This document shows, in pieces, positions 1 to 64,000 of a DNA stretch of 64,000 nucleotides. Source of the DNA: Methanotrichaceae archaeon (lineage in GTDB: Archaea > Halobacteriota > Methanosarcinia > Methanotrichales > Methanotrichaceae); contig CAVWIG010000007.1 of the NCBI GenBank assembly GCA_963754945.1, positions 32,001 to 96,000 on the forward strand. Direction: 5' to 3'. A model generated the notes under the pieces. That model searched no databases, had not been told where the DNA came from, and saw nothing but the letters and a program-made list of their open reading frames with translations. How positions within the stretch are numbered: position 1 is the first letter of the stretch; every line of letters starts with the position of its first letter. A program made the translations under genes and the position numbers.

Positions 1-2
1 TC

Positions 3-488
3 AAGAAGACAGGAGCTGGAAATCTGTTCATGGTCTTTGGCGAGCCGGATATTACCATCCATAGGATAAAGCCAGAGTCTCCAAAGGTCAAGCAGCCCAA
101 ATGGCCGCCGCAAGAGGCTAAAGAGCCAGGAGAGCAGATTGTTGTCGAGATCAATGGCCTAGATATCTACGATCCTACAACAGGCGAGATAAGGAGCAGT
201 TCGACAGATGACATAGCCTGCTGGTTCATTGATACCAACTACAATGAGGAGAGCTTCTTTGTGCGGCAGGCATATTTCACAGGAGCTGATGAGCCTTATG
301 AGAAGCTTAAGAGAGCCTTGAGGGCCGAAATTGACGAGGAAGCTTGGTCAGCTCTTTATTCCACGAAAAGCATGCTGTTCGATATTCCCGAGACTGGGAA
401 GATCGCGGTGAAGGTCATAAACCACTATGGCGATGAAGTGTTGAAGGTGTTTGAGGTCGGAAATCTTGACATAGGAGATCGGGGATGA
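3..488 (+). CDS. C-terminal part of a site-specific adenine DNA methyltransferase (type III RM Mod-like), 5' end outside window
   Basis: The frame is open from the window edge (KKTGAGNLFMVFGEPDI...). The C-terminus has IACWFIDTNYNEESFFVR and GKIAVKVINHYGDEVLKV, typical of Mod-type methylases. Confidence 0.8.
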   Translation, partial: KKTGAGNLFMVFGEPDITIHRIKPESPKVKQPKWPPQEAKEPGEQIVVEINGLDIYDPTTGEIRSSSTDDIACWFIDTNYNEESFFVRQAYFTGADEPYEKLKRALRAEIDEEAWSALYSTKSMLFDIPETGKIAVKVINHYGDEVLKVFEVGNLDIGDRG

Positions 489-866
489 GGCCGTATGGTA
501 GAAAAATCGGAAATCATGAAAGAGATCCTCTGGTTACATAATCAGATCTCAGGCTATAAGACTTTTTGAAGCGCTTTACTCTTTCATAAGCCGAGGAAAA
601 TATTAGAGGAAGATTGCTGAGTCATTTCCGATGAGTCGCCCCTGGATAAACAAGGTATGTTAGAGCAAGCTGATGTATGTATCTCAAACGCTGAAACGGG
701 CGCGAATCGAGGACTTTTCGCTTATCTGAGTCCATCCGGATGAAAATATGCAGTGGATCTCTGTTCCCGTTACAGAAATACCAATCATATAATCACATTC
801 CCTCATTCGAAGCAGGATGTCTTCGAGTCCACTTGGTGAAGCTAGAGGGGTGTTGAGGAGCTGCAA

Positions 867-1193
867 TTGATGGAGCCCAAAGCTCGGGAGGGAGGTAGTC
901 AAGAGGTACATGACGAGCTGGGCGGTGCAGATGTTAAGGAGCTGGCAATCCATCGCAGGGTTAGCAGGCTGAACTACTCCCGTAGATGTGCCGAGGCTTC
1001 GGCAGTGCAGGCACATATGAAGCAAGGTATCCCACTGGCTCCAGGGATGGAGATAGGCTACGTGATTAGAGATGCCCGGAAGTGGGAAGTTGATCCAGAG
1101 AGAACAGCATCAAAGTTCGATGCAGTGTACTATCGAGGGCTGCTGGAGAAGGCTTGGACGGAGGCGGCGTTTGTTTTTGGGCCTCGACTTTAA
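867..1193 (+). pseudogene. C-terminal remnant of a family B DNA polymerase (PolB2-like)
   Basis: ELAIHRRVSRLNYS...PGMEIGYVIRDA...FDAVYYRGLLEKAW resembles a PolB thumb/C-terminus. No upstream palm domain is present. Confidence 0.65.
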
Positions 1194-1207
1194 AACAGTA
1201 ACTATGT

Positions 1208-2242
1208 TCACAGTGAACTAGTTCCAAAGCATTTTCCCTTTGAGGCGAATTCGGCTATGCCTGTGAAATTCGATTCGGTCTCCATCCAGGTCTCTTTCTT
1301 ATGAATTCCCGCACTGCTGCTCAAATCAAGAGCTTTCGCGTGCAGATATTTCTCTCTAAGCGTTGCTTTTGTGATGTGATTCTCGCAAACACGGTTTGCA
1401 TACCAACTGCTATTGTAATTCAAAGGATGGCTGGATATGTTGACCAAAGCAACGATGCCCTTTGCCCGCAGGTTCTGTTCAGCGGACAACCTCGAAGGAG
1501 AGAGGCTGAGTTTTTCATTCGAACTGTATTCCCCGGAGCCGTGTTCGCTGAAGTCGATATTGGCACCGTCCACTGGTTTGATTGTCGTGGTTATCAATAA
1601 TGTCTTTTTGATGGCTTCGTACGACAGAGTGACCTTATTGGTTATCTTGTAGCTGGGGCGATTCGTTGACAGCGTCCCGTGTACGGATGAGTAACCAATC
1701 CCAGAAACGCTCCCTTCGATATCTGCTTCGCATGTCGATTTAGGGACCTTTACAGTGATCTTTATCTTTATCCACGTACTGGAAGGATGTAACCCTTTAA
1801 TGGTCCACGTGTTGTCTGTTCCGCTATCCGGCTCTGGATCAGCCTTCATGAAAACTGTTCCCGGACCGTAATCCTCGGTTATTACCAAGTCTACGTCCCT
1901 TTTCAGGTTGTTTTTGTACTTTATAGTGTAAGTTATTTGGCTCCCCGGACTAACTGCTTTTGAACCAGTCAATGAGAAATCTAGGGATGGAGGCTTCTTC
2001 TTGGATGCCTTTGCTGGTTTGGCATCCATGAGCGAAGAATTAATTGAATGCGATTCATCGAGGACGCTATTGGAATTGTTTTCCTCTGATACAATAGCGT
2101 TATTGTCCGAGATCGATCCTTCGGCTGTAATGCTGCTATCGAGATCGTCAAGAGAGTTGCTCGACAAAACCAAGGTCGCAAGAATGGACCATATCATAAA
2201 TACGGCGAGGTTATTCATCAATATAGGTCTAATGCGCTGCAC
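1208..2242 (-). CDS. Secreted DUF11-like (conserved repeat/Ig-like) domain protein, possibly C-terminally truncated
   Basis: Hydrophobic signal peptide, then VSPGSQITYTIKYKN...VITEDYGPGTVFMKADPEPD...WTI, a DUF11-type pattern. Confidence 0.6.
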   Translation of the reverse strand: MQRIRPILMNNLAVFMIWSILATLVLSSNSLDDLDSSITAEGSISDNNAIVSEENNSNSVLDESHSINSSLMDAKPAKASKKKPPSLDFSLTGSKAVSPGSQITYTIKYKNNLKRDVDLVITEDYGPGTVFMKADPEPDSGTDNTWTIKGLHPSSTWIKIKITVKVPKSTCEADIEGSVSGIGYSSVHGTLSTNRPSYKITNKVTLSYEAIKKTLLITTTIKPVDGANIDFSEHGSGEYSSNEKLSLSPSRLSAEQNLRAKGIVALVNISSHPLNYNSSWYANRVCENHITKATLREKYLHAKALDLSSSAGIHKKETWMETESNFTGIAEFASKGKCFGTSSL

Positions 2243-2498
2243 AAAAACCTTTCTGACACAGAAAATTAATTAATAATGTAGCATTGAAACGATGCTATAC
2301 AGCAAAATGTATCAAACTATCCCATTTGATATGCCATATCGCTGCTGTACGAAAAGTTGAAATCCAAGGCTTTGGCCAAACAGTAATGTTGTCGCGAGGG
2401 GAATACGATCGCACAGTGAACTCAAAATAAAGAAACAGTGAGAAAAATCCCTTCTTTCAAGCTTTTCTAACTCTGGAGCTTGTCACTCAAAAGCTCTG

Positions 2499-3602
2499 TT
2501 ATCTCCTCCTGGTTATGATAGACAGCACGTCGCCGTCGACTAGAGTGTGGTTGAGTCCTACTGATTGACCGGGGAACTTGGCGCTCTTCCCCCACACGAG
2601 AGAGTACCTGAATAGATCCACAAAATCCCTGTGAAGATGCTCGCAGACCGTTCTGACGGTCGAGCCATCAAGAATCACAAGGGGTTCGTCAAGATCTGCC
2701 TTTTCTCCCTTGGGTTTTAGGTAGACCCTTATGAAGCCAAGAGTGTCGTATATTGTCTCCTTCAGCTCTTCTATACCTTCTAAAGTTACTGCCGATACCC
2801 GGAGATAATCTCTGCCGATGGTTTCTTTGATCTTCTCTTCCACTCCGGTGTACCTCAGGTCGAACTTGTTTATGGCCACAACGCTTGGAATATAGACCCT
2901 GTTTCCTGCCAGGAAGTCGACTAGGCTGTCAGTGTCGATGTCCTCCCGAACGGTAACGTTGGCATTGACTATCCCGTATACGCGGATGATCTCTGCGATC
3001 TCATTCACCGTCATTTTTGTGAGCTGAACTGTGCTTCTGATGATTATGCCGCCCTTGGTCGCCTGGGTGATTGAGATGTCCGGAGGCTGCTTGTCCAGCC
3101 TGATGCCGGCGTCATAGAGTTCCCGCATTAGAATATCGAGTCGGTAGTTGAAGACGTCTCCCAGAAGAAGGATTATATCGGCAGCTCGAGCAGCGGTTAT
3201 GACTTCTCTCCCTCGGCCCTTCCCTCTGGCTGCTCCCTTGATCAACCCTGGCATGTCCAGGATCTGGATCTCGGCGCTCTTGTACTCCATGATTCCGGGT
3301 ATGACCTCTAGAGTAGTGAAATGGTACTCAGCCACCGCAGAATTCGCGCCTGTGAGGAGGTTGAGGAGGCTCGATTTTCCCGTGGAGGGGAAGCCTACCA
3401 GGGCTACGGTGGCATCACCTGACTTTTTGATGTAGAACCTTCTGCCCGTCCCGCCGCCTTTTACCTTCTGGAGCTCCTGCTGTGCCTTCAGTTTTGCGAT
3501 CTTGGCCTTCAGCTTTCCTATGTGGTGCTCAGTGGCCTTGTTCTTCTGAGTTTTGAGGATCTCCTCTTCTATCTCCTTGATCTGTTCCTCGATGGTTGCC
3601 AT
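2499..3602 (-). CDS. drg: DRG (OBG family) GTP-binding protein with TGS domain
   Basis: N-terminal KNKATEHHIGKLKAK, G1 GFPSTGKS, YHFTTL, DMPG, NKFD and a C-terminal TGS domain. Confidence 0.95.
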   Translation of the reverse strand: MATIEEQIKEIEEEILKTQKNKATEHHIGKLKAKIAKLKAQQELQKVKGGGTGRRFYIKKSGDATVALVGFPSTGKSSLLNLLTGANSAVAEYHFTTLEVIPGIMEYKSAEIQILDMPGLIKGAARGKGRGREVITAARAADIILLLGDVFNYRLDILMRELYDAGIRLDKQPPDISITQATKGGIIIRSTVQLTKMTVNEIAEIIRVYGIVNANVTVREDIDTDSLVDFLAGNRVYIPSVVAINKFDLRYTGVEEKIKETIGRDYLRVSAVTLEGIEELKETIYDTLGFIRVYLKPKGEKADLDEPLVILDGSTVRTVCEHLHRDFVDLFRYSLVWGKSAKFPGQSVGLNHTLVDGDVLSIITRRR

Positions 3603-3789
3603 TTATCATCCTGCTCTATCCTGGAGCCGTTTTATTGGATTGGCTTGCGATCCAGGTATCAGAAGCTCTAATTGGGGGAGGATCTTTTGAGTTTTCACCT
3701 TTATAAGGTGATGCTTTTCCGGATGCCTTTCGGATTTAGGATTACGTTTCCAGAGCGGGTGCAAGACATAGATAGGGCCGATATTAGCT

Positions 3790-3964
3790 CTACATGAAAA
3801 AAACAGCTTTATTCTAGGGTAGATTAGCGGAATGTGGCGGTATGAGAGTCGGTTTATCGCCCGTACCGGGCAGGTTTGGGGGACTTATCCCTCCTTCCTC
3901 CTCACCTGCCCTGGGATCTGAAACAGAAAATCAACTGAACGGTGAACTTAGTGGAGAGTGAAAG
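3790..3964 (+). promoter_or_regulatory. Putative BRE/TATA promoter and structured 5' leader of the curli-like gene
   Basis: GAAAAAAACAGCTTTATT (purine-rich BRE plus TATA-like) near 3796-3813. Hairpin GGGCAGGT(3868-3875)/ACCTGCCC(3904-3911). Confidence 0.35.
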
Positions 3965-4687
3965 ATGAGAATTACAGCAATTACAATAATGGTGATGCTC
4001 TTACTGGCATCCTCAGCATCAGCAGGAAACGTTGTAAAGCAGAGCATCGATATGTCAGCCCGCGGCGGCCAGATCAGCCAGAGCGCGGCCAACGCTGCGG
4101 TAGTTTCCGGCAACAATAATTACGTGAGCCAGGGTGTCTCCCAGGCCGCCAGGGGAAGCCAGATCACTCAGAGCGGAGCTAACGCTGTGGTTGTAGTAGG
4201 AAGCGGTAACACAATAATACAGGGAGTGGATCAGAAGGCCAGAGGCAACAACATCGCCCAGAGCGGAGCCAATGCCTTGGCTGTGCTTGGCAACGATAAC
4301 TACGCCAACCAGCAGGTCGCTCAGGGAGCCTACGGGAGCAACATCTTCCAGAACGGCTGGAACACGGGCTCGATTACCGGAGACGGGAACACTCTTGTCC
4401 AGGGATTGCTGTCCATTGCAAAGACCTACACCAACAATACCAGTCAGACCATGAGAAACACAGCATACATCACCGGCTCCTACAATCAGGTTAATCAGCA
4501 GGTCTCGGGCGTCGTGCTCACAGGCACTAGCAACGCGCCAGTAATTCAAACGGGCAGCAACTTCGGTCAGACCCTTGATCGTAACTCCAATCAATTCGAA
4601 CAAAACACGAAGCTGAAGGCCAAGGGCGGACACAAGGGAAATGTTTTGCAGCACGGCGCGAATGAGGTGAGAATTGGGCCAATATGA
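3965..4687 (+). CDS. Secreted Gln/Asn/Gly-rich 30-aa repeat protein, curlin-like beta-solenoid candidate
   Basis: Signal peptide ending ASSASA, then about 7 repeats of G-x-x-N-x-x-x-Q-x-V-x-Q-x-A-x-G-x-x-I-x-Q-x-G-x-N. Confidence 0.75.
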   Translation: MRITAITIMVMLLLASSASAGNVVKQSIDMSARGGQISQSAANAAVVSGNNNYVSQGVSQAARGSQITQSGANAVVVVGSGNTIIQGVDQKARGNNIAQSGANALAVLGNDNYANQQVAQGAYGSNIFQNGWNTGSITGDGNTLVQGLLSIAKTYTNNTSQTMRNTAYITGSYNQVNQQVSGVVLTGTSNAPVIQTGSNFGQTLDRNSNQFEQNTKLKAKGGHKGNVLQHGANEVRIGPI

Positions 4688-4698
4688 ATGTATTTAAT

Positions 4699-4728
4699 GG
4701 GCATCCACGACTTTTTTTAGGGTGCCCT
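4699..4728. terminator. Hairpin/oligo-T between convergent genes
   Basis: GGGCATCC...GGGTGCCC flanks a T7 run just after the 4687 stop. Confidence 0.4.
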
Positions 4729-4761
4729 ATCGCTGCTTGGTTATCAGCACCATTTTGGGTG

Positions 4762-6099
4762 TCAGCCTAATCTTCCCCATGTTTTTCCCGAAGAATCGAT
4801 TCCGTAATCGCCTTCATCGATGTCTCCTTGAACATCAGTGGCCACCCTGACGTGATACACCTTATCCCGAGCAGCTCCTGTGGTTGTTATTAGTATAACC
4901 TTACTTCCACCCGCCAGTACTTTACGATCCTGCTTCTCGAAATCATCTTTTGATTTCGGATCGACTATATCCGTTTTGTCGTCCTTTCCTTCTATGGAAA
5001 TCTTTTCAACTGTGACATTATATTTCTTGTTTGCATTTAATACGTTTATCTTCACCTCGGTATCGGTATTAAGCTTAGGAAAATCAACACCAAGTATTCT
5101 AATCCCGCCAGTTATTCCCATCATGTTGGTCATCATGCGCCTGTACTCTCTATCGCCTATATCTCCCAAGGCGTACCTTAAACTAACAATCTCTTCGGCT
5201 TTGAGCGGTGTGGGGGAGCCATCTTTGGTAGGATTCATCAGATTCTTCAAATAATCCTTCACTTTATCATCGGTCTTGTTATTCTCCCAGGCGCGGCTGC
5301 CAAAGTAGAAGAGGATAATGACGACGAAAACGTAGAGGAAGTTATTTGTGAAACTCGCCAGGGCACTCTCGGGAATAACATCAACATTGCCTGCCGTAGA
5401 ATTTCCGCCTAGGGAAATCTTACCTGAAGACCCATTAATAATCAGGGGTGTGAACTTGAAAGTGAATCCAGAGACGTTGGTCGCCTCAAATCCTCCATTT
5501 GTGCCCGTCAGGTTGAACGTGAATATATGTTCTCTTTCTACAGAATTCTTTTCTGTTAATTTCTCGTGAAGAGATACACTGCTAAATGCTGCGCTGGTCT
5601 TGTTATCCTTGGGTCCCAGGATGGAAGGACTGTTAAAGGAGACCACTAGGAGGATTATGTACACTATCGTCAGGGATATGACTATGGCTTTTCTGATCTC
5701 ACCGCTATCAAGCCTCGATCCAAGGTTGACTTTGGACGAAATAGCCAGGACCAATGGCACAGAGAGGCCTATGATGCCCGCCAGAGATACGATCAGGAAG
5801 TCGGCCTTTTGCCCATGAAAGGCAAGGGCGAATGCTATCGCGATCATCGCTATTAATACCATCAAAATATCGCTGTTGCTGAAATCGCTGTTGTCGTCGT
5901 CCGCCTTTTCCTTAATGGCTGCAAAAATTGAGATGATCATGCTCCCTAATATTATAAACCCGAAAGGAGTCCAATCCTTCCACTCCTCTACGTTAAGGAG
6001 GTGTCTATAGCTAATAGCAATAATTGCAGAACTAAGAACAAGCCATATCCAAAGAGACTTTGTTTTCAATAAGCTAAGATCTAGAGACATTTCGGCCAT
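4762..6099 (-). CDS. Multi-pass membrane protein with SHOCT-like motif and C-terminal beta domain
   Basis: About 6 hydrophobic segments. AEEIVSLRYALGDIGDREYRRM resembles the SHOCT consensus (LxxRYAxGEIxxEEY). Confidence 0.55.
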   Translation of the reverse strand: MAEMSLDLSLLKTKSLWIWLVLSSAIIAISYRHLLNVEEWKDWTPFGFIILGSMIISIFAAIKEKADDDNSDFSNSDILMVLIAMIAIAFALAFHGQKADFLIVSLAGIIGLSVPLVLAISSKVNLGSRLDSGEIRKAIVISLTIVYIILLVVSFNSPSILGPKDNKTSAAFSSVSLHEKLTEKNSVEREHIFTFNLTGTNGGFEATNVSGFTFKFTPLIINGSSGKISLGGNSTAGNVDVIPESALASFTNNFLYVFVVIILFYFGSRAWENNKTDDKVKDYLKNLMNPTKDGSPTPLKAEEIVSLRYALGDIGDREYRRMMTNMMGITGGIRILGVDFPKLNTDTEVKINVLNANKKYNVTVEKISIEGKDDKTDIVDPKSKDDFEKQDRKVLAGGSKVILITTTGAARDKVYHVRVATDVQGDIDEGDYGIDSSGKTWGRLG

Positions 6100-6630
6100 A
6101 CATCCTCAATTTATCCTAAGATCACCTGTGATATAAACTTAGTTATAGTCAATTGCTGATATATTACAGATAATTGATAGATAATACAATACCTAATTGA
6201 ATATGCTAATGACACATAGAATAATTGCCAACAATATTGCCAGACGATCAACCATATCTCCGATAATATTTGCAATTCCAGTTCGAGGACTCCTAAAAAT
6301 CCGCTAAATAACGCTTTGATTTATATACTGCTTATAAAGCCGTGCCAAAAATCAGAGGTTATTAGGAATCCTCAGTTCTCTTGATTACATATTAATTTTT
6401 AAATAAAAATTAACGGCTGTGCTTAAAAATCCTGGAAATCTATGATCTTTAGCTTCATTCATTTTCTAATTGCATCAACGATTGTCTTACTGAGACTGAT
6501 CCTATTTTGGAGGCAAGCACAGGCTTAAACTATCTTTTGCATACAACTTAGCCGTGCTTAGATTTCAGTAGCATTTAAAATAGGTGGACCGAGCTACGAC
6601 GTCTATTATCTTAAAATTCGTTCTTGAGGG

Positions 6631-7215
6631 CTAATCTCCTTCCCAGCAGCTGCTTTTCTTGATCCTCTCCAGAAGGTCGCACAGCTTGTTGGCGCTGGCT
6701 ATGACCGTCGTCCTTCCTATTCTGTCCTCGGCGGCGGGTCTAACGGCAATGCCACCAAAATGTTTGTCGTCTCCAACGACTATCATCCCTTGGATGTGCA
6801 TCCAGGCATGGATGGCTTCAATGGCCTTCTCCTGGCCGCCATTTCTTGATCCCCCAACAGTTAGTGCGCACCCAACCTTGTCTTTCAGCTTGAATCCCTG
6901 CCTTCTCAACAGGATGGTTCGGTCGAACACGGCTTTAATCTGAGCAGTGACTGTGCCGAAGTAAACAGGGGATGAGATGATCATTCCATCTGCCACCTCC
7001 ATAAGCTCGTAAAACTCGTCCATATCATCCTTTATCGGACATGGCTTGCCTCGCGCGCAATCACCACAATCGTCGCAGTACCTCACCTCATGGGATGAAC
7101 ACAGAAGCTGTTGTGTTTTAAACCCTCTCTCCGATGCAACTTTCAAGGCTTCATCTAGTATGTACTCTGTGTTTCCCCCCTTCTTTGGGCTGCCCGAGAC
7201 GCCAAGGATCAACAT
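6631..7215 (-). CDS. Iron-sulfur flavoprotein (flavodoxin/NADPH-dependent FMN reductase family)
   Basis: GSPKKGGNT, CxxCxxCx5C, SPVYFG, GGSRNGGQE. Confidence 0.92.
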   Translation of the reverse strand: MLILGVSGSPKKGGNTEYILDEALKVASERGFKTQQLLCSSHEVRYCDDCGDCARGKPCPIKDDMDEFYELMEVADGMIISSPVYFGTVTAQIKAVFDRTILLRRQGFKLKDKVGCALTVGGSRNGGQEKAIEAIHAWMHIQGMIVVGDDKHFGGIAVRPAAEDRIGRTTVIASANKLCDLLERIKKSSCWEGD

Positions 7216-7344
7216 AACTCGCTACCTCAAATGTTCCTCTGTCCTTGAAGTGTACAGGAATGTATATGACACAGGAAGAGATATAACGCTTTTCGGGATC
7301 ACAAACTTAATATCTTAAAACATAATTTATATTGAGGACTTGAT

Positions 7345-7590
7345 ATGCACGCAGAGATCACATCGCTCCTGGGGCTGGAGGTCTACACTCAGAAAGGTGT
7401 CTACGTGGGCAAGGTGGATGACGCGGTTTTGGACACAGATCAGAGGATGGTCAGTGGTCTTGCCCTAGGGAGTGTGAACAAGAACCTCTTCGACCAGAAA
7501 GGAAAAGGGGTTGTAGTACCCTACCGCTGGGTTACAGTCGTTGGCGATATAATCCTCATGAAGCATCTGACCATAAATGCAAAGGAATAG
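7345..7590 (+). CDS. PRC-barrel domain protein (CdpB-like)
   Basis: LLGLEVYTQKGVYVGKVDD...VVVPYRWVTVVGDIIL. Confidence 0.9.
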   Translation: MHAEITSLLGLEVYTQKGVYVGKVDDAVLDTDQRMVSGLALGSVNKNLFDQKGKGVVVPYRWVTVVGDIILMKHLTINAKE

Positions 7591-8263
7591 CGCAAAGACG
7601 GCTAGCTGGGAGATCTATTCGAACCTGAAGGCTCGATCTCCCATAGTAGCACGGGCGGACGGCCGTGGCTTCAAGAAAATCCTGGAGAGCTGCGAAAAAC
7701 CGTACGATATGGATTTTGCCCGTTCGATGGTAGATGCGACAGTCAAGCTCTTCGAAGATTCTGGATTGGCGCCATCCTTTGCCTTCACGTTCTCAGATGA
7801 GATCAGCCTGATCTTTCTAGAGGCGCCCTTTGCTGGGAGGGTGGAAAAGATAGACTCCGTCATAGCGGGTCTCCTCTCAGGCGCGCTCTCGATGGCATTG
7901 GGGCGCGTGGTCTCCTTGGACTGCAGGGTTGTATCAGTTTGTGGGGCTGAGATCGTCGAGTACCTCACAGACCGACAAGATGAGACGTGGAGGAATCACG
8001 TCTTTTCCTACGGGTTCTACACGCTATTGAAGGATGGGTTGACCAACACACAGGCCATGGAGCAACTCAGGAATATGCGGGAGTTCGAGATCCACGAGCT
8101 TGTTTTCAAAAAAGGAGTCAACTTGGCCAAGACTCCTGCCTGGGAGCGTCGAGGAGTGCTGGTTTATAGAATGAGCGATGAGCTTGTCCAGAACTGGGAC
8201 CTGCCGCTTTTCAAGTCGGAGGAAGGCCGTATATTAATCGATCGATTAATCATAGGCAACTAG
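7577..8263 (+). CDS. thg1: tRNA(His) guanylyltransferase Thg1-like protein
   Basis: RADGRGFK, FSDEISL, LDCRV, RQDETWRN and PAWERRG motifs. Confidence 0.92.
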   Translation: MQRNSAKTASWEIYSNLKARSPIVARADGRGFKKILESCEKPYDMDFARSMVDATVKLFEDSGLAPSFAFTFSDEISLIFLEAPFAGRVEKIDSVIAGLLSGALSMALGRVVSLDCRVVSVCGAEIVEYLTDRQDETWRNHVFSYGFYTLLKDGLTNTQAMEQLRNMREFEIHELVFKKGVNLAKTPAWERRGVLVYRMSDELVQNWDLPLFKSEEGRILIDRLIIGN

Positions 8264-8284
8264 ACTTCTTGTACTGCACGGCAG

Positions 8285-8926
8285 TTAACCTTTCAGTTCA
8301 TCCCGTGCAATGTGGTGCTCTCCCTCGCTGTCGTGGACAATGCAGGCTCCACTCTTCGTAGGACTGCCTCTCTCGAAATCCGTGTACCTTTCCAGAAGGG
8401 CAATGGCCTCCTGGATCTCAGTTATGCTTCTATTTATCACCTGGGCTGCAATCCTCTCCGCCTCGTCTGAGTCGATCTTCTTGCCCAAGCCTCTGCATTC
8501 CGAGCAGCGTAGTGTTCCTTCATCGAGATAAAAGGGATAAGTCTTGCATAGCATTGGCCGTGACTGATAGATTTTGCATCCCTTTATGGAGTGGAACTTG
8601 CATGATTCTCCATCCTTTTTTATTCGCCACTCCAGGGTATGGAAATTTCCCCGGCTATCCCATTCACCGATTTTGGGAGGCTCTACGGCATCCAGCCAAC
8701 CCATGACCGTTGCGGCTAGAATTTTCCTGATCTCAAAGGGGAAGAGGACCACACTGTTATCCGCTCCGGCACAGCAATCTCCACAGCGGAGACACTCAAA
8801 ACCGATGGCCCTGATCTGAGAGGCTACATGCTCGATCGAGACCCTTTTTGCTGCTTCTAGGCTTTTGCGTAGTTCTTCTTGCCGCTCATCCCTCAGCTTT
8901 TTTGAGTTCTGCTTTTCGCCGATCAT
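8285..8926 (-). CDS. YkgJ/UPF0153 cysteine-cluster (CxxCxxCC) protein
   Basis: FECLRCGDCC...CKF...CKIYQSRPMLCKTYPF. The start is placed at ATG 8926, which overlaps the guaAA stop (ATGA). Confidence 0.85.
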   Translation of the reverse strand: MIGEKQNSKKLRDERQEELRKSLEAAKRVSIEHVASQIRAIGFECLRCGDCCAGADNSVVLFPFEIRKILAATVMGWLDAVEPPKIGEWDSRGNFHTLEWRIKKDGESCKFHSIKGCKIYQSRPMLCKTYPFYLDEGTLRCSECRGLGKKIDSDEAERIAAQVINRSITEIQEAIALLERYTDFERGSPTKSGACIVHDSEGEHHIARDELKG

Positions 8927-9480
8927 TTTTTGCACAGCTCGATGAAATTGCCGAGAAGCTTCTGTCCGTGCTCGGTGTGGACGACCTCGGGATGCCACTG
9001 GACGCCGTACAAAGGTCTATTGACATGCTTCATGGCCTCAATCTTGCAGACATTGGACCTGGCTAGAACTTCGAAATCCAATGGCAACTCCACAACCTGA
9101 TCTGCGTGGGATGCCCAGGTCTTGAAGGTCTTGGGCAGGCCCTTGAGTATGTCATTCTCTTTGACAACCTCGACCTGAACCTCTGCGTATCCTCCTATGG
9201 CTCCGGGAGCGACCCGGCCTCCGAAGGTTGTTCCCATGAGCTGCAAGCCCAGACAGATGCCCATTACGGGAATGTCAAGCTCTTTAAGATAATCGGCACA
9301 CCTGCCTGCACGCTCTAGGGTTGGTCCGCCGCCGAGGATGAGGCCGTCTGCTTCGATATCCTCCGGCGGGGTCTGATTTGAGATCAGCTTGCTCTCCACA
9401 AAGTCCCTGATGCTCCTGACTATAAGATGGTTGAACTGCCCGTAGTTGTTGACCACAAGTATGCGCATTAGCACCTTCAT
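8923..9480 (-). CDS. guaAA: GMP synthase glutamine amidotransferase subunit A
   Basis: NNYGQFNHLI, GICLGLQ and QWHPEV class I GATase motifs. Confidence 0.95.
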   Translation of the reverse strand: MKVLMRILVVNNYGQFNHLIVRSIRDFVESKLISNQTPPEDIEADGLILGGGPTLERAGRCADYLKELDIPVMGICLGLQLMGTTFGGRVAPGAIGGYAEVQVEVVKENDILKGLPKTFKTWASHADQVVELPLDFEVLARSNVCKIEAMKHVNRPLYGVQWHPEVVHTEHGQKLLGNFIELCKK

Positions 9481-9857
9481 GCCCGTTATGAAGATATATT
9501 TTATGGCTCTGTGGCAGGTATCAGATTACTCCTCGGTCCGGAGACGTCAGTGTATATCGCTTCAAGATGTAGCAGTAAGTCTTCACAAGAAGGCTAAGTC
9601 CTACAAAGGGCAAAGTTTTATACGAAACAGAGTCTATTATTTAGTTATGAAATTAGTTATGATCTAAGCCAGACTAGTACTCAAGGTACGGCTATCGATG
9701 TCTTCCTAAATAGTCAATCTGTGATTGACAAAAATAATGCAGAGCTAAGTCAAGATCGTTTCCTATGAAGGAGTACTACGACCAGGTTCCACACAAGACC
9801 TAGAAAGAATTCACATGAACCACTTAGCTGAAAAAGCAGTTGATAAGGCTTCAACGT

Positions 9858-10946
9858 TAGGACTTACGCAGTTGAATCTTTCGACAATGAATAATAAGGA
9901 TATTTTATATATTCGCGAATTGACTCGCGAATAATTCTTCGCTTAGATTCGAACCAACTTATTCCTATTCTAAGCCTTTCTACTTCTAATCTGAGAAACG
10001 CTCTCAGGGAGAACATTATGTGTGCTCTCTGGGACTGACTTTTTCTTGCTTGACAGCTTTCGACTCCACAGAATTGCTTTATGCCTCTGTGATATTCCTC
10101 AATCTTCCAGGAATATCCACCAAATTTTTCGCGTTTAGCTTCGTCTATCTCCAGCACGTCAGTTGCCCAGTATCCTATGTCACCGTCATTAGAGACTATC
10201 CGGAATACTTTTATAAAACCATAAGCTTTTAAATGCACTTCCCTGCCTTGCAGCGGTATCTCTATCTCCTGAATTTGCATATTTTTGGTGTTATTCGGAT
10301 TCACTAGCCTATTTTTCTTCAATCGGGTCAGCCAGTGCCATCCAGACTTTCGTATGGTTTTGAGATTATCTACACTGGCATACCAGCTATCGAAGAGAAC
10401 AATACAGGGCTGAAAACGCCGTTCTTTTGCTTTGGCAAGCATATCTCGAAAATGATCATTTTTTGTCTTGCCGTCGACATCTATATCGTAGATTCGGAAA
10501 TCAACGGGAATTATAGCGTTTCCATCTGTCCACAGCAACGTACAAATATTGATTCCATTCACCAATCGATGCTGTTTTCCACTCCATTGATGATAGACTA
10601 GGCTCATATTTTTAGCATATGGCTTGTCCAACGTCGTATCGTCAATAACCAAGAAACCATTTTGAGGCTGAACAATATCCTTTACCTCATTCCACAACGT
10701 ATCCGTATCTGGAGGCTGTCTTTGTAGAAGACGGGTAAATGCATCATGCGATGGACTATTTTCTCCTACTGGCTGGCACCTTGCAGCCTCAGTACAGGTA
10801 AAAACATCTACTGATGCTATCAGAAAGTGAATATAATCAAGATCATCGCACTTGGAAGGATTCAAGTTCAGCCCTATCCCATTTATTTGTTGGTATTAAT
10901 ATAGCATATGCAATATAAGAAGATTCTGCCAAGTGCGTAAGTCCTA
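9858..10946 (-). mobile_element. IS701-family insertion sequence
   Basis: 13-bp terminal inverted repeats TAGGACTTACGCA/TGCGTAAGTCCTA. 5-bp direct repeat AACGT at 9853-9857 and 10947-10951. Confidence 0.9.
9864..10865 (-). CDS. IS701-family DDE transposase
   Basis: SHDAFTRLL, VIDDTTLDKPY, FDSWYAS, WKIEEYHRGIKQ. Confidence 0.92.
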   Translation of the reverse strand: MNPSKCDDLDYIHFLIASVDVFTCTEAARCQPVGENSPSHDAFTRLLQRQPPDTDTLWNEVKDIVQPQNGFLVIDDTTLDKPYAKNMSLVYHQWSGKQHRLVNGINICTLLWTDGNAIIPVDFRIYDIDVDGKTKNDHFRDMLAKAKERRFQPCIVLFDSWYASVDNLKTIRKSGWHWLTRLKKNRLVNPNNTKNMQIQEIEIPLQGREVHLKAYGFIKVFRIVSNDGDIGYWATDVLEIDEAKREKFGGYSWKIEEYHRGIKQFCGVESCQARKSQSQRAHIMFSLRAFLRLEVERLRIGISWFESKRRIIRESIREYIKYPYYSLSKDSTA

Positions 10947-11036
10947 AACGTGAAAAAAAGCTACTTAAATCCTGGTTGTTAAGTCAGTGGTATGGATCTG
11001 TTGAGTGTAACCGGAATAGTGAAAGGAGAGTGAGGT

Positions 11037-14000
11037 ATGTCAAATCCTAAAGAGAGGACTCTATTTAATAAAGACTATAAAAAATTAAATATGCATAGGT
11101 ATAACGATTTATTGCTTCTATCATCCGTGATAGCTATTTTTGGGATTCTGCTAGCCCTATCTGTCTCGGCTCAGCCGGCACTCGATAACTTATCATTGCC
11201 CGGTTCTGCCGCCTCTGTTGGGGGACCAACCAACTTGCCGCCGATAGCCGAGAGCTTGACGCCTGACAAGCCAAGCGGACAGGGTGTGGCCGGAGATGCG
11301 ATAACATGGACCGCTAAGGCAACCGATCCAGAACCGGAGGATCAGCTGCTGTACATGTTCAGACTCAATGGGCCATCGACGGATAATACTTGGAAGGATG
11401 TAACAAAATGGGGAGACAATAATAGCTGGGTATGGCAGACTTCCGATGTGGGCGCAGGCCAATACCAGATAGAGGTCTGGGTAAGGGATGGAAAGCACGC
11501 CGGAAGCGAAGGCTACGACGCCAAGATGTCCGCGAGCTACACGCTATCGGCTCCTGAAAAGAAAATCTCCCAGGCACCACAGCAGATTGCCCCTCCCGGA
11601 CAGGTTACGCAGCAACCCAGCACACCAACTCAACCAACAAATGCGCCGCAGGTAGAGAACAAGCCACCGAAATTGACTGATCTGCGACCCGACAAGGCCA
11701 GCGCACAGGCCGGTCAAGTAATAACCTGGACTGCCATGGCAACCGATCCGGAACCGGCAGACCAGTTGCTCTACAAGTTCTGGCTGACTGGGCCTTCGAC
11801 CAGCGGCCAGATTGTGGATAAAACCGGCTGGATACCTGACAATACCTGGACTTGGACTACAACATCAGACGACGTGGGAAACAACCAGGTCGAGGTCTGG
11901 GTGAGGGATGGAAATAATGCTGGCGAGAATAGCTTCGACGATAAATTATCTAGGACGTTTGTTGTAGAATCCGCTCCTTCAGAGATACCAGTTAAGGTTC
12001 CCCCTGGAATACCTGCACCCGGCCCGGTGGTCCCAGCACCAGCAACGCCGACACCCGGACCAATTGTCAACAACATGCCGCCTGTTTTGAGCGGCCTAGC
12101 TCCCGATAAATCCAGTGTGGAGGCTGGAGCCAATGTGATCTGGACGGCTACAGCCTCCGATCCGGAGAGCGACCCGTTGGTCTACAAGTTCTTCTTGAAG
12201 GGTCCAGCAACCGGCGGCCAACTGGCTGAAAAGACTGCCTGGGTATCAGACAACACCTGGACATGGACTACCACGCCAGCCGATGCCGGCCAAAACCAGG
12301 TTGAAGTCTGGGTGAGAGACAACAAGCACGCCGGACCAGATAGCAAGGACGACAGCGCGGACGCATCCGTCGCTGTGACCAAACCGAATCAAAAGCCCAC
12401 CATAACAGGGCTGTCTCCAGACAAAGCTAGCGCAGAGGCAGGCTCTACTGTGACCTGGACTGCAGTCGCAACAGATCCCGAGAACGACCCGTTGGTCTAC
12501 AAGTTCTTCTTGAAGGGACCAGCAACCGGCGGCCAACTTGCCGAAAAGACTGCCTGGATATCCGACAACACCTGGACATGGACTACCACGCCAGCCGATG
12601 CCGGCCAAAACCAGGTTGAAGTCTGGGTGAGAGACAACAAGCACGCCGGACCAGATAGCAAGGACGACAGCGCGGACGCATCCGTCGCTGTGACCAAACC
12701 GAATCAAAAGCCCACCATAACAGGGCTGTCTCCAGACAAAGCTAGTGCAGAGGCAGGCTCTACTGTGACCTGGACGGCTACAGCCTCCGATCCGGAGAAC
12801 GACCCGTTGGTCTACAAGTTCTTCTTGAAGGGTCCTGCAACCGGCGGCCAACTGGCTGAAAAGACTGCCTGGGTATCAGACAACACCTGGACCTGGACTA
12901 CCACACCAGCCGATGCCGGCCAAAACCAGGTCGAGGTCTGGGTAAGGGACGGCAATCATGCAGGGACAGAAGGGTTCGACGCCAACTTGGTCGTCAACTA
13001 TGAGTTAACTCAGCCAGCCCCCAAACCAACGACCCTCGTTTTGCCAGTCCAGGCACCAACTAATATCACTCCCGCTGGAAATGCGATTCCAACGCCGGCG
13101 GTCGTCAACAAGCCTCCAGTGGTGAACAGCCTAACACCAGACAAAACCAGTCCTCAGCTTGCCGGAACAGCAATAACCTGGACCGCAGTCGCAACCGATC
13201 CTGAAAAAGAAGACACAATCCTCTACAAGTTCTTCCTGAAGGGACCCAGCACCGGAGACCAGTGGTCTCAAGTAGCCGATTGGGGAACTGACAGCTTCTG
13301 GGCCTGGAACACTTCTGCAAAGGACATTGGCGATAACCAGGTACAGGTATGGGTAAGAGACGGAAAGAACGCTGGTCCCGATGGCGAGGACGCTAGTTTG
13401 GTCTCGAACGTCTTCGTCATAAATGCGCCGAAACCAAAGCCTCCAGTACAGCCTCTTGTGCCCGAGGTCCAACCTGTAACAATACACGCTAACATAACGC
13501 CTGCGGAGAACAAGCCGCCGGTGATCAACAGCCTGACGCCCGATCAACCCAGCCCGCAGTACGCAGGAGCGGTAGTAACCTGGACGGCTGCAGCAACGGA
13601 CCCTGAGAACGATCCGTTGCTCTACAAGTTCTTCTTAAACGGACCCGCGACAGGAAATCAGTGGAAGGAGCAGACCGGTTGGGTCTCTGAAAACATCTGG
13701 CGCTGGACAACATCTTCGAAGGATGTAGGTAGCAACCAGGTTATGGCGTCAGTCAGGGACAACAAACACGCCGGTCCAGAGGGTTCAGCCGGCAACGTCA
13801 CTGTGGATTACGTCATCAATGCTACAGCTCCGGCGCCATTGCCAAAGCCCATCGAGGTTGACAAGCCACCAGTTGTGAACAGCATAACGCCAGACAAAAC
13901 CAGCCCACAGTATGCAGGGACGGTAGTTACCTGGACTACTACAGCATTCGATCCGGAGAACGATCCTCTGGTTTACAAGTTCTTCCTAAAGGGGCCCAGC

Positions 14001-17000
14001 ACCGGCAATAATTGGGCACAGAAGACAGAGTGGGGCCCAGACAGCACCTGGATATGGAATACTACCTCCAAGGACGTTGGCGCTAACCAGGTAAGAATCT
14101 GGGTCAGGGACGGCAAACACGCTGGCCCGGAGGGTTCGGACAGCAACGCCACAGCGGATTATACCATAAATGCAACCGCGCCAACGCCAAAGCCCATCGA
14201 GGTTAACAAGCCACCGGTGGTGGACAGCCTCACGCCAGACAAAACCGGCCCACAGTTCGCAGGAACGGTAGTAACCTGGAAGGCTGTCGCAACCGATCCA
14301 GAGAATGATCCTCTGCTCTACAAGTTCTTCCTGAGCGGACCTGTCACGGGGGATAAGTGGACAGAGGAGACAAAATGGGTCTCCGGCAACACATGGGTCT
14401 GGCCGACTTCTGCTAAGGACGTGGGGCCCAACCAGGTAAGAGTCTGGGTAAGAGACGGTAAGCACGCTGGTACGGACAGCTCGGACAGCAACGCTACGGC
14501 GAATTATACCATCAACGCCACAGCACCGGCACCATTGCCAAAACCAGCACCTATCGAGGTCAATAAACCTCCAGCAGTGACCAGTCTGGCACCAGACAAA
14601 ACCAGTCCTCAATATGCAGGCACTGTCGTGACCTGGAAGACCATCGCAACCGACCCAGAGAACGACCCCCTGGTCTACAAGTTCTTCCTAAAGGGGCCCA
14701 ACACCGGCAACAATTGGGCGCAGAAGACAGAGTGGATCCCAGAGAGCACCTGGATATGGAATACTACGACTAAGGACGTTGGCGCTAACCAGGCAAGGGT
14801 CTGGGTCAGAGATGGTAAACACGCTGGACCAGAAGGCTCGGACAGCAACGCCACAGTCGATTACACCATAAATGCAACCGTGCCGGCGCCGAAGCCCAAA
14901 CCGCCTGTCATCAATGAGACTAAACCGCCTGCAGTCAACGAGACAAAGCCAGCGCCAATCAATGTGACGCCAGCGATCAACGTTACTCCGGCAAAGCCTG
15001 CTCTGGCCCCTACAGCAACGGTCAACCTTCCTCCTGTGGCGAATAGCATCGTTCCGGACAAGCTCAGCCCACAGACTCCGGGCACATCCATAATCTGGAC
15101 TGCCAATGCCACCGACCCGGAGAAGGACAAAATACTCTACAGGTTCTTCCTCAACGGGCCCTCAACTGGGGGGTCCTGGAAGGCCGAGACTGATTGGTCG
15201 AATGCTGGCTCCTGGACGTGGACCACTTCCAAATCCGACGTGGGCTCCAACCAGGTCAGAGTGTGGGTGAGGGACGGCAATCACTCCAAGGAGGACAGCT
15301 TCGACGGCGAACAGGTCGCCTTGTTCACCATCAAGGAGGTTTCGAGGAACATCTCAGGAGTGAAGTTCAACGACTTAAACGGTAACGGTGTAAAGGATTC
15401 GGGCGAGCCAGGGCTGGTTGGCTGGACGATCAAGCTGACCATGCCAAGCGGCAGCGAAGTCAGCACCCTCTCCGGTCAGGACGGATCTTACAGGTTCGAG
15501 AACCTAGCGCCAGGAGCTTACACTGTGAGTGAGGTCTCGCAGGCAGGCTGGTCGGCCACAGCTCCCGTGGGCGGATCACAAAAAGTCACCTTGGCAAGCT
15601 CCGATGTGAGCGACATGAACTTTGGAAACAAAGCTGTCACGTTCTCAATTTCAGGAAAGAAGTTCAACGACCTGAACGACAATGGAATAAATGACGGAGA
15701 ACCTGGGCTTGCCGGCTGGACTATCAACCTGGAGCAGCCCGCCGGAAAAGTGATCAAGACCGTGATCACTGCCGCGGACGGCTCGTATAAATTCGAGAAC
15801 CTGACTCCAGGAGATTACGCATTGAGCGAGGTTGCCCAGAAAGGATGGACGCAGACAGCACCATCCGGTGGGTCCTACTCCGTCAGCGTGAAAGACGCTG
15901 ATGTAACAGGTAAGGACTTCGGCAACAACGCCGGTTCCTGGTCGATCACTGGTACGGCATTCCAGGATCTTAACGGCAACGGAAAGAAGGATGCTGGTGA
16001 CCCAGGCTTGGTAGGATGGAAGATCCAGCTATCCCAGAACGGCAATGTGGTCAACGTCACCGACACAGGAGCCGACGGCTCTTATGCCTTCAGAAAACTG
16101 GCTCAGGGAACGTACACCCTCAGCGAGGTGCCCCAGAGCGGCTGGGTCCAGACCCTCCCTGCCAGCGGCTCTTACTCGGTGAATCTGAAGAACGCCGACG
16201 TTTCAGGCATGGACTTCGGCAACAAGGGCAACCTGTCCATCTCGGGCATGAAGTACTACGATCTGAACGGCAACGGAGTGCAGGACAAGGACGAACCCGG
16301 AATCCCGGGACAGACCGTTACTCTGCTTGAGAATGGCAAAGAGATAGCCACTACCACCACAGGGCAGGATGGAGGATACACCTTCAACAACTTGGTACAG
16401 GGAACCTACACCGTCAACGATCCACCATCGGGTGGCTTCGTCCTAACAACTACATCATCGATTACGGTGACCGTCACGACGTCGGTGGTACTACACGCTA
16501 GCTTTGGACTGACGGGAACCCACTCCATATCAGGGGTGAAGTTCAACGATGTCAACGGCAACGGCGTGATGGATTCGGGTGAGCCCGGCGTACCCGGATG
16601 GGGCATGGTGCTGGACGGGACCACGGCCCTCTTTGGGATCCACATTACCCGCACCGTCAACACAGCCTCCGACGGCTCGTACATCTTCGACCACCTCGTC
16701 CCTGGCACGTACAAGATCAGCGAGCTATCGAGGCCAGGATGGACACAGACGCTTCCATCCGGTACTGGAACCTACACTGTCAACCTCGGAGGTAGCGATG
16801 TTGCCAACAAGAACTTCGGCAACCGGGTTGTGAATCCGCCCGGCACGGCTTCCATCTGGGGCATGAAGTTCAATGACCTAGACAACAATGGGGTAAACAA
16901 TGGCGATCCCGGCTTGCCGGGATGGACCATAGTTCTGAAAAACACCATCACGACCGCGACCAGCACCACGACCACCGACGCCCAGGGCTGGTACAGCTTC

Positions 17001-19658
17001 ACGAACCTGGCCCCGGGAAGTTACACTGTGAGCGAGCTAGCTCAACCCACATGGACTCGGACACTTCCCGGAGGCAGCGGCGTTTATACCCTGACTTTGG
17101 CATCAGGTGAAAGCAGAGTGGGGACCGACTTCGGCAATTACAACCCACCGCCGATCAACCCCACCCTGACCCCATTCCCGGCCAGCCCGCAGCGGGTTGG
17201 CACTGTGGTTACATGGACTGCGGGTGCCACGGATCCTGACGGTGATTCCCTTAAGTTCAGGTTCATCCTCAGGGATCCGTATGGCAGCCTTCTGACGGAC
17301 ACCGGTTACACCAACAACAACGTGTGGACGTGGTACAGCGGATCTACGGGTGGATTGCCAGGAACCTATCAGGTTGAGGTCAGAATAACCGACGGAAAGC
17401 ATCCCTCCAGCTCGGACGCTCGTGCGACAGCAAGCTACACCCTCACTCAGGCCAACAGGCGGCCAGAGGTCGACTTCCTCTTCGCTGATCGGCCAGATCC
17501 CCAGTATGCAGGAAGCTGGATCAAATGGACTGCTGTGGCCCATGACCCCGACGGTGACCAGCTCCTGTACAGGTACTTCCTCCGAGGACCAGCTACCGGC
17601 GGGTTCTGGGAGGATATGACTGGATGGACCAGGAACAACAGATGGATCTGGAGAACATCGCCCTTTGACATTGGCGCTAGCGAGATCCTTGTGGTAGTCA
17701 GGGATGGTAACCATGCCGGTCCCAACGGCTGGGACGACTTTGCTGTTGCCAACTACCTGATTATAGGATTGAACCAACCGCCCGCGATAACCAGCATAGG
17801 AACGACAACTCCAAGCCCGCAGCCAGCCGGAGCCACAGTCAGGTGGGTGGCCAATGCAGTCGATCCGAATGGTGACCCGGTCTTTTACAGGTACTGGTTG
17901 AAGGGACCATCAACGGGAGGGTTCTGGAGACTGGCACGCGACTGGTCCACAGACAATACCTGGACCTGGGCGACGTCCCTGGCAGATGCGGGCACCAGCC
18001 AGGTCGATGTACAGGTACGGGACGGGTTCCACGCCGGTCCTGACGGATTTGACGACGACGCAGCATCGCTCTTCACCATCCTGCCTCCAGACCTGCCGCC
18101 TCAGCTAACCAGCCTCGTTACGGACAAACCCGGCCCACTGCCGGGAGGATTGCCCGCAAGGTGGACCGCCACAGCCATCGATCCGGACGGAGATCCAACC
18201 CTGTACAGGTTCTGGCTGAAGGGCCCGTCCACCGGAAACAACTGGAAGATAGTCCAGGACTGGTCTCTTAGCAACACCTGGATCTGGGCCACCAGTCCCG
18301 CTAATGCCGGTGACTATACGGTGTACGTCTATGCCAGGGATGGCAAGCATGCCGGTCCTAATGGTTACGATAGCTCCCTTGGAGAAGCTTACACTGTGCT
18401 TCAGTCCAACAAGCCTCCTCAAATCAGAGGATTGACTCCCGACCTTCCCAGCCCCCAGTACGCAGGGACACCCATAAGATGGACTGCCATCGCATCGGAC
18501 CCGGAGCCTGAACCCATTCTCTACCGGTTCTGGCTTAAGGGTCCGTCTACGGGAAATGCTTGGAAGAACGTCCAGGACTGGTCCAACAACAACGTATGGA
18601 TCTGGACGGACAAGCCTTCCGATGCTGGGAACTACACAGTTTATGTGTACGCAAGGGATGGGTGGAATGCCGGCCCGAACGGGTACGATAGTGCCCTTGG
18701 CCGGACTTTCTCTCTTTCCAACCCAGCAACAGTGAAACAGGTAACCTCTGGTCCAGCACCAAAGGATAAGCCTTCCTTGATACACACGGGCGAAGGCTAT
18801 CTCATGGCCTACCAGTCGTGGGATCTAGGCAACAGCAACAATGGAGACATCTTCCTCCAGAAGTTTGATCCACTGTGGGGCGCGATTGGAAATGCTTGGG
18901 CAACCAATGATACGGCCTTCCAGGACTCACCTTCGGTGATCTCCTCTGGCGGAAACTACTATGTTGCATACGTCTCCAACGAGACCGGCAACATGAACAT
19001 TTTCTTGAAGAAGTTCGACGCCAACCTGAACCTGATCGATACCAAACAGCTTACCGACTCACCGGTAGATCAGGACTCGCCCTCGCTCATCCAGGCGGGC
19101 AACGAGTTCTATCTGGCCTACCAGTCCTGGGACACAGGATCGGATAACGGCGGCGACATCTTCGTATCGAGGTTTGATCAGAACTGGAACCCTATCGACA
19201 GGGTCCAGGTAACGGATCTAACAACGTACCAGGATCATCCATCGATAACCTTCGATGGCGTGAACTTCTACGTGGCCTATGTCTCCAGGGAGACTGGCAA
19301 TCTGGAAATCTTCGTCAAGAGGTTTGACGAGAACCTTAACCCCTTGGATACGAAACAGATTACAACAGACACTTCGGATCAGGACTACCCATCGCTGAAC
19401 TACACAAGTGGTGTGTTCAATCTCCTGTACAGCTCGAAGAAGGGCGGGAACTACGACGTTTACATCAACAGGTTCGACAGCAACTGGAAACCCATAGACC
19501 GCGCAGATGTAGTGACGGCTACAGGAGACATGACCTCAGCAACCTTTGCCTACAGCCCCTCCGACGGACTGTACTGGCTGGCCTATGTCTCTAAGGATGT
19601 CACAGGCCAGAACATCTACGTCAAATCCGTGAAACTGCCGAGCATACCCATACGTTAG
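11037..19658 (+). CDS. Giant secreted cell-surface protein: 16 Ig/PKD(Y_Y_Y)-like repeats, 6 SdrD-B/Cna-B-like repeats, C-terminal 6-blade propeller-like region
   Basis: Signal peptide (true start perhaps 11091). Repeats of NxPP..TWTAxATDPExDPLxYKF..WVRDGKHAG, repeats of ISGxKFNDLNGNG..EPGLxGW, and C-terminal DxPSLI repeats. Confidence 0.85.
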   Translation: MSNPKERTLFNKDYKKLNMHRYNDLLLLSSVIAIFGILLALSVSAQPALDNLSLPGSAASVGGPTNLPPIAESLTPDKPSGQGVAGDAITWTAKATDPEPEDQLLYMFRLNGPSTDNTWKDVTKWGDNNSWVWQTSDVGAGQYQIEVWVRDGKHAGSEGYDAKMSASYTLSAPEKKISQAPQQIAPPGQVTQQPSTPTQPTNAPQVENKPPKLTDLRPDKASAQAGQVITWTAMATDPEPADQLLYKFWLTGPSTSGQIVDKTGWIPDNTWTWTTTSDDVGNNQVEVWVRDGNNAGENSFDDKLSRTFVVESAPSEIPVKVPPGIPAPGPVVPAPATPTPGPIVNNMPPVLSGLAPDKSSVEAGANVIWTATASDPESDPLVYKFFLKGPATGGQLAEKTAWVSDNTWTWTTTPADAGQNQVEVWVRDNKHAGPDSKDDSADASVAVTKPNQKPTITGLSPDKASAEAGSTVTWTAVATDPENDPLVYKFFLKGPATGGQLAEKTAWISDNTWTWTTTPADAGQNQVEVWVRDNKHAGPDSKDDSADASVAVTKPNQKPTITGLSPDKASAEAGSTVTWTATASDPENDPLVYKFFLKGPATGGQLAEKTAWVSDNTWTWTTTPADAGQNQVEVWVRDGNHAGTEGFDANLVVNYELTQPAPKPTTLVLPVQAPTNITPAGNAIPTPAVVNKPPVVNSLTPDKTSPQLAGTAITWTAVATDPEKEDTILYKFFLKGPSTGDQWSQVADWGTDSFWAWNTSAKDIGDNQVQVWVRDGKNAGPDGEDASLVSNVFVINAPKPKPPVQPLVPEVQPVTIHANITPAENKPPVINSLTPDQPSPQYAGAVVTWTAAATDPENDPLLYKFFLNGPATGNQWKEQTGWVSENIWRWTTSSKDVGSNQVMASVRDNKHAGPEGSAGNVTVDYVINATAPAPLPKPIEVDKPPVVNSITPDKTSPQYAGTVVTWTTTAFDPENDPLVYKFFLKGPSTGNNWAQKTEWGPDSTWIWNTTSKDVGANQVRIWVRDGKHAGPEGSDSNATADYTINATAPTPKPIEVNKPPVVDSLTPDKTGPQFAGTVVTWKAVATDPENDPLLYKFFLSGPVTGDKWTEETKWVSGNTWVWPTSAKDVGPNQVRVWVRDGKHAGTDSSDSNATANYTINATAPAPLPKPAPIEVNKPPAVTSLAPDKTSPQYAGTVVTWKTIATDPENDPLVYKFFLKGPNTGNNWAQKTEWIPESTWIWNTTTKDVGANQARVWVRDGKHAGPEGSDSNATVDYTINATVPAPKPKPPVINETKPPAVNETKPAPINVTPAINVTPAKPALAPTATVNLPPVANSIVPDKLSPQTPGTSIIWTANATDPEKDKILYRFFLNGPSTGGSWKAETDWSNAGSWTWTTSKSDVGSNQVRVWVRDGNHSKEDSFDGEQVALFTIKEVSRNISGVKFNDLNGNGVKDSGEPGLVGWTIKLTMPSGSEVSTLSGQDGSYRFENLAPGAYTVSEVSQAGWSATAPVGGSQKVTLASSDVSDMNFGNKAVTFSISGKKFNDLNDNGINDGEPGLAGWTINLEQPAGKVIKTVITAADGSYKFENLTPGDYALSEVAQKGWTQTAPSGGSYSVSVKDADVTGKDFGNNAGSWSITGTAFQDLNGNGKKDAGDPGLVGWKIQLSQNGNVVNVTDTGADGSYAFRKLAQGTYTLSEVPQSGWVQTLPASGSYSVNLKNADVSGMDFGNKGNLSISGMKYYDLNGNGVQDKDEPGIPGQTVTLLENGKEIATTTTGQDGGYTFNNLVQGTYTVNDPPSGGFVLTTTSSITVTVTTSVVLHASFGLTGTHSISGVKFNDVNGNGVMDSGEPGVPGWGMVLDGTTALFGIHITRTVNTASDGSYIFDHLVPGTYKISELSRPGWTQTLPSGTGTYTVNLGGSDVANKNFGNRVVNPPGTASIWGMKFNDLDNNGVNNGDPGLPGWTIVLKNTITTATSTTTTDAQGWYSFTNLAPGSYTVSELAQPTWTRTLPGGSGVYTLTLASGESRVGTDFGNYNPPPINPTLTPFPASPQRVGTVVTWTAGATDPDGDSLKFRFILRDPYGSLLTDTGYTNNNVWTWYSGSTGGLPGTYQVEVRITDGKHPSSSDARATASYTLTQANRRPEVDFLFADRPDPQYAGSWIKWTAVAHDPDGDQLLYRYFLRGPATGGFWEDMTGWTRNNRWIWRTSPFDIGASEILVVVRDGNHAGPNGWDDFAVANYLIIGLNQPPAITSIGTTTPSPQPAGATVRWVANAVDPNGDPVFYRYWLKGPSTGGFWRLARDWSTDNTWTWATSLADAGTSQVDVQVRDGFHAGPDGFDDDAASLFTILPPDLPPQLTSLVTDKPGPLPGGLPARWTATAIDPDGDPTLYRFWLKGPSTGNNWKIVQDWSLSNTWIWATSPANAGDYTVYVYARDGKHAGPNGYDSSLGEAYTVLQSNKPPQIRGLTPDLPSPQYAGTPIRWTAIASDPEPEPILYRFWLKGPSTGNAWKNVQDWSNNNVWIWTDKPSDAGNYTVYVYARDGWNAGPNGYDSALGRTFSLSNPATVKQVTSGPAPKDKPSLIHTGEGYLMAYQSWDLGNSNNGDIFLQKFDPLWGAIGNAWATNDTAFQDSPSVISSGGNYYVAYVSNETGNMNIFLKKFDANLNLIDTKQLTDSPVDQDSPSLIQAGNEFYLAYQSWDTGSDNGGDIFVSRFDQNWNPIDRVQVTDLTTYQDHPSITFDGVNFYVAYVSRETGNLEIFVKRFDENLNPLDTKQITTDTSDQDYPSLNYTSGVFNLLYSSKKGGNYDVYINRFDSNWKPIDRADVVTATGDMTSATFAYSPSDGLYWLAYVSKDVTGQNIYVKSVKLPSIPIR
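12165..12950 (+). repeat. Near-identical 315-bp tandem coding repeats (about 2.5 copies) within the giant gene
   Basis: GACCCGTTGGTCTACAAGTTCTTCTTGAAG recurs at 315-bp spacing. Near-identical antisense ORFs at 12182 and 12497 confirm the period. Confidence 0.9.
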
Positions 19659-19706
19659 CGTAGATGCACGTCGGCAGAAAAAGTGCCTGCAAAGTGAGTA
19701 AAAATA

Positions 19707-19739
19707 GAGATGGCATGACTGTGCCATCTCGACTTTTTT
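19707..19739 (+). terminator. Hairpin + T-run terminator of the giant gene
   Basis: GAGATGGCA...TGCCATCTC followed by gacTTTTTT. Confidence 0.6.
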
Positions 19740-19848
19740 CGGCCTGAAGCCAAATTATATAAGTGGACGAAGTAATTAACCTATTTAGTCTTGTTAACCT
19801 GCGTATATTTGCTGATTCGCCGAATATCATTTTCCAGGAGTTCTTCAT

Positions 19849-20562
19849 TTACCTGGTCTTCTTGAGAATAGTGCCTCCAAACATGGCAGTGCTCGCTCCT
19901 TTATTTATCTCCGTGTGATTGATTAAGGCGGAAACCGGCGAGGCAATGCTGGTCTTCAGGTTCTCCTCAAATGGGTACGGCATTACCAAGAGACAAGGTC
20001 TTGCGTCGCTGTTTATCGACTTGAACTCGACGCTGTAGTTTTTATCGCTGAAGGTCATCAGAAGGAATGATACCTTATCGCCTTTTGTTTTAGCTTCCTT
20101 GAGTATCTTGGATACGTCGAACACTTGGCCGTCGTTTGTGCTAACTTCCATCTGGCTTATGTCATTCTTCTGAATCAAGTTCAATATTGGCTCCATGTTG
20201 GCAATGAAACTCAAGTAACCTGAGTTCTCGTCCCAGTTAGATCCCATGGGCATCAGCACGACCAAATTGGTTGCATTTGAGCTCTTCGTTACGTTTGCTA
20301 CCCTGAGGACGAGAATTCCTATGTCGGTACCCGAAATATTCAGACTGGAGATATTGAACTGTATAATAGATGCAGTTATATTGCTTGCATTCTCACCCGT
20401 CTGCATATTGCATTTAAGGATACTGGTGTTGTTTTGCACCTGCAGGGTTTTCATGTCAATATAAATTGCCTTCGAGGCAGGAATTTTTGTGGTATCTCCA
20501 AAACCAGTGCTCGTCAAACCGACGAGGAACACCAAAATCAGCAAGATCGGCGTTTTATGCAT
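19849..20562 (-). CDS. Secreted hypothetical protein, DNRLRE/CBM96-like jelly-roll candidate
   Basis: Signal peptide. The pattern IIQFNISSL...LVLRV...MPMGSNWDENS...FDVS...P.LLV resembles DNRLRE domains. Confidence 0.45.
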   Translation of the reverse strand: MHKTPILLILVFLVGLTSTGFGDTTKIPASKAIYIDMKTLQVQNNTSILKCNMQTGENASNITASIIQFNISSLNISGTDIGILVLRVANVTKSSNATNLVVLMPMGSNWDENSGYLSFIANMEPILNLIQKNDISQMEVSTNDGQVFDVSKILKEAKTKGDKVSFLLMTFSDKNYSVEFKSINSDARPCLLVMPYPFEENLKTSIASPVSALINHTEINKGASTAMFGGTILKKTR

Positions 20563-20664
20563 CCTTCATCTCTCCCAAACGGTTGATCAATTTAAAGCCA
20601 TAATATTTAAAATTATAGATCCTACAGTTTTGATCATATCCGGCAAATTTATTTTTAAATGAAT

Positions 20665-20686
20665 ACCCCGCTGCTTGCAGCGGGGT
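20665..20686. repeat. Perfect GC-rich hairpin (REP/IS200-IS605 end-like)
   Basis: ACCCCGCTGC-TT-GCAGCGGGGT, a 10-bp perfect stem in an AT-rich intergenic region. Confidence 0.55.
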
Positions 20687-20842
20687 GCGCTTTTTGACTT
20701 TTCTATAACGATTTTTATTCTCCCATCCAATTTGATTGTCTCGAGTGGTCGATGAAATTATAGTTCAAAAAATGTCAATCATTGTCGTTGCCACTGGGTT
20801 GGTCTTGATGCCGAACGATCCATCGCTTCAAAAAAAATAGCC

Positions 20843-23800
20843 TTACATGAAGTCTGCCAGCCCCGTCTGCTTGGCTTTGTCGCTCTTGAAGAGCGAATCT
20901 ATCTCCAGCTTTAGAAGCTGTAGCCTCTGCTTGGTGTAGCTGCTGACACCGTACTCCTCAGCCACTTTTATTGAGACTTCCAGGTACTTCCGGACGCTTC
21001 CTTCGTGCACAGTAAGGATCATCCTGCCGGCGCACTTCGGGCAGACCTCCTTGAGCGGAGGTCGGCGATACTTGGTGCCGCACTTGACGCACCTCACCTT
21101 CTGTTTCGAGAAGGCGTGCAGGTTTCCTATCAGATCCGGCAGGAAGTGGGAGTTTATGACCCTCTCGGCAACGTCAGTCTCGTCCACAGCTCGGATCATC
21201 CTGGCTAGTTCGAGCTGAGCATCCATCTTGTCGACCATGGTCTCCAGGGTCTTGTAAGAGCTGTTTTTCGGTCCTGATGCGATGTTCGTCGTGTCGAAGG
21301 AGAATCCAAAGCCCTCGTACTGGGCGTCGGAACCGAGCCGCTTGGAGACCAAATCGATCTTGCTTTCCAGATCTTTGGGGTTTGCATTGTTCATCGTGGC
21401 CGTGTAAAACTCCAGAGGGTAGGAGTACGAAAGGTCCAGGTTGTGGGCTTCTTTATCGACCTCGGCTGGGTTCAGTCTGGTAGTCATGACTAGGGGGGCA
21501 TCCATCCTGCCGCCCCTCCGTGCTGGCAGGTATGACATTGAGAAGTTGATCAGGGCGTCCATTAGCAGCATGACGCAGTCTTCGTCGCCGTCGCAATTCC
21601 TGCGCTTGGCTGCATGGAAGAAGGGATGGCCAAAGCCAGCCGAGGCCGTTGTGTAGCCGATGAGCCTGCAGAGGACTCCTGCGGATGTGTGTGGGGCCAG
21701 GCCGACGAACAGTTCACCCAAGAGATCCTCAGACGATCCGGCTTTGTAGAAAGGGGCGAGATTGTAGAACTTAACAAGAAGATCGTCTACGAACTGTGCG
21801 ACCTTGAGCAGATAACCGCCAGCGTCCTTGGACAGGATTATGTCCTGGACTTTCAGCTCGCATGTCTGGTCGGCACTTGTCAAAAGCTTTCCCTTGAAGT
21901 CTTCGGTGTACCCGATCTCCTTTAGCTTCTCCAGGCTGGTGCCTATCTCGGATGGCCGGAAGTGGGTTAGTGGGAGATCGGTCAGGTCGTATCTGATTGT
22001 GCCGTCCTTGAAGATGTTGATCCCGTGCTTGGCCCGAAGAATGCCCTTCTCCAGGGGCTCAGGGGTTTTGTCCCGCGAGGTCAGACCAATGACGCCCTTA
22101 AGGGCGTTCGGCTCGCGTTCGTTGAGGTTGGCCAAGGCCTCTGAATAGAGCTTCTTTACATCGATGTGCATCTTAGACGCTGCCGAGGTTTCTTCGCCGC
22201 ATCTCGGGCAACGCTCAACGGCTGGAATGTTGCATTTCGGACAGACTCTTTTTTTGTCAGTGTGTCCACCGCATTTGCACAGGAAGGAAAATCCTTCCTT
22301 GCCGCAGCTCCTGCAAACCCGCCGCTCGATCTCAACGTCGATGAATCCTGTTGTGTTCCCTAGGGTTCGCTTGGCCGCATCCTGGATGGACCTGGACTTG
22401 CCCCCGGCGTCGGACGTTGGAAACAGCACGTGGGGTGGTGGCTTCATCAGGCGCTTATCGGACTTTTCCGGCCTTCCCATGCGGCATCCTATCCTGGTCA
22501 GGGCTCTAGGCATGATGGGGATGCCTGCGAACCTGTTCGCTCCCTCCAGGGGAGTGCAGTCTAAAATCTCCCAGGTCTTTTTCAACCCGTCAGGATCGAT
22601 TCCCAAGCAGAGCAGCAGAGGATCGGGATCTTCGATGATGATCTTGCCTTCTCTGACCTTGTGAAGAACCAACAGTGTCTCCAGGGTATCCTTCACCGTT
22701 GTTGGAAGGATCAGCCTTCCCGAGTCCATTGCTCCATCGGAAGAGACCGCAGCAGCAAGGTGTTCGAACTTCTCGGTCGAGATGTCGTGCCAGAGGTAGG
22801 TGTGGGCAGGGTGGAGGGGAACGTTGTACTTTCTGGACAGATCTATAGCTTCCTTGCTGCTGATCTTTTCAAGGCCGACAGGATCTCCTCCTGCCTGGAC
22901 AAGCTCGGCTGCCCACCACTCGTAGCAGTAGGAAGCCGGTGCCAGGGGTCGGTTGTTCTCCAGGAACTCACCATAGCTTATTAGAATCTCGCCGAGGTCG
23001 ATTATCTTTGACACGTGTGCCCTGATGGCGGTGGCCACAGTCCTCGGGTCTTTGCTGACCGGCATCCAGGAGAGAACTTCCTCCGCCGAGTCGATCCTGA
23101 CCAGATCGCCGTTGATGAGTCGGACTGTGGGGCCCTCTATGGAGGTTACCGGAGCGACGGCAGCCGCCTTGCCGGGCTGCTCGACTTTGATCTGGGTACC
23201 TGCAGCCATGAACTGTCCCAAGAGGACCATAGAAGCGGGGTTGATGCCAGCGGCGGCCAGACCGGTGTTCCTTGCCCTGCCGTACCTTAGTCGGAAGCCC
23301 CCTGGCCTGGACGGGTGTGAGAAAACGGGCCTTCCAGCGATCAGATCTCGCAGAAACTTGGGGCTTGCATCGCCGCTCTCTTTCTTGCTTCCTGCCAGGT
23401 CGTCGAGCCACTCCCAGCCCGTCAACCCTAATTTGGAGACGTGCTTTTTCAGCTTGGGCCTCTTGAGGGCTATGCCTTCAGCAGACACCAGGGCGATTCC
23501 ACCCCGAACTCGGTTTGTCTCTATCCTTGCAAGGTCGCGAAAGCCTGAGACCTCTTCCTCCTCGGTAGGCTCGCCTTCTATACAGATGGGGCAGTTTTTG
23601 ACTATTGTCCTGATCTCGTCGTCTGTTGGGTTGTACTGCAGGCCGGCCACTCTCTTGTACAGGCCGATCTCCTCGACGTAGCGTTCCACCTCTTCTGGCC
23701 TGGCCTTGTAGGCTGCGATCCCCACGCTTCTGCGGACGTAGTCGGCAACGAGAACGGACAGAGCCTGGGCAGTGCCTCCCGCGCTTCGGATGGGCCCAGC

Positions 23801-24226
23801 GTAGTAGACTTTGAGGTAGTCCGTTCCATCGTCGTTCTTTCCAAGTGCGACTTTGGCAATCCCCTCGATGGGCGCAGCCACAACGCCCTCTGTGAGCAGG
23901 GCAACCGCGGTTCTGATGGCGTTCTCAACGGCTTCGATCTTGGATTTGTTTGTTCCCAGCTTACCCTGAGCAAAATCTACGCCGATTGCAAGGGCCGCTT
24001 CCTCTCTGCTCAGGCCTTCCTCCTCAAGCTGCCTGATCCTGGCTGCAATGCCGGGTATGCCGATCAGCTTCTCTACCCTTTCCGCTAAGTCTACTGCTAG
24101 GGGAATCTCCACTTCAGTTGACGGGTCCTTTCCTTCCGACCTGGCCTTTTTGGCGATATCAAGGGCTTGGTCAAGACCGAGTTCTAGGGATTCGAAGTAC
24201 TCGAAAGTCTTCATCAACCACTCCAA
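20843..24226 (-). CDS. polC: DNA polymerase D (Pol II) large subunit DP2, no intein
   Basis: [43 protein letters not shown] and C-terminal Zn fingers. Confidence 0.98.
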
Positions 24227-24693
24227 AGATAAAGGCCGGTCGTTTGATCACTCTCTCTTACCATTGGCTCGCCCAAGAGCTCAATCAAGAACAGCTCTGC
24301 TGCGAATATATTTCCATGAAGCAGGTGGCCACCTATTGTTTTGCCGTCGGAGTCGGCGAGAACGACATGGGCATGTACAAAGGGCTTCCCTTCTCTGATG
24401 GATACGTTGCCAGCGCACGAGACAAGCTCTGCATTCTCTTCAACTAGGAGCGAGCTATATTCACGAAATTCCTGATCATAGAACGCTATCTCTGCTTGTG
24501 TCAGTGCACCTATTACGCTGAACGTACCAGTACGGATGCCTTCATCGGCTGCAAGCTTGGAAATCTGGTCCACTAAGTCAGCACCATGGTCAAGCCTCAC
24601 AAGCAGGGACCTGCCGCGTTTGAACTCTCTTACAAGCAATCCCATCCCTCGCTTCATCTTCGATCTCAAGAGGTAGGGCCACTTAGCTATCAA
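24214..24693 (-). CDS. PPC/DUF296 domain protein
   Basis: [22 protein letters not shown] and GGHL motifs. The real start is probably a few codons downstream. Confidence 0.9.
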
Positions 24694-25130
24694 TTTGGCG
24701 GATCGGGTTGATGTAATGCTTGACCGTCAAGGTTTTCTAATTGGTAGAATGCCAGTTGGACGGATCTTGAAGCATATTAAGGATCACATCTTGGAAATGA
24801 TACTAAGGAAGAAAAGCTCGTAACTGGGAGAAGATAAATTTCTGTGTTTCTCACTGTCGATTTTGGACATCTTCGTATAATTTATAACATTTTAACCCCT
24901 CCTCTTCCTGTGTGCATGTGGCTCCAATGTTTCTGATTCTCTCCAGGATAGAAGTATGAATGCTATATTATTATTTATACTGTTAATATCTTTCGATATC
25001 CGTAAAAACAGTCAAACTTTTATTAGTTAACATTTCCACTGGAGATCTCGAATTATATAGATCGACTTTGGGAAACCACATCGAGATCCAAAGCGTTATC
25101 TATTTTTGGTCGAAGATTTACCTTAAAACG

Positions 25131-26094
25131 ATGAATCTAGAGTCTCTGGTGGCCGAGCTTCGAGGTTTTGTGGGAATAACCCGAAAGAAGCAGATAGGAG
25201 ATCTCATAGAGCATTTTCCTGTTCTCTCAGAGCAGATAATCGCGGACTTCGGAGAGGATGCCGCTGTTATAGACGATGGCGATGATGTTTTGCTCTTCGC
25301 GGCGGACGGGATCTGGTCAAAGCTCATGGAAGCGGACCCGGAATGGTCCGGGTACTGCTCTGTTCTCGTTAACGTGCACGACATCGCCGCTATGGGCGGA
25401 TGGCCGATAGCCATGGTGGACGTGCTTTCCGTCAGCTCTCCCCGGATAGCCGAGGCTGTCTTGCGAGGCATGAGGAATGGCATAGAGAAGTTCAACGTGC
25501 CCATAATCGGAGGTCATCTCCACCCGGACACGCCTTACAGCGCTCTTGACGTGGCCATCCTCGGCAAGGCCAGAAAGGATTCGGTCATCCTCAGCAGCAC
25601 GGCCCGTCCGGGCGATGCCATATTAGCCGCTGCGGATTTGGATGGAGCACCCCATCCGAAGTTCGCGATCAACTTCGACTCCACCAGCTTCAAGGAAGGG
25701 GAGACGCTTGCCAGGCAGCTAGGGTCCATGAGGGAGCTGGGCGAGCGGCATCTAGTCACTGCTGGAAAGGACATAAGCAACCCCGGCCTGCTGGGAACGC
25801 TGGGGATGCTGCTGGAGACGAGCGGGGTAGGGGCAGTTGTGGATCTGGATTTCATACCAGTTCCCGCAGGGTTGCAGCTCTCCGACTGGCTGAAGATGTA
25901 CCCCGGCATGGGGTTTGTTGTCACCGCCAAGCCGGAAAACGTGCACGACGTCATCGACGTTTTCAGAGATCGTGGTCTAACGGCGGCCAGGATAGGCAGC
26001 ACAACGGCAGATCGGAGACTGGTCATCCGACAGGGCACGAAGGAGGCAGTGCTCTTCGATTTTGCCAAAGGACACTGTAACAGGGATCAGGTGA
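25131..26094 (+). CDS. Methanogenesis marker protein 2 (AIR synthase/SelD-like); its natural end appears frameshifted into mtxX
   Basis: FGEDAAVI, VNVHDIAAMGG, GGHLHPD, KDISNPG. The shifted frame after 26070 gives the expected-looking end DTVTGIR* (TGA 26092-26094). Confidence 0.85.
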
Positions 26095-26099
26095 GGGTT

Positions 26100-26897
26100 G
26101 TGGATTCAGATTTCGTCAAATCGCTTCAAGATCGTGCCAGGTCGCGCCACGCCAGTATTGGAATAGGGATAAAGAACCTAGATGCCGACCTTATAAGCGG
26201 CCTTGAGGCAGCCACAGAGTACGCTGACCTCCTGCTTGTTGGCGATCCATGCTGCGACTGTGCCCTGGACTACATAACGCCCGAAGATCCCGCAACCGAG
26301 CTTGTGGACCTGTTAGCACGGGGAGAGATCGATGGGGCGGTTAGGGGGAACATCTCTGCCTCCAAGGCGATGATGGCGCTGTCCAGGAAGTTCAACATCA
26401 AGGTCCGCAGGATGGCCCTCCTAGATCTGAATGGTTGGGCGTTCTTCCTAGCCCCTGTGGGAATCGACGAGGGAGAGACGCTGTCAGATAAGCTAAACCT
26501 GGTCCTGGATGGGGCGAAGTTCCTGCAGAGGATGGGCATTTCGCCTACGATCTCTGTACTCTCTGGTGGCAGGGTGGAGGATGTGGGTCGCAACGAGCGC
26601 GTGGATAGAAGCCTGGCAGAAGGCGAGTTCGTAGCCGCCAGGGCGGCCGCCGCGGGCATAAACGCCCGGCACAGGGGAATACTGATTGAGGATTGTAGAG
26701 GAGATGACTTGATCCTGGCACCCGACGGGATCTCGGGAAACCTGATATTCAGGACGCTCATGCTGCTGTGCGGGGCTAAATCCTTAGGTGCGCCGGTTTT
26801 AATGGACCAGATCTTTGTGGACTCCAGCAGGGCACGGACCGACTTCACTGGGCCGGTGATGCTGGCGAGTGCGATGGTCGGTATGAAGGAGAGTTAG
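26100..26897 (+). CDS. mtxX: MtxX / methanogenesis marker protein 4
   Basis: DGAVRGN, LAPVGIDEG, LSGGRVEDVGR, APDGISGNLIFR, VDSSRA. GTG start at 26100. Confidence 0.88.
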   Translation: MDSDFVKSLQDRARSRHASIGIGIKNLDADLISGLEAATEYADLLLVGDPCCDCALDYITPEDPATELVDLLARGEIDGAVRGNISASKAMMALSRKFNIKVRRMALLDLNGWAFFLAPVGIDEGETLSDKLNLVLDGAKFLQRMGISPTISVLSGGRVEDVGRNERVDRSLAEGEFVAARAAAAGINARHRGILIEDCRGDDLILAPDGISGNLIFRTLMLLCGAKSLGAPVLMDQIFVDSSRARTDFTGPVMLASAMVGMKES

Positions 26898-26932
26898 GAT
26901 CGATCCGATACTCTGAATCTCAAAAAGAAGAC

Positions 26933-27904
26933 ATGATGAAATTCTCACCGCGATTGGCAGCCAAAGCCCTGTGGCAGCTACGGGTCAGAAGAAGGCCCTA
27001 CGTCCTTTCTCATGGCATTACCTCTCGGTGCAATCTGCAGTGCAAATTCTGCGAATATTGGGAGAACCCTGGGAAAGAGATGAGCACTCCCGAGATATTC
27101 CGAATGCTCGACGATGCCAAGTCTTTTGGGATTGGCGTCTACAACGCCTGGACTGCCGAGCCCCTCATGAAGGAGGATTTGCAGGAGATCTTGCACCATG
27201 CAAAAAGACTCGGGCTGATCACATCGCTCATAACCAACGGAAAGCTGCTGGCCCGCCGCGTTCACGAGCTTGGTGACCTGGACTACCTCTCGGTATCAGT
27301 GGATGGTATTGACTGCTACAAAGAGCTTCGCGGGATCGACCTTCAAGATGTGCTTGGCGGCATAAGAGCAGCTAAGACCGACGGCCACGAGATCCTCATG
27401 AACTGTATCATAAGCGGCAAAAACGTTGATGAGCTCGAAGATCTCGTCAATTTGGCAGAAGTGCTGGGCGTGCGGATCTCCTTTGAGCCTATAAATGAGT
27501 CTTCGGGAATCGCCAAAGAGGTCTGGGAAGAGCTTGGCATCAGGGACTTACCCAGATACCAGAAGGCAATAGACAGGCTGGTCGAGCTGAAGAAATCCGG
27601 AGCACCCATAATCAACTCCATCACCTACCTCAAGATGATCCGGTCCCTAAAGCCGGAGTTCAGGTGCCATGCCAGCGACATAATCCTGCACGTTACAGCA
27701 GACGGCACAATAGAGTGCTGCAGGTCCCAGAAGGCTACCCTGGGCCAGGTATCCGAAGGTTTATTAAATGTCTGGAAGGCGTCCGAGGAGACGCGCAAGA
27801 AGACCGCAGGTGAGTGCAAGGGATGTCTCTTCTTCGGGTATGTCGAAAACAGCCTACTATACGATATGGTTCCAGAGGTAATGTCTCATTACGAGTGGAT
27901 GTGA
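26933..27904 (+). CDS. Radical SAM protein with C-terminal SPASM/twitch-like Cys domain
   Basis: CNLQCKFC triad, EPL and TNG motifs, C-terminal Cys cluster (CKGC). Confidence 0.9.
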   Translation: MMKFSPRLAAKALWQLRVRRRPYVLSHGITSRCNLQCKFCEYWENPGKEMSTPEIFRMLDDAKSFGIGVYNAWTAEPLMKEDLQEILHHAKRLGLITSLITNGKLLARRVHELGDLDYLSVSVDGIDCYKELRGIDLQDVLGGIRAAKTDGHEILMNCIISGKNVDELEDLVNLAEVLGVRISFEPINESSGIAKEVWEELGIRDLPRYQKAIDRLVELKKSGAPIINSITYLKMIRSLKPEFRCHASDIILHVTADGTIECCRSQKATLGQVSEGLLNVWKASEETRKKTAGECKGCLFFGYVENSLLYDMVPEVMSHYEWM

Positions 27905-28233
27905 TGCTGGGCTATTGCGCCTGTGCACCACGATGCCACCGTGTTAGAAAGTAGAGCTTTCCTGTCAGGAGGTCGTTTGGACGTTATATGAAAAGCACGT
28001 AGGTCGATGCAGGTTGTACACACTACTATCCGTTCAATATACCACTATTCTTTTCAATCCTCTGCGTTCAATTTTGAGAGATAACTGATTTTATAAGTAA
28101 GCTATTTAAGAATCAAAAATAGGAGGGTAATTACGAGATTAACCGGTTGTTCAATACCGGGGACACTCATCTCTGTGTTTCAGCAGACACTGGCAGAACA
28201 GCACAGAAAAAGAAAAACTATGAGGTGTAAATC

Positions 28234-29367
28234 GTGGCCAATCGAAATTTTGTCTGGATCTTGATACCCTTCTTCTTTTTCACAGGTATAGCCTTGGGAG
28301 GGTATGATCTATCCGGAACCACTGGAACAGAGAACTTGACCGCGGCCGACCCCATCGTGCAGAGTCTGGAGACCGATACAGGAAGTGCTCTTGCTAATGC
28401 TATGGCACCGCAGGTGTCTGCAACAGAATCCGGAACCGAGATTGCATTTTACACGACGCAATCTCCGACTAAGACTGAGCTGAAAGGGTTGATGCCCTTC
28501 AATGCTCAGTCTAGCCCGTCCACATACGTATTCTACAAAGGCAGCTACCTGGGGTGGAATGGGTTTACCTCCCAGTTCCCCAGCACTTCGCCGGGCTTAT
28601 GGATTGAAAGATCTGTGAGTTGGTCGTTGTACGCTACGATGCCCCTGGGAGGTTGGGCGCGAGAACTTCTCTATGTGCCCGTTCCCTCGCCCATTACCCT
28701 GTACGAAGTCTATCCCAGCGGGTTTGTGATGAAATACAATCTGGGATTTGTTCAGCCTGGCTACTACTATATCTGGTACTATGCCGACGCTCCAGGGAGA
28801 CATCTCGATATATTCAGCGTCACCAGTGGTTACAGCAATATGGTAGTCATCGATGTGTACTCTGTTCAGCAACCTAAGCCGGTTCCACCCAAACCAGTTC
28901 CACCAACCCCTAAGCAGCAATGCGAGAAGAACCCTACGTGCAACTGGGTGAATGGCCAGTGCCTGTGTACCGGCTTACTTCCAGAGAATCCGGAGAAGTT
29001 GAAATGTGAGCAGAATCCCAACTGCAACTGGGTAAACGGCCAGTGTCTCTGCACAATGCCGAATCCCGATGATCAGGAGAGAATTAGTTGTGAGCAGAAC
29101 CCTGATTGTGATTGGGTAAATGGCCAGTGTCTCTGTCGAGGTGTTCGTCCTGAGGACCCCGAGAAGGTGAAGTGTGAGCAAAACCCCGACTGCAACTGGG
29201 TAAACGGCCAATGTCTATGTACCGGACTAAACCCTCCTGCCCCCGAACCTCAGCCCTCACCTATGCCGGGACCTGTGCCTAATCCCAACCCAGGGCCTGA
29301 TAATGATGCGGGAGGCGACAATTCAGGTGGGCTCTTGGGCAGCAATGCAGGAGCAGTGCCTAGCTGA
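28234..29367 (+). CDS. Secreted protein with aromatic-rich domain, four Cys-rich repeats and Pro-rich tail
   Basis: Signal peptide, GAGGTG RBS, 4x CExNPxCxWVNGQCLC. Confidence 0.75.
   Translation: MANRNFVWILIPFFFFTGIALGGYDLSGTTGTENLTAADPIVQSLETDTGSALANAMAPQVSATESGTEIAFYTTQSPTKTELKGLMPFNAQSSPSTYVFYKGSYLGWNGFTSQFPSTSPGLWIERSVSWSLYATMPLGGWARELLYVPVPSPITLYEVYPSGFVMKYNLGFVQPGYYYIWYYADAPGRHLDIFSVTSGYSNMVVIDVYSVQQPKPVPPKPVPPTPKQQCEKNPTCNWVNGQCLCTGLLPENPEKLKCEQNPNCNWVNGQCLCTMPNPDDQERISCEQNPDCDWVNGQCLCRGVRPEDPEKVKCEQNPDCNWVNGQCLCTGLNPPAPEPQPSPMPGPVPNPNPGPDNDAGGDNSGGLLGSNAGAVPS
28921..29223 (+). repeat. Four 84-bp (28-aa) Cys-rich coding repeats
   Basis: The first Cys codons of the repeats lie at 28921, 29005, 29089 and 29173. 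Confidence 0.9.
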
Positions 29368-29598
29368 GAATCAACATTGGTGAAATGGACGGAAAATGCC
29401 CGTCGATACCGGGATCACTTCTGATCCTGGTATCGATTTATACAGCTCAACTGTGATGGGATGTAAAGAGCTCCCTGTCTTGAGGGCCGATATAGAGCTG
29501 GCGACAAAAAAAACATGTCATTCTGCTATGTTCGTCGATCATCTCGATATCAATCTGTCAGTGCTCGGAGTCCAAACGCGGTCACGATGAAGGCGGAT

Positions 29599-30381
29599 TT
29601 ATCCTGTCTTCTGCAGAGCTGTAACAACATCGCGGGTTGCGAGGATGCCTTTCAGCGCTGCCGGGAAGCCCGCGTAGACGGAGACCAGCAGCATGATCTC
29701 GACGATCTCTGCCTCGGAAAGGCCAGCTCGAAGCCCGCCACCGATGTGGAACTGGAGCTGCGCTGGGGCTGTGCCAATTGCCGCAAGCGCTGCAATGGTC
29801 GCCACCTGCCTGTTCCGGATCGGCAGAATGCCCCGAGCGTAGATGTCCCCGTATCCGAACTCAATAACATACCGCGTGATATCCGGGTTTATCTTGTCAT
29901 ACGTTTCCTTGAGCACCTGCTCCTGATTGGGTGCGATCCGCATGAGCCACTCCTTCCCGCGCTCGTACCTGCTCTCTGAACCGGCATGGACTGAGGCTTT
30001 TGAGAGCGTCTGTCCGGTCTCTTTTAAGACCTCAACGAGCGTCCCCATGGCTTTCAACATTGCCGGGAAACCCGCGTACCCGCTCATCTGTATGCTGATC
30101 TCGCGGATCTCCTCTGGAGTGCAGCCTACATGGAGCGCGGCGTGGATATGAACCTTCAACTGAGGTGCCGCTGTTCCCATTGAAGTCAGGACCGCCACAA
30201 CTGCCTGCTCTTTTGTCCGGTTGTCAAGGGTCTCCCGCGCATAGATCTCTCCGAAAGAATATTCGATGAGGTATCTGGCAAGGTCCGGGCAGATATCATT
30301 GAGAGCCTCTTCGACCTTTAGACCGGCTTCTCCATCAATTTCAAGCAATTTTCTTCTTCCGATAGCTGCGTAATCTGTCAT
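29599..30381 (-). CDS. Carboxymuconolactone decarboxylase (CMD/AhpD) family, two-domain
   Basis: Two copies of E(Y/F)xFG(E/D)IYAR...QLxxHIxxAL...YAGFPA. Confidence 0.9.
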   Translation of the reverse strand: MTDYAAIGRRKLLEIDGEAGLKVEEALNDICPDLARYLIEYSFGEIYARETLDNRTKEQAVVAVLTSMGTAAPQLKVHIHAALHVGCTPEEIREISIQMSGYAGFPAMLKAMGTLVEVLKETGQTLSKASVHAGSESRYERGKEWLMRIAPNQEQVLKETYDKINPDITRYVIEFGYGDIYARGILPIRNRQVATIAALAAIGTAPAQLQFHIGGGLRAGLSEAEIVEIMLLVSVYAGFPAALKGILATRDVVTALQKTG

Positions 30382-30450
30382 GACTTCACCCGATAATTCG
30401 TCTCTGTAACATCACGGTACAGGCGTGGCCACACCCGAAAGGGATAGGTG

Positions 30451-31269
30451 TTACCGCCATGTTACCGCGATCGGATTGCGCCGGGGGATCCCATACGCCT
30501 TGTACTGCGGATAGCCGAACATCATTGCATAGGCGCATTTCCGTCCGGCTGGCAGGCCGAGTTCCTTCTGGAGCGGTTCATAGGAGGCGGCAGCCATTGC
30601 CACAAAGCCCGCCCAGCAGGTGCCGATACCGAATGCAGGCGCAGCGACATCGAAATGCGTGAGCGCTATGATTGCATCTACGGATGCAACCGGGTTGCCC
30701 TCCGGGATATGGGCAAAGAGCAGGTGAGGCGCGTCGCGGCAGATGACATCGTGTCCGCTTTCCCATGCTCCGATAAGCACCGGCACGTATCCGCTCATCG
30801 GATGGTTCGTGCCTATCATTGTTTTCATCCATTCGACGGTCAGTCCGGCGATCTTTTTCACTCTCTCTTGATCGTGGACGATAATCCACTGCACCGGCTG
30901 CCCGTTGCCTCCCGAGGCTGCGTACCTGGCAATATCAAGGATTTCAAGGATCTTCTCCTTTGGCACAGGATCTTTGGTGAAGTGCCGCACGGACCGTCGT
31001 TTCTTGAGGTAGAATGCTATGTCCTCGGGAGAGATGGTGCCTGCACCGGCTGGTAGGGGCACCTTACCATCCGGGCGGACATTCAGGAGGAGAGCCTGCG
31101 ACGGACAGGAGACCTCGCAGTGCCCGCACTGGATACACATGCCTGCGACGGCATCTTTTACAGTCGGCAGTGTGTTATCATCAGCGGGGGTGACAATTGC
31201 TATCGGGCAGACAATAGAGCAGATCCCGCACCGGGTGCAGAGATCCTGATCAACAAGTATCACGGTCAT
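30451..31269 (-). CDS. Nitroreductase family protein with N-terminal 2x[4Fe-4S] domain
   Basis: CTRCGICSIVCP, CIQCGHCEVSCP, RRSVRHF, SGGNGQP, GIGTCW. Confidence 0.92.
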   Translation of the reverse strand: MTVILVDQDLCTRCGICSIVCPIAIVTPADDNTLPTVKDAVAGMCIQCGHCEVSCPSQALLLNVRPDGKVPLPAGAGTISPEDIAFYLKKRRSVRHFTKDPVPKEKILEILDIARYAASGGNGQPVQWIIVHDQERVKKIAGLTVEWMKTMIGTNHPMSGYVPVLIGAWESGHDVICRDAPHLLFAHIPEGNPVASVDAIIALTHFDVAAPAFGIGTCWAGFVAMAAASYEPLQKELGLPAGRKCAYAMMFGYPQYKAYGIPRRNPIAVTWR

Positions 31270-31308
31270 GTTCTTTTCTTTCCTCAGGTAATTCAACTCA
31301 TCCTGCAA

Positions 31309-31914
31309 TCAACAAGCACCGGTATTTCTGGATGTGTTTTTGGAGTGGTTCATCGTCTTTAAGAGCCAAACCATATTCTGCCCGACTCTCTTCGTCTGTT
31401 CTATTCCTTCCCTATCCCGTTCAACATCGCCGATATCTCTCCCTACACCAATACCGGGAAGCCCGGGAACGATCATGTCGTTCGCCAGAAAAAAATGGAG
31501 CATCGAATCAATGGTACGGCTGGCTCCGGTACGCCGCACGGCAACAACGGCGTTCCCGACCTTGTGACTGAAGGGACGGTCGTTGGCATACGAGACAAAT
31601 CCGGTCCGGTCGATGAGTGCCTTCATCTCCGGTGTGACATCGAGGAAGTATACAGGTGAACCCAGGATAATCCCGTCAGCCTCAGCCATCTTCGCAATAC
31701 ACTCGTTCACGATGTCGTCATCGAAGATGCAGCGCCGGTCACGGTTCTCAAAACATTTCATGCACGCGATGCAGCCGTGGATCTTTTTCCCGCCGACCTG
31801 CACGACTTCCGTGGTAATACCGGCTTTTTCGAGTTCATGCAGCACCAGGCGTATTAGGAGACTGGTGTTTCCTTTCGGCCGCGGGCTCCCGTTGAATGCA
31901 ACAACCTTTGTCGT
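31309..31914 (-). pseudogene. Iron-sulfur flavoprotein (flavodoxin family) with ACG at the expected start
   Basis: The frame continues upstream of the tracked ORF as TKVVAFNGSPRPKGNT. The expected ATG position after the GGTGA RBS reads ACG (31914-31912). Confidence 0.7.
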
Positions 31915-31918
31915 ACCA

Positions 31919-32481
31919 TCACCCCTTAATCAGATTTTTCCCGTCACTCCAAGCATTCCCGGCATACTTCCCTAGTGTCCAGTAGCGGTTGTCGGGCATC
32001 GTCAGGAAGAGCGGGTCGATCTCCGGGAAATCCGGCTTCCCGTCTTTTATAACCCTGCCATCCGCGTATGCGCCTGCAATCTCGCCGATGAAGAGCGTAT
32101 TGGTCGGGAGCGGGACGGTCTGTACCAGCCGGCACTCGAGGCTGACAGGGCACTGCCTGATCATCGGCGCTGTTTTCAGCGAACCGTAGAAAACGTCAAA
32201 CACATGGGACTTGTCGGTCTTCTCACCGGATACGAGACCGCAGTAGTCGGTCTTATCGAGAGGTCGGAAGAAGGGATGTTCACTGAGAAGGTCTTTGTCT
32301 CCTCAATTCCCTTCGACGTATGGTGATGGTTCCCGATCCCACAGACGATCATCGGCGGGCTAGCGTTCGCCCGTGAGCACCAGCCCACTGTCATGAAGTT
32401 GGTAATCCCAGAAACCTGCGTCCCTACGAGAACCACAGGCATCGGGATGAAAAAGTTCTGTCCGATCTGAATCTTATCCAT
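31919..32481 (-). pseudogene. Flavin reductase/flavoredoxin family, frameshifted
   Basis: PMPVVLVGT...FSVNIPSSDL joins DKTDYCGLVSG...APMIRQCPVSLEC only with a 1-nt correction near 32260. Confidence 0.85.
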
Positions 32482-32607
32482 AGGCTTTCCACACTCCCTG
32501 GAATATGCAAGGGCTGCTGACTGCTGACAGAACGCCATATACAGGCAGAACACAATCTAATCTTTCTGCAACGGCATTCGGAACCATTAGATTAAAATCT
32601 GCCCTAA

Positions 32608-32628
32608 CTGTATTTATAGAAAATACAG
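32608..32628. promoter_or_regulatory. Palindromic operator candidate overlapping a TATA box between divergent genes
   Basis: CTGTATTT-n5-AAATACAG perfect 8-bp inverted repeat containing TTTATA. Confidence 0.45.
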
Positions 32629-32661
32629 GCATAATAGTAACATACTTTCATAATGGTAACT

Positions 32662-33033
32662 ATGACCTACACGAAGAACGGGAAGACCTACCATTGCCCG
32701 GTGGAGGCAGCACTGGATGTGATCTGAGGCAAGTGGAAACCACTCATCCTATGGGCTCTCGGAGATAACGTGTTGCGCTTTGGCGAGCTGCAGAAGGGGC
32801 TGCCGGGCGTCAATACCAAGATGCTGACGAAGCAGCGCGAGCTGGAGCAAGACGGGGTTATCAAGCGGACGGTCTATCCTGAAGTGCCGCCTCATGTGGA
32901 ATACAGGATCACGGATTTCGGCAAGACCTTAATTCCCATCATGGAAGCGCTCTGCAACTGGGGGGCAAACTACCTGGGGATTGAGGATGCATCTTCGTAC
33001 CAGTGCCCGACGAAAGTAGGAAAAAAGAAATGA
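32662..33033 (+). pseudogene. HxlR-family winged-helix regulator with internal stop
   Basis: MTYTKNGKTYHCPVEAALDVI*GKWK has TGA at 32725 where GGKWK is expected. Also RFGEL and YPEVPPHVEY. Confidence 0.88.
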
Positions 33034-33067
33034 TTAAGCACCTTTGCCGACGAAGACATAGGGCCGT

Positions 33068-33853
33068 TCATTCTGAAGCGTCGTCGATCATCTCGAGACC
33101 GACTGGACAGTGATCCGAGCCCAAAACTTCGGTCATAATGAAGGCGGATTTTATCATATCTTTTAGGTTATCGCTCACAAAGAAGTAGTCGATCCTCCAA
33201 CCCACATTCCGTTCTCTGGATTTGGTCTTCAGGTCCCACCAGGAGTAGTTCCCGCCCTCTTTGTTGAAGATGCGGAAGGTGTCGAGGAAGCCATGAGAGA
33301 CAAGCTTATCCATCCACGACCTCTCCACAGGAAGGAAGCCGGATATCCTCTCGTTCTGCTTAGGCCTGGCAATATCTAACTCAGTGTGAGCTGTGTTGAC
33401 ATCGCCACAAATAACGATTCTACGGTCCTCTGCCTTCAGACGGTCCACCAGCTCCAAGAAAAGATCGTAGAACCTCAGCTTGTACTCCAGCCGCTCCTTC
33501 GATGCTTTGCCATTGGGGAAGTACACGTTGAAAAGGATGAAGCTTCCGTAGTCGGCAACTATTGCCCGGCTCTCGTCGTCGAAGCCGTCAATCTCCAAGG
33601 AGAATTTCACAGATAACGGCTTCTTTCTGGTGAAGAGCCCGATACCTGCGTACCCTTTCTTAAGCCCGGAGGAAAAGTAGGTATGGTACCCTGAAGCGTC
33701 CTTAACCTGGGACGGTATTTGGTCATCCCTGGCCTTGGTCTCCTGAACGCACAGGATGTCCGGCCCGTCTCTTTGCAGCCATTCAAGGAAGCCTTTCTTG
33801 TGGACGGCTCGAAGGCCATTCACGTTCCAGGAGAGAATACGAATTGTGGGCAT
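33068..33853 (-). CDS. xth: Exodeoxyribonuclease III / AP endonuclease
   Basis: SWNVNGLRA, QETK, GDVNTAH, WRIDYF, GSDHCPV. Confidence 0.96.
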   Translation of the reverse strand: MPTIRILSWNVNGLRAVHKKGFLEWLQRDGPDILCVQETKARDDQIPSQVKDASGYHTYFSSGLKKGYAGIGLFTRKKPLSVKFSLEIDGFDDESRAIVADYGSFILFNVYFPNGKASKERLEYKLRFYDLFLELVDRLKAEDRRIVICGDVNTAHTELDIARPKQNERISGFLPVERSWMDKLVSHGFLDTFRIFNKEGGNYSWWDLKTKSRERNVGWRIDYFFVSDNLKDMIKSAFIMTEVLGSDHCPVGLEMIDDASE

Positions 33854-33953
33854 TCAATCAATCCTTTCCGAAGAAACCTTCATTCCATACAATTCAACTT
33901 GTCAATTGCCTCCCGAATATTCTCCCCTGGCTAAACATGAACATTATACGTTA

Positions 33954-35327
33954 TTAACAAGATTCGGATATTTCGTTCAAATATTCTGGTTTTAAATATC
34001 GAACTAGACCCAATTGCTCCAAGACCTTCTCCCTTAGTTTTGAAATCGGGATATACCTGCAAATTTTATTTAAGGGCGGAGTAAGCTTTGAAAAGGTCGG
34101 CCTATTTATTTCAGATATAACTTTCCTCCGGCGCTCATCTGGGGCTACAATATATAGTGGAATATTTAAATTGGGTTGCATAGATATTAAATCTGACATA
34201 CGAAGAAGTCCGGAATATATAGAAGTGGTGCATTCAATTTCAAACGCCGCCATAATTGCTTTATCTTTTAGCCATAATACATCTATCAATTCAACGGTCT
34301 TATTGGTCGATTCGTCAAATTGCCTCGGAAGTTCGTTCATGAACCTTGGAATATCAATAAAACGACATCCATTAACTTCTTTACCCTTATCATTTCTAGC
34401 CACCCAGACATCTAAGCCCATTTCGCTTCCTAACTTGAGTAGCAAATATTGGACTCCTTCATGCATTGTGTTTTCGCTTATGTCTGTTTGATATTCTCTT
34501 TCACCAATTGCTATCCGGATAATTTTGGAAGTTGCCCTCGGATGATCAGTTTTCTGAAGTATATCGATTTTACTTTTCGTACTATCGGATGGCTGGAAAC
34601 CTAACTCGATAGACTTTTTATGACAAATTTTTGCTTCATCGTTCTTTCCATCCGATGTAAGAATTGAACACTTCAGATACCATGCCGCTCCATCTTGTGA
34701 ATTGTATTCGATGGCCCTATTTATGCAACCAAGAGATTTTTCTAGCTCGCCTTGCTGATACAAAGCTTTGGCCTTATTGAACCAGGCTTCGGGAATCTTT
34801 GGATCAAATTCTATCGCTTTATCAAAACAATCAATTGCATCCTTAGAGTTGCCGAGCGATATTAGAGCTTCCCCGTTTCCAATCCAATTCCATATATTTC
34901 TTGGATTGATTTCGATTGCTCTCTCATAACATTCAATAGCATCTTCATATTTTTCTAATTTGTATAGGCAATCTCCTTTTATTCCCCAAGCATCCGCATT
35001 TCGCGATGCCTTCTCAATTGCTGTATTTACGGATTCCAAAGCATCTTCGAATCTATTTAATTTTATTAAAGATTGTCCTTTATTGGTCCAAGCCCAAGAA
35101 TTTCTAGGATTGATCTCAATTGCTTTATCGTAGCATAAAATCGAATCATCATATTTAGCCAAATTATAACATATTAATCCTTTATAGATCCATGCCTTGG
35201 AAAATCGCGAATTCCTTTCGGTGGCTTTACCGAAGTAATCGAGGGCTCCCTTGAGGTCACCCTGTTTAAAATATTCAATGCCCATTTTATATAATACGAT
35301 TTCTTTTTTCAATCTTCCCATATTCAA
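33954..35327 (-). CDS. TPR-repeat protein fused to a C-terminal PD-(D/E)xK-like nuclease domain
   Basis: About 7 TPRs (AWxxKG..L..Y..AI.CYDKAIEINP). C-terminal HEGVQYLLLKLG...IDVLW...AAFEIECTTSIYSGLLRMSDL. Low GC. Confidence 0.7.
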   Translation of the reverse strand: MNMGRLKKEIVLYKMGIEYFKQGDLKGALDYFGKATERNSRFSKAWIYKGLICYNLAKYDDSILCYDKAIEINPRNSWAWTNKGQSLIKLNRFEDALESVNTAIEKASRNADAWGIKGDCLYKLEKYEDAIECYERAIEINPRNIWNWIGNGEALISLGNSKDAIDCFDKAIEFDPKIPEAWFNKAKALYQQGELEKSLGCINRAIEYNSQDGAAWYLKCSILTSDGKNDEAKICHKKSIELGFQPSDSTKSKIDILQKTDHPRATSKIIRIAIGEREYQTDISENTMHEGVQYLLLKLGSEMGLDVWVARNDKGKEVNGCRFIDIPRFMNELPRQFDESTNKTVELIDVLWLKDKAIMAAFEIECTTSIYSGLLRMSDLISMQPNLNIPLYIVAPDERRRKVISEINRPTFSKLTPPLNKICRYIPISKLREKVLEQLGLVRYLKPEYLNEISESC

Positions 35328-35442
35328 TTGATGTGAAACTTTGCGTTTCTATTTATATGCTTTGGTAATAAATAAGGTATCTATCGATGCGAGGTTTTCA
35401 CACAAAAGGTGCATTGTCAGCATCTTCTGTGCTGAGGCGCTT

Positions 35443-35732
35443 TTATAGTCGACCATACATTTTATGCGCCTGCTCGATAGTGCCAAGCCATAGGATTCTC
35501 ACTATCTTTTCTTCCTTGAAAATTCGATAAAATGCTGTATAAGATCTCGCTATGTGCATACGATAGGCGTCGTAATCAGAGAAATGGAGTAACTCTTTGT
35601 CGCCGTGCTTTCCTGGGAAAGGTCCACTTCGAGAAGCTTAAGTTTATCTTTTACAATTCGGTTGCTCTTACTAGGCAGATCGTCAAGAAACTTTTGGGCA
35701 TCTTCGTCTATCAGTACGTGGAAATTTACCAT
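35443..35732 (-). pseudogene. RelE/ParE-like toxin, frameshifted
   Basis: MVNFHVLIDEDAQKFLDDLP...EVD joins (P)FPGKHGDKELL...YRMHIARSYTAFYRI...IEQAHKMYGRL* with one missing C near 35621. Confidence 0.8.
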
Positions 35733-36028
35733 TTCATCTCTACGAACTTCCCTCTAGCCTCGATCCTCTTCAAGTCGCTAACTAGCCTCTGCTTCTTTTC
35801 CCTTTCTATCATATCAGCGAGCAGGGAATCATAGGTTTCTCCTGCCTTTTTAAGGCTGGATAGCTCACTCCACACGGCTGGAGAGACGGGAATGCGCTTG
35901 GTTGCAAGTATGTGCTTGGCCTTATGAGCCTTAGGCATGCGACTAGTGGTAGCTGCATCTTTATTTTCGGACACCTGCTCTGGTGCTGTCACTCGATTGA
36001 TCTCAGGCGGGTGCTTGGTTACGAGCAT
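35726..36028 (-). CDS. Putative archaeal antitoxin (RHH-like, RelB partner)
   Basis: KRIPVSPAVWSELSSLKKAGETYDSLLADMI. It lies directly upstream of and overlaps the toxin. Start uncertain. Confidence 0.7.
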   Translation of the reverse strand: MLVTKHPPEINRVTAPEQVSENKDAATTSRMPKAHKAKHILATKRIPVSPAVWSELSSLKKAGETYDSLLADMIEREKKQRLVSDLKRIEARGKFVEMKW

Positions 36029-37591
36029 ACAATATTGTAAGGATTGTAACTAAATATACCTTGCTTTCCAAATACCATCGAATGCATCGATGAATCCTCG
36101 ATTTCCACCGAAACTTGAAAACGATTGTGGCAGATTATAGTCTTGATATAAGTAGTGAAGACTGCTAATTAGTTCGAGACAAGATCCGTCATAAGTAAGT
36201 AGCCAGATTTTCTTGAGCAACCAATGCGTCACCCAAGGAACGCGAATGGCATTCATCACTACTAGGTTTTCACATCTGCTCATATCGCAACTGTAAGAGT
36301 ATAATGTCTGGAAAGGAAATCGGCTTGCCGAGCGGATTACGCAACAATTTTGTTGTTATTCCCAACAATTGTTTAAACATCAAGCTCGATTTGATACATC
36401 TATTGCGGAAAGTACCATAAAGTTTAGATAGGTTAGAATATCTCAAATATCTATGTCACACGAAGATAGCGATGCTTTTTGCCGAAGATTTCAAAATGAG
36501 CTCTTCCAGCAAAAATATACGGCGATAAATAGCCCTGGATGGCTTTACATGGCCATGTTTAAAGCAGGACGGCTGTCCTCAAAGCTAGTCGCAGTGGCTC
36601 CTACACCATATGTAAGGACTATAGAATCACCGTCGATAATATACGACGCTTTCAAGAATTGGTCGAAACCCATATTAGGTAATTCAGGGACGGCAATACT
36701 ATTGTTCGTCACTTATAGACCATCCATAGGCGATGTTGAGGAAATTCTTAAACTAGTGCACCATAACGCAAGTTTTAAATCTTATAAAAGGTCTAGAATA
36801 TAGATCGTGGCAAGAAAAACAAAATTCTGTGTGAAACTGGAAGAGAAAGAACGAGAAGAGTTGAACCAGTACATCCGTCGTGGGAAGTCGTCTGCAAGGA
36901 GTTTAACTCGCGCAAGAATACTGCTCCTGGCCGATGGAGGGCAATCCGATGCGGAGATCATTGATGCATTGAAGGCGAGCAGAACGACAATAGTGAGGAT
37001 AAGAAAGAGATATTTCGAGGGTGGCCTGGAATCTGCATTGAATGAAAGATCTCGCAGTGGAGCGCCTCCGAAGATAGATGCACGAGTTGAGGCTAAACTG
37101 ACCGGCATTGCTTGCTCAGATCCGCCTGAAGGCAGATCGAGATGGACGCTGAATCTATTGGCCGACAAGCTTGTTGAGCTGGGGGAAGTGGACTCGATCT
37201 CAGGAATGAGCGTTTGCAGAGCGTTAAAAAAAATGAAATAAAGCCATGGCTCAAACAGCGATGGTGCATAGGGAGCATGACGAGCGAATATATCTGGAAC
37301 ATGGAAAATGTATTAACTCTGTACGAGCAACCATATGATCCGAGGCATCCTGTGGTTTGTTTCGACGAGAGGCCATGCCAACTGATAGGCGATGTCTTAG
37401 TGCCTATACCCATGAAACCAGGCAGTCCGAAGAAGGTGCATTATGAATACGTCCGTAACGGGACATGTTGCATCCTTATTGCTTTTGATCTTCATGCAGG
37501 AAAAAGAATGATTCGTGTCATGGAGCACAGGACAAGGGTGGACTACGCCCATTTCATGAAAGAACTTACCCAGCAATATCCAGGTGTAGAA

Positions 37592-38862
37592 GGTAGTGTG
37601 CCGAGATTTCTGTAATTTGGAGTTGCCCTGTATCCCAACATACTCAATCAGCATCCATAGATAAATACTTTTTAGCGGTCAGCCATTCTTCGTTGATATC
37701 GATGAGGATCGAAACCCCTAACCTCATGAACGAGCTCTCACTTGGGAAGGCACCGACTACCCTGGATCTTCTTTTCAGCTCCTTGTTGATCCTCTCCAGC
37801 CCGTTTGTAGTCCGAATCCTTCTCCAGTGACCTCTGGGGAATGCCCTGTAATTCCACAGACTGAATCTGAAGCGGTCGATAGTGTCAGCAGATTTCGCAT
37901 AACCTCTTTCCCTCAATTCTTTCGCTAAGTCCTGTATCTTGATTTCGTCTTCCAGAGCGATCTTGATCTTATCGGCGATCTCCTTATGATACTTCTTGGC
38001 AACGTTTCTCAAGACCGCTCTTGAAAAGTGAACGTGACACATTTGCCATGAAGCACCAAGAAATGATTTCTCAACCGCTTTCTGGATTCCCTTATGACCA
38101 TCTGATATCACGAGCTTTACTCCGGACAACCCACGATCCGCCAGATCTTGAAATAATCCCGACCAGAAGAGTTCATCTTCACTGTCAGCTATTCTTGCGC
38201 CAAGTATCTCGCGATAACCGTCATCTCTAACACCTGTGACGATCATGAAAGCTTTGGTAACATATCTTGATTCTGTTCTTACTTTGAAGTAGCTTGCATC
38301 TACATAAAGATAAGGAATAGGACGTTCGATAGGTTTCTTCAGGAATTCTTCTACCTTCTCGTCAAGCTCTTTGGATATCCTGGAAACGCTAGAGGCAGAT
38401 AAATTCTCGATGCCAAATCGAGAGACAATATCTTGGATTCTCCTGGTTGAAACCCCCTGGAGATACGATTCGAGTACAGCGTTGACCAAAGCCTTCTCTA
38501 CGCGCGAAAATCTGTCGAACACCTTGGTTTCGAAGGAAATTTCACGGAATTGAGGTTTCTTGAGTCGGAGCTCTCCAACTCGCGTCTTCAGAGATCTTTC
38601 CTTGTAGCCATTCCTATGTGCCTTTCGGGATTCGACTCTCTGATACGGTTCTGCATCTGCCTGTTGCGCCGCTTCTAGCTGCATTACAAGGTTCAAGAAC
38701 CAGGTCAGAAGCTTCTTTAGTCCATCTTCCTGATCGATAAGGTAATCTTCCAAGAGTGCTATGGGTATCATGGTCCTGTGTCCTCCTTTTCTCAAGATTG
38801 GATAGGATACAGGGCCGATAATCATTCTTATTATCAAAGTACAGAAAAATCGTTACACTGCC
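37592..38862 (-). mobile_element. IS256-family element nested in IS630
   Basis: Imperfect TIR GGTAGTGTG..TTTCTGTA / TACAGAAA..ACACTGCC. 8-bp TSD GTGTAGAA at 37584-37591 and 38863-38870. Confidence 0.92.
37644..38771 (-). CDS. IS256-family (Mutator) transposase
   Basis: RNGYKER, YLQGVSTR, YVDASY, ISDGHKG, QMCHVH, TTNGLERINKELKRR. Confidence 0.93.
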   Translation of the reverse strand: MIPIALLEDYLIDQEDGLKKLLTWFLNLVMQLEAAQQADAEPYQRVESRKAHRNGYKERSLKTRVGELRLKKPQFREISFETKVFDRFSRVEKALVNAVLESYLQGVSTRRIQDIVSRFGIENLSASSVSRISKELDEKVEEFLKKPIERPIPYLYVDASYFKVRTESRYVTKAFMIVTGVRDDGYREILGARIADSEDELFWSGLFQDLADRGLSGVKLVISDGHKGIQKAVEKSFLGASWQMCHVHFSRAVLRNVAKKYHKEIADKIKIALEDEIKIQDLAKELRERGYAKSADTIDRFRFSLWNYRAFPRGHWRRIRTTNGLERINKELKRRSRVVGAFPSESSFMRLGVSILIDINEEWLTAKKYLSMDAD

Positions 38863-39406
38863 GTGTAGAATCCATTCGATTGGTCTAGGATAATCTCAAT
38901 ACGCATACTTCAGGCTCATTTTATAATGCTTTTGCGCCTGAAGAGGCGTTTGAGCTGGCTAAGGAGTTCGAATATTATTATACGCCAAAGAAAGGTAGCT
39001 GGCTCAACATGGCTGAGATAGAACTCTCAGCCCTATCGAAGCAATGCCTCGATCGTCGGATTGGAGACATCGATACTTTAACCAAAGAGGCTTCGGTGTG
39101 GGCACAAGAACGTAACGCAAAAAAAACTACTGTAAGATGGAAATTCACGAAGAATGATGCAAGATTAAAGCTAAACAGGCATTATATTAATTTGCAAAAT
39201 TAATGTTATGGTGCACTAGGTCGAGGGTTGATGGGTGGTCAAATCTCGTCTTTTATCTATGATCTCGATAGCCACAAATTCTGGGTTTGGGATGCTTTCA
39301 ATAAGACCTACTCGACAAATAACTGGAAACCGTAGATAGGCACCAACCATCTTTTTTTGCGTTTTCATGGCAACTTCTTGAGAGGAACAAGAAACCGACA
39401 CCGTTT

Positions 39407-39844
39407 TCATACTTTATCAAGAGCCTGATCCAGATCAGCTATGATGTCTTCGGCGTCCTCAATGCCGGCAGAGATCCTCACCAGGCCGTCGGTTATTCCT
39501 ATTTTCAGCCTCATGTCTCTGGGCACTATGGAATGGGTCATCGAGGCAGGATGCTGAATCAGTGTGTCCGTGGACCCCAGGCTGACCGACAGGAGACAGA
39601 GCTCCACTCCATTGATGAGCCTTCGCCCAGCTTCCACACCTCCTTTCAGCTCAAAGGACAGCATGCCGCTGTAGCCGCTCATCTGCTTTCTGGCAGTGTA
39701 GTGCTGGGGATGACTGGACAGACCCGGATAGCTGACCCATTCCACCTTTAGGTGCGATTCAAGGAACTCTGCCACTTCCATGGCGTTAGATGCATGCCTT
39801 TCCATTTGCAGGTGAAGCGTCTTGGGGCCGCGGATGCAACAGCC
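39407..39844 (-). pseudogene. 3' fragment of a second methionine gamma-lyase-like gene
   Basis: Highly similar to 44282-44718. It lacks the N-terminal two-thirds, including the PLP lysine motif. Confidence 0.88.
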
Positions 39845-40803
39845 TTGCGAATTATAGCACAAAACACAAACAACGGGATGGAGACAGAGACAGTCCTAAA
39901 AGGAAGATTAAATATTCTGGGAGTCTATTTATACTTGCTTGTCGATATGCATCTCTCGATTGCATTCTGGAGGATTCGCCATGAAAACGCAGAGTCTATA
40001 CCTTCTCCTAATAATAGCGGTTCTGTTCACAGGAATATCCCGCACCGAGGGACAGCCTCCTATGGAGGTTAATTTATTGACGGCAAAGAACTATTCCGCT
40101 GACTCTGACCAAGGAGCGCATCTAAAAGGAGACCCCGAAGCACAAATGAACACAAAGACCAAGATCACGGTTAGAGTTCAAGCTAAGGGTGGCAAGTACC
40201 TCGGCGACGATATCGGAGGGGCGTGGGTGACGATTCGCAATAGCCAGACTGGCGAGATTCTAGCCAGTGGCGTGACTTCTGGCGACTCCGGCAGCATCAG
40301 CGACGAGTATGTGCCCAATGCCTCTCGAAGAGCTATAGTCACACCCGGAGATCCTCGTCAGATCCATTGGGTCGTCGCCAATCCGACCACATCCCGCTTC
40401 AGCGCGGAGTTGACCCTCGATCATACTGCATTGCTCGAGATCTCCGTCTTAGGAGCAACAGGTGGCCTGCAGACCGCCCACAAGGCAGTAGCTACGGCGT
40501 GGGCTGTCCCTGGTAACGATATCGTAGTCGATATCGAAATATCAGGATTACTGGTCCAGGTCATAGAGCCTACCACTCATTTGCAACTTCCAGCAATAGG
40601 CGTAGCGGTCCCATTGAAGGCCAATGTAGCGATGATGTGCGGCTGCCCCATCAACTATGGAATGCTCTGGATTCCCTCTGACTTTGAGGTCTCTGCTCAG
40701 ATACGTAATCTGGGCTCAGGTGGCATCGTTATAGTGCCGCTCAGCTTCTCGACCACGGGATTGCCCGGTACCTTTGAGGGATCATACAACGTGACAGAAC
40801 CGG

Positions 40804-42088
40804 GAGGGTTTCGATTTAGTGTTGGTTAATGAAGCCTTAAATTCTTGCGTTAATATTTTCAATCTTTATAGTGGTTTTTTAGCATATTTCACCCCTAAAT
40901 TGGCTTATTAGATTTCAATTTACCTTGTTGTTTCTAATTTTTGCGCTTTTTTAGAGAGCTTCCGCTAGGCTGTTTGTTTATGCACTAAATATTTCAACTG
41001 TTCCAGGTTGTAAACGACCGAATTCATCATGAATTTTACTCCAGCTCTTGCGACAGTTGTTACATAAACATGTGCTCCCTTATGCCCCCGCTTCATAACA
41101 GCGAAGCATCTTTCGATGTGCGATCGCGTTTTACTGATTCTCTTATTCCTCAGAAGATCTATGATTCCAAGCTTGTGACCTCTTGTAGCTTTTTTCATGG
41201 CTGCATCATATCCTCGAGTTTTTGCACCATCATATCCCTTATCGGCGTAACGTGGTAGCCCTTCAATTCCAAGATCTACCTGACTATCGTGTACAGAAGC
41301 AGTTGTAGTCTCAAAATATCTGATAAGGTGGTAATTGGTATCGATTGAGATATGACCTTTATATCCGAAAAAGGATTTGACACCCTTTTTTGCCCAACTT
41401 CCCTCATTTATTGGCTCTTCTTCGAGTCTCTGTGGTTTGGCCTTGTCATCAATAATATTATTTGAAATACCAATTAGCTCTTTATCAAACTCCTGATTCA
41501 GGCTCGTACTGGTGGCTTCGGAATCTTGACCTTCCTTTTTGTCCCCGCCTTGCTCGTCTTTCTTGTTCCTCTTCCGACCTGGGTCCGAAGTTATGAAGGT
41601 TGCATCCTGGATAGTGCCATTCTTTACAGTAAACCCCATCTCATCGAGCTGCCTTTGAAGCTCATTCCAAAGATCATCGTATACGTCGCACTTAATCAAA
41701 CGTTCACGGAATAGCCAAACTGTGCTGAAATCAGGAATTACTTCAGTGGTGCCAAGGAAAATACGAAAAGAGATCCTATCCGCAACCTGTCGCTCCAGTT
41801 CTGGATCTGTTAGACCAAACCAATGCTGAATTACGAGAGCTTTCACCATAATCACGATGTCAATGTTCGGACGACCTCCGCGGCTAGTTTTATTTTTGTA
41901 TATCAATGGTTCCAAAAATCTGAAACGCTCCCAATTGATCAACGATCCGATCTCGGATAGATCATCTCCGAGGGCTTTTACTCGAGCATATTCTGCTCGA
42001 ATGGCAAAATCAATGAGAGTCCTCATGCATTATATTATAGTATTAATAGTATATAAGTATTTCGATTGATTAGTTTTTCGAAACTCTC
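40804..42088 (-). mobile_element. IS5-family element
   Basis: TIR GAGGGTTTCGA / TCGAAACTCTC. 4-bp TSD CCGG at 40800-40803 and 42089-42092. Confidence 0.9.
40965..42026 (-). CDS. IS5-family transposase
   Basis: GGRP, LTDPELE, IQDATFI, FGYKGH, HDSQ, ADKGY, RSHIERCF. Confidence 0.92.
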   Translation of the reverse strand: MRTLIDFAIRAEYARVKALGDDLSEIGSLINWERFRFLEPLIYKNKTSRGGRPNIDIVIMVKALVIQHWFGLTDPELERQVADRISFRIFLGTTEVIPDFSTVWLFRERLIKCDVYDDLWNELQRQLDEMGFTVKNGTIQDATFITSDPGRKRNKKDEQGGDKKEGQDSEATSTSLNQEFDKELIGISNNIIDDKAKPQRLEEEPINEGSWAKKGVKSFFGYKGHISIDTNYHLIRYFETTTASVHDSQVDLGIEGLPRYADKGYDGAKTRGYDAAMKKATRGHKLGIIDLLRNKRISKTRSHIERCFAVMKRGHKGAHVYVTTVARAGVKFMMNSVVYNLEQLKYLVHKQTA

Positions 42089-42648
42089 CCGGGATTCTAC
42101 GAGGCGACCATTCTGGCAGTCCAGAGGAGCACGGGAAATACAGGGGCTGGTCAGGTCACGTTCTTCACCCAACCCTAAGATTTTGCCGTTACCTGGCTCG
42201 ATTTCAACATATAATCAATCAGGTTTCGATCATGCGACGGCTATTGTTTTCCAGAAACCTTCGCCTTTGGTGATAAGAGATCTCTTAGGATCTCAATTCA
42301 CCTTATTCACCGCTGACCTTCTCACTGCACAGCCCTCTGATTCTTAGGCTTTAGTCATTTCCTGCCAAGTGGAAAGTCTGGCATCGTATCCCATGATCTC
42401 AAGAGCGAACAAGACTAAAGAGGCATTTACGCCAGAAGTTTGTGTATACCACTACGGGCTTCTCCTTTCGGCCGAGAACAGAACCTTCAGCGCAGACTCA
42501 TACTTGATTCGACCGTTGGTCATGACGCTATCGTAGGAATATTGAAAGAAACGGGTAGGATTAGATGTGTAGGATCCACGAGAGATATTAATGTTCCGAA
42601 AATTTGATAAGTAATTGAAGTATATTCAAGGTAATTCAGAGGTGGTAT

Positions 42649-43056
42649 ATGATGAGCGAACTTCCCAACAACATAGAAGAAATGAAAAAGAAGATAAATC
42701 TGACCAGTGGAGCACAGTTCTGGGCATACATCTCCCCACAAAACGAGACGTCGAAATATGTTACCAAATGGCAAGTAAAGATTGAGCAAACCGATGGCAA
42801 TTGGGTTGGAATCATCGATTCAGATAATCCTATGAAAATATTGCAGACGCCAAATTTGTCAGGGGTTTTCAAAGTAACTGTAATAGCTTCAGGGCCCAGA
42901 TTTAATGAAAAGAAACTCACCCCCAAACCAGATAGCAAACCAAACATAGGTTGCAATTCAAACTGCGCTGCTATGGTGGGTATCGTTGCGACTGTAGGTG
43001 GCAGTGATGCTAACTACTGGACCGTATGGGATGCTTTCTGTAAAGGAATGCGCTGA
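42649..43056 (+). CDS. Hypothetical protein (beta-rich, CNSNC motif)
   Basis: Intact ORF with GAGGTG RBS and a downstream hairpin. No family recognised. Confidence 0.6.
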   Translation: MMSELPNNIEEMKKKINLTSGAQFWAYISPQNETSKYVTKWQVKIEQTDGNWVGIIDSDNPMKILQTPNLSGVFKVTVIASGPRFNEKKLTPKPDSKPNIGCNSNCAAMVGIVATVGGSDANYWTVWDAFCKGMR

Positions 43057-43110
43057 AATACGAAGCTGCTCACGAACTTCATATGAAAAATTCAATTACT
43101 GGTGTCGAAA

Positions 43111-43145
43111 ATGGGGGGAGCATGTCAATCACATGCTCCCCCCAT
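43111..43145. terminator. Perfect 15-bp stem-loop
   Basis: ATGGGGGGAGCATGT-caatc-ACATGCTCCCCCCAT. Confidence 0.6.
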
Positions 43146-43564
43146 CAATCCTGTTCACCAAATAGCTGCTTGCCGGATAATCCCTATCAATAGGCCTGGA
43201 GGGCAGCAGGGCCTTTGGGGTAAAATAAATTTTGTGTTGCTCCCTCGCTATATTTTCGTATAAATATTATATTATTAGTCCCTGATTGAGTATGATTCTC
43301 GCAGTCGTCATTATGTACAAAGGAGCGTACTGGCTTTGGTTTTTCATTTGCTCTCGATATTCTTATTGAGCTGGATTCCCCTTTCTCATAGTCCCCTTCC
43401 GGAGTTACTCTTTCAGAAGAGTTTAAGTTTAATTTACCAACTCATATTAATAATTATAGTACACGAAGTGATATTGACTCCGAGCGAAAAACTGACCCAG
43501 GCAACCTTGAGCACCTAAATTTTCAATCCTCGCAGTTGCTTCACTCGCCTTATGGATGTATAAT

Positions 43565-43710
43565 ATGCAGCCAATACTAAAGCGTTGTTGCGGAATCGAC
43601 GTGCATAAGTCTATGGTCGAGGCCAGCATTGCTCAATGTCCTTTGGACAAACCTCCTAAATTCATGACGAGGACATTCTCCACTATGACTTCAGACCTCT
43701 TGAAGCTGAC
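43565..43710 (+). pseudogene. N-terminal remnant of an IS110-family recombinase
   Basis: MQPILKRCCGIDVHKSMVEASI...RTFSTMTSDLLKL matches the IS110 DEDD N-terminus (GxDVHK). Similarity ends abruptly. Confidence 0.75.
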
Positions 43711-43942
43711 AGCATTCCGTTTGGAAAAGGTCAGAGCGGCCTTACTGGACTTATTATCGTTAAGCTTTAAAGACCGACTTCCTGAAACCTTCGCAATTCC
43801 AGCAGAACGAGATCTTGGCGGGCGCAGTGACGTTCACGATCGGCCTAGTGGCGATAGTCTGGTTCTGCACTTGACTTGATTGCTTGGGATTCTTGGCTCC
43901 GAAATATTAGTGCCTATTGAAATGTCGGGGTATCGGTGTCCT

Positions 43943-44131
43943 TCACTGGCTGTCCATCCTGAGATGCCCTTGAAGCTTGAGCTTCTTCAGATAAGGCTGC
44001 CGCTGCCTGTACTGAATATCCAGATATCTCATCATATCCTGATATCGGTTGCCCGAGGTTTGGGAGAATGCTTGTGTGGTAAGCAAAGAAAGCAAAACTA
44101 AGGACGTTAAAATGAATAATCTAATTCTCAT
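43943..44131 (-). pseudogene. Truncated secreted-protein gene
   Basis: Clear signal peptide MRIRLFILTSLVLLSLLTTQAFS with an early stop, abutting the IS110 remnant. Confidence 0.35.
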
Positions 44132-44281
44132 GATCTATGACTTCCTGCTCTTGGATGCTATATCAATAACCTAGCATGCAAGCCCGGAATTAGCAGCATT
44201 TACTTCTGCTTATGTCGCCTGCCAAGCCATAGAATTCTCACCATATTTTCTTATTGTAGAATCCAAAAACTCATTCTGTCT

Positions 44282-45466
44282 TCAAACCTTGTCAAGAGCC
44301 TGATCCAGATCAGCTATGATGTCTTCTGCGTCCTCAATGCCGGCAGAGATCCTCACGAGGCCGTCGGTTATTCCGATTTTCAGCCTCATATCTCTAGGCA
44401 CTATGGCATGGGTCATCGAGGCCGGATGCTGGATCAGCGTGTCAGTGGACCCCAGGCTGACCGACAGGAGGCAAAGCTCCACTCCATTGATGAGCCTATG
44501 TCCAGCCTCCACACCTCCTTTTAGCTCAAAGGACAGCATGCCGCTGTAGCCGCTCATCTGCTTTCTGGCAGTATTGTGCTGGGGATGACTGGGCAGGCCC
44601 GGATAGCTGACCCATTCCACCTTTGGGTGCGACTCCAGGAACTGTGCCACGGCCCTGGCGTTAGTTGCATGTCTTTCCATTCGCAGGTGCAGCGTCTTGA
44701 GGCCGCGGATGCACAGCCAGGCCTCGTGAGGGCCCATGGTTACGCCTAATAGCGTCGTCGCTCGGCTCATGGATCTGATCAAGTCTCTGGATCCAACGAC
44801 CACCCCTCCCAACAGGTCGCTATGGCCTCCTATGTACTTAGTGCAGCTCTCCACAACCAAATCCGCACCCAACTCCAGTGGTCTCTGAAAGTACGGCGAA
44901 GCGAAGGTGTTGTCCACTACTGATATGGCACCCGCCTCTCTCGCAATCCTGGCTATTTCTCGTATGTCGCAGACCGACATTGTTGGATTGGCTGGCGACT
45001 CAAGGAAGACCATCCTGGTGTTTGCTCGAAGAGCGGCCTTCACCTCTTCCAGATTGGTGGTATCCACATAGCTCACATCGATGCCGAGCTTCGGCAAAAT
45101 GGAGGAGAACAGACCGTAGGTGCCTCCATACAAGACGCTTGAGGAAATCAGGTGGTCTCCACTCTTCAGTTGGGAAAGGACAACAGCGGTCTCTGCTGCC
45201 ATTCCGGAGGAGAAGGATAGGCCAGCCTCTCCTCCTTCCAGGGACTTCATCTTCTCTATGAGCGCAGCATGAGTGGGTGTGTTCGGCGGAGACCTGACAT
45301 ATCTGTATCCAGGCTCTTTCCCTGAAAATACGGCTTCAGCTTGCTCAGCGCTGTCGAATAAGAAGGTAGATGTTTGATAGATAGGCGTTGTATGAGCCCT
45401 GTATTCCGGGCTCGGTCCCTCTCCGGCATGGACGCATCTTGTGCCGAAGCTCAAGTCTTCTTTCAT
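44282..45466 (-). CDS. PLP-dependent trans-sulfuration enzyme (methionine gamma-lyase-like)
   Basis: PIYQTSTF, FSSGMAA, ESPANP, VVDNTFASP, ESCTKYIGGHSD, SLG...HPASMTH. Confidence 0.92.
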   Translation of the reverse strand: MKEDLSFGTRCVHAGEGPSPEYRAHTTPIYQTSTFLFDSAEQAEAVFSGKEPGYRYVRSPPNTPTHAALIEKMKSLEGGEAGLSFSSGMAAETAVVLSQLKSGDHLISSSVLYGGTYGLFSSILPKLGIDVSYVDTTNLEEVKAALRANTRMVFLESPANPTMSVCDIREIARIAREAGAISVVDNTFASPYFQRPLELGADLVVESCTKYIGGHSDLLGGVVVGSRDLIRSMSRATTLLGVTMGPHEAWLCIRGLKTLHLRMERHATNARAVAQFLESHPKVEWVSYPGLPSHPQHNTARKQMSGYSGMLSFELKGGVEAGHRLINGVELCLLSVSLGSTDTLIQHPASMTHAIVPRDMRLKIGITDGLVRISAGIEDAEDIIADLDQALDKV

Positions 45467-45670
45467 CCGATTATCAATCCTTGGATTTTAGTTGGTGCTG
45501 TTAATATAAACTTTTAACTTTAAGCACTGTAGAACTATCTGCAAATCATCTGAGAATCCTGAACATTCTCATCAGGTATGCCGCCATCATTAGGAATATA
45601 TATTAAAAGTTACACTTTATGTCACTGTTGCATTTGTTGTACTCTAACCAAGAGCAAACAGGAGAACTTC

Positions 45671-46641
45671 ATGCCAAGATTGCGCATCATGACCTTCAAC
45701 GTCGAGAACCTCCTGGTTCGCTTTGACTTCAAAGGAAGCGACCAGGGGCTTGCTTCACTGCTGGATGTGGATTCAGAGATTGACCGAGCAAACCTGATCC
45801 GAACTCACTGGAACGTCATCAACGACGAAATAGGGTCTTCACAGCCCTTTCCATAAAAGAGGGCAGTCCAGATGTAGTTTGTCTTCAGGAGGTCGATAGC
45901 TTCCACGTCCTGAAGTCCTTTCACGATAAAGTACATCTCCAGAATCTCCGGCTTGCACTATCCGCACAAGGCTCTGATTGAAGGCAACGATCCCAGAGGC
46001 ATAGACGTGGCGGTTCTGAGCCAGTACGCATCGATTCAATGGCAACTCACCAGGATTTCGTTGATGTAAGCTATGGCCCTTCTGGGATGAAGCAGGAACG
46101 AGTCTTCAAAAGGGACTGCCTGGAGGTTCGGATAGCGAAGGAAGGAAAGATTCTGCCCATCTTCGTCTGCCACTTTAAGTCCATGACCCCCAGCAGAGAT
46201 GAGACGAAGCCTGCTCGCGAGGCAGAAGCCAGAGCCGTCAAGAAGATCCTCCAGAATCGTTTCCAAGACCCTTCAAAACGCGACTGGCTGGTCGTCGGCG
46301 ATCTCAACGATTACACAGAGACGGATGGCATGCCGGATAGTCAGCACTCTTTGCACCCTCTTCTTGATAGCGGCTTCTCCGATGATCTTGTAAAGAGGAT
46401 ATCCGACCCCAGGGATCGATGGACCCATTATTATTCCGGAGACCGCAGCTACCACCAGCTTGACTACATACTGGCATCGCCATCGCTGGCGGCAAAGAAC
46501 AGTGGTGTGTTTCCGAGGATCATCCGGATGGGATTGCCCTTCCGAGCCGAAAGGTACAGCGGGAACAGATGGCCTAGAGTGGGTTACGACCGCCCAAAGG
46601 CTAGCGCTCACTGCCCTGTGGTTGTCGATCTTGATTATTGA
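45671..46641 (+). pseudogene. Endonuclease/exonuclease/phosphatase family gene with 3 frameshifts
   Basis: MTFNVENL, CLQEV, GNDPRGIDV, HFKS, GDLND and LDYIL are spread over different frames (shifts near 45830, 45930, 46030). The catalytic SDH reads SAH. Confidence 0.85.
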
Positions 46642-46695
46642 AACGAACAAGTAGGGAACTGCTATTCGCAAGGCGTATCAATCGGCTCAATCGGG

Positions 46696-48699
46696 TCATC
46701 TATTAGTCGTCTTACACAAATTACGGAATATCTTTGAAGCCTGGGCAGCGGCAATGCAACCCTTTGTGCATCTTCCGCAACGGTTGCACCTATTCTCATC
46801 GACTGAGAACGTCCCCTCAACGGTAACGGCTTCTCTTTTACAGCTCTTCTCGCATATTCCGCAGCGAGTGCACGTTTGGACCCGCAGTACGGTCTCTACA
46901 ACCTTCGCGAGAAGATCATCGGCTTTTTCTTTTGGAGCGACCACGAGAAGATGCCCGTCGGCAAAGATAGTGCACTTGCCCTCCTTGGTTTCAACGATCG
47001 CAGTGCCTAGATCTTCTGAATATTTTACAGTTCCAAGTATGTTCAAGGCATTGGCCACATCTGAGAAGGGATGGTTTTGCGGAACTGCAAGGTTCGCCTC
47101 GATGGAATAACCTGCTCCACAGGGAGATCGGCCTTTTACCAGATCGAGCCCCACCTCTTTCTTCCTACCGGGACCAGCCTTCAGGTCGATTCCGTGTGCC
47201 TTTGCGATCTCAAAGATCTTGGGCGGATGGGAGCGCCACCGCCAGAAGCCCCAGTCAACGTGTCTCATGTCCAGTGAGCTTGCCTTTGCCCAGTCCAGCA
47301 GGTAGGATGTCCATTTTTCATAGAGCTCCGGATGCGTCCTCTTCGTATTTGCAAACTCAGACTGGAGAGATGCCGGACAGAGCCAGCAGCCAATCCTCTC
47401 GTAATCCTTTTCGTATAGGGGGTTGGGCTCAAGATTGTTCCAGTAGATGTAGAGCATGACCTCCAGAGCTTTCCAATTGCGTATTGGGCTGAGGGTGATC
47501 TGGTTTGGTACGAAGGGGTTCTTCTCTACGGCACCAATTCTGGAACGGCTGAAGGACTCGTAGATCCGCCTTCCATCAATGGTCACGCAGCCCTCGGGGT
47601 AATGGTGCTGTATGAATGTCGTAAGCGGTCCAAGCTTGTTGGTCTTACAGCACCACCGGAAGTCCTTCGCCGGAGGGCCGTAGTTTTGGACATCCTCGAA
47701 AAACTTGTTCTCCCCTTCGATCACACGAAGGTTGAGGTTATGAGCCTTGGCAAGGCTGTGCACATAGTCCACAGTATCCGGAAACTCCAGCTTGGTGTCG
47801 ATGAACAGCACTTCTGCCTTCGGGTGAACCTTGAGTCCGAGGCATAGGCAAGCAAGGCTATCCTTTCCGCCGCTGAAGGAGACGTTGACGGGAAGCTTTG
47901 ACCGTGAGATAAAATCTTCCAGCTCTCTTATTGCTTCCTTCTCCAACCGTTTCAGGTGTGCCTCGTTGGCCAATATCACGTCTTCCCTGCTTGGGGTAGC
48001 TTCGTGAAGCTTGAACTGCTCCTTGGTCAGTTCTTTCGCTCTTATGGAGAGCGAGCCTTTACCCTTCTTGCGAACTACACCTACACCAGTGTATTTCCCT
48101 ATTCTCAGGATAACTGATTCGCCTTCCGTCAGATCATCGGGCTTTTTTATGATGCTCTCGTTTTCAATCCACTTTCCTTTGATGTGTCCACTCAGCAGTT
48201 CCTCGCTGCAGATAACAACGTTCTTGCTCGCAATATCGGCAAGCATAGCAGCCCCGGCGAGCTCCAGGTCTAGCTGAAAGGATCCTGTTGTTATATCGAA
48301 CCATAGGGTGGCTATGTGGTGACCGTCAATGAAGACCTGGTCCCTTCTGTCGATGCCGGCTATCTTGTTCAACAGGATTGGGCGTTTCTCAAGGAAGCCC
48401 GCCCAGCCGTAACTCTTGGTGAACATCTCCTTCAGCAAATCCCTTCCGGAGATTGAGCAGAGACGGACGTCTGAAGGAGGCGAAAGATAGATGCGCTTGC
48501 CTGAGTTTCCGCAGATTGAGCACCTTATGGAGAGCAAGGGGACGTTGCAGGTCTCGCACCAAAAGATCTCGTTGCCGCCGGGGGCGAAGGTCTTTCCCCG
48601 CTCTTCTCTTTTTACAGCTCTAACGCTATCGCCTCGCTCCCTGGTGGACTGTTTAGAGACGGCTTGTCCGGGGATGGATTGCCTTGGACGGATTCTCAT
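46696..48699 (-). CDS. PAPS reductase-family protein with N-terminal Zn ribbon/PUA-like and C-terminal 4Fe-4S domains
   Basis: WCETCNVP, SFSGGKDS, RWCCKTNK, RIGCWLCP, two CxxCxxCxxxC. Confidence 0.92.
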   Translation of the reverse strand: MRIRPRQSIPGQAVSKQSTRERGDSVRAVKREERGKTFAPGGNEIFWCETCNVPLLSIRCSICGNSGKRIYLSPPSDVRLCSISGRDLLKEMFTKSYGWAGFLEKRPILLNKIAGIDRRDQVFIDGHHIATLWFDITTGSFQLDLELAGAAMLADIASKNVVICSEELLSGHIKGKWIENESIIKKPDDLTEGESVILRIGKYTGVGVVRKKGKGSLSIRAKELTKEQFKLHEATPSREDVILANEAHLKRLEKEAIRELEDFISRSKLPVNVSFSGGKDSLACLCLGLKVHPKAEVLFIDTKLEFPDTVDYVHSLAKAHNLNLRVIEGENKFFEDVQNYGPPAKDFRWCCKTNKLGPLTTFIQHHYPEGCVTIDGRRIYESFSRSRIGAVEKNPFVPNQITLSPIRNWKALEVMLYIYWNNLEPNPLYEKDYERIGCWLCPASLQSEFANTKRTHPELYEKWTSYLLDWAKASSLDMRHVDWGFWRWRSHPPKIFEIAKAHGIDLKAGPGRKKEVGLDLVKGRSPCGAGYSIEANLAVPQNHPFSDVANALNILGTVKYSEDLGTAIVETKEGKCTIFADGHLLVVAPKEKADDLLAKVVETVLRVQTCTRCGICEKSCKREAVTVEGTFSVDENRCNRCGRCTKGCIAAAQASKIFRNLCKTTNR

Positions 48700-48801
48700 G
48701 AATTGTCACTGGCGATGTTGGCAAGGATATTTAACTTTTGGCGAACAAAACAGAAGGGCGCAAACTTCTGACCCTCCTGACAGGGCATGATCATAATCCC
48801 A

Positions 48802-49041
48802 TTATTTCAAATCCATGAATTTAGATGCGTTTTGCAAATTAGATAACAGTTCTGATCCTTTGGACGTTATTTTGAAGAATCTCCCTTCTTTCAGTATCAT
48901 TTCTCGATCAATGAGCCACTTTAGATAACCTTCAGCATTCTTGAAGTTGAGGTTGGCCTTATACACGATTTCAGTCTTCTTGGCCTCATCCTTGCATATG
49001 AGGAGTATGCTTCTAGCGATCTCCAATTTATCACGTTTCAT
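48802..49041 (-). CDS. Small winged-helix protein (HTH_45-like)
   Basis: KRDKLEI..IL...KTEIVYKANLNF...ITSKG. Confidence 0.88.
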   Translation of the reverse strand: MKRDKLEIARSILLICKDEAKKTEIVYKANLNFKNAEGYLKWLIDREMILKEGRFFKITSKGSELLSNLQNASKFMDLK

Positions 49042-49086
49042 AAGAAGACGCTCCTTTTGACGATTGAGACAGATGGCTCGAAAGTA

Positions 49087-49377
49087 TTAGGTTATAATCG
49101 AAAGCTCAGCAAGTCCAGTTGCGCTGTTTGGTACTGCCTCATAAATCGTACCGTTGATTGCCACCTGAACATAGCCCTCTTTGGGTGTTGCGTTGTAATT
49201 GTGAGTGGCCAGGAAAAAGGCCAAATCTTCAACTGTCATGTGAGTGTCGTGGTACTGCGAGATCATCTCTGTCAGATCATGGTTCTCGACCACTGCTCCG
49301 AATGCGGGATTAGCTGAAACGAATAAAGTGAAAGTCAGAGCAGCCATTAAGTACGATACAATCTGTCTCATCATCAT
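49087..49377 (-). CDS. Small secreted hypothetical protein
   Basis: Signal peptide and DLAFFLATHNYNATP. Confidence 0.65.
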   Translation of the reverse strand: MMMRQIVSYLMAALTFTLFVSANPAFGAVVENHDLTEMISQYHDTHMTVEDLAFFLATHNYNATPKEGYVQVAINGTIYEAVPNSATGLAELSIIT

Positions 49378-49819
49378 GAGTCATAGGTAGTTCCAGCGGA
49401 TATAAGGCTCCAGGAAAAAAGTCTTCTAAGTGGTAAGTAGAATCATTGTTACGGTATCAGTAGTACGAATTTGGCATTCAAGGTTATTACTGGTGAAGCA
49501 ACCCCAGCACATCAACCTTCTGGATAGCATCTGCCCTGGAAGAATCTAACAGCTCCTAAGGCACATTCCGCACTTATCGTCATCATCCCGTAGGTGTACT
49601 TCTCCTCTGAACCACAAAGTGACCGGACTTTCGGTACAGGAGAATCTGTATAGTTCCGACTTCGCACTGTCCTATGTGTGCTAGGTATCGTTCAGGACGA
49701 CCAAAACTGGCAGAATGGCACGAAACTCTAGATTGGCCACTCACAGGCTTCTAGGTTGTTAATGGCCACATGCAAAAATTTATGAACATTAAACGCCCAA
49801 TACTATTGGTGGTTTTGTA

Positions 49820-50713
49820 ATGAAATTCAGCCAATCGATCATCATAATGATCGCGATCCTGGCTGCTGCGACGGTCGTCTCGGCCCAAACAGTCAGCGTC
49901 GATCAACTCAAGCAGATGACGGAGAAATCAGCAGGAAATCTCACCAGGTACACGTACACGAGGTCTGCACAGAGCGATTTCCTTTTCACCAATGCTTCGC
50001 TTAAGACCGAATTCAATGCTCATAAGTCCACGAATGGGCAGGTAGACCTGGTTAACAAATCGGGGTGGTGGAGTTCAAACCTAACTGACGAAGAGAGCAG
50101 AAATGTACTCAATTGGGAGGGCTATTTTGTGGGCAGTTCCGAGTATTGGAAGCAGGGCCAGAACTGGACGAAGTTTCCCGTCAATGACACCGCCCGGATG
50201 ATGCAAAATTACAATGAGATTCCCGGAGAGGTTAATCTCCTAAAGTACTCCAACTTAAAAATAGTCGGCTCAGAGAAGTTCCAAGGCGAAGATACCTATA
50301 AGCTCGTCGGCTCGCCTTTCGAGTTCATATGCAAGGGAATTTGTGGTCTCGAGCTACTGTCGGCCTACATCCAGTCACCCTTACCAATGCCAGAGAAACT
50401 CAAAAACGGAACGTTGGATATCAATACAACTGGCCTGCTGAACAACAGCCACACAGTACTGACTGCCTGGGTATCCAAAGATAAATATCTCCTGAGGAGG
50501 TTGAACATCAACTCAAGCCTGACTGTTACACCCAAGATACTGAATATCTCTTCTCCGGACTTCAAGATTGTGAGCACAATGAATGAATCTACAGTTTACA
50601 ATAACTTTGGATCACATCTGAATATAGTGCTTCCCAAAGAGGCTCAAGGCCCGTATTCTCCCATCAAAGGAACGGATTGGAGATGGGCAGTCTTCGGATC
50701 GATAAGACCTTAA
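49820..50713 (+). CDS. Secreted protein, LolA/LppX-like fold candidate (DUF6612-like)
   Basis: Signal peptide. Y-x-K..NWTK, GSEKFQGEDTYKL, WVSKD.Y and I.LP.EA patterns. Confidence 0.6.
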   Translation: MKFSQSIIIMIAILAAATVVSAQTVSVDQLKQMTEKSAGNLTRYTYTRSAQSDFLFTNASLKTEFNAHKSTNGQVDLVNKSGWWSSNLTDEESRNVLNWEGYFVGSSEYWKQGQNWTKFPVNDTARMMQNYNEIPGEVNLLKYSNLKIVGSEKFQGEDTYKLVGSPFEFICKGICGLELLSAYIQSPLPMPEKLKNGTLDINTTGLLNNSHTVLTAWVSKDKYLLRRLNINSSLTVTPKILNISSPDFKIVSTMNESTVYNNFGSHLNIVLPKEAQGPYSPIKGTDWRWAVFGSIRP

Positions 50714-50730
50714 ATCGGGGGTTAATGAAT

Positions 50731-51303
50731 ATGACAGGCAAACTTAATAAATGGAAATTGGGATTCTTGTTCGCCGGGCTTTGCACTGTGGTAATTCTAG
50801 CCACAGTACTGACGGTTGCTGGACAGGGCACGTATTCCTCCGGATCTTATCCATCCGTCTCGTCTGCTTCTGGATCTTCGGCTTCAACCCCATCAACCTC
50901 CAGTTCAGATAGAGCTTACTGCGTGGGATTGGGTTATCTCTACAGATCAGCCCCAGGAATAAACAACGGCCAGGGATTCTGCCAATTCGGAGGCAATAGC
51001 TGGTGTGATGCCCATACCTTTGCCACCGGGTCGTGCAGTCCCAGCTCTTATGGCTTCAGCAACCCGTACGGGTACTACTATCCGAACTACTACGGTGTTT
51101 ATCCAAGTGGGCTGAACTACGGTGGGTCGATCAATTCATGTCAGGACTATGGTGGCAGCATGCAAAGTATTCATACCCCATATGGAGACGTTAACGAGTG
51201 TGTCTACCCGAACGGAAGTCCGATGAACTTCTATGGTCCATACGACGGATATCTCGGAGATAACTGGTACTACTACGCTTACAACTACCTGAACTCACCT
51301 TAG
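50731..51303 (+). CDS. Secreted Tyr/Gly-rich protein with two DUF333-like Cys domains
   Basis: Signal peptide, Ser linker, YCVGLG..GFCQF..WCD and CQDYGG..ECVYPNG. Confidence 0.6.
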   Translation: MTGKLNKWKLGFLFAGLCTVVILATVLTVAGQGTYSSGSYPSVSSASGSSASTPSTSSSDRAYCVGLGYLYRSAPGINNGQGFCQFGGNSWCDAHTFATGSCSPSSYGFSNPYGYYYPNYYGVYPSGLNYGGSINSCQDYGGSMQSIHTPYGDVNECVYPNGSPMNFYGPYDGYLGDNWYYYAYNYLNSP

Positions 51304-51561
51304 CGTGGAAAGCGTATAAACTATTTTTTTATTTTTGGTAATTGGTATTTTTCGCACCTAACTTCAAGTTATGTTATACCTTATATTGTTCATATGAATA
51401 TGATTTGGGGTTTATACTTATGTTGAAAGGCTGTATCAAGAAGCTTAAAAATTCGGGCTAAAGCCTCACTGGCGGATAGAGAATACGATATAAATTTTGC
51501 TCAAAAATAGCTAAAAGAAAGTTAGGTCCAATTACATGGACTCAATTCTCGCAAGAAGCAA

Positions 51562-51696
51562 TTATTTTGGTTTAGAGGATTTCCCTTTGAGTTCCTCTTT
51601 AAACGTCTCGATAATCTCGCCAGCACAGACCTTACAGACACCCTTCTTTCCGACTTCTTTCTCTGCCGGTTTTCCGCAAAATGTACATATCGCCAT
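51562..51696 (-). CDS. 44-aa zinc-finger microprotein (not in ORF track)
   Basis: MAICTFCGKPAEKEVGKKGVCKVCAGEIIETFKEELKGKSSKPK*. GGTGA RBS upstream. Confidence 0.7.
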   Translation of the reverse strand: MAICTFCGKPAEKEVGKKGVCKVCAGEIIETFKEELKGKSSKPK

Positions 51697-51734
51697 GATT
51701 AAATCACCGTTCTTAATAAGAACTTCTTAAGCAT

Positions 51735-52100
51735 TTAAGGTTTCTCCTCCGTTTCCTCTACCCATTTGTGATGCACGCCGTAAGCCCTCCAAACAGCCTG
51801 CGTCCACAGCTCGACACGCCTTCTGTGCTCTTGTGGATTTGTCGCTTCCAGCACATCGGCCACTGTGACGCTTCCCCGGTCGTCCGGTGCCTTCAAGTCC
51901 GGAAAGCCCCGGTATTTCTGCCTTACCAACCGGCTCAATTGCCTATCCTGAAAGCCGATAGCGGGTGAGCTGCAGCGGTATAGGATGAAATAGAGGCGCA
52001 GAAGGTGAAATGCGTTAGACCTAGGGCTATGAGTCTCTGAGTGCTGAAGAACATAGCAGTCAACCGAAAAGCAGATGCACTGCCCCGTATTCCGGATTGC
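51735..52100 (-). pseudogene. DUF5946-like protein, N-terminus apparently degraded
   Basis: VDCYVLQH...HLLRL...GSVTVADV...H...V.LW...VW.AY. No convincing start. Confidence 0.55.
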
Positions 52101-52345
52101 CGTATTCCAGGAAAAGAACCTTGCCGAAAAGATCATCGCACTTTTCGCCTTCCACAAGGGGAGCTACCACAGTAAGGGCAGGCAAATTTGAATTGTTGGC
52201 GGGCTGCCGTTGGAGGCGAAGTCGGCGAAGTATGTGATGAGAGTGATGAAGGAGATGAGGGCATCATAATTTCTCGAATCTCTTTTCGCATGTTCCTATT
52301 TCACTTCGTAGGTGTCCGCCGTTATCCGCTCATACGGTCTCACAT

Positions 52346-53575
52346 TCACGGCGCAGGAACCTTTTCGGGCACGATCTCAGCTTCGAGGGTGAACCTGCCG
52401 CCTTTGACTGCAACGATGGTCACGCTCTTCTGCGGAACGTGGCTGCCGTTGGGGTAGCTGATATTGCCTGTGACGCCCCGGAAATCCTTCGTATCCTGTA
52501 TGGCTCTTTGAATCGCCTTAGGGTCGGTCGAACCAGCACGCCAGATGGCATCGACCATAAGCCGCATCGTATCATATCCAAGGGCTGCAAACGCATTCTC
52601 TGGGTTGTGGCCGTACTCCTTGTTATAGGCGGTGATGAACTTCTTGACGCCCTCATCTCCGCTGTTCGGGTCCATCAGGGCGTGGGTGCTGAAGTAGACG
52701 TTGTCGGAAGCATTGCCCTCCAGATTCAGAATCTCCGGAGTGTCATAGCCGTCCCCGCCCACAATCGGACCGACAAGACCGGCATTCCGGAACTGCTCGA
52801 TGACCGTGCCTGCATTGTACGGCATTGCGGCGATGTAATAGAAATCAGGCTTATCGGACATATTCTTCAGATCGGCTATCTGCTTCGAGATATCGGTTTT
52901 GTTGTCGGTGTACGTATCTTCGAGCACCACATCCCCGCCTAGATCCTTGAAGCTGCCCAGGAAATAACCGGCTAACAGCACCGTATAATCAGCGCTCTTA
53001 TCCACCAGGAGGTATGCTCTCTTGCCGAAGTGCTTGGCTGCAAACTCCGCTCCTGCTGCAGCCTGAACGTTATCTCCAAAGCAGGCCAGGTAGACCATGT
53101 CGCCTATCTGATCCGGGATCTTCGGCGAGGTAGCACCCACAGTTATGAACGGCAGACCTGCTTTCTGGAATATCGGGCCTACGGCCAAAACAGAATTCGT
53201 ATCGGAAAATCCTATGCCCGAGATGACCTTGTCAGAGTCCACGAACTGCTGGGCTATCTGGGCTGTTAGGTTCATATCGTACCTGCTGTCACGCACCACT
53301 AGCTCGACTGGTCGTCCGAACACGCCACTCTCGGCGTTGATCTCTTTAAGAGCGAGCATGGCCCCATTTGCGGCCGGTCCATCAAGGGCTGATTCTCCAC
53401 CCGTCAATGCGAAGCCGCCTGCAATCTTTATAGCTTCACCACTTGCCAATTGGGCTGCCTGTTGATGTGGTGCGTTCTGCGATACATTTGCGGACACGGC
53501 ATGTACGATGGCCAACGAGATCAGTATCAAAAACAATGCAAATATAAAAACAGGAATGTATGTTCGTTTCATCAA
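52346..53575 (-). CDS. Branched-chain amino acid-type ABC substrate-binding protein (orphan)
   Basis: Signal peptide, IKIAGGFALTG, INAESGVFGRPVELVVRD, AALGYD, FRGVTGNI. Confidence 0.9.
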   Translation of the reverse strand: MMKRTYIPVFIFALFLILISLAIVHAVSANVSQNAPHQQAAQLASGEAIKIAGGFALTGGESALDGPAANGAMLALKEINAESGVFGRPVELVVRDSRYDMNLTAQIAQQFVDSDKVISGIGFSDTNSVLAVGPIFQKAGLPFITVGATSPKIPDQIGDMVYLACFGDNVQAAAGAEFAAKHFGKRAYLLVDKSADYTVLLAGYFLGSFKDLGGDVVLEDTYTDNKTDISKQIADLKNMSDKPDFYYIAAMPYNAGTVIEQFRNAGLVGPIVGGDGYDTPEILNLEGNASDNVYFSTHALMDPNSGDEGVKKFITAYNKEYGHNPENAFAALGYDTMRLMVDAIWRAGSTDPKAIQRAIQDTKDFRGVTGNISYPNGSHVPQKSVTIVAVKGGRFTLEAEIVPEKVPAP

Positions 53576-53886
53576 TTATCACTCAATCAATACAATGTGA
53601 AGCACACATAAACAACTTGCCATAAGCCAACTATAGCCACCTGGTACATCGACTTGTATCGTCTTCAATTTGCCATAATCAAGTCCCTGGTGAACTACGC
53701 GCATGAACCCCACGAAAAGGCACGTTCTACCGCCATTTATTGGGACAAAGGAGGAGTAGACAATTAAACAATAAGATCTCCAGCGAGATTATCCTATCAG
53801 ATCGAAACCACAGAAGGGCTATCGGACCAGAGTATTGGCTTACTTCTCTCGGCCTCGATGCCCTCCACATCCTACGCCATGATTTT

Positions 53887-54312
53887 TTACTTTATAACGA
53901 ATGGTTTTTGATCGTTTCCGCCCTTCATCTTCGCCCACATGCACTCTGGATCTACGCCGAATTTGAACATGTATGGGTATTTTCTCAATTGATCGCTACC
54001 ATCGCCTGGCCTGTAGACCTTTTCCCCCTGGTAGTCGTTTACACCGTTGGGCTCCTGAACAAGCTGATGTTCAAGGAGAGGTATGCACTCGAGCCAACTA
54101 TTTGATTGAGACTGTTGCATGGCCCACTCCTCAACATTTGCAGCGCCGTTGGTCGGAACGTTTGAAGGCAGCTTCAAAGATCTACAACAGTTTGTGCATC
54201 CTACTAGCAGGACTCCGTTTGTATCATTCAAATGCAGGAAAGATCTTACGATGTTCCCCGGATCTATCTCTATTTCCTGGTCGCAAACGGGACAAATAGT
54301 TTTTAGTGCCAT
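53887..54312 (-). CDS. Hypothetical Zn-ribbon protein
   Basis: CPVC and CTNCC motifs, AGGAGG RBS. Confidence 0.65.
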   Translation of the reverse strand: MALKTICPVCDQEIEIDPGNIVRSFLHLNDTNGVLLVGCTNCCRSLKLPSNVPTNGAANVEEWAMQQSQSNSWLECIPLLEHQLVQEPNGVNDYQGEKVYRPGDGSDQLRKYPYMFKFGVDPECMWAKMKGGNDQKPFVIK

Positions 54313-54634
54313 CTCAACAAACCTCCTATAGCTTAAGATAATAGTGTCATTGAACTTATTTATACTTGAGCAATTATAGCCTGACGATAATTCGATAAGA
54401 AAATTGCGCCGGATAGTCCATTGGCAGCCCTGGATGATTACTAAGAACTCCAGAGCATCCTTGCCCAGGAGTCGTTCGCGTCATTGATAGTCCTTTGGTA
54501 GAGAGGACATGCATCGATAAAACCGCGGGTCTGATAACTATCCATCCAAAGCCTTTAGTTCGCCTGGACGAAAGTGCAACCCCGAAAGAGCGTAGTCTTA
54601 AGCAGAAAACCATCACAATGCGATTAGAGGTAAA

Positions 54635-54838
54635 ATGCCAACAACGAAAAACGGTCAGTACAGAAAGGACATCCACCCTGGACAGGAAGTGGATGTCGTG
54701 TTGAAGAACGATCAGCGAACGGGCAAGAGAACCCGTGGCATAGTGAAAGAGATCCTTACCAACTCATCCCATCATCCCCACGGCATCAAAGTGCGACTGG
54801 AAAATGGACAGGTGGGCAGGGTGCAAGAGATCCCGTGA
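54635..54838 (+). CDS. YwbE/DUF2196 family protein
   Basis: KNDQRTGKRTRG...ILTNSSHHPHGIKVRL..GQVGRV. Confidence 0.92.
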   Translation: MPTTKNGQYRKDIHPGQEVDVVLKNDQRTGKRTRGIVKEILTNSSHHPHGIKVRLENGQVGRVQEIP

Positions 54839-54978
54839 TATCCCTGCAAACGATTGCTATGCAACCACTCCGCGAGTGTCAACTTTATTCACGGATCTTC
54901 ATTTCGGGCTTAAGAGATTCAGATTCTCTGCTTTGCTCAAACCTTAACCTTTTATCCTATTCTTGCATTGATTTCTAC

Positions 54979-55260
54979 ATGGTAAAAGAAGTTCATGCAG
55001 CCCACATCCTCGTGAAGAGCGACAAGAAAGCCTTGGAAGTCCTGGATAAGCTAAACAAAGGCCTGAGCTTCACTGAAGCGGCAAGAAAGTATTCGGATTG
55101 CCCTTCTAGCAAGAGCGGAGGAGATCTTGGATGGTTTGGCAAGGGCAGAATGGTGCCCGAGTTCGAGAAGGTCGCTTTCGAAGGTGACAAGGGCAAGTTG
55201 CTTGGCCCGGTGAAAACCCAGTTTGGGTATCACTTGATCAAGGTTCTGGACAAAAAATAA
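54979..55260 (+). CDS. ppiC: Parvulin-type peptidyl-prolyl isomerase
   Basis: HAAHILVK, SDCPS..GGDLGWF, MVPEFE, KTQFGYHLI. Start corrected to ATG 54979. Confidence 0.93.
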   Translation: MVKEVHAAHILVKSDKKALEVLDKLNKGLSFTEAARKYSDCPSSKSGGDLGWFGKGRMVPEFEKVAFEGDKGKLLGPVKTQFGYHLIKVLDKK

Positions 55261-55441
55261 TCAAGATCAAGTGAACCTCTCTCTTATGTTTTGTCCGTTC
55301 TGTCACGCAAAGTATGGAGATCATGAAGGAAGAAATGGTCCGAGTCGGTTTAATCGTATTGTATCCTTGACATAATGAGGGCTGAATGCCTACTACTCGA
55401 AAACGGACCGGCTTATAAAATAGTTAAAGGTATAGAGACAA

Positions 55442-56455
55442 CTACAGAATTATCTCTATATCCAGCTCTTCAGCCAGTTCCTTATAACGGTTTCTTATGG
55501 TGACCTCAGTCACGCCTGCCACATCCGCAACTTCGCGCTGTGTCCTGCGGTCCCCGCAAAGGATCGAGGCGATGTAGATTGCTGCTGCGGCAACGCCCGT
55601 TGGTCCACGCCCAGAGGTCAGCTCCTTCTCTGCTGCCTGCCGCAGGATCTCTATGCCTTTGGCCTGCACCTCGCCTTTGAGGTTCAGCCCGGAGCAAAAC
55701 CTTGGGATGTAGTCAATCGGACTCGTCGGCATCAGCTTGAGTGCCAGCTCTCTGGAGACGAACCTGTAGGTTCGACCGATCTCCTTCCTGCTAACCCTTG
55801 AAACCTCTGCGATCTCATCCAAGGTTCGCGGCACGTTGCACTGCCTGCACGCAGCGTAAAGGGCAGCGGCGGCTACGCCCTCTATGCTTCGCCCGCGGAT
55901 GAGGTTCTTGTCAACGGCTTTTCTGTAGACAACTGCTGCTGTCTCTCTGACGTTCCTGGACAGTCCAAGGGCAGATGCCATCCTGTCCAGCTCGGACAAT
56001 GCGAAGGCCAGGTTTCTCTCGGTGGCATTGCTGACCCGGATGCGCCTCTGCCACTTCCTGAGCCTGTAGAGTTGAGCCCTGTTCTTGGAGGATATTGTCT
56101 TTCCGTAGGAATCCCTGTTTCTCCAATCGATCATTGTGGAGAGGCCCTTGTCGTGTATTGTGTAGGTCATGGGCGCGCCGACCCTCGATCTCTTCATGCG
56201 CTGATCGTGGTCGAAGGCCCTCCACTCTGGCCCCTGATCTATGAAGTTCTCATCTATGACGAGACCGCAGTCGGAACACACGAGCTCTGCCCGCTCATAG
56301 TCCCGCACCAGAGTGTGGCTCTTACACTCCGGACACTCTACGGTGAACTTCTCGAACTCGTCAACCTTCTCCTTCTCTCGTTTTAGCCGGGTCTTCTCCT
56401 TGATCTTTTCCGGTTCAGTCCTCTCTATCTCTCTTATCTTCTCTATCTCTTCCAC
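55442..56455 (-). CDS. tfb: Transcription initiation factor IIB
   Basis: CPEC..CSDCG Zn ribbon, GPEWRAF, two cyclin repeats, [12 protein letters not shown]. Confidence 0.98.
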
Positions 56456-56721
56456 TTATTACCATCTCTCCCCGACGTCTCGTCAACGTAGAGTTTCTTT
56501 CCGACGTGGACTGCGGCGTTAATTCCTCTGTTTGGCCGAACGATGATGTAGGGATGCCTTACAGGGCCGAATATGTCAAAAACTCTCCCGATCTTCATCC
56601 TCTTCTGGTCAACGACTACAGAATTAGTTTGGGGAATCTGTGTCTCAATTCCTTCGACAGGCTCGCTACGTACTATCAGTCTGTTCTGAACAACATGGAG
56701 GGCGGTGCCCAACCTTCTCAA
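56443..56721 (-). CDS. gar1: H/ACA RNP subunit Gar1/Naf1
   Basis: [15 protein letters not shown], in the conserved position upstream of tfb. Confidence 0.9.
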
Positions 56722-56842
56722 ACGGCCACCTTCATCTATATAGATATAGAAGCTATATTTAAACCTTCCGAAAACGTTTTATTGATGACTTCAATTCCGC
56801 CCGCCCTAAAGCTTTATCTGCCCTCGCCGGCATTATCAAACG

Positions 56843-57772
56843 ATGTTCGAGAGACTGCCCACTGTCCCGCTCTCCCAGGAGCTAATTGATCGTGCCTTCA
56901 AGCGCGCTTCAAAGGCCGGAATGATACCAGGTAACGACGAGTCGATGGTTCGAACCGCCGGAAATGTACTCTCAGATAACCTGGCTAATCTTATCCGGAA
57001 GTTTCCATCCTTCGAGAACCTCCCGCCCTTGTACCGGGACCTGGCCGATATCCTTGTTGGCATAGACGCTATGAGAATCAGCCTTTCTAGGCTCCATTGG
57101 GCCTCCCGACAGGTGAAGGATATCTCCAGGGAATACACAATGAAGATCAAGCACGGCCAGGACAAATCGGCCATGAGGAGATCGGCCTATGGAAGGATGT
57201 CCTCGGTTATCAAATCTATAGAGAAGGACCTCATTTTTCTCAACGAAGCACGGGACAAACTGCGCAAACTGCCCAGCATCGATCCGCAGATGCCGGCAAT
57301 TTTAATCGCCGGATATCCTAACGTCGGGAAGTCCAGCTTTATAAGGCTGGTCACAGGAGCCCGGCCTGAGATCGCCAGTTACCCCTTCACTACTCAGGCG
57401 ATTTACGTGGGTCATTTCACTAGAAACGGCCAGAAGTACCAGGTGATAGACACCCCGGGGCTCCTTGATAGACCCTTGTCCGAAAGAAATGAGATGGAAC
57501 GACAGTCCGTTGCAGTCCTGCGCCATCTAAATGGAGTCGTTCTCTTCATTATTGACCCGACGGGCCACTCTGGTTATCTACTGGAGGATCAGCTCAGGCT
57601 TGTAGAGGATATTAAAGGTTGGATAGAGCTTCCCGTGCTTGTTGTAGCCAACAAGGCGGACTTGGCGAATTACTCCGAGACTCCAACAATGTCAACTCTG
57701 ACTGGCGCAGGGGTTGACGAGGCTCTGGACATTCTTTTAGACCGTCTAAATAACCTCAAGAGTCCTGCTTGA
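56843..57772 (+). CDS. NOG1 family GTPase
   Basis: FERLPTVP, AGYPNVGKSS, YPFTT, DTPGLLDR, NKAD. Confidence 0.93.
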   Translation: MFERLPTVPLSQELIDRAFKRASKAGMIPGNDESMVRTAGNVLSDNLANLIRKFPSFENLPPLYRDLADILVGIDAMRISLSRLHWASRQVKDISREYTMKIKHGQDKSAMRRSAYGRMSSVIKSIEKDLIFLNEARDKLRKLPSIDPQMPAILIAGYPNVGKSSFIRLVTGARPEIASYPFTTQAIYVGHFTRNGQKYQVIDTPGLLDRPLSERNEMERQSVAVLRHLNGVVLFIIDPTGHSGYLLEDQLRLVEDIKGWIELPVLVVANKADLANYSETPTMSTLTGAGVDEALDILLDRLNNLKSPA

Positions 57773-58166
57773 TCACGTATTTTATCAGATCCGGTGAGAG
57801 CTGGACCTCTCTAGAGATTGTCATGGCTATCTCGGTGGAGTCCAATCCCATGGATCTGAGCTGCTCTATTCTGCTTAAGACGTCGTCGTTGATATTGCAG
57901 TAATCTCGAAGGGTTTTTCTGTTGCCGCAGACATCGCCCTCTATCAGCTCTATTCCCTGCATCACCAGGAACATCTCTCCCGCTTTGGGCAGAGTCTTGC
58001 GGTATGGCTCAGGAACCTGAATTGCCCTTATTCTTGGGCAGTTTTGGAGCAACCTGAAAATATCCGCATTGGATGCGCTAAAAGCTAAATGGACCATCTG
58101 CTCATTTCTATTAAGCATGTCAATCTCGTTCTTTGAACTTACAATTCTGAGCTTCAACATCCTCAC
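57756..58166 (-). CDS. DUF1699 family protein
   Basis: RIVSSKNEI..L..NE.MVHLAF...CP.IRAIQVP...QGIELIEGDV. Confidence 0.85.
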   Translation of the reverse strand: MRMLKLRIVSSKNEIDMLNRNEQMVHLAFSASNADIFRLLQNCPRIRAIQVPEPYRKTLPKAGEMFLVMQGIELIEGDVCGNRKTLRDYCNINDDVLSRIEQLRSMGLDSTEIAMTISREVQLSPDLIKYVIKQDS

Positions 58167-58443
58167 CTTTTACATCCTCTTAAATCATCAACATGCTTCA
58201 ATTAATTGCTCCTTACTTATATGTTTTTGGTTTTCAAACAATATTGCTGATTCTGAACAATCGTCCCTGGCCCCCAGAAGTTTATCTTTTTATTCATGCC
58301 ATAAGATGAGGATTTCTATTTACTAACAGATTTCTTCGCAATGAGTAGTTTTCGCCGAAATTCATACCTTTTTTGCTTTGAAGACATCGATTCTCCTTGA
58401 ATTACACTCTTTTTCGATCATTTTTCGACAGCTTCCGCTCGGC

Positions 58444-59382
58444 CTAGATGACTTTGGCATTTTTCAGTGTGCAGAGTTGATATAAGTTGAAAGCAAATGC
58501 CGCCACCATCATCTTAGTGTGAACCCTCTGAACAGTTGTAACCAGCACTCTACCAGAATCGAACACTCTTTTAATAACTGCGTGAGGCCGTTCGCCTGGT
58601 GCTCTGAGCTTGCTGATCAATCGATTTCTCTCCTTATCGAGCTCACCTAGAGGCTTATCGGTGGTCCTGCGTTTCATTGTGAAATCCACGCCCTTAGCCT
58701 CCGCCCCAAAGTATCCTCTATCTCTGAGCACCACTTCATTCTCGACAGATAGATCAACCTGACTATCATGCAGCGATGCCGTGGTAGTCTCGATTTCGCG
58801 TATCAGACCATAATCGATATCGCTTTTCTGATGGAGCTTATAGCCGAAATGTGTTTCATTTCCTTTCTTAGCCCATGTGCCATCTTTACTGCGACGAGTT
58901 CTGGCCTCGTTGCCGCGTGGCTTCTTGGAAGAACCAGGATCAGCTTCAATGAATGTAGCATCTTGAATCGTTCCCATGATGACAACTAATCCCATAGCAA
59001 CAAGCTGTCTTTGAAGTTCCGCCCAAACAATCTTGTTCTTCCCGGTTTTTTCCATGCGATCTCTGAATAACCATATTGTGCTGGAATCGGGGAATGGCTC
59101 AGGATACCCAAGAAATTCCATGAACGATAGGCGATCTGCTATCTGTCTTTCTGCTTCAAGATCACTCAAGCCAAACCACTGCTGAAGAATTAGAATCTTG
59201 AACATGAGAATAACGTCGCTGTTCGGCCTTCCCCCTTTCTCACTCTTGTTATTGTACATTTCATCGAGATGACCGCGAATCGGAACCCAATCGATCTTAT
59301 CCGATATCTCCAATAGCCTATTTCCAGTCTTGTTGTTCTTCTTTTTGACTTGTTGCAACGCCCAGATGATAAAAGAATTCAT
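58444..59382 (-). CDS. IS5-family transposase
   Basis: GGRP, GLSDLEAE, IQDATFI, FGYKLH, HDSQ, DRGY, RAPGERP. Confidence 0.92.
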   Translation of the reverse strand: MNSFIIWALQQVKKKNNKTGNRLLEISDKIDWVPIRGHLDEMYNNKSEKGGRPNSDVILMFKILILQQWFGLSDLEAERQIADRLSFMEFLGYPEPFPDSSTIWLFRDRMEKTGKNKIVWAELQRQLVAMGLVVIMGTIQDATFIEADPGSSKKPRGNEARTRRSKDGTWAKKGNETHFGYKLHQKSDIDYGLIREIETTTASLHDSQVDLSVENEVVLRDRGYFGAEAKGVDFTMKRRTTDKPLGELDKERNRLISKLRAPGERPHAVIKRVFDSGRVLVTTVQRVHTKMMVAAFAFNLYQLCTLKNAKVI

Positions 59383-59391
59383 AATATCTAA

Positions 59392-59573
59392 TAGTATTGT
59401 TAGTATATAAACATTTCGATAGTTATAGAATAAATGGTAAGTTCATTGGAACCCTCTGAATGGTAGGTTTATAAGAGTCCTCTAGTATTGTTATTATATA
59501 AACATTTCGATAGTTATAGAATAAATGGTAAGTTCATTGGAACCCTCTGAATGGTAGGTTTATAAGAGTCCTC
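59392..59573. repeat. 91-bp tandem duplication (59392-59482 / 59483-59573)
   Basis: Two copies of TAGTATTGTTA...GAGTCCTC with one visible mismatch. Confidence 0.92.
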
Positions 59574-59957
59574 AAGATGTCAATTTTATCTTTCTCAACT
59601 CGATATGCTTTACCGCGAAATTATTTGTTCCAAATGAAGACTTCTTCTGAAATCCTTAAAAATATTAGTTAAACTATTTTTATCTATTGTGACCATGCCC
59701 ACTGCAATTAAGCGATTATTAATAACTATATTACTAACATATCCCTTTGAGGATTTTGATTGCTTTCCGTCAATTTCACGTAAACTTTTCCGACATCGCT
59801 TTCTTTAATGCATACAGTTCACGCAACATTTTCTCGATATGGTCTATTGAATCCGTGCGCGATGGGTTGTGACTATAAATAGGTAATATAAATAATATGA
59901 TAATGGCACGTTCCCGTTTGCTCGCGTTAAATATCTAATTATATTAACTAACCGTGA

Positions 59958-60521
59958 TTATATCGCTGAAACCACCTTGAAGACATAAAGTTGTTCGAAA
60001 AAATATCTTTCCACTGCCACCTGGGACACTTCAAAACCAAGATTTATTGCAGTCACTTTAACCATAGATATCCCTGTTTGGCTAGATAACAAAATAAGGG
60101 CCCGGCCTCCGGGAGTCAGGTGGGACCCAAGCTCTTCGAAGAACCTTTCTATCGTTTCTCGTCCGCTCTCGCCACCGTCAAGGGCGAAGTTCATCCACCC
60201 CGCAGTCTTCTCTCCTTCGGAGGTTGGAAGGTACGGAGGATTGAAAATGACCATGTCGAACTTGGCCTTGATGCCCCGGAAGAGATCAGCTCGAATTACT
60301 GGAATGCCGTATTCTTTCACTGTACTCACAGCGATGGGATTTATATCAGTTGCCAGAACCTCTCGAACTCTGGGAGCAAGATTCCTTGATATCAATCCGT
60401 TCCCACAGCCGACCTCCAGCACCCTGTCAGAATCCCTCGCCTCAGCCATGGCGGCCTTCAGGAGCAGGTAAGTATCTTCAGCGGGCTCATACACCTCGCC
60501 TTCGTTCCCGGACTGTGCCAT
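59958..60521 (-). CDS. HemK2/MTQ2-like protein methyltransferase
   Basis: VYEPAEDTYLL, LEVGCGNG, FNPPYLP, DGG..GR. Confidence 0.92.
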   Translation of the reverse strand: MAQSGNEGEVYEPAEDTYLLLKAAMAEARDSDRVLEVGCGNGLISRNLAPRVREVLATDINPIAVSTVKEYGIPVIRADLFRGIKAKFDMVIFNPPYLPTSEGEKTAGWMNFALDGGESGRETIERFFEELGSHLTPGGRALILLSSQTGISMVKVTAINLGFEVSQVAVERYFFEQLYVFKVVSAI

Positions 60522-60580
60522 TCTGGATACTGAATTTGGAGCAAGTACAATAAGGTTTGCCTAGATGCCACTTAAACGGG

Positions 60581-60760
60581 TTAGTAAATAACTTCAGACT
60601 TTGTTTTCAAGTATAGGTTGTCAACGAACTTGCATATCTCCCTCAACAAACAAGGGTTATTGGACCAGATTCCAGCCTCTATGTTGCCCTCGAATCCGCC
60701 TCTAGTGAGATTGGCCGATGTTGCTATCGCTTCTTTCAGGTCCACAAGGTAATCAGCCAT
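60581..60760 (-). pseudogene. Remnant of a phospholipase D (HKD)-like domain
   Basis: A 59-aa frame contains YLVD..AIATSANLTRGGFEGNIEAG, the post-HKD S-A-N..N-x-E signature. HxK is absent. Confidence 0.45.
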
Positions 60761-60923
60761 ACAGCGCTAGGCCTCTTATTATTCTTGAAAGACTATGTTA
60801 TAAAAAGATAACTCCATCAATATACAAACCCTATAAACGAAACTTTAACGGTCAATGACTGCAAGTCAAGCTAGAAAAATTGAGACGCGCACTAAATAAA
60901 GAAATGAAGTTTGCCGGGTTGAT

Positions 60924-62603
60924 TTACATCATTCCCGGCATTCCCATGCCGCCCATTCCGGGCATGCCACCCATACCACCCATGCCTGGCATTCCACCGG
61001 GCATACCGCCTGCACCAGGACCCTCTGGCTTCTTCTTGGTTGATGACAGGACATCATCGATCCGAAGTATCAACGAGGCTGCATCGGTTGCCGACTGAAT
61101 GGCCTGGACCTTTACCCTCAAGGGCTCCACAACGCCCAGATCGTACATATCCACGATCTTGCCGGTGTAGACGTTCAGCCCTGCCTTCTTGTTGGTATCG
61201 TGCCCTTTTTTGAGCTCCACCAGTTTGTCTATGGAGTTGAAACCAGCGTTCTCCGCAAGGGCTTTTGGCACGACCTCCAAAGCCTCGGCAAACTTGGCCA
61301 CTGCAAGCTGCTCTCTGCCTTTCAGGGTGCTAGCGTACTCTCTGAGCCGGAGGGATAGCTCGACCTCGGGAGCTCCGCCACCGGGAAGCACCCTCTGGTC
61401 TTCTATGACGTCAGCTACTGCGTGCACAGCATCGTCCAGGGCCCGCTCAATGCTGTCTAGGACCTGCTGGGTTCCGCCTCGAAGGACTAGCGTCACTGCC
61501 TTATTTCTGGCACCGGAAACAAAGGTCATGGCCCCGTTGCCCATCTTTTTCTCTTCCACTAGATCGGCAGTTCCAAGGTCAGACGGCTTCAGCTCATCGA
61601 GGTTTGTCACTATGTTGGCTCCCGTGGCCCTGGAGAGCCGGTCGAGATCGCTTCTGTTCACTCTTCGCAGTGCGAGCACTCCGGCGTCGGCCAGGTGGTG
61701 CTGAGCCAGGTCTTCTATGCCCTTTTGACAGAAGACAACGTTTGCTCCACTTGCAAGGACCTTGTCCACAACCGCCTCTATGGCCGCCTTCTCCTGATCC
61801 ATGAATAGCTGGAACTGTGAAGACGTTTTTATTTTCAGCTCAGCCTTAGTCTCGGTGTCCCTGACCTCGATGGGGGCGCTGAGCAAGAGGATCTTTGCCT
61901 TCTCGATTAACCTCGGCATGTTCTGGTGGGCTCGGGTCTTGTCAACCACTATGCCTTCGATGAGCTCTGAGTCCTCAATACTCTCTCCGACCTTTTTCTC
62001 CACTTTGATCTTATCCAGGTCCACCTTTCTCTTGCCGCCTGTAGTCTCCACTGCCGACAATACGATGTCGACTGCGTAACTGGATATCTTGCCCTCTGGG
62101 GTCTCTGCCCACTTGCCTGTCATTGCCGTCTTGGCGATCTTGTCCAGAAGGTTTCTGTCACTAACCGGGACGTCTATTGCCATAGAATCCAGGATCTCGA
62201 AGGCCTTCTTGGCTGCAAGGCCGTAGCCGTCCACGATCACTGTGGGATGCACTCCCTGCCCCAAGAGGTCTTCGGCTTTTTTGAGCAACTCTCCCGCAAA
62301 GATGGCAACTGTTGTTGTCCCGTCTCCAACCTCAGAATCCTGGGTCTTGGCAGCCTCGATGATCATCTTCGCTGCAGGGTGTTGAACTTCCATCTCTTTC
62401 AGGATGGTTACACCGTCGTTGGTTATTGTCACGTCGCCTGATGAGGCCACAAGCAGTTTGTCCATGCCCTTGGGGCCCAGGGTGGACCTCACAGCATTGG
62501 CCACTGCGCGGGCCGCCATTATATTGTTGGACATGGCATCTTTGCCCGTCTCCCTGCGAGTATCTCTCAGAATGATGATTGGCGTTCCACTTAGTCCTGC
62601 CAT
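60924..62603 (-). CDS. ths: Thermosome (group II chaperonin) subunit
   Basis: [30 protein letters not shown], and a GGM-repeat tail. Confidence 0.97.
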
Positions 62604-62721
62604 AGAACAATCCTCCACTATCTTATCTCAAGATTACAGTATTTGCTCTTCTATAAAACCCTTTTCCAGGATGGCGAATACTGTTAAATAGTACAAATGC
62701 GAGAGAAAGGCTGCCTTCTGT

Positions 62722-62807
62722 GCGGGGGTTGCCAAGTGGTCAAAGGCGCTGGATTCAGGGTCCAGTCGTGCAGACGTTCGCGGGTTCGACTCCCGTCCTC
62801 CGCACCA
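62722..62807 (+). tRNA. tRNA-Leu (anticodon CAG), CCA encoded
   Basis: Cloverleaf with acceptor GCGGGGG/CCTCCGC-ACCA, anticodon arm CTGGA-TTCAGGG-TCCAG, long variable arm, and T-loop GTTCGAC. Confidence 0.95.
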
Positions 62808-63151
62808 ATTTACTAAGCTGATATCGGTTTTGCTTCAGACTGCCTTTGATTATGTCGATGTCGCGTTGAAATATACTTTTCGCGGCATAACCGTGTGTTA
62901 TGTCGCGTAACTCGGAACTCAAATGCACACCCTTGAATCTCCCATCGTGCAAAATTACCTTTTCCTACAATATTGCACCATATTTTAAAGCATTAACATC
63001 GAATAGCCGATTGGACAAATGCCTGGAAGTCAGAGGTCCGTGTTCCATGAGTGTCAGGGAGTATCTTAGAGGTTTTAGAATCATTAGGATCAAAATGTTC
63101 ATTAAAGAAAAAGTGGCGGCTTGCCGGGAATCAAGATACCAGACATCCATC

Positions 63152-63730
63152 TCATTCCAAAAGCCAGACTGGCCCGTGTCCCGGGTAAATTGTCTTAGCA
63201 TTCAGGGCTCGTATTCTCTGCCAGCTTGTTTCGACTTGGTGCATTGGATCTTCTCCCCACGTTGGTCCAGGTAAGTCGCCTGTAAACGCAATTCCCTCAT
63301 CCAGGATCAAGCTGATACTGTCATCTGTATGGCCCGGTGTGTGTATTATTTCACCCTCTATGCCCAAATGCAACAAGAACGCCCGGCTGTCTAAGAAGCT
63401 GAGATCGAGATTGTCATCAAGGGCAATCTCAAGGAAAGGATTACTTGGTTTCATGTACTTGCGTAACGTTGGGATTGAGGATTGCTGGTTCTCTACGACA
63501 ACAAGCCGAATGCCTATCGACTTGACTTCCTGCGCCAGGCCCGCATGATCTGGATGGTAATGCGTTACCAGCAAATACTTGACATCCTGTAGCGGGACGC
63601 GCTTTCTTTTGAAGATGCTAAGCAATTTGGGCAATGTGCCAGGCCACCCAACGTCAATTAAGAGTCGGGTGGTGTCCTGGCCGATCAGGTAGTAATTCGT
63701 TGAGTCGTATCCGACATTTAGGATATTCAT
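63152..63730 (-). CDS. Metallo-beta-lactamase-fold hydrolase
   Basis: THYHPDHAG, HTPGHT, FTGD, YPGHG. Start placed at MNILNVG. Confidence 0.9.
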   Translation of the reverse strand: MNILNVGYDSTNYYLIGQDTTRLLIDVGWPGTLPKLLSIFKRKRVPLQDVKYLLVTHYHPDHAGLAQEVKSIGIRLVVVENQQSSIPTLRKYMKPSNPFLEIALDDNLDLSFLDSRAFLLHLGIEGEIIHTPGHTDDSISLILDEGIAFTGDLPGPTWGEDPMHQVETSWQRIRALNAKTIYPGHGPVWLLE

Positions 63731-64000
63731 CTTACTTTGCCGAGTAAGATCAATAGTTGCCACATTATAGTTTACGTGCGAATTGTATTTCATGGTGACG
63801 AGATGACGAGAATGACGGGCGTTCTTGTGTTCTATTTGATTTTGAGACTAAGCGATGAAACATATTCATAACGGATATATATTTTGTTCTGTAGAAAAGC
63901 CTATGAAACTATTTGTTTTTAATATTTTTATAATCATTCAATTTTGTAATACTACGTTTAACCAAGAGTATCTCCTTTTCATCTACTTCTTTATAGATCC

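Follow-up and report, generated by a model that had tools for sequence, protein, structure and literature searches.

The curlins CsgA and CsgB have a repeat of about 23 aa with the kernel [N/S]-x5-Q-x-G-x-x-[N/S]-x5-Q (PMC10192328). Uncapped, open-ended solenoids polymerise through sheet augmentation, and CsgB is said to be capped by its imperfect last repeat; these statements, and those on curli below, are taken from excerpts of that paper (PMC10192328).

The SH sheath proteins of Methanothrix and Methanospirillum are extracellular, beta-rich, and described as amyloid-like assemblies (PMC11576556, PMC10593813). In the excerpts used here, their core has two sheets, each with six antiparallel strands; there are also cap domains, and the proteins form disulfide-linked hoops (PMC11576556). 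A genome can contain up to 40 copies of SH genes, and MspA of M. thermophila was "discarded later" from the SH set according to the same excerpts (PMC11576556). FapC of Pseudomonas is a functional amyloid that is also secreted and made up of imperfect repeats. The Suf proteins are cytoplasmic, possess N- and C-terminal helical domains, and work with the SufC ATPase.

The locus described here is found in a window of 64,000 nucleotides, i.e., the whole stretch of DNA analysed, from a Methanotrichaceae archaeon. It encodes REP240, a protein that an earlier note, made from the sequence alone, had proposed as a curli-like functional amyloid. New here are the REP240 family, the geometry of 30-aa coils, the host domain, and the absence of machinery; the architecture itself is of a known kind. 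In the literature covered, which leaves subscription journals aside, there is no paper on this family or on a curli-like solenoid in Methanothrix or other archaea.

The REP240 gene

REP240 is a real gene, under selection, on the + strand. The ORF list gives exactly the boundaries, start, and length shown in Table 1. In pairwise comparisons of 13 orthologues (231 codon columns), the mean difference is 0.33 at the first codon position, 0.26 at the second, and 0.54 at the third. The third position is the most variable, and the + frame is thus the coding one.

Table 1. Features of the REP240 locus (window coordinates).
Feature	Position	Strand	Basis or remark
Secreted 344-aa protein, sub-threshold DUF11	1208..2242	-	Recurrent neighbour of REP240
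G-TTTAT box, putative archaeal TATA element	3806..3812	+	Upstream of REP240; promoter role inferred
GGAGAG, Shine-Dalgarno-like	3953..3958	+	7 nt before ATG; read from the sequence
REP240 coding sequence, 240 aa, stop included	3965..4687	+	ORF with ATG start
Signal peptide, residues 1-20, probable cleavage between ASA and GN	3965..4024	+	By inspection, without a signal-peptide predictor
Coils R1-R4, residues 22-141, regular 30-aa strand-arc-strand	4028..4387	+	Register, identity matrix, model strands
Coils R5-R7, residues 142-240, degenerate, longer loops, N-x3-Q and Q-x3-N kept	4388..4684	+	Repeats, conservation, model
7-T run, possible archaeal terminator	4712..4718	+	25 nt past the REP240 stop; sequence only

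The G-TTTAT box is invariant in 5 of 5 aligned upstream regions (the window and loci L002-L005), as is the GG at 3953-3954 within GGAGAG. The fold of the 5' leader (3836-3975) has z = -0.36, a structure no greater than chance. A scan for sigma-70 promoters and intrinsic terminators, which is unsuited to archaea, returns matches at chance level only, and Rfam has no match in window positions 1-12000.

Peat metatranscriptomes from four RNA runs in four studies contain 11 contig pieces with 88-100% likeness to the locus, located on 3847-4167 and 4379-4681. Such contigs document presence in RNA libraries only, not transcript ends, strand, or level, and DNA carry-over is possible. The 5'-most begins at 3847, a position that cannot fix the transcript start. 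RNA contigs are absent on 3700-3822, 4192-4355, and 4684-4900, and these gaps carry no meaning, as repeats break assemblies.

A chance open frame in repetitive DNA, or a real gene in the antisense frame at 4055-4654 (-), would be the alternative to a + strand gene. The antisense ORF extends over 199 aa, and its frame is uninterrupted in 11 of 20 loci. The excess of third-position changes nevertheless sits in the + frame, which also owns the signal peptide, 49 invariant columns, and the conserved length, and it is the + ATG that is preceded by the conserved upstream box and the Shine-Dalgarno-like site. The alternative has a negligible probability, and the antisense ORF is a shadow of the REP240 repeats.

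Signal peptide, repeats, and conservation

Residues 1-20 are composed of MR, a hydrophobic stretch, and SSASA, followed by GN, and read as a Sec signal peptide by inspection. In the family alignment, S16, A18, A20, and G21 are at least 90% conserved. Kyte-Doolittle hydrophobicity in 19-aa windows peaks at 1.89 at residue 3 and reaches at most 1.01 in the mature part, which indicates that REP240 has no membrane anchor. The protein is presumably extracellular. Residues 22-240 contain 29 N, 29 G, 24 Q, 22 A, 21 V, 20 S, and no Cys.

The BLOSUM62 self-correlation of the sequence peaks at lag 30 (0.746) and lag 60 (0.736). No lag in any of 300 shuffled controls exceeds 0.057 (shuffle mean -0.21, sd 0.075). 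Seven coils result when the mature protein is divided by the anchors N-x3-Q and Q-x3-N. R1-R4 keep a strict 30-aa register, and R5-R7 contain 2-5 extra loop residues. Identity among R1-R3 is 54-65%, and R5-R7 are 19-35% identical to other coils. R5-R7 are Lys-rich in the window's copy, and the C-terminus is a conserved NEVRIG strand. The number of coils varies in the family, e.g., P0020 has one additional 30-aa coil.

Each coil has two strand motifs. Strand A reads N1-x-h3-x-Q5-x-h7-x-Q9-x-A11-x-G13, with conserved odd and variable even positions, as expected if odd side chains face the core. Strand B reads h16-x-Q18-x-G20-x-N22-x-h24-x-h26-x-G28. N1, Q5, Q18, and N22 occur in 7 of 7 coils, and over 31 sequences they are either invariant or conserved to at least 90%. 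Because they recur in every coil, terminal coils included, they would form four full-length Asn/Gln ladders. These features bear out the earlier note, which had described a signal peptide, about seven imperfect 30-aa repeats with N and Q in register, and a mature chain free of Cys and anchor.

Strand B of R1-R4 is conserved at odd and even positions alike, e.g., ITQSGANAVVVVG and IxQSGANALAVLG. Its outer stripe is made up of T/S, S, A, A, V, and V. Conservation on both faces implies that the outer face of sheet B is constrained and suggests that it is a contact surface, with the outward side assigned from the sequence pattern.

Family distribution

The REP240 family is confined to Methanotrichaceae, with looser relatives in other methanogens. 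A word-indexed search returns 33 homologues that are 45-90% identical and 226-279 aa long when complete. All are unnamed or "hypothetical", and those with a taxonomic label belong to Methanotrichaceae, Methanosarcinales, or Ca. Methanocrinis. Exhaustive phmmer against 1.84 billion cluster representatives finds 24 proteins at E <=0.001, four of them at E <=1e-30. Genome contigs provide 19 loci, of which 17 are labelled Methanothrix, Methanotrichaceae, or Methanocrinis, one "Methanosarcinales", and one "Methanobacteriota".

Within the window's family, 35 of 105 genomes have a match at E <=1e-5, and 24 of 105 have a near-full-length copy (E <=4e-62). Two large genera mostly do without REP240, which is found in 5 of 16 and 6 of 59 of their genomes. 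This patchy distribution of near-full-length copies implies that REP240 is not a core part of the envelope. In a phylum sample of 301 genomes, matches are observed in 7 of 8 other genomes of the family and in 0 of 292 outside it. The window's own genome contains a single copy, and the Methanocrinis strains represented by loci L018-L020 have one or two.

A profile that includes distant matches reaches acidic, aromatic-rich proteins of 433-555 aa that keep Q-x3-N, one of which is labelled Methanoregulaceae. In P0037, P0040, P0041, and P0049, two repeat arms flank a central domain of ~100 aa. No Pfam domain is detected in the distant relatives (19 scanned at E up to 0.1, five rescanned at E up to 10). 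Longer or fused forms of REP240 are absent at E <=0.001 among 8000 scored candidates, which is weak evidence. Pfam, NCBIfam, and PHROGs contain no family model that matches REP240, and the family profile has 0 matches to all PDB sequences at E up to 10.

Genomic neighbourhood

In the window, REP240 is surrounded by such genes as those for a DRG-type GTPase, an FMN reductase, and Thg1. The order in close relatives is a secreted DUF11-like protein, the DRG GTPase, REP240, the FMN reductase, a PRC-barrel protein, and Thg1. Across loci (the window and 9 further ones), the remaining neighbours are diverse housekeeping genes. REP240 stands alone, with its own conserved upstream box.

The DUF11-like protein is the recurrent neighbour. 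The window's copy scores 19.2 bits against the DUF11 cut-off of 24.6. In 9 of 19 related loci, a homologue is encoded ~0.2-2 kb upstream of REP240 and on the opposite strand; the other 10 loci lack it. In four of the 9, the gene is directly upstream and divergent, with no GTPase between. The AlphaFold2 (AF2) model of this neighbour (9 sequences) has a mean pLDDT of 42.7, and only residues ~85-170 fold, as a beta-sandwich. From its recurrence, the DUF11-like protein may be functionally linked to REP240.

Predicted fold and structural matches

REP240 is predicted with high confidence to be a flattened, uncapped two-sheet beta-solenoid. The AF2 model, built from a 31-sequence alignment, has a mean pLDDT of 91.3 and a pTM of 0.83. 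Residues 23-237 form strands only, and the sole helix is the signal peptide (residues 2-15, low pLDDT). In R1-R4 the strands are E23-48, E53-78, E83-108, and E113-138; in R5-R7 they run from E143-154 through E227-237, with no helix or cap after residue 237. Each 30-aa coil is one long strand-arc-strand, and the links are 4-6 residues. Both ends of the modelled solenoid are bare, with no helix or extra element. The earlier note had anticipated an uncapped two-sheet solenoid with strands longer than those of curli, and the model agrees on both points, with coils of 30 aa against ~23. A three-copy complex prediction of residues 22-240, run without controls, gave an ipSAE of 0.00 in both runs and has no bearing either way.

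Foldseek finds no PDB match at E <=0.001, and its best row is SufB (5awf_A, E 1.1e-3). In an exhaustive VIA-align search, the beta-helices of SufB, SufD, and SmsB score highest (Z 16.9-17.6, rmsd 2.7-2.9 A, 201-204 residues aligned). They are followed by CsgA of Pontibacter korlensis (8c50; Z 14.3, rmsd 8.2 A, 155 residues) and the E. coli CsgA fibril (8enq; Z 12.2, rmsd 8.1 A, 109 residues). Generic solenoids score Z 10 or less. FapC appears only as a chance-level Foldseek row (9u4u_A, E 0.19, TM 0.08-0.11) and has no sequence match.

For curlins, AF2 is described as giving twisted right-handed solenoids from thin alignments and untwisted left-handed ones from deep alignments (Sleutel et al., excerpts of PMC10192328). 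As the REP240 alignment is thin, predicted handedness and coil size may account in part for Suf fitting better than CsgA. The handedness that AF2 assigns to such solenoids is unreliable with thin alignments, and the model may thus contain errors of detail.

Comparison with curli

Like CsgA and CsgB, REP240 is secreted, and the whole chain is made up of imperfect repeats. In the excerpts on curli, each repeat is a strand-arc-strand beta-arch with Gly in the arc, and the arches stack into an uncapped two-sheet solenoid whose core is zipped by Asn/Gln ladders (PMC10192328). REP240 is predicted to share all of these features, and with them the open-ended two-sheet beta-arch solenoid typical of curlins. 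The coils differ in length, at 30 aa for REP240 and 23 +/- 5 for curlins (PMC10192328). The motifs differ as well: REP240 has the half-motifs N-x-h-x-Q-x-h-x-Q-x-A-x-G and h-x-Q-x-G-x-N-x-h-x-h-x-G, and curlins have N-$-h-$-h-$-Q-x-G-x-x. In REP240 the outer face of one sheet is conserved, whereas outward residues vary in curli according to the same excerpts (PMC10192328). The host is an archaeon with one membrane, unlike the hosts of curli, and the model superposes on CsgA with an rmsd of only ~8 A.

REP240 fails each sequence test of curlin membership: Curlin_rpt, the kernel, and an hhalign signal are all absent, and no csg genes accompany it. The Curlin_rpt model (PF07012, cut-off 20.7 bits) does not match the window protein even at E up to 10, and it matches 0 of 31 family members at E up to 1 and 0 of 19 distant relatives at E up to 0.1 (five rescanned at E up to 10). 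The source name of P0030 begins "Curlin associated repeat-c...", which our own Curlin_rpt scans of that protein do not reproduce. A PF07012 scan of the window's own genome, in which the E. coli control passed, yields a single 13.5-bit match on another contig. The curlin kernel, searched as a regular expression, has no site in REP240 or in any of the 31 members; in the controls, E. coli CsgA has 5 (5 of 5 repeats) and CsgB has 3. With the 31-sequence profile, hhalign gives a probability of 0.8% against E. coli CsgA and 0.5% against CsgB, with single-sequence targets limiting sensitivity. By Pfam, no gene resembling csgB, csgE, csgF, or csgG is found among the neighbours scanned (10 in the window, 28 at 9 other loci), and CsgG is not found in the window's own genome (87.7% complete).

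The curli-like claim of the earlier note therefore holds for architecture, in the predicted fold, and fails for family membership, where HMM, kernel, and hhalign are all blank. The comparison with Curlin_rpt that it had proposed came out negative, as did the profile comparisons with CsgA and CsgB, and its statement that csgEFG-type neighbours are lacking was correct. We read the likeness to curli as one of architecture, an analogy, with a family that probably arose independently.

Comparison with sheath proteins

SH proteins and REP240 are found in the same organisms. The comparison is with the published description of SH proteins. REP240 is predicted to lack the SH-type core: it is modelled as seven parallel coils, its best matches are parallel beta-helices, and its mature chain has no Cys. 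A predicted parallel solenoid without Cys, encoded once in its genome and absent from the majority of the family's genomes, is unlikely to be a sheath subunit. The suggestion of such a role in the earlier note thus loses ground, as SH proteins are described as antiparallel and disulfide-linked in the excerpts consulted (PMC11576556).

Possible roles of REP240

The best explanation, to which we assign a probability of roughly 0.4, is that REP240 is a self-assembling, curli-analogous extracellular solenoid with a structural or adhesive function. The protein, specific to Methanotrichaceae and anchor-free, would be exported by Sec. The mature chain would fold into a flat two-sheet solenoid of seven 30-residue strand-arc-strand coils, in which four Asn/Gln ladders (N1 and Q5 of strand A; Q18 and N22 of strand B) zip the core, with small hydrophobics between. 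REP240 would then associate end to end with itself by beta-sheet augmentation, and the outer face of sheet B, which is conserved, would mediate sideways association or binding to the cell envelope. The outcome would be fibres or a coat, formed without dedicated secretion or nucleation machinery. The open ends, full-length ladders, and lack of an anchor or any other domain point to end-to-end self-association or to sticking by the conserved face, and self-polymerisation would follow from the uncapped design of the model. Several observations speak against fibres. R5-R7 are degenerate, loop-rich, and in the window's copy Lys-rich, and could be a natural cap, which is the main argument for capping. 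The head coil R1 and the tail coil R7 are only 27% identical. The confident model is that of a monomer, which fits the non-fibrous SufB/D helices best and CsgA only at ~8 A.

The same fold may also serve without polymerisation. REP240 would then be a monomeric or dimeric secreted solenoid, an accessory coat protein or adhesin that docks by the face of sheet B to the sheath, the S-layer, a partner (e.g., the DUF11-like neighbour), or a solid surface. This is nearly as probable as self-assembly. In R1-R4, the outer face of strand B matches the core in conservation, where outward residues are described as varying in curli (excerpts of PMC10192328), and the degenerate, charged C-terminal coils could block stacking. 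The best structural matches are non-fibrous helices. In the ESM Atlas, the best scores (0.87-0.89, below the 0.9 mark) are all to unnamed or "adhesin" bacterial clusters and are leads only. The secreted DUF11-like protein, which recurs in the window and in 9 of 19 loci, also speaks for docking. Against it stand the lack of an anchor or binding domain beyond the solenoid, the absence of a cap at either end of the model, and the 10 of 19 loci without the DUF11-like neighbour.

Other roles for the flat solenoid are far less probable. As an ice-, mineral-, or crystal-binding protein, REP240 would order water or a lattice on a flat repetitive face, like the grass antifreeze beta-roll. Its outer stripe is indeed flat and composed of T/S/A/V, and 8 of 31 members have sub-threshold matches to PF21300 (LbR_Ice_bind), the best at E 0.0053. 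The window protein reaches 8.6 bits against a cut-off of 30 bits, and its only PDB sequence match is 3ult (E 4.4; Z 8.5 by structure). Every one of these scores is below threshold, and a shared richness in G/N/S/T explains them; the coil is 30 aa long, 3ult fits poorly (rmsd 7.6 A over 104 residues), and the gene context has no pointer to cold or mineral functions. Ice or mineral binding is accordingly very unlikely. Descent from a SufB/SufD iron-sulfur scaffold helix that diverged and was recruited outside the cell would account for the top structural scores and the best Foldseek row. The REP240 model and the Suf core are each a flattened two-sheet helix, their coils are similar in size, and ~202 of 219 mature residues superpose. 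Sequence identity in the structural alignments is only 7-10%, however, a SUFBD Pfam match is absent at E up to 10, and the family profile is equally blank against PDB sequences. REP240 has a signal peptide and lacks flanking helical domains (no model helix after residue 15), and its internal sequence repeats point to growth by coil duplication. A Suf origin is hence highly improbable.

The self-assembling, curli-analogous reading can be extended. In its strongest form, REP240 would be the first curli-type functional amyloid of Archaea, machinery-free and independently evolved. It would be exported by Sec, form head-to-tail cross-beta fibres, and bundle or coat cells by its flat face, aiding filaments, flocs, and granules in peat and digesters. 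This full version is rather unlikely.

Significance

Relatives of Methanothrix are major methane producers, and peat soils and anaerobic digesters are shaped by the filaments and aggregates that they form. Among their surface assemblies, only SH proteins have been described. If REP240 does form fibres, it would be a second, structurally different self-assembling surface protein in these organisms. The curli solution of stacked beta-arches and Asn/Gln ladders would then have arisen twice, in Bacteria and in Archaea, and such a protein could work without a dedicated secretion and nucleation system. For amyloid-based materials, REP240 offers a new repeat geometry, in which the coils are 30 aa long and one flat face is conserved. 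Even if REP240 does not form fibres, it represents a surface protein specific to Methanotrichaceae that has no annotation so far and merits an entry in Pfam.

Features around the repeat gene

Features flanking or overlapping the gene for REP240, the secreted protein of 30-aa repeats (window positions)
Feature	Position	Strand	Description
DUF11-like protein	1208-2242	-	Secreted, 344 aa; DUF11 domain, sub-threshold
Leader	3836-3964	+	~125 nt; between conserved TTTAT box and ATG of the repeat gene
Antisense ORF	4055-4654	-	199 aa; inside the repeat gene
Membrane protein	4762-6099	-	Multi-pass, 445 aa; between the repeat gene and FMN reductase
DDE transposase	9864-10865	-	DDE_5 / DDE_Tnp_1

The leader of the repeat gene contains blocks, GAGAGTG and ATCCCTCC, that are conserved in five relatives. 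The folding predicted for this leader does not exceed what shuffled sequences give (z -0.36).

The antisense ORF is a shadow frame that arises from the repeated G/N/Q/A/V codons of the repeat gene. Of 20 loci, 11 keep this frame open, and it could be miscalled as a gene.

The DUF11-like neighbor has orthologues of 487-503 aa adjoining the repeat gene in other genomes. These possess an additional N-terminal domain of ~200 aa with a D-G-D-G-D motif. In the protein encoded in the window, a stretch rich in Ser and Asn takes the place of this domain.

The membrane protein was not assigned to a Pfam family, and none of the 19 related loci has a counterpart at the same place. Its gene looks like a lineage-specific insertion. 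The DDE transposase places an insertion sequence ~5 kb downstream of the repeat gene.

Wider repeat relatives

The Methanotrichaceae genome G008 encodes 10 weaker matches to the repeat protein (contigs C10, C29, and C93), including three tandem frames of 287-310 aa on one contig. Here, related repeat proteins have expanded locally.

Four relatives (P0037, P0040, P0041, and P0049) carry REP240-type 30-aa repeats in two arms that flank a central domain of ~100 aa, to which no family was assigned. At least one protein of this two-arm type, a 449-aa frame, is found in a Methanotrichaceae genome (G047:C16:19910-21037).

Another group, P0053 and P0056-P0060, is made up of acidic, Tyr/Trp-rich relatives of 433-555 aa that retain the Q-x3-N spacing. 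One of these long relatives is labeled Methanoregulaceae, and the wider repeat superfamily therefore extends to a second methanogen order.
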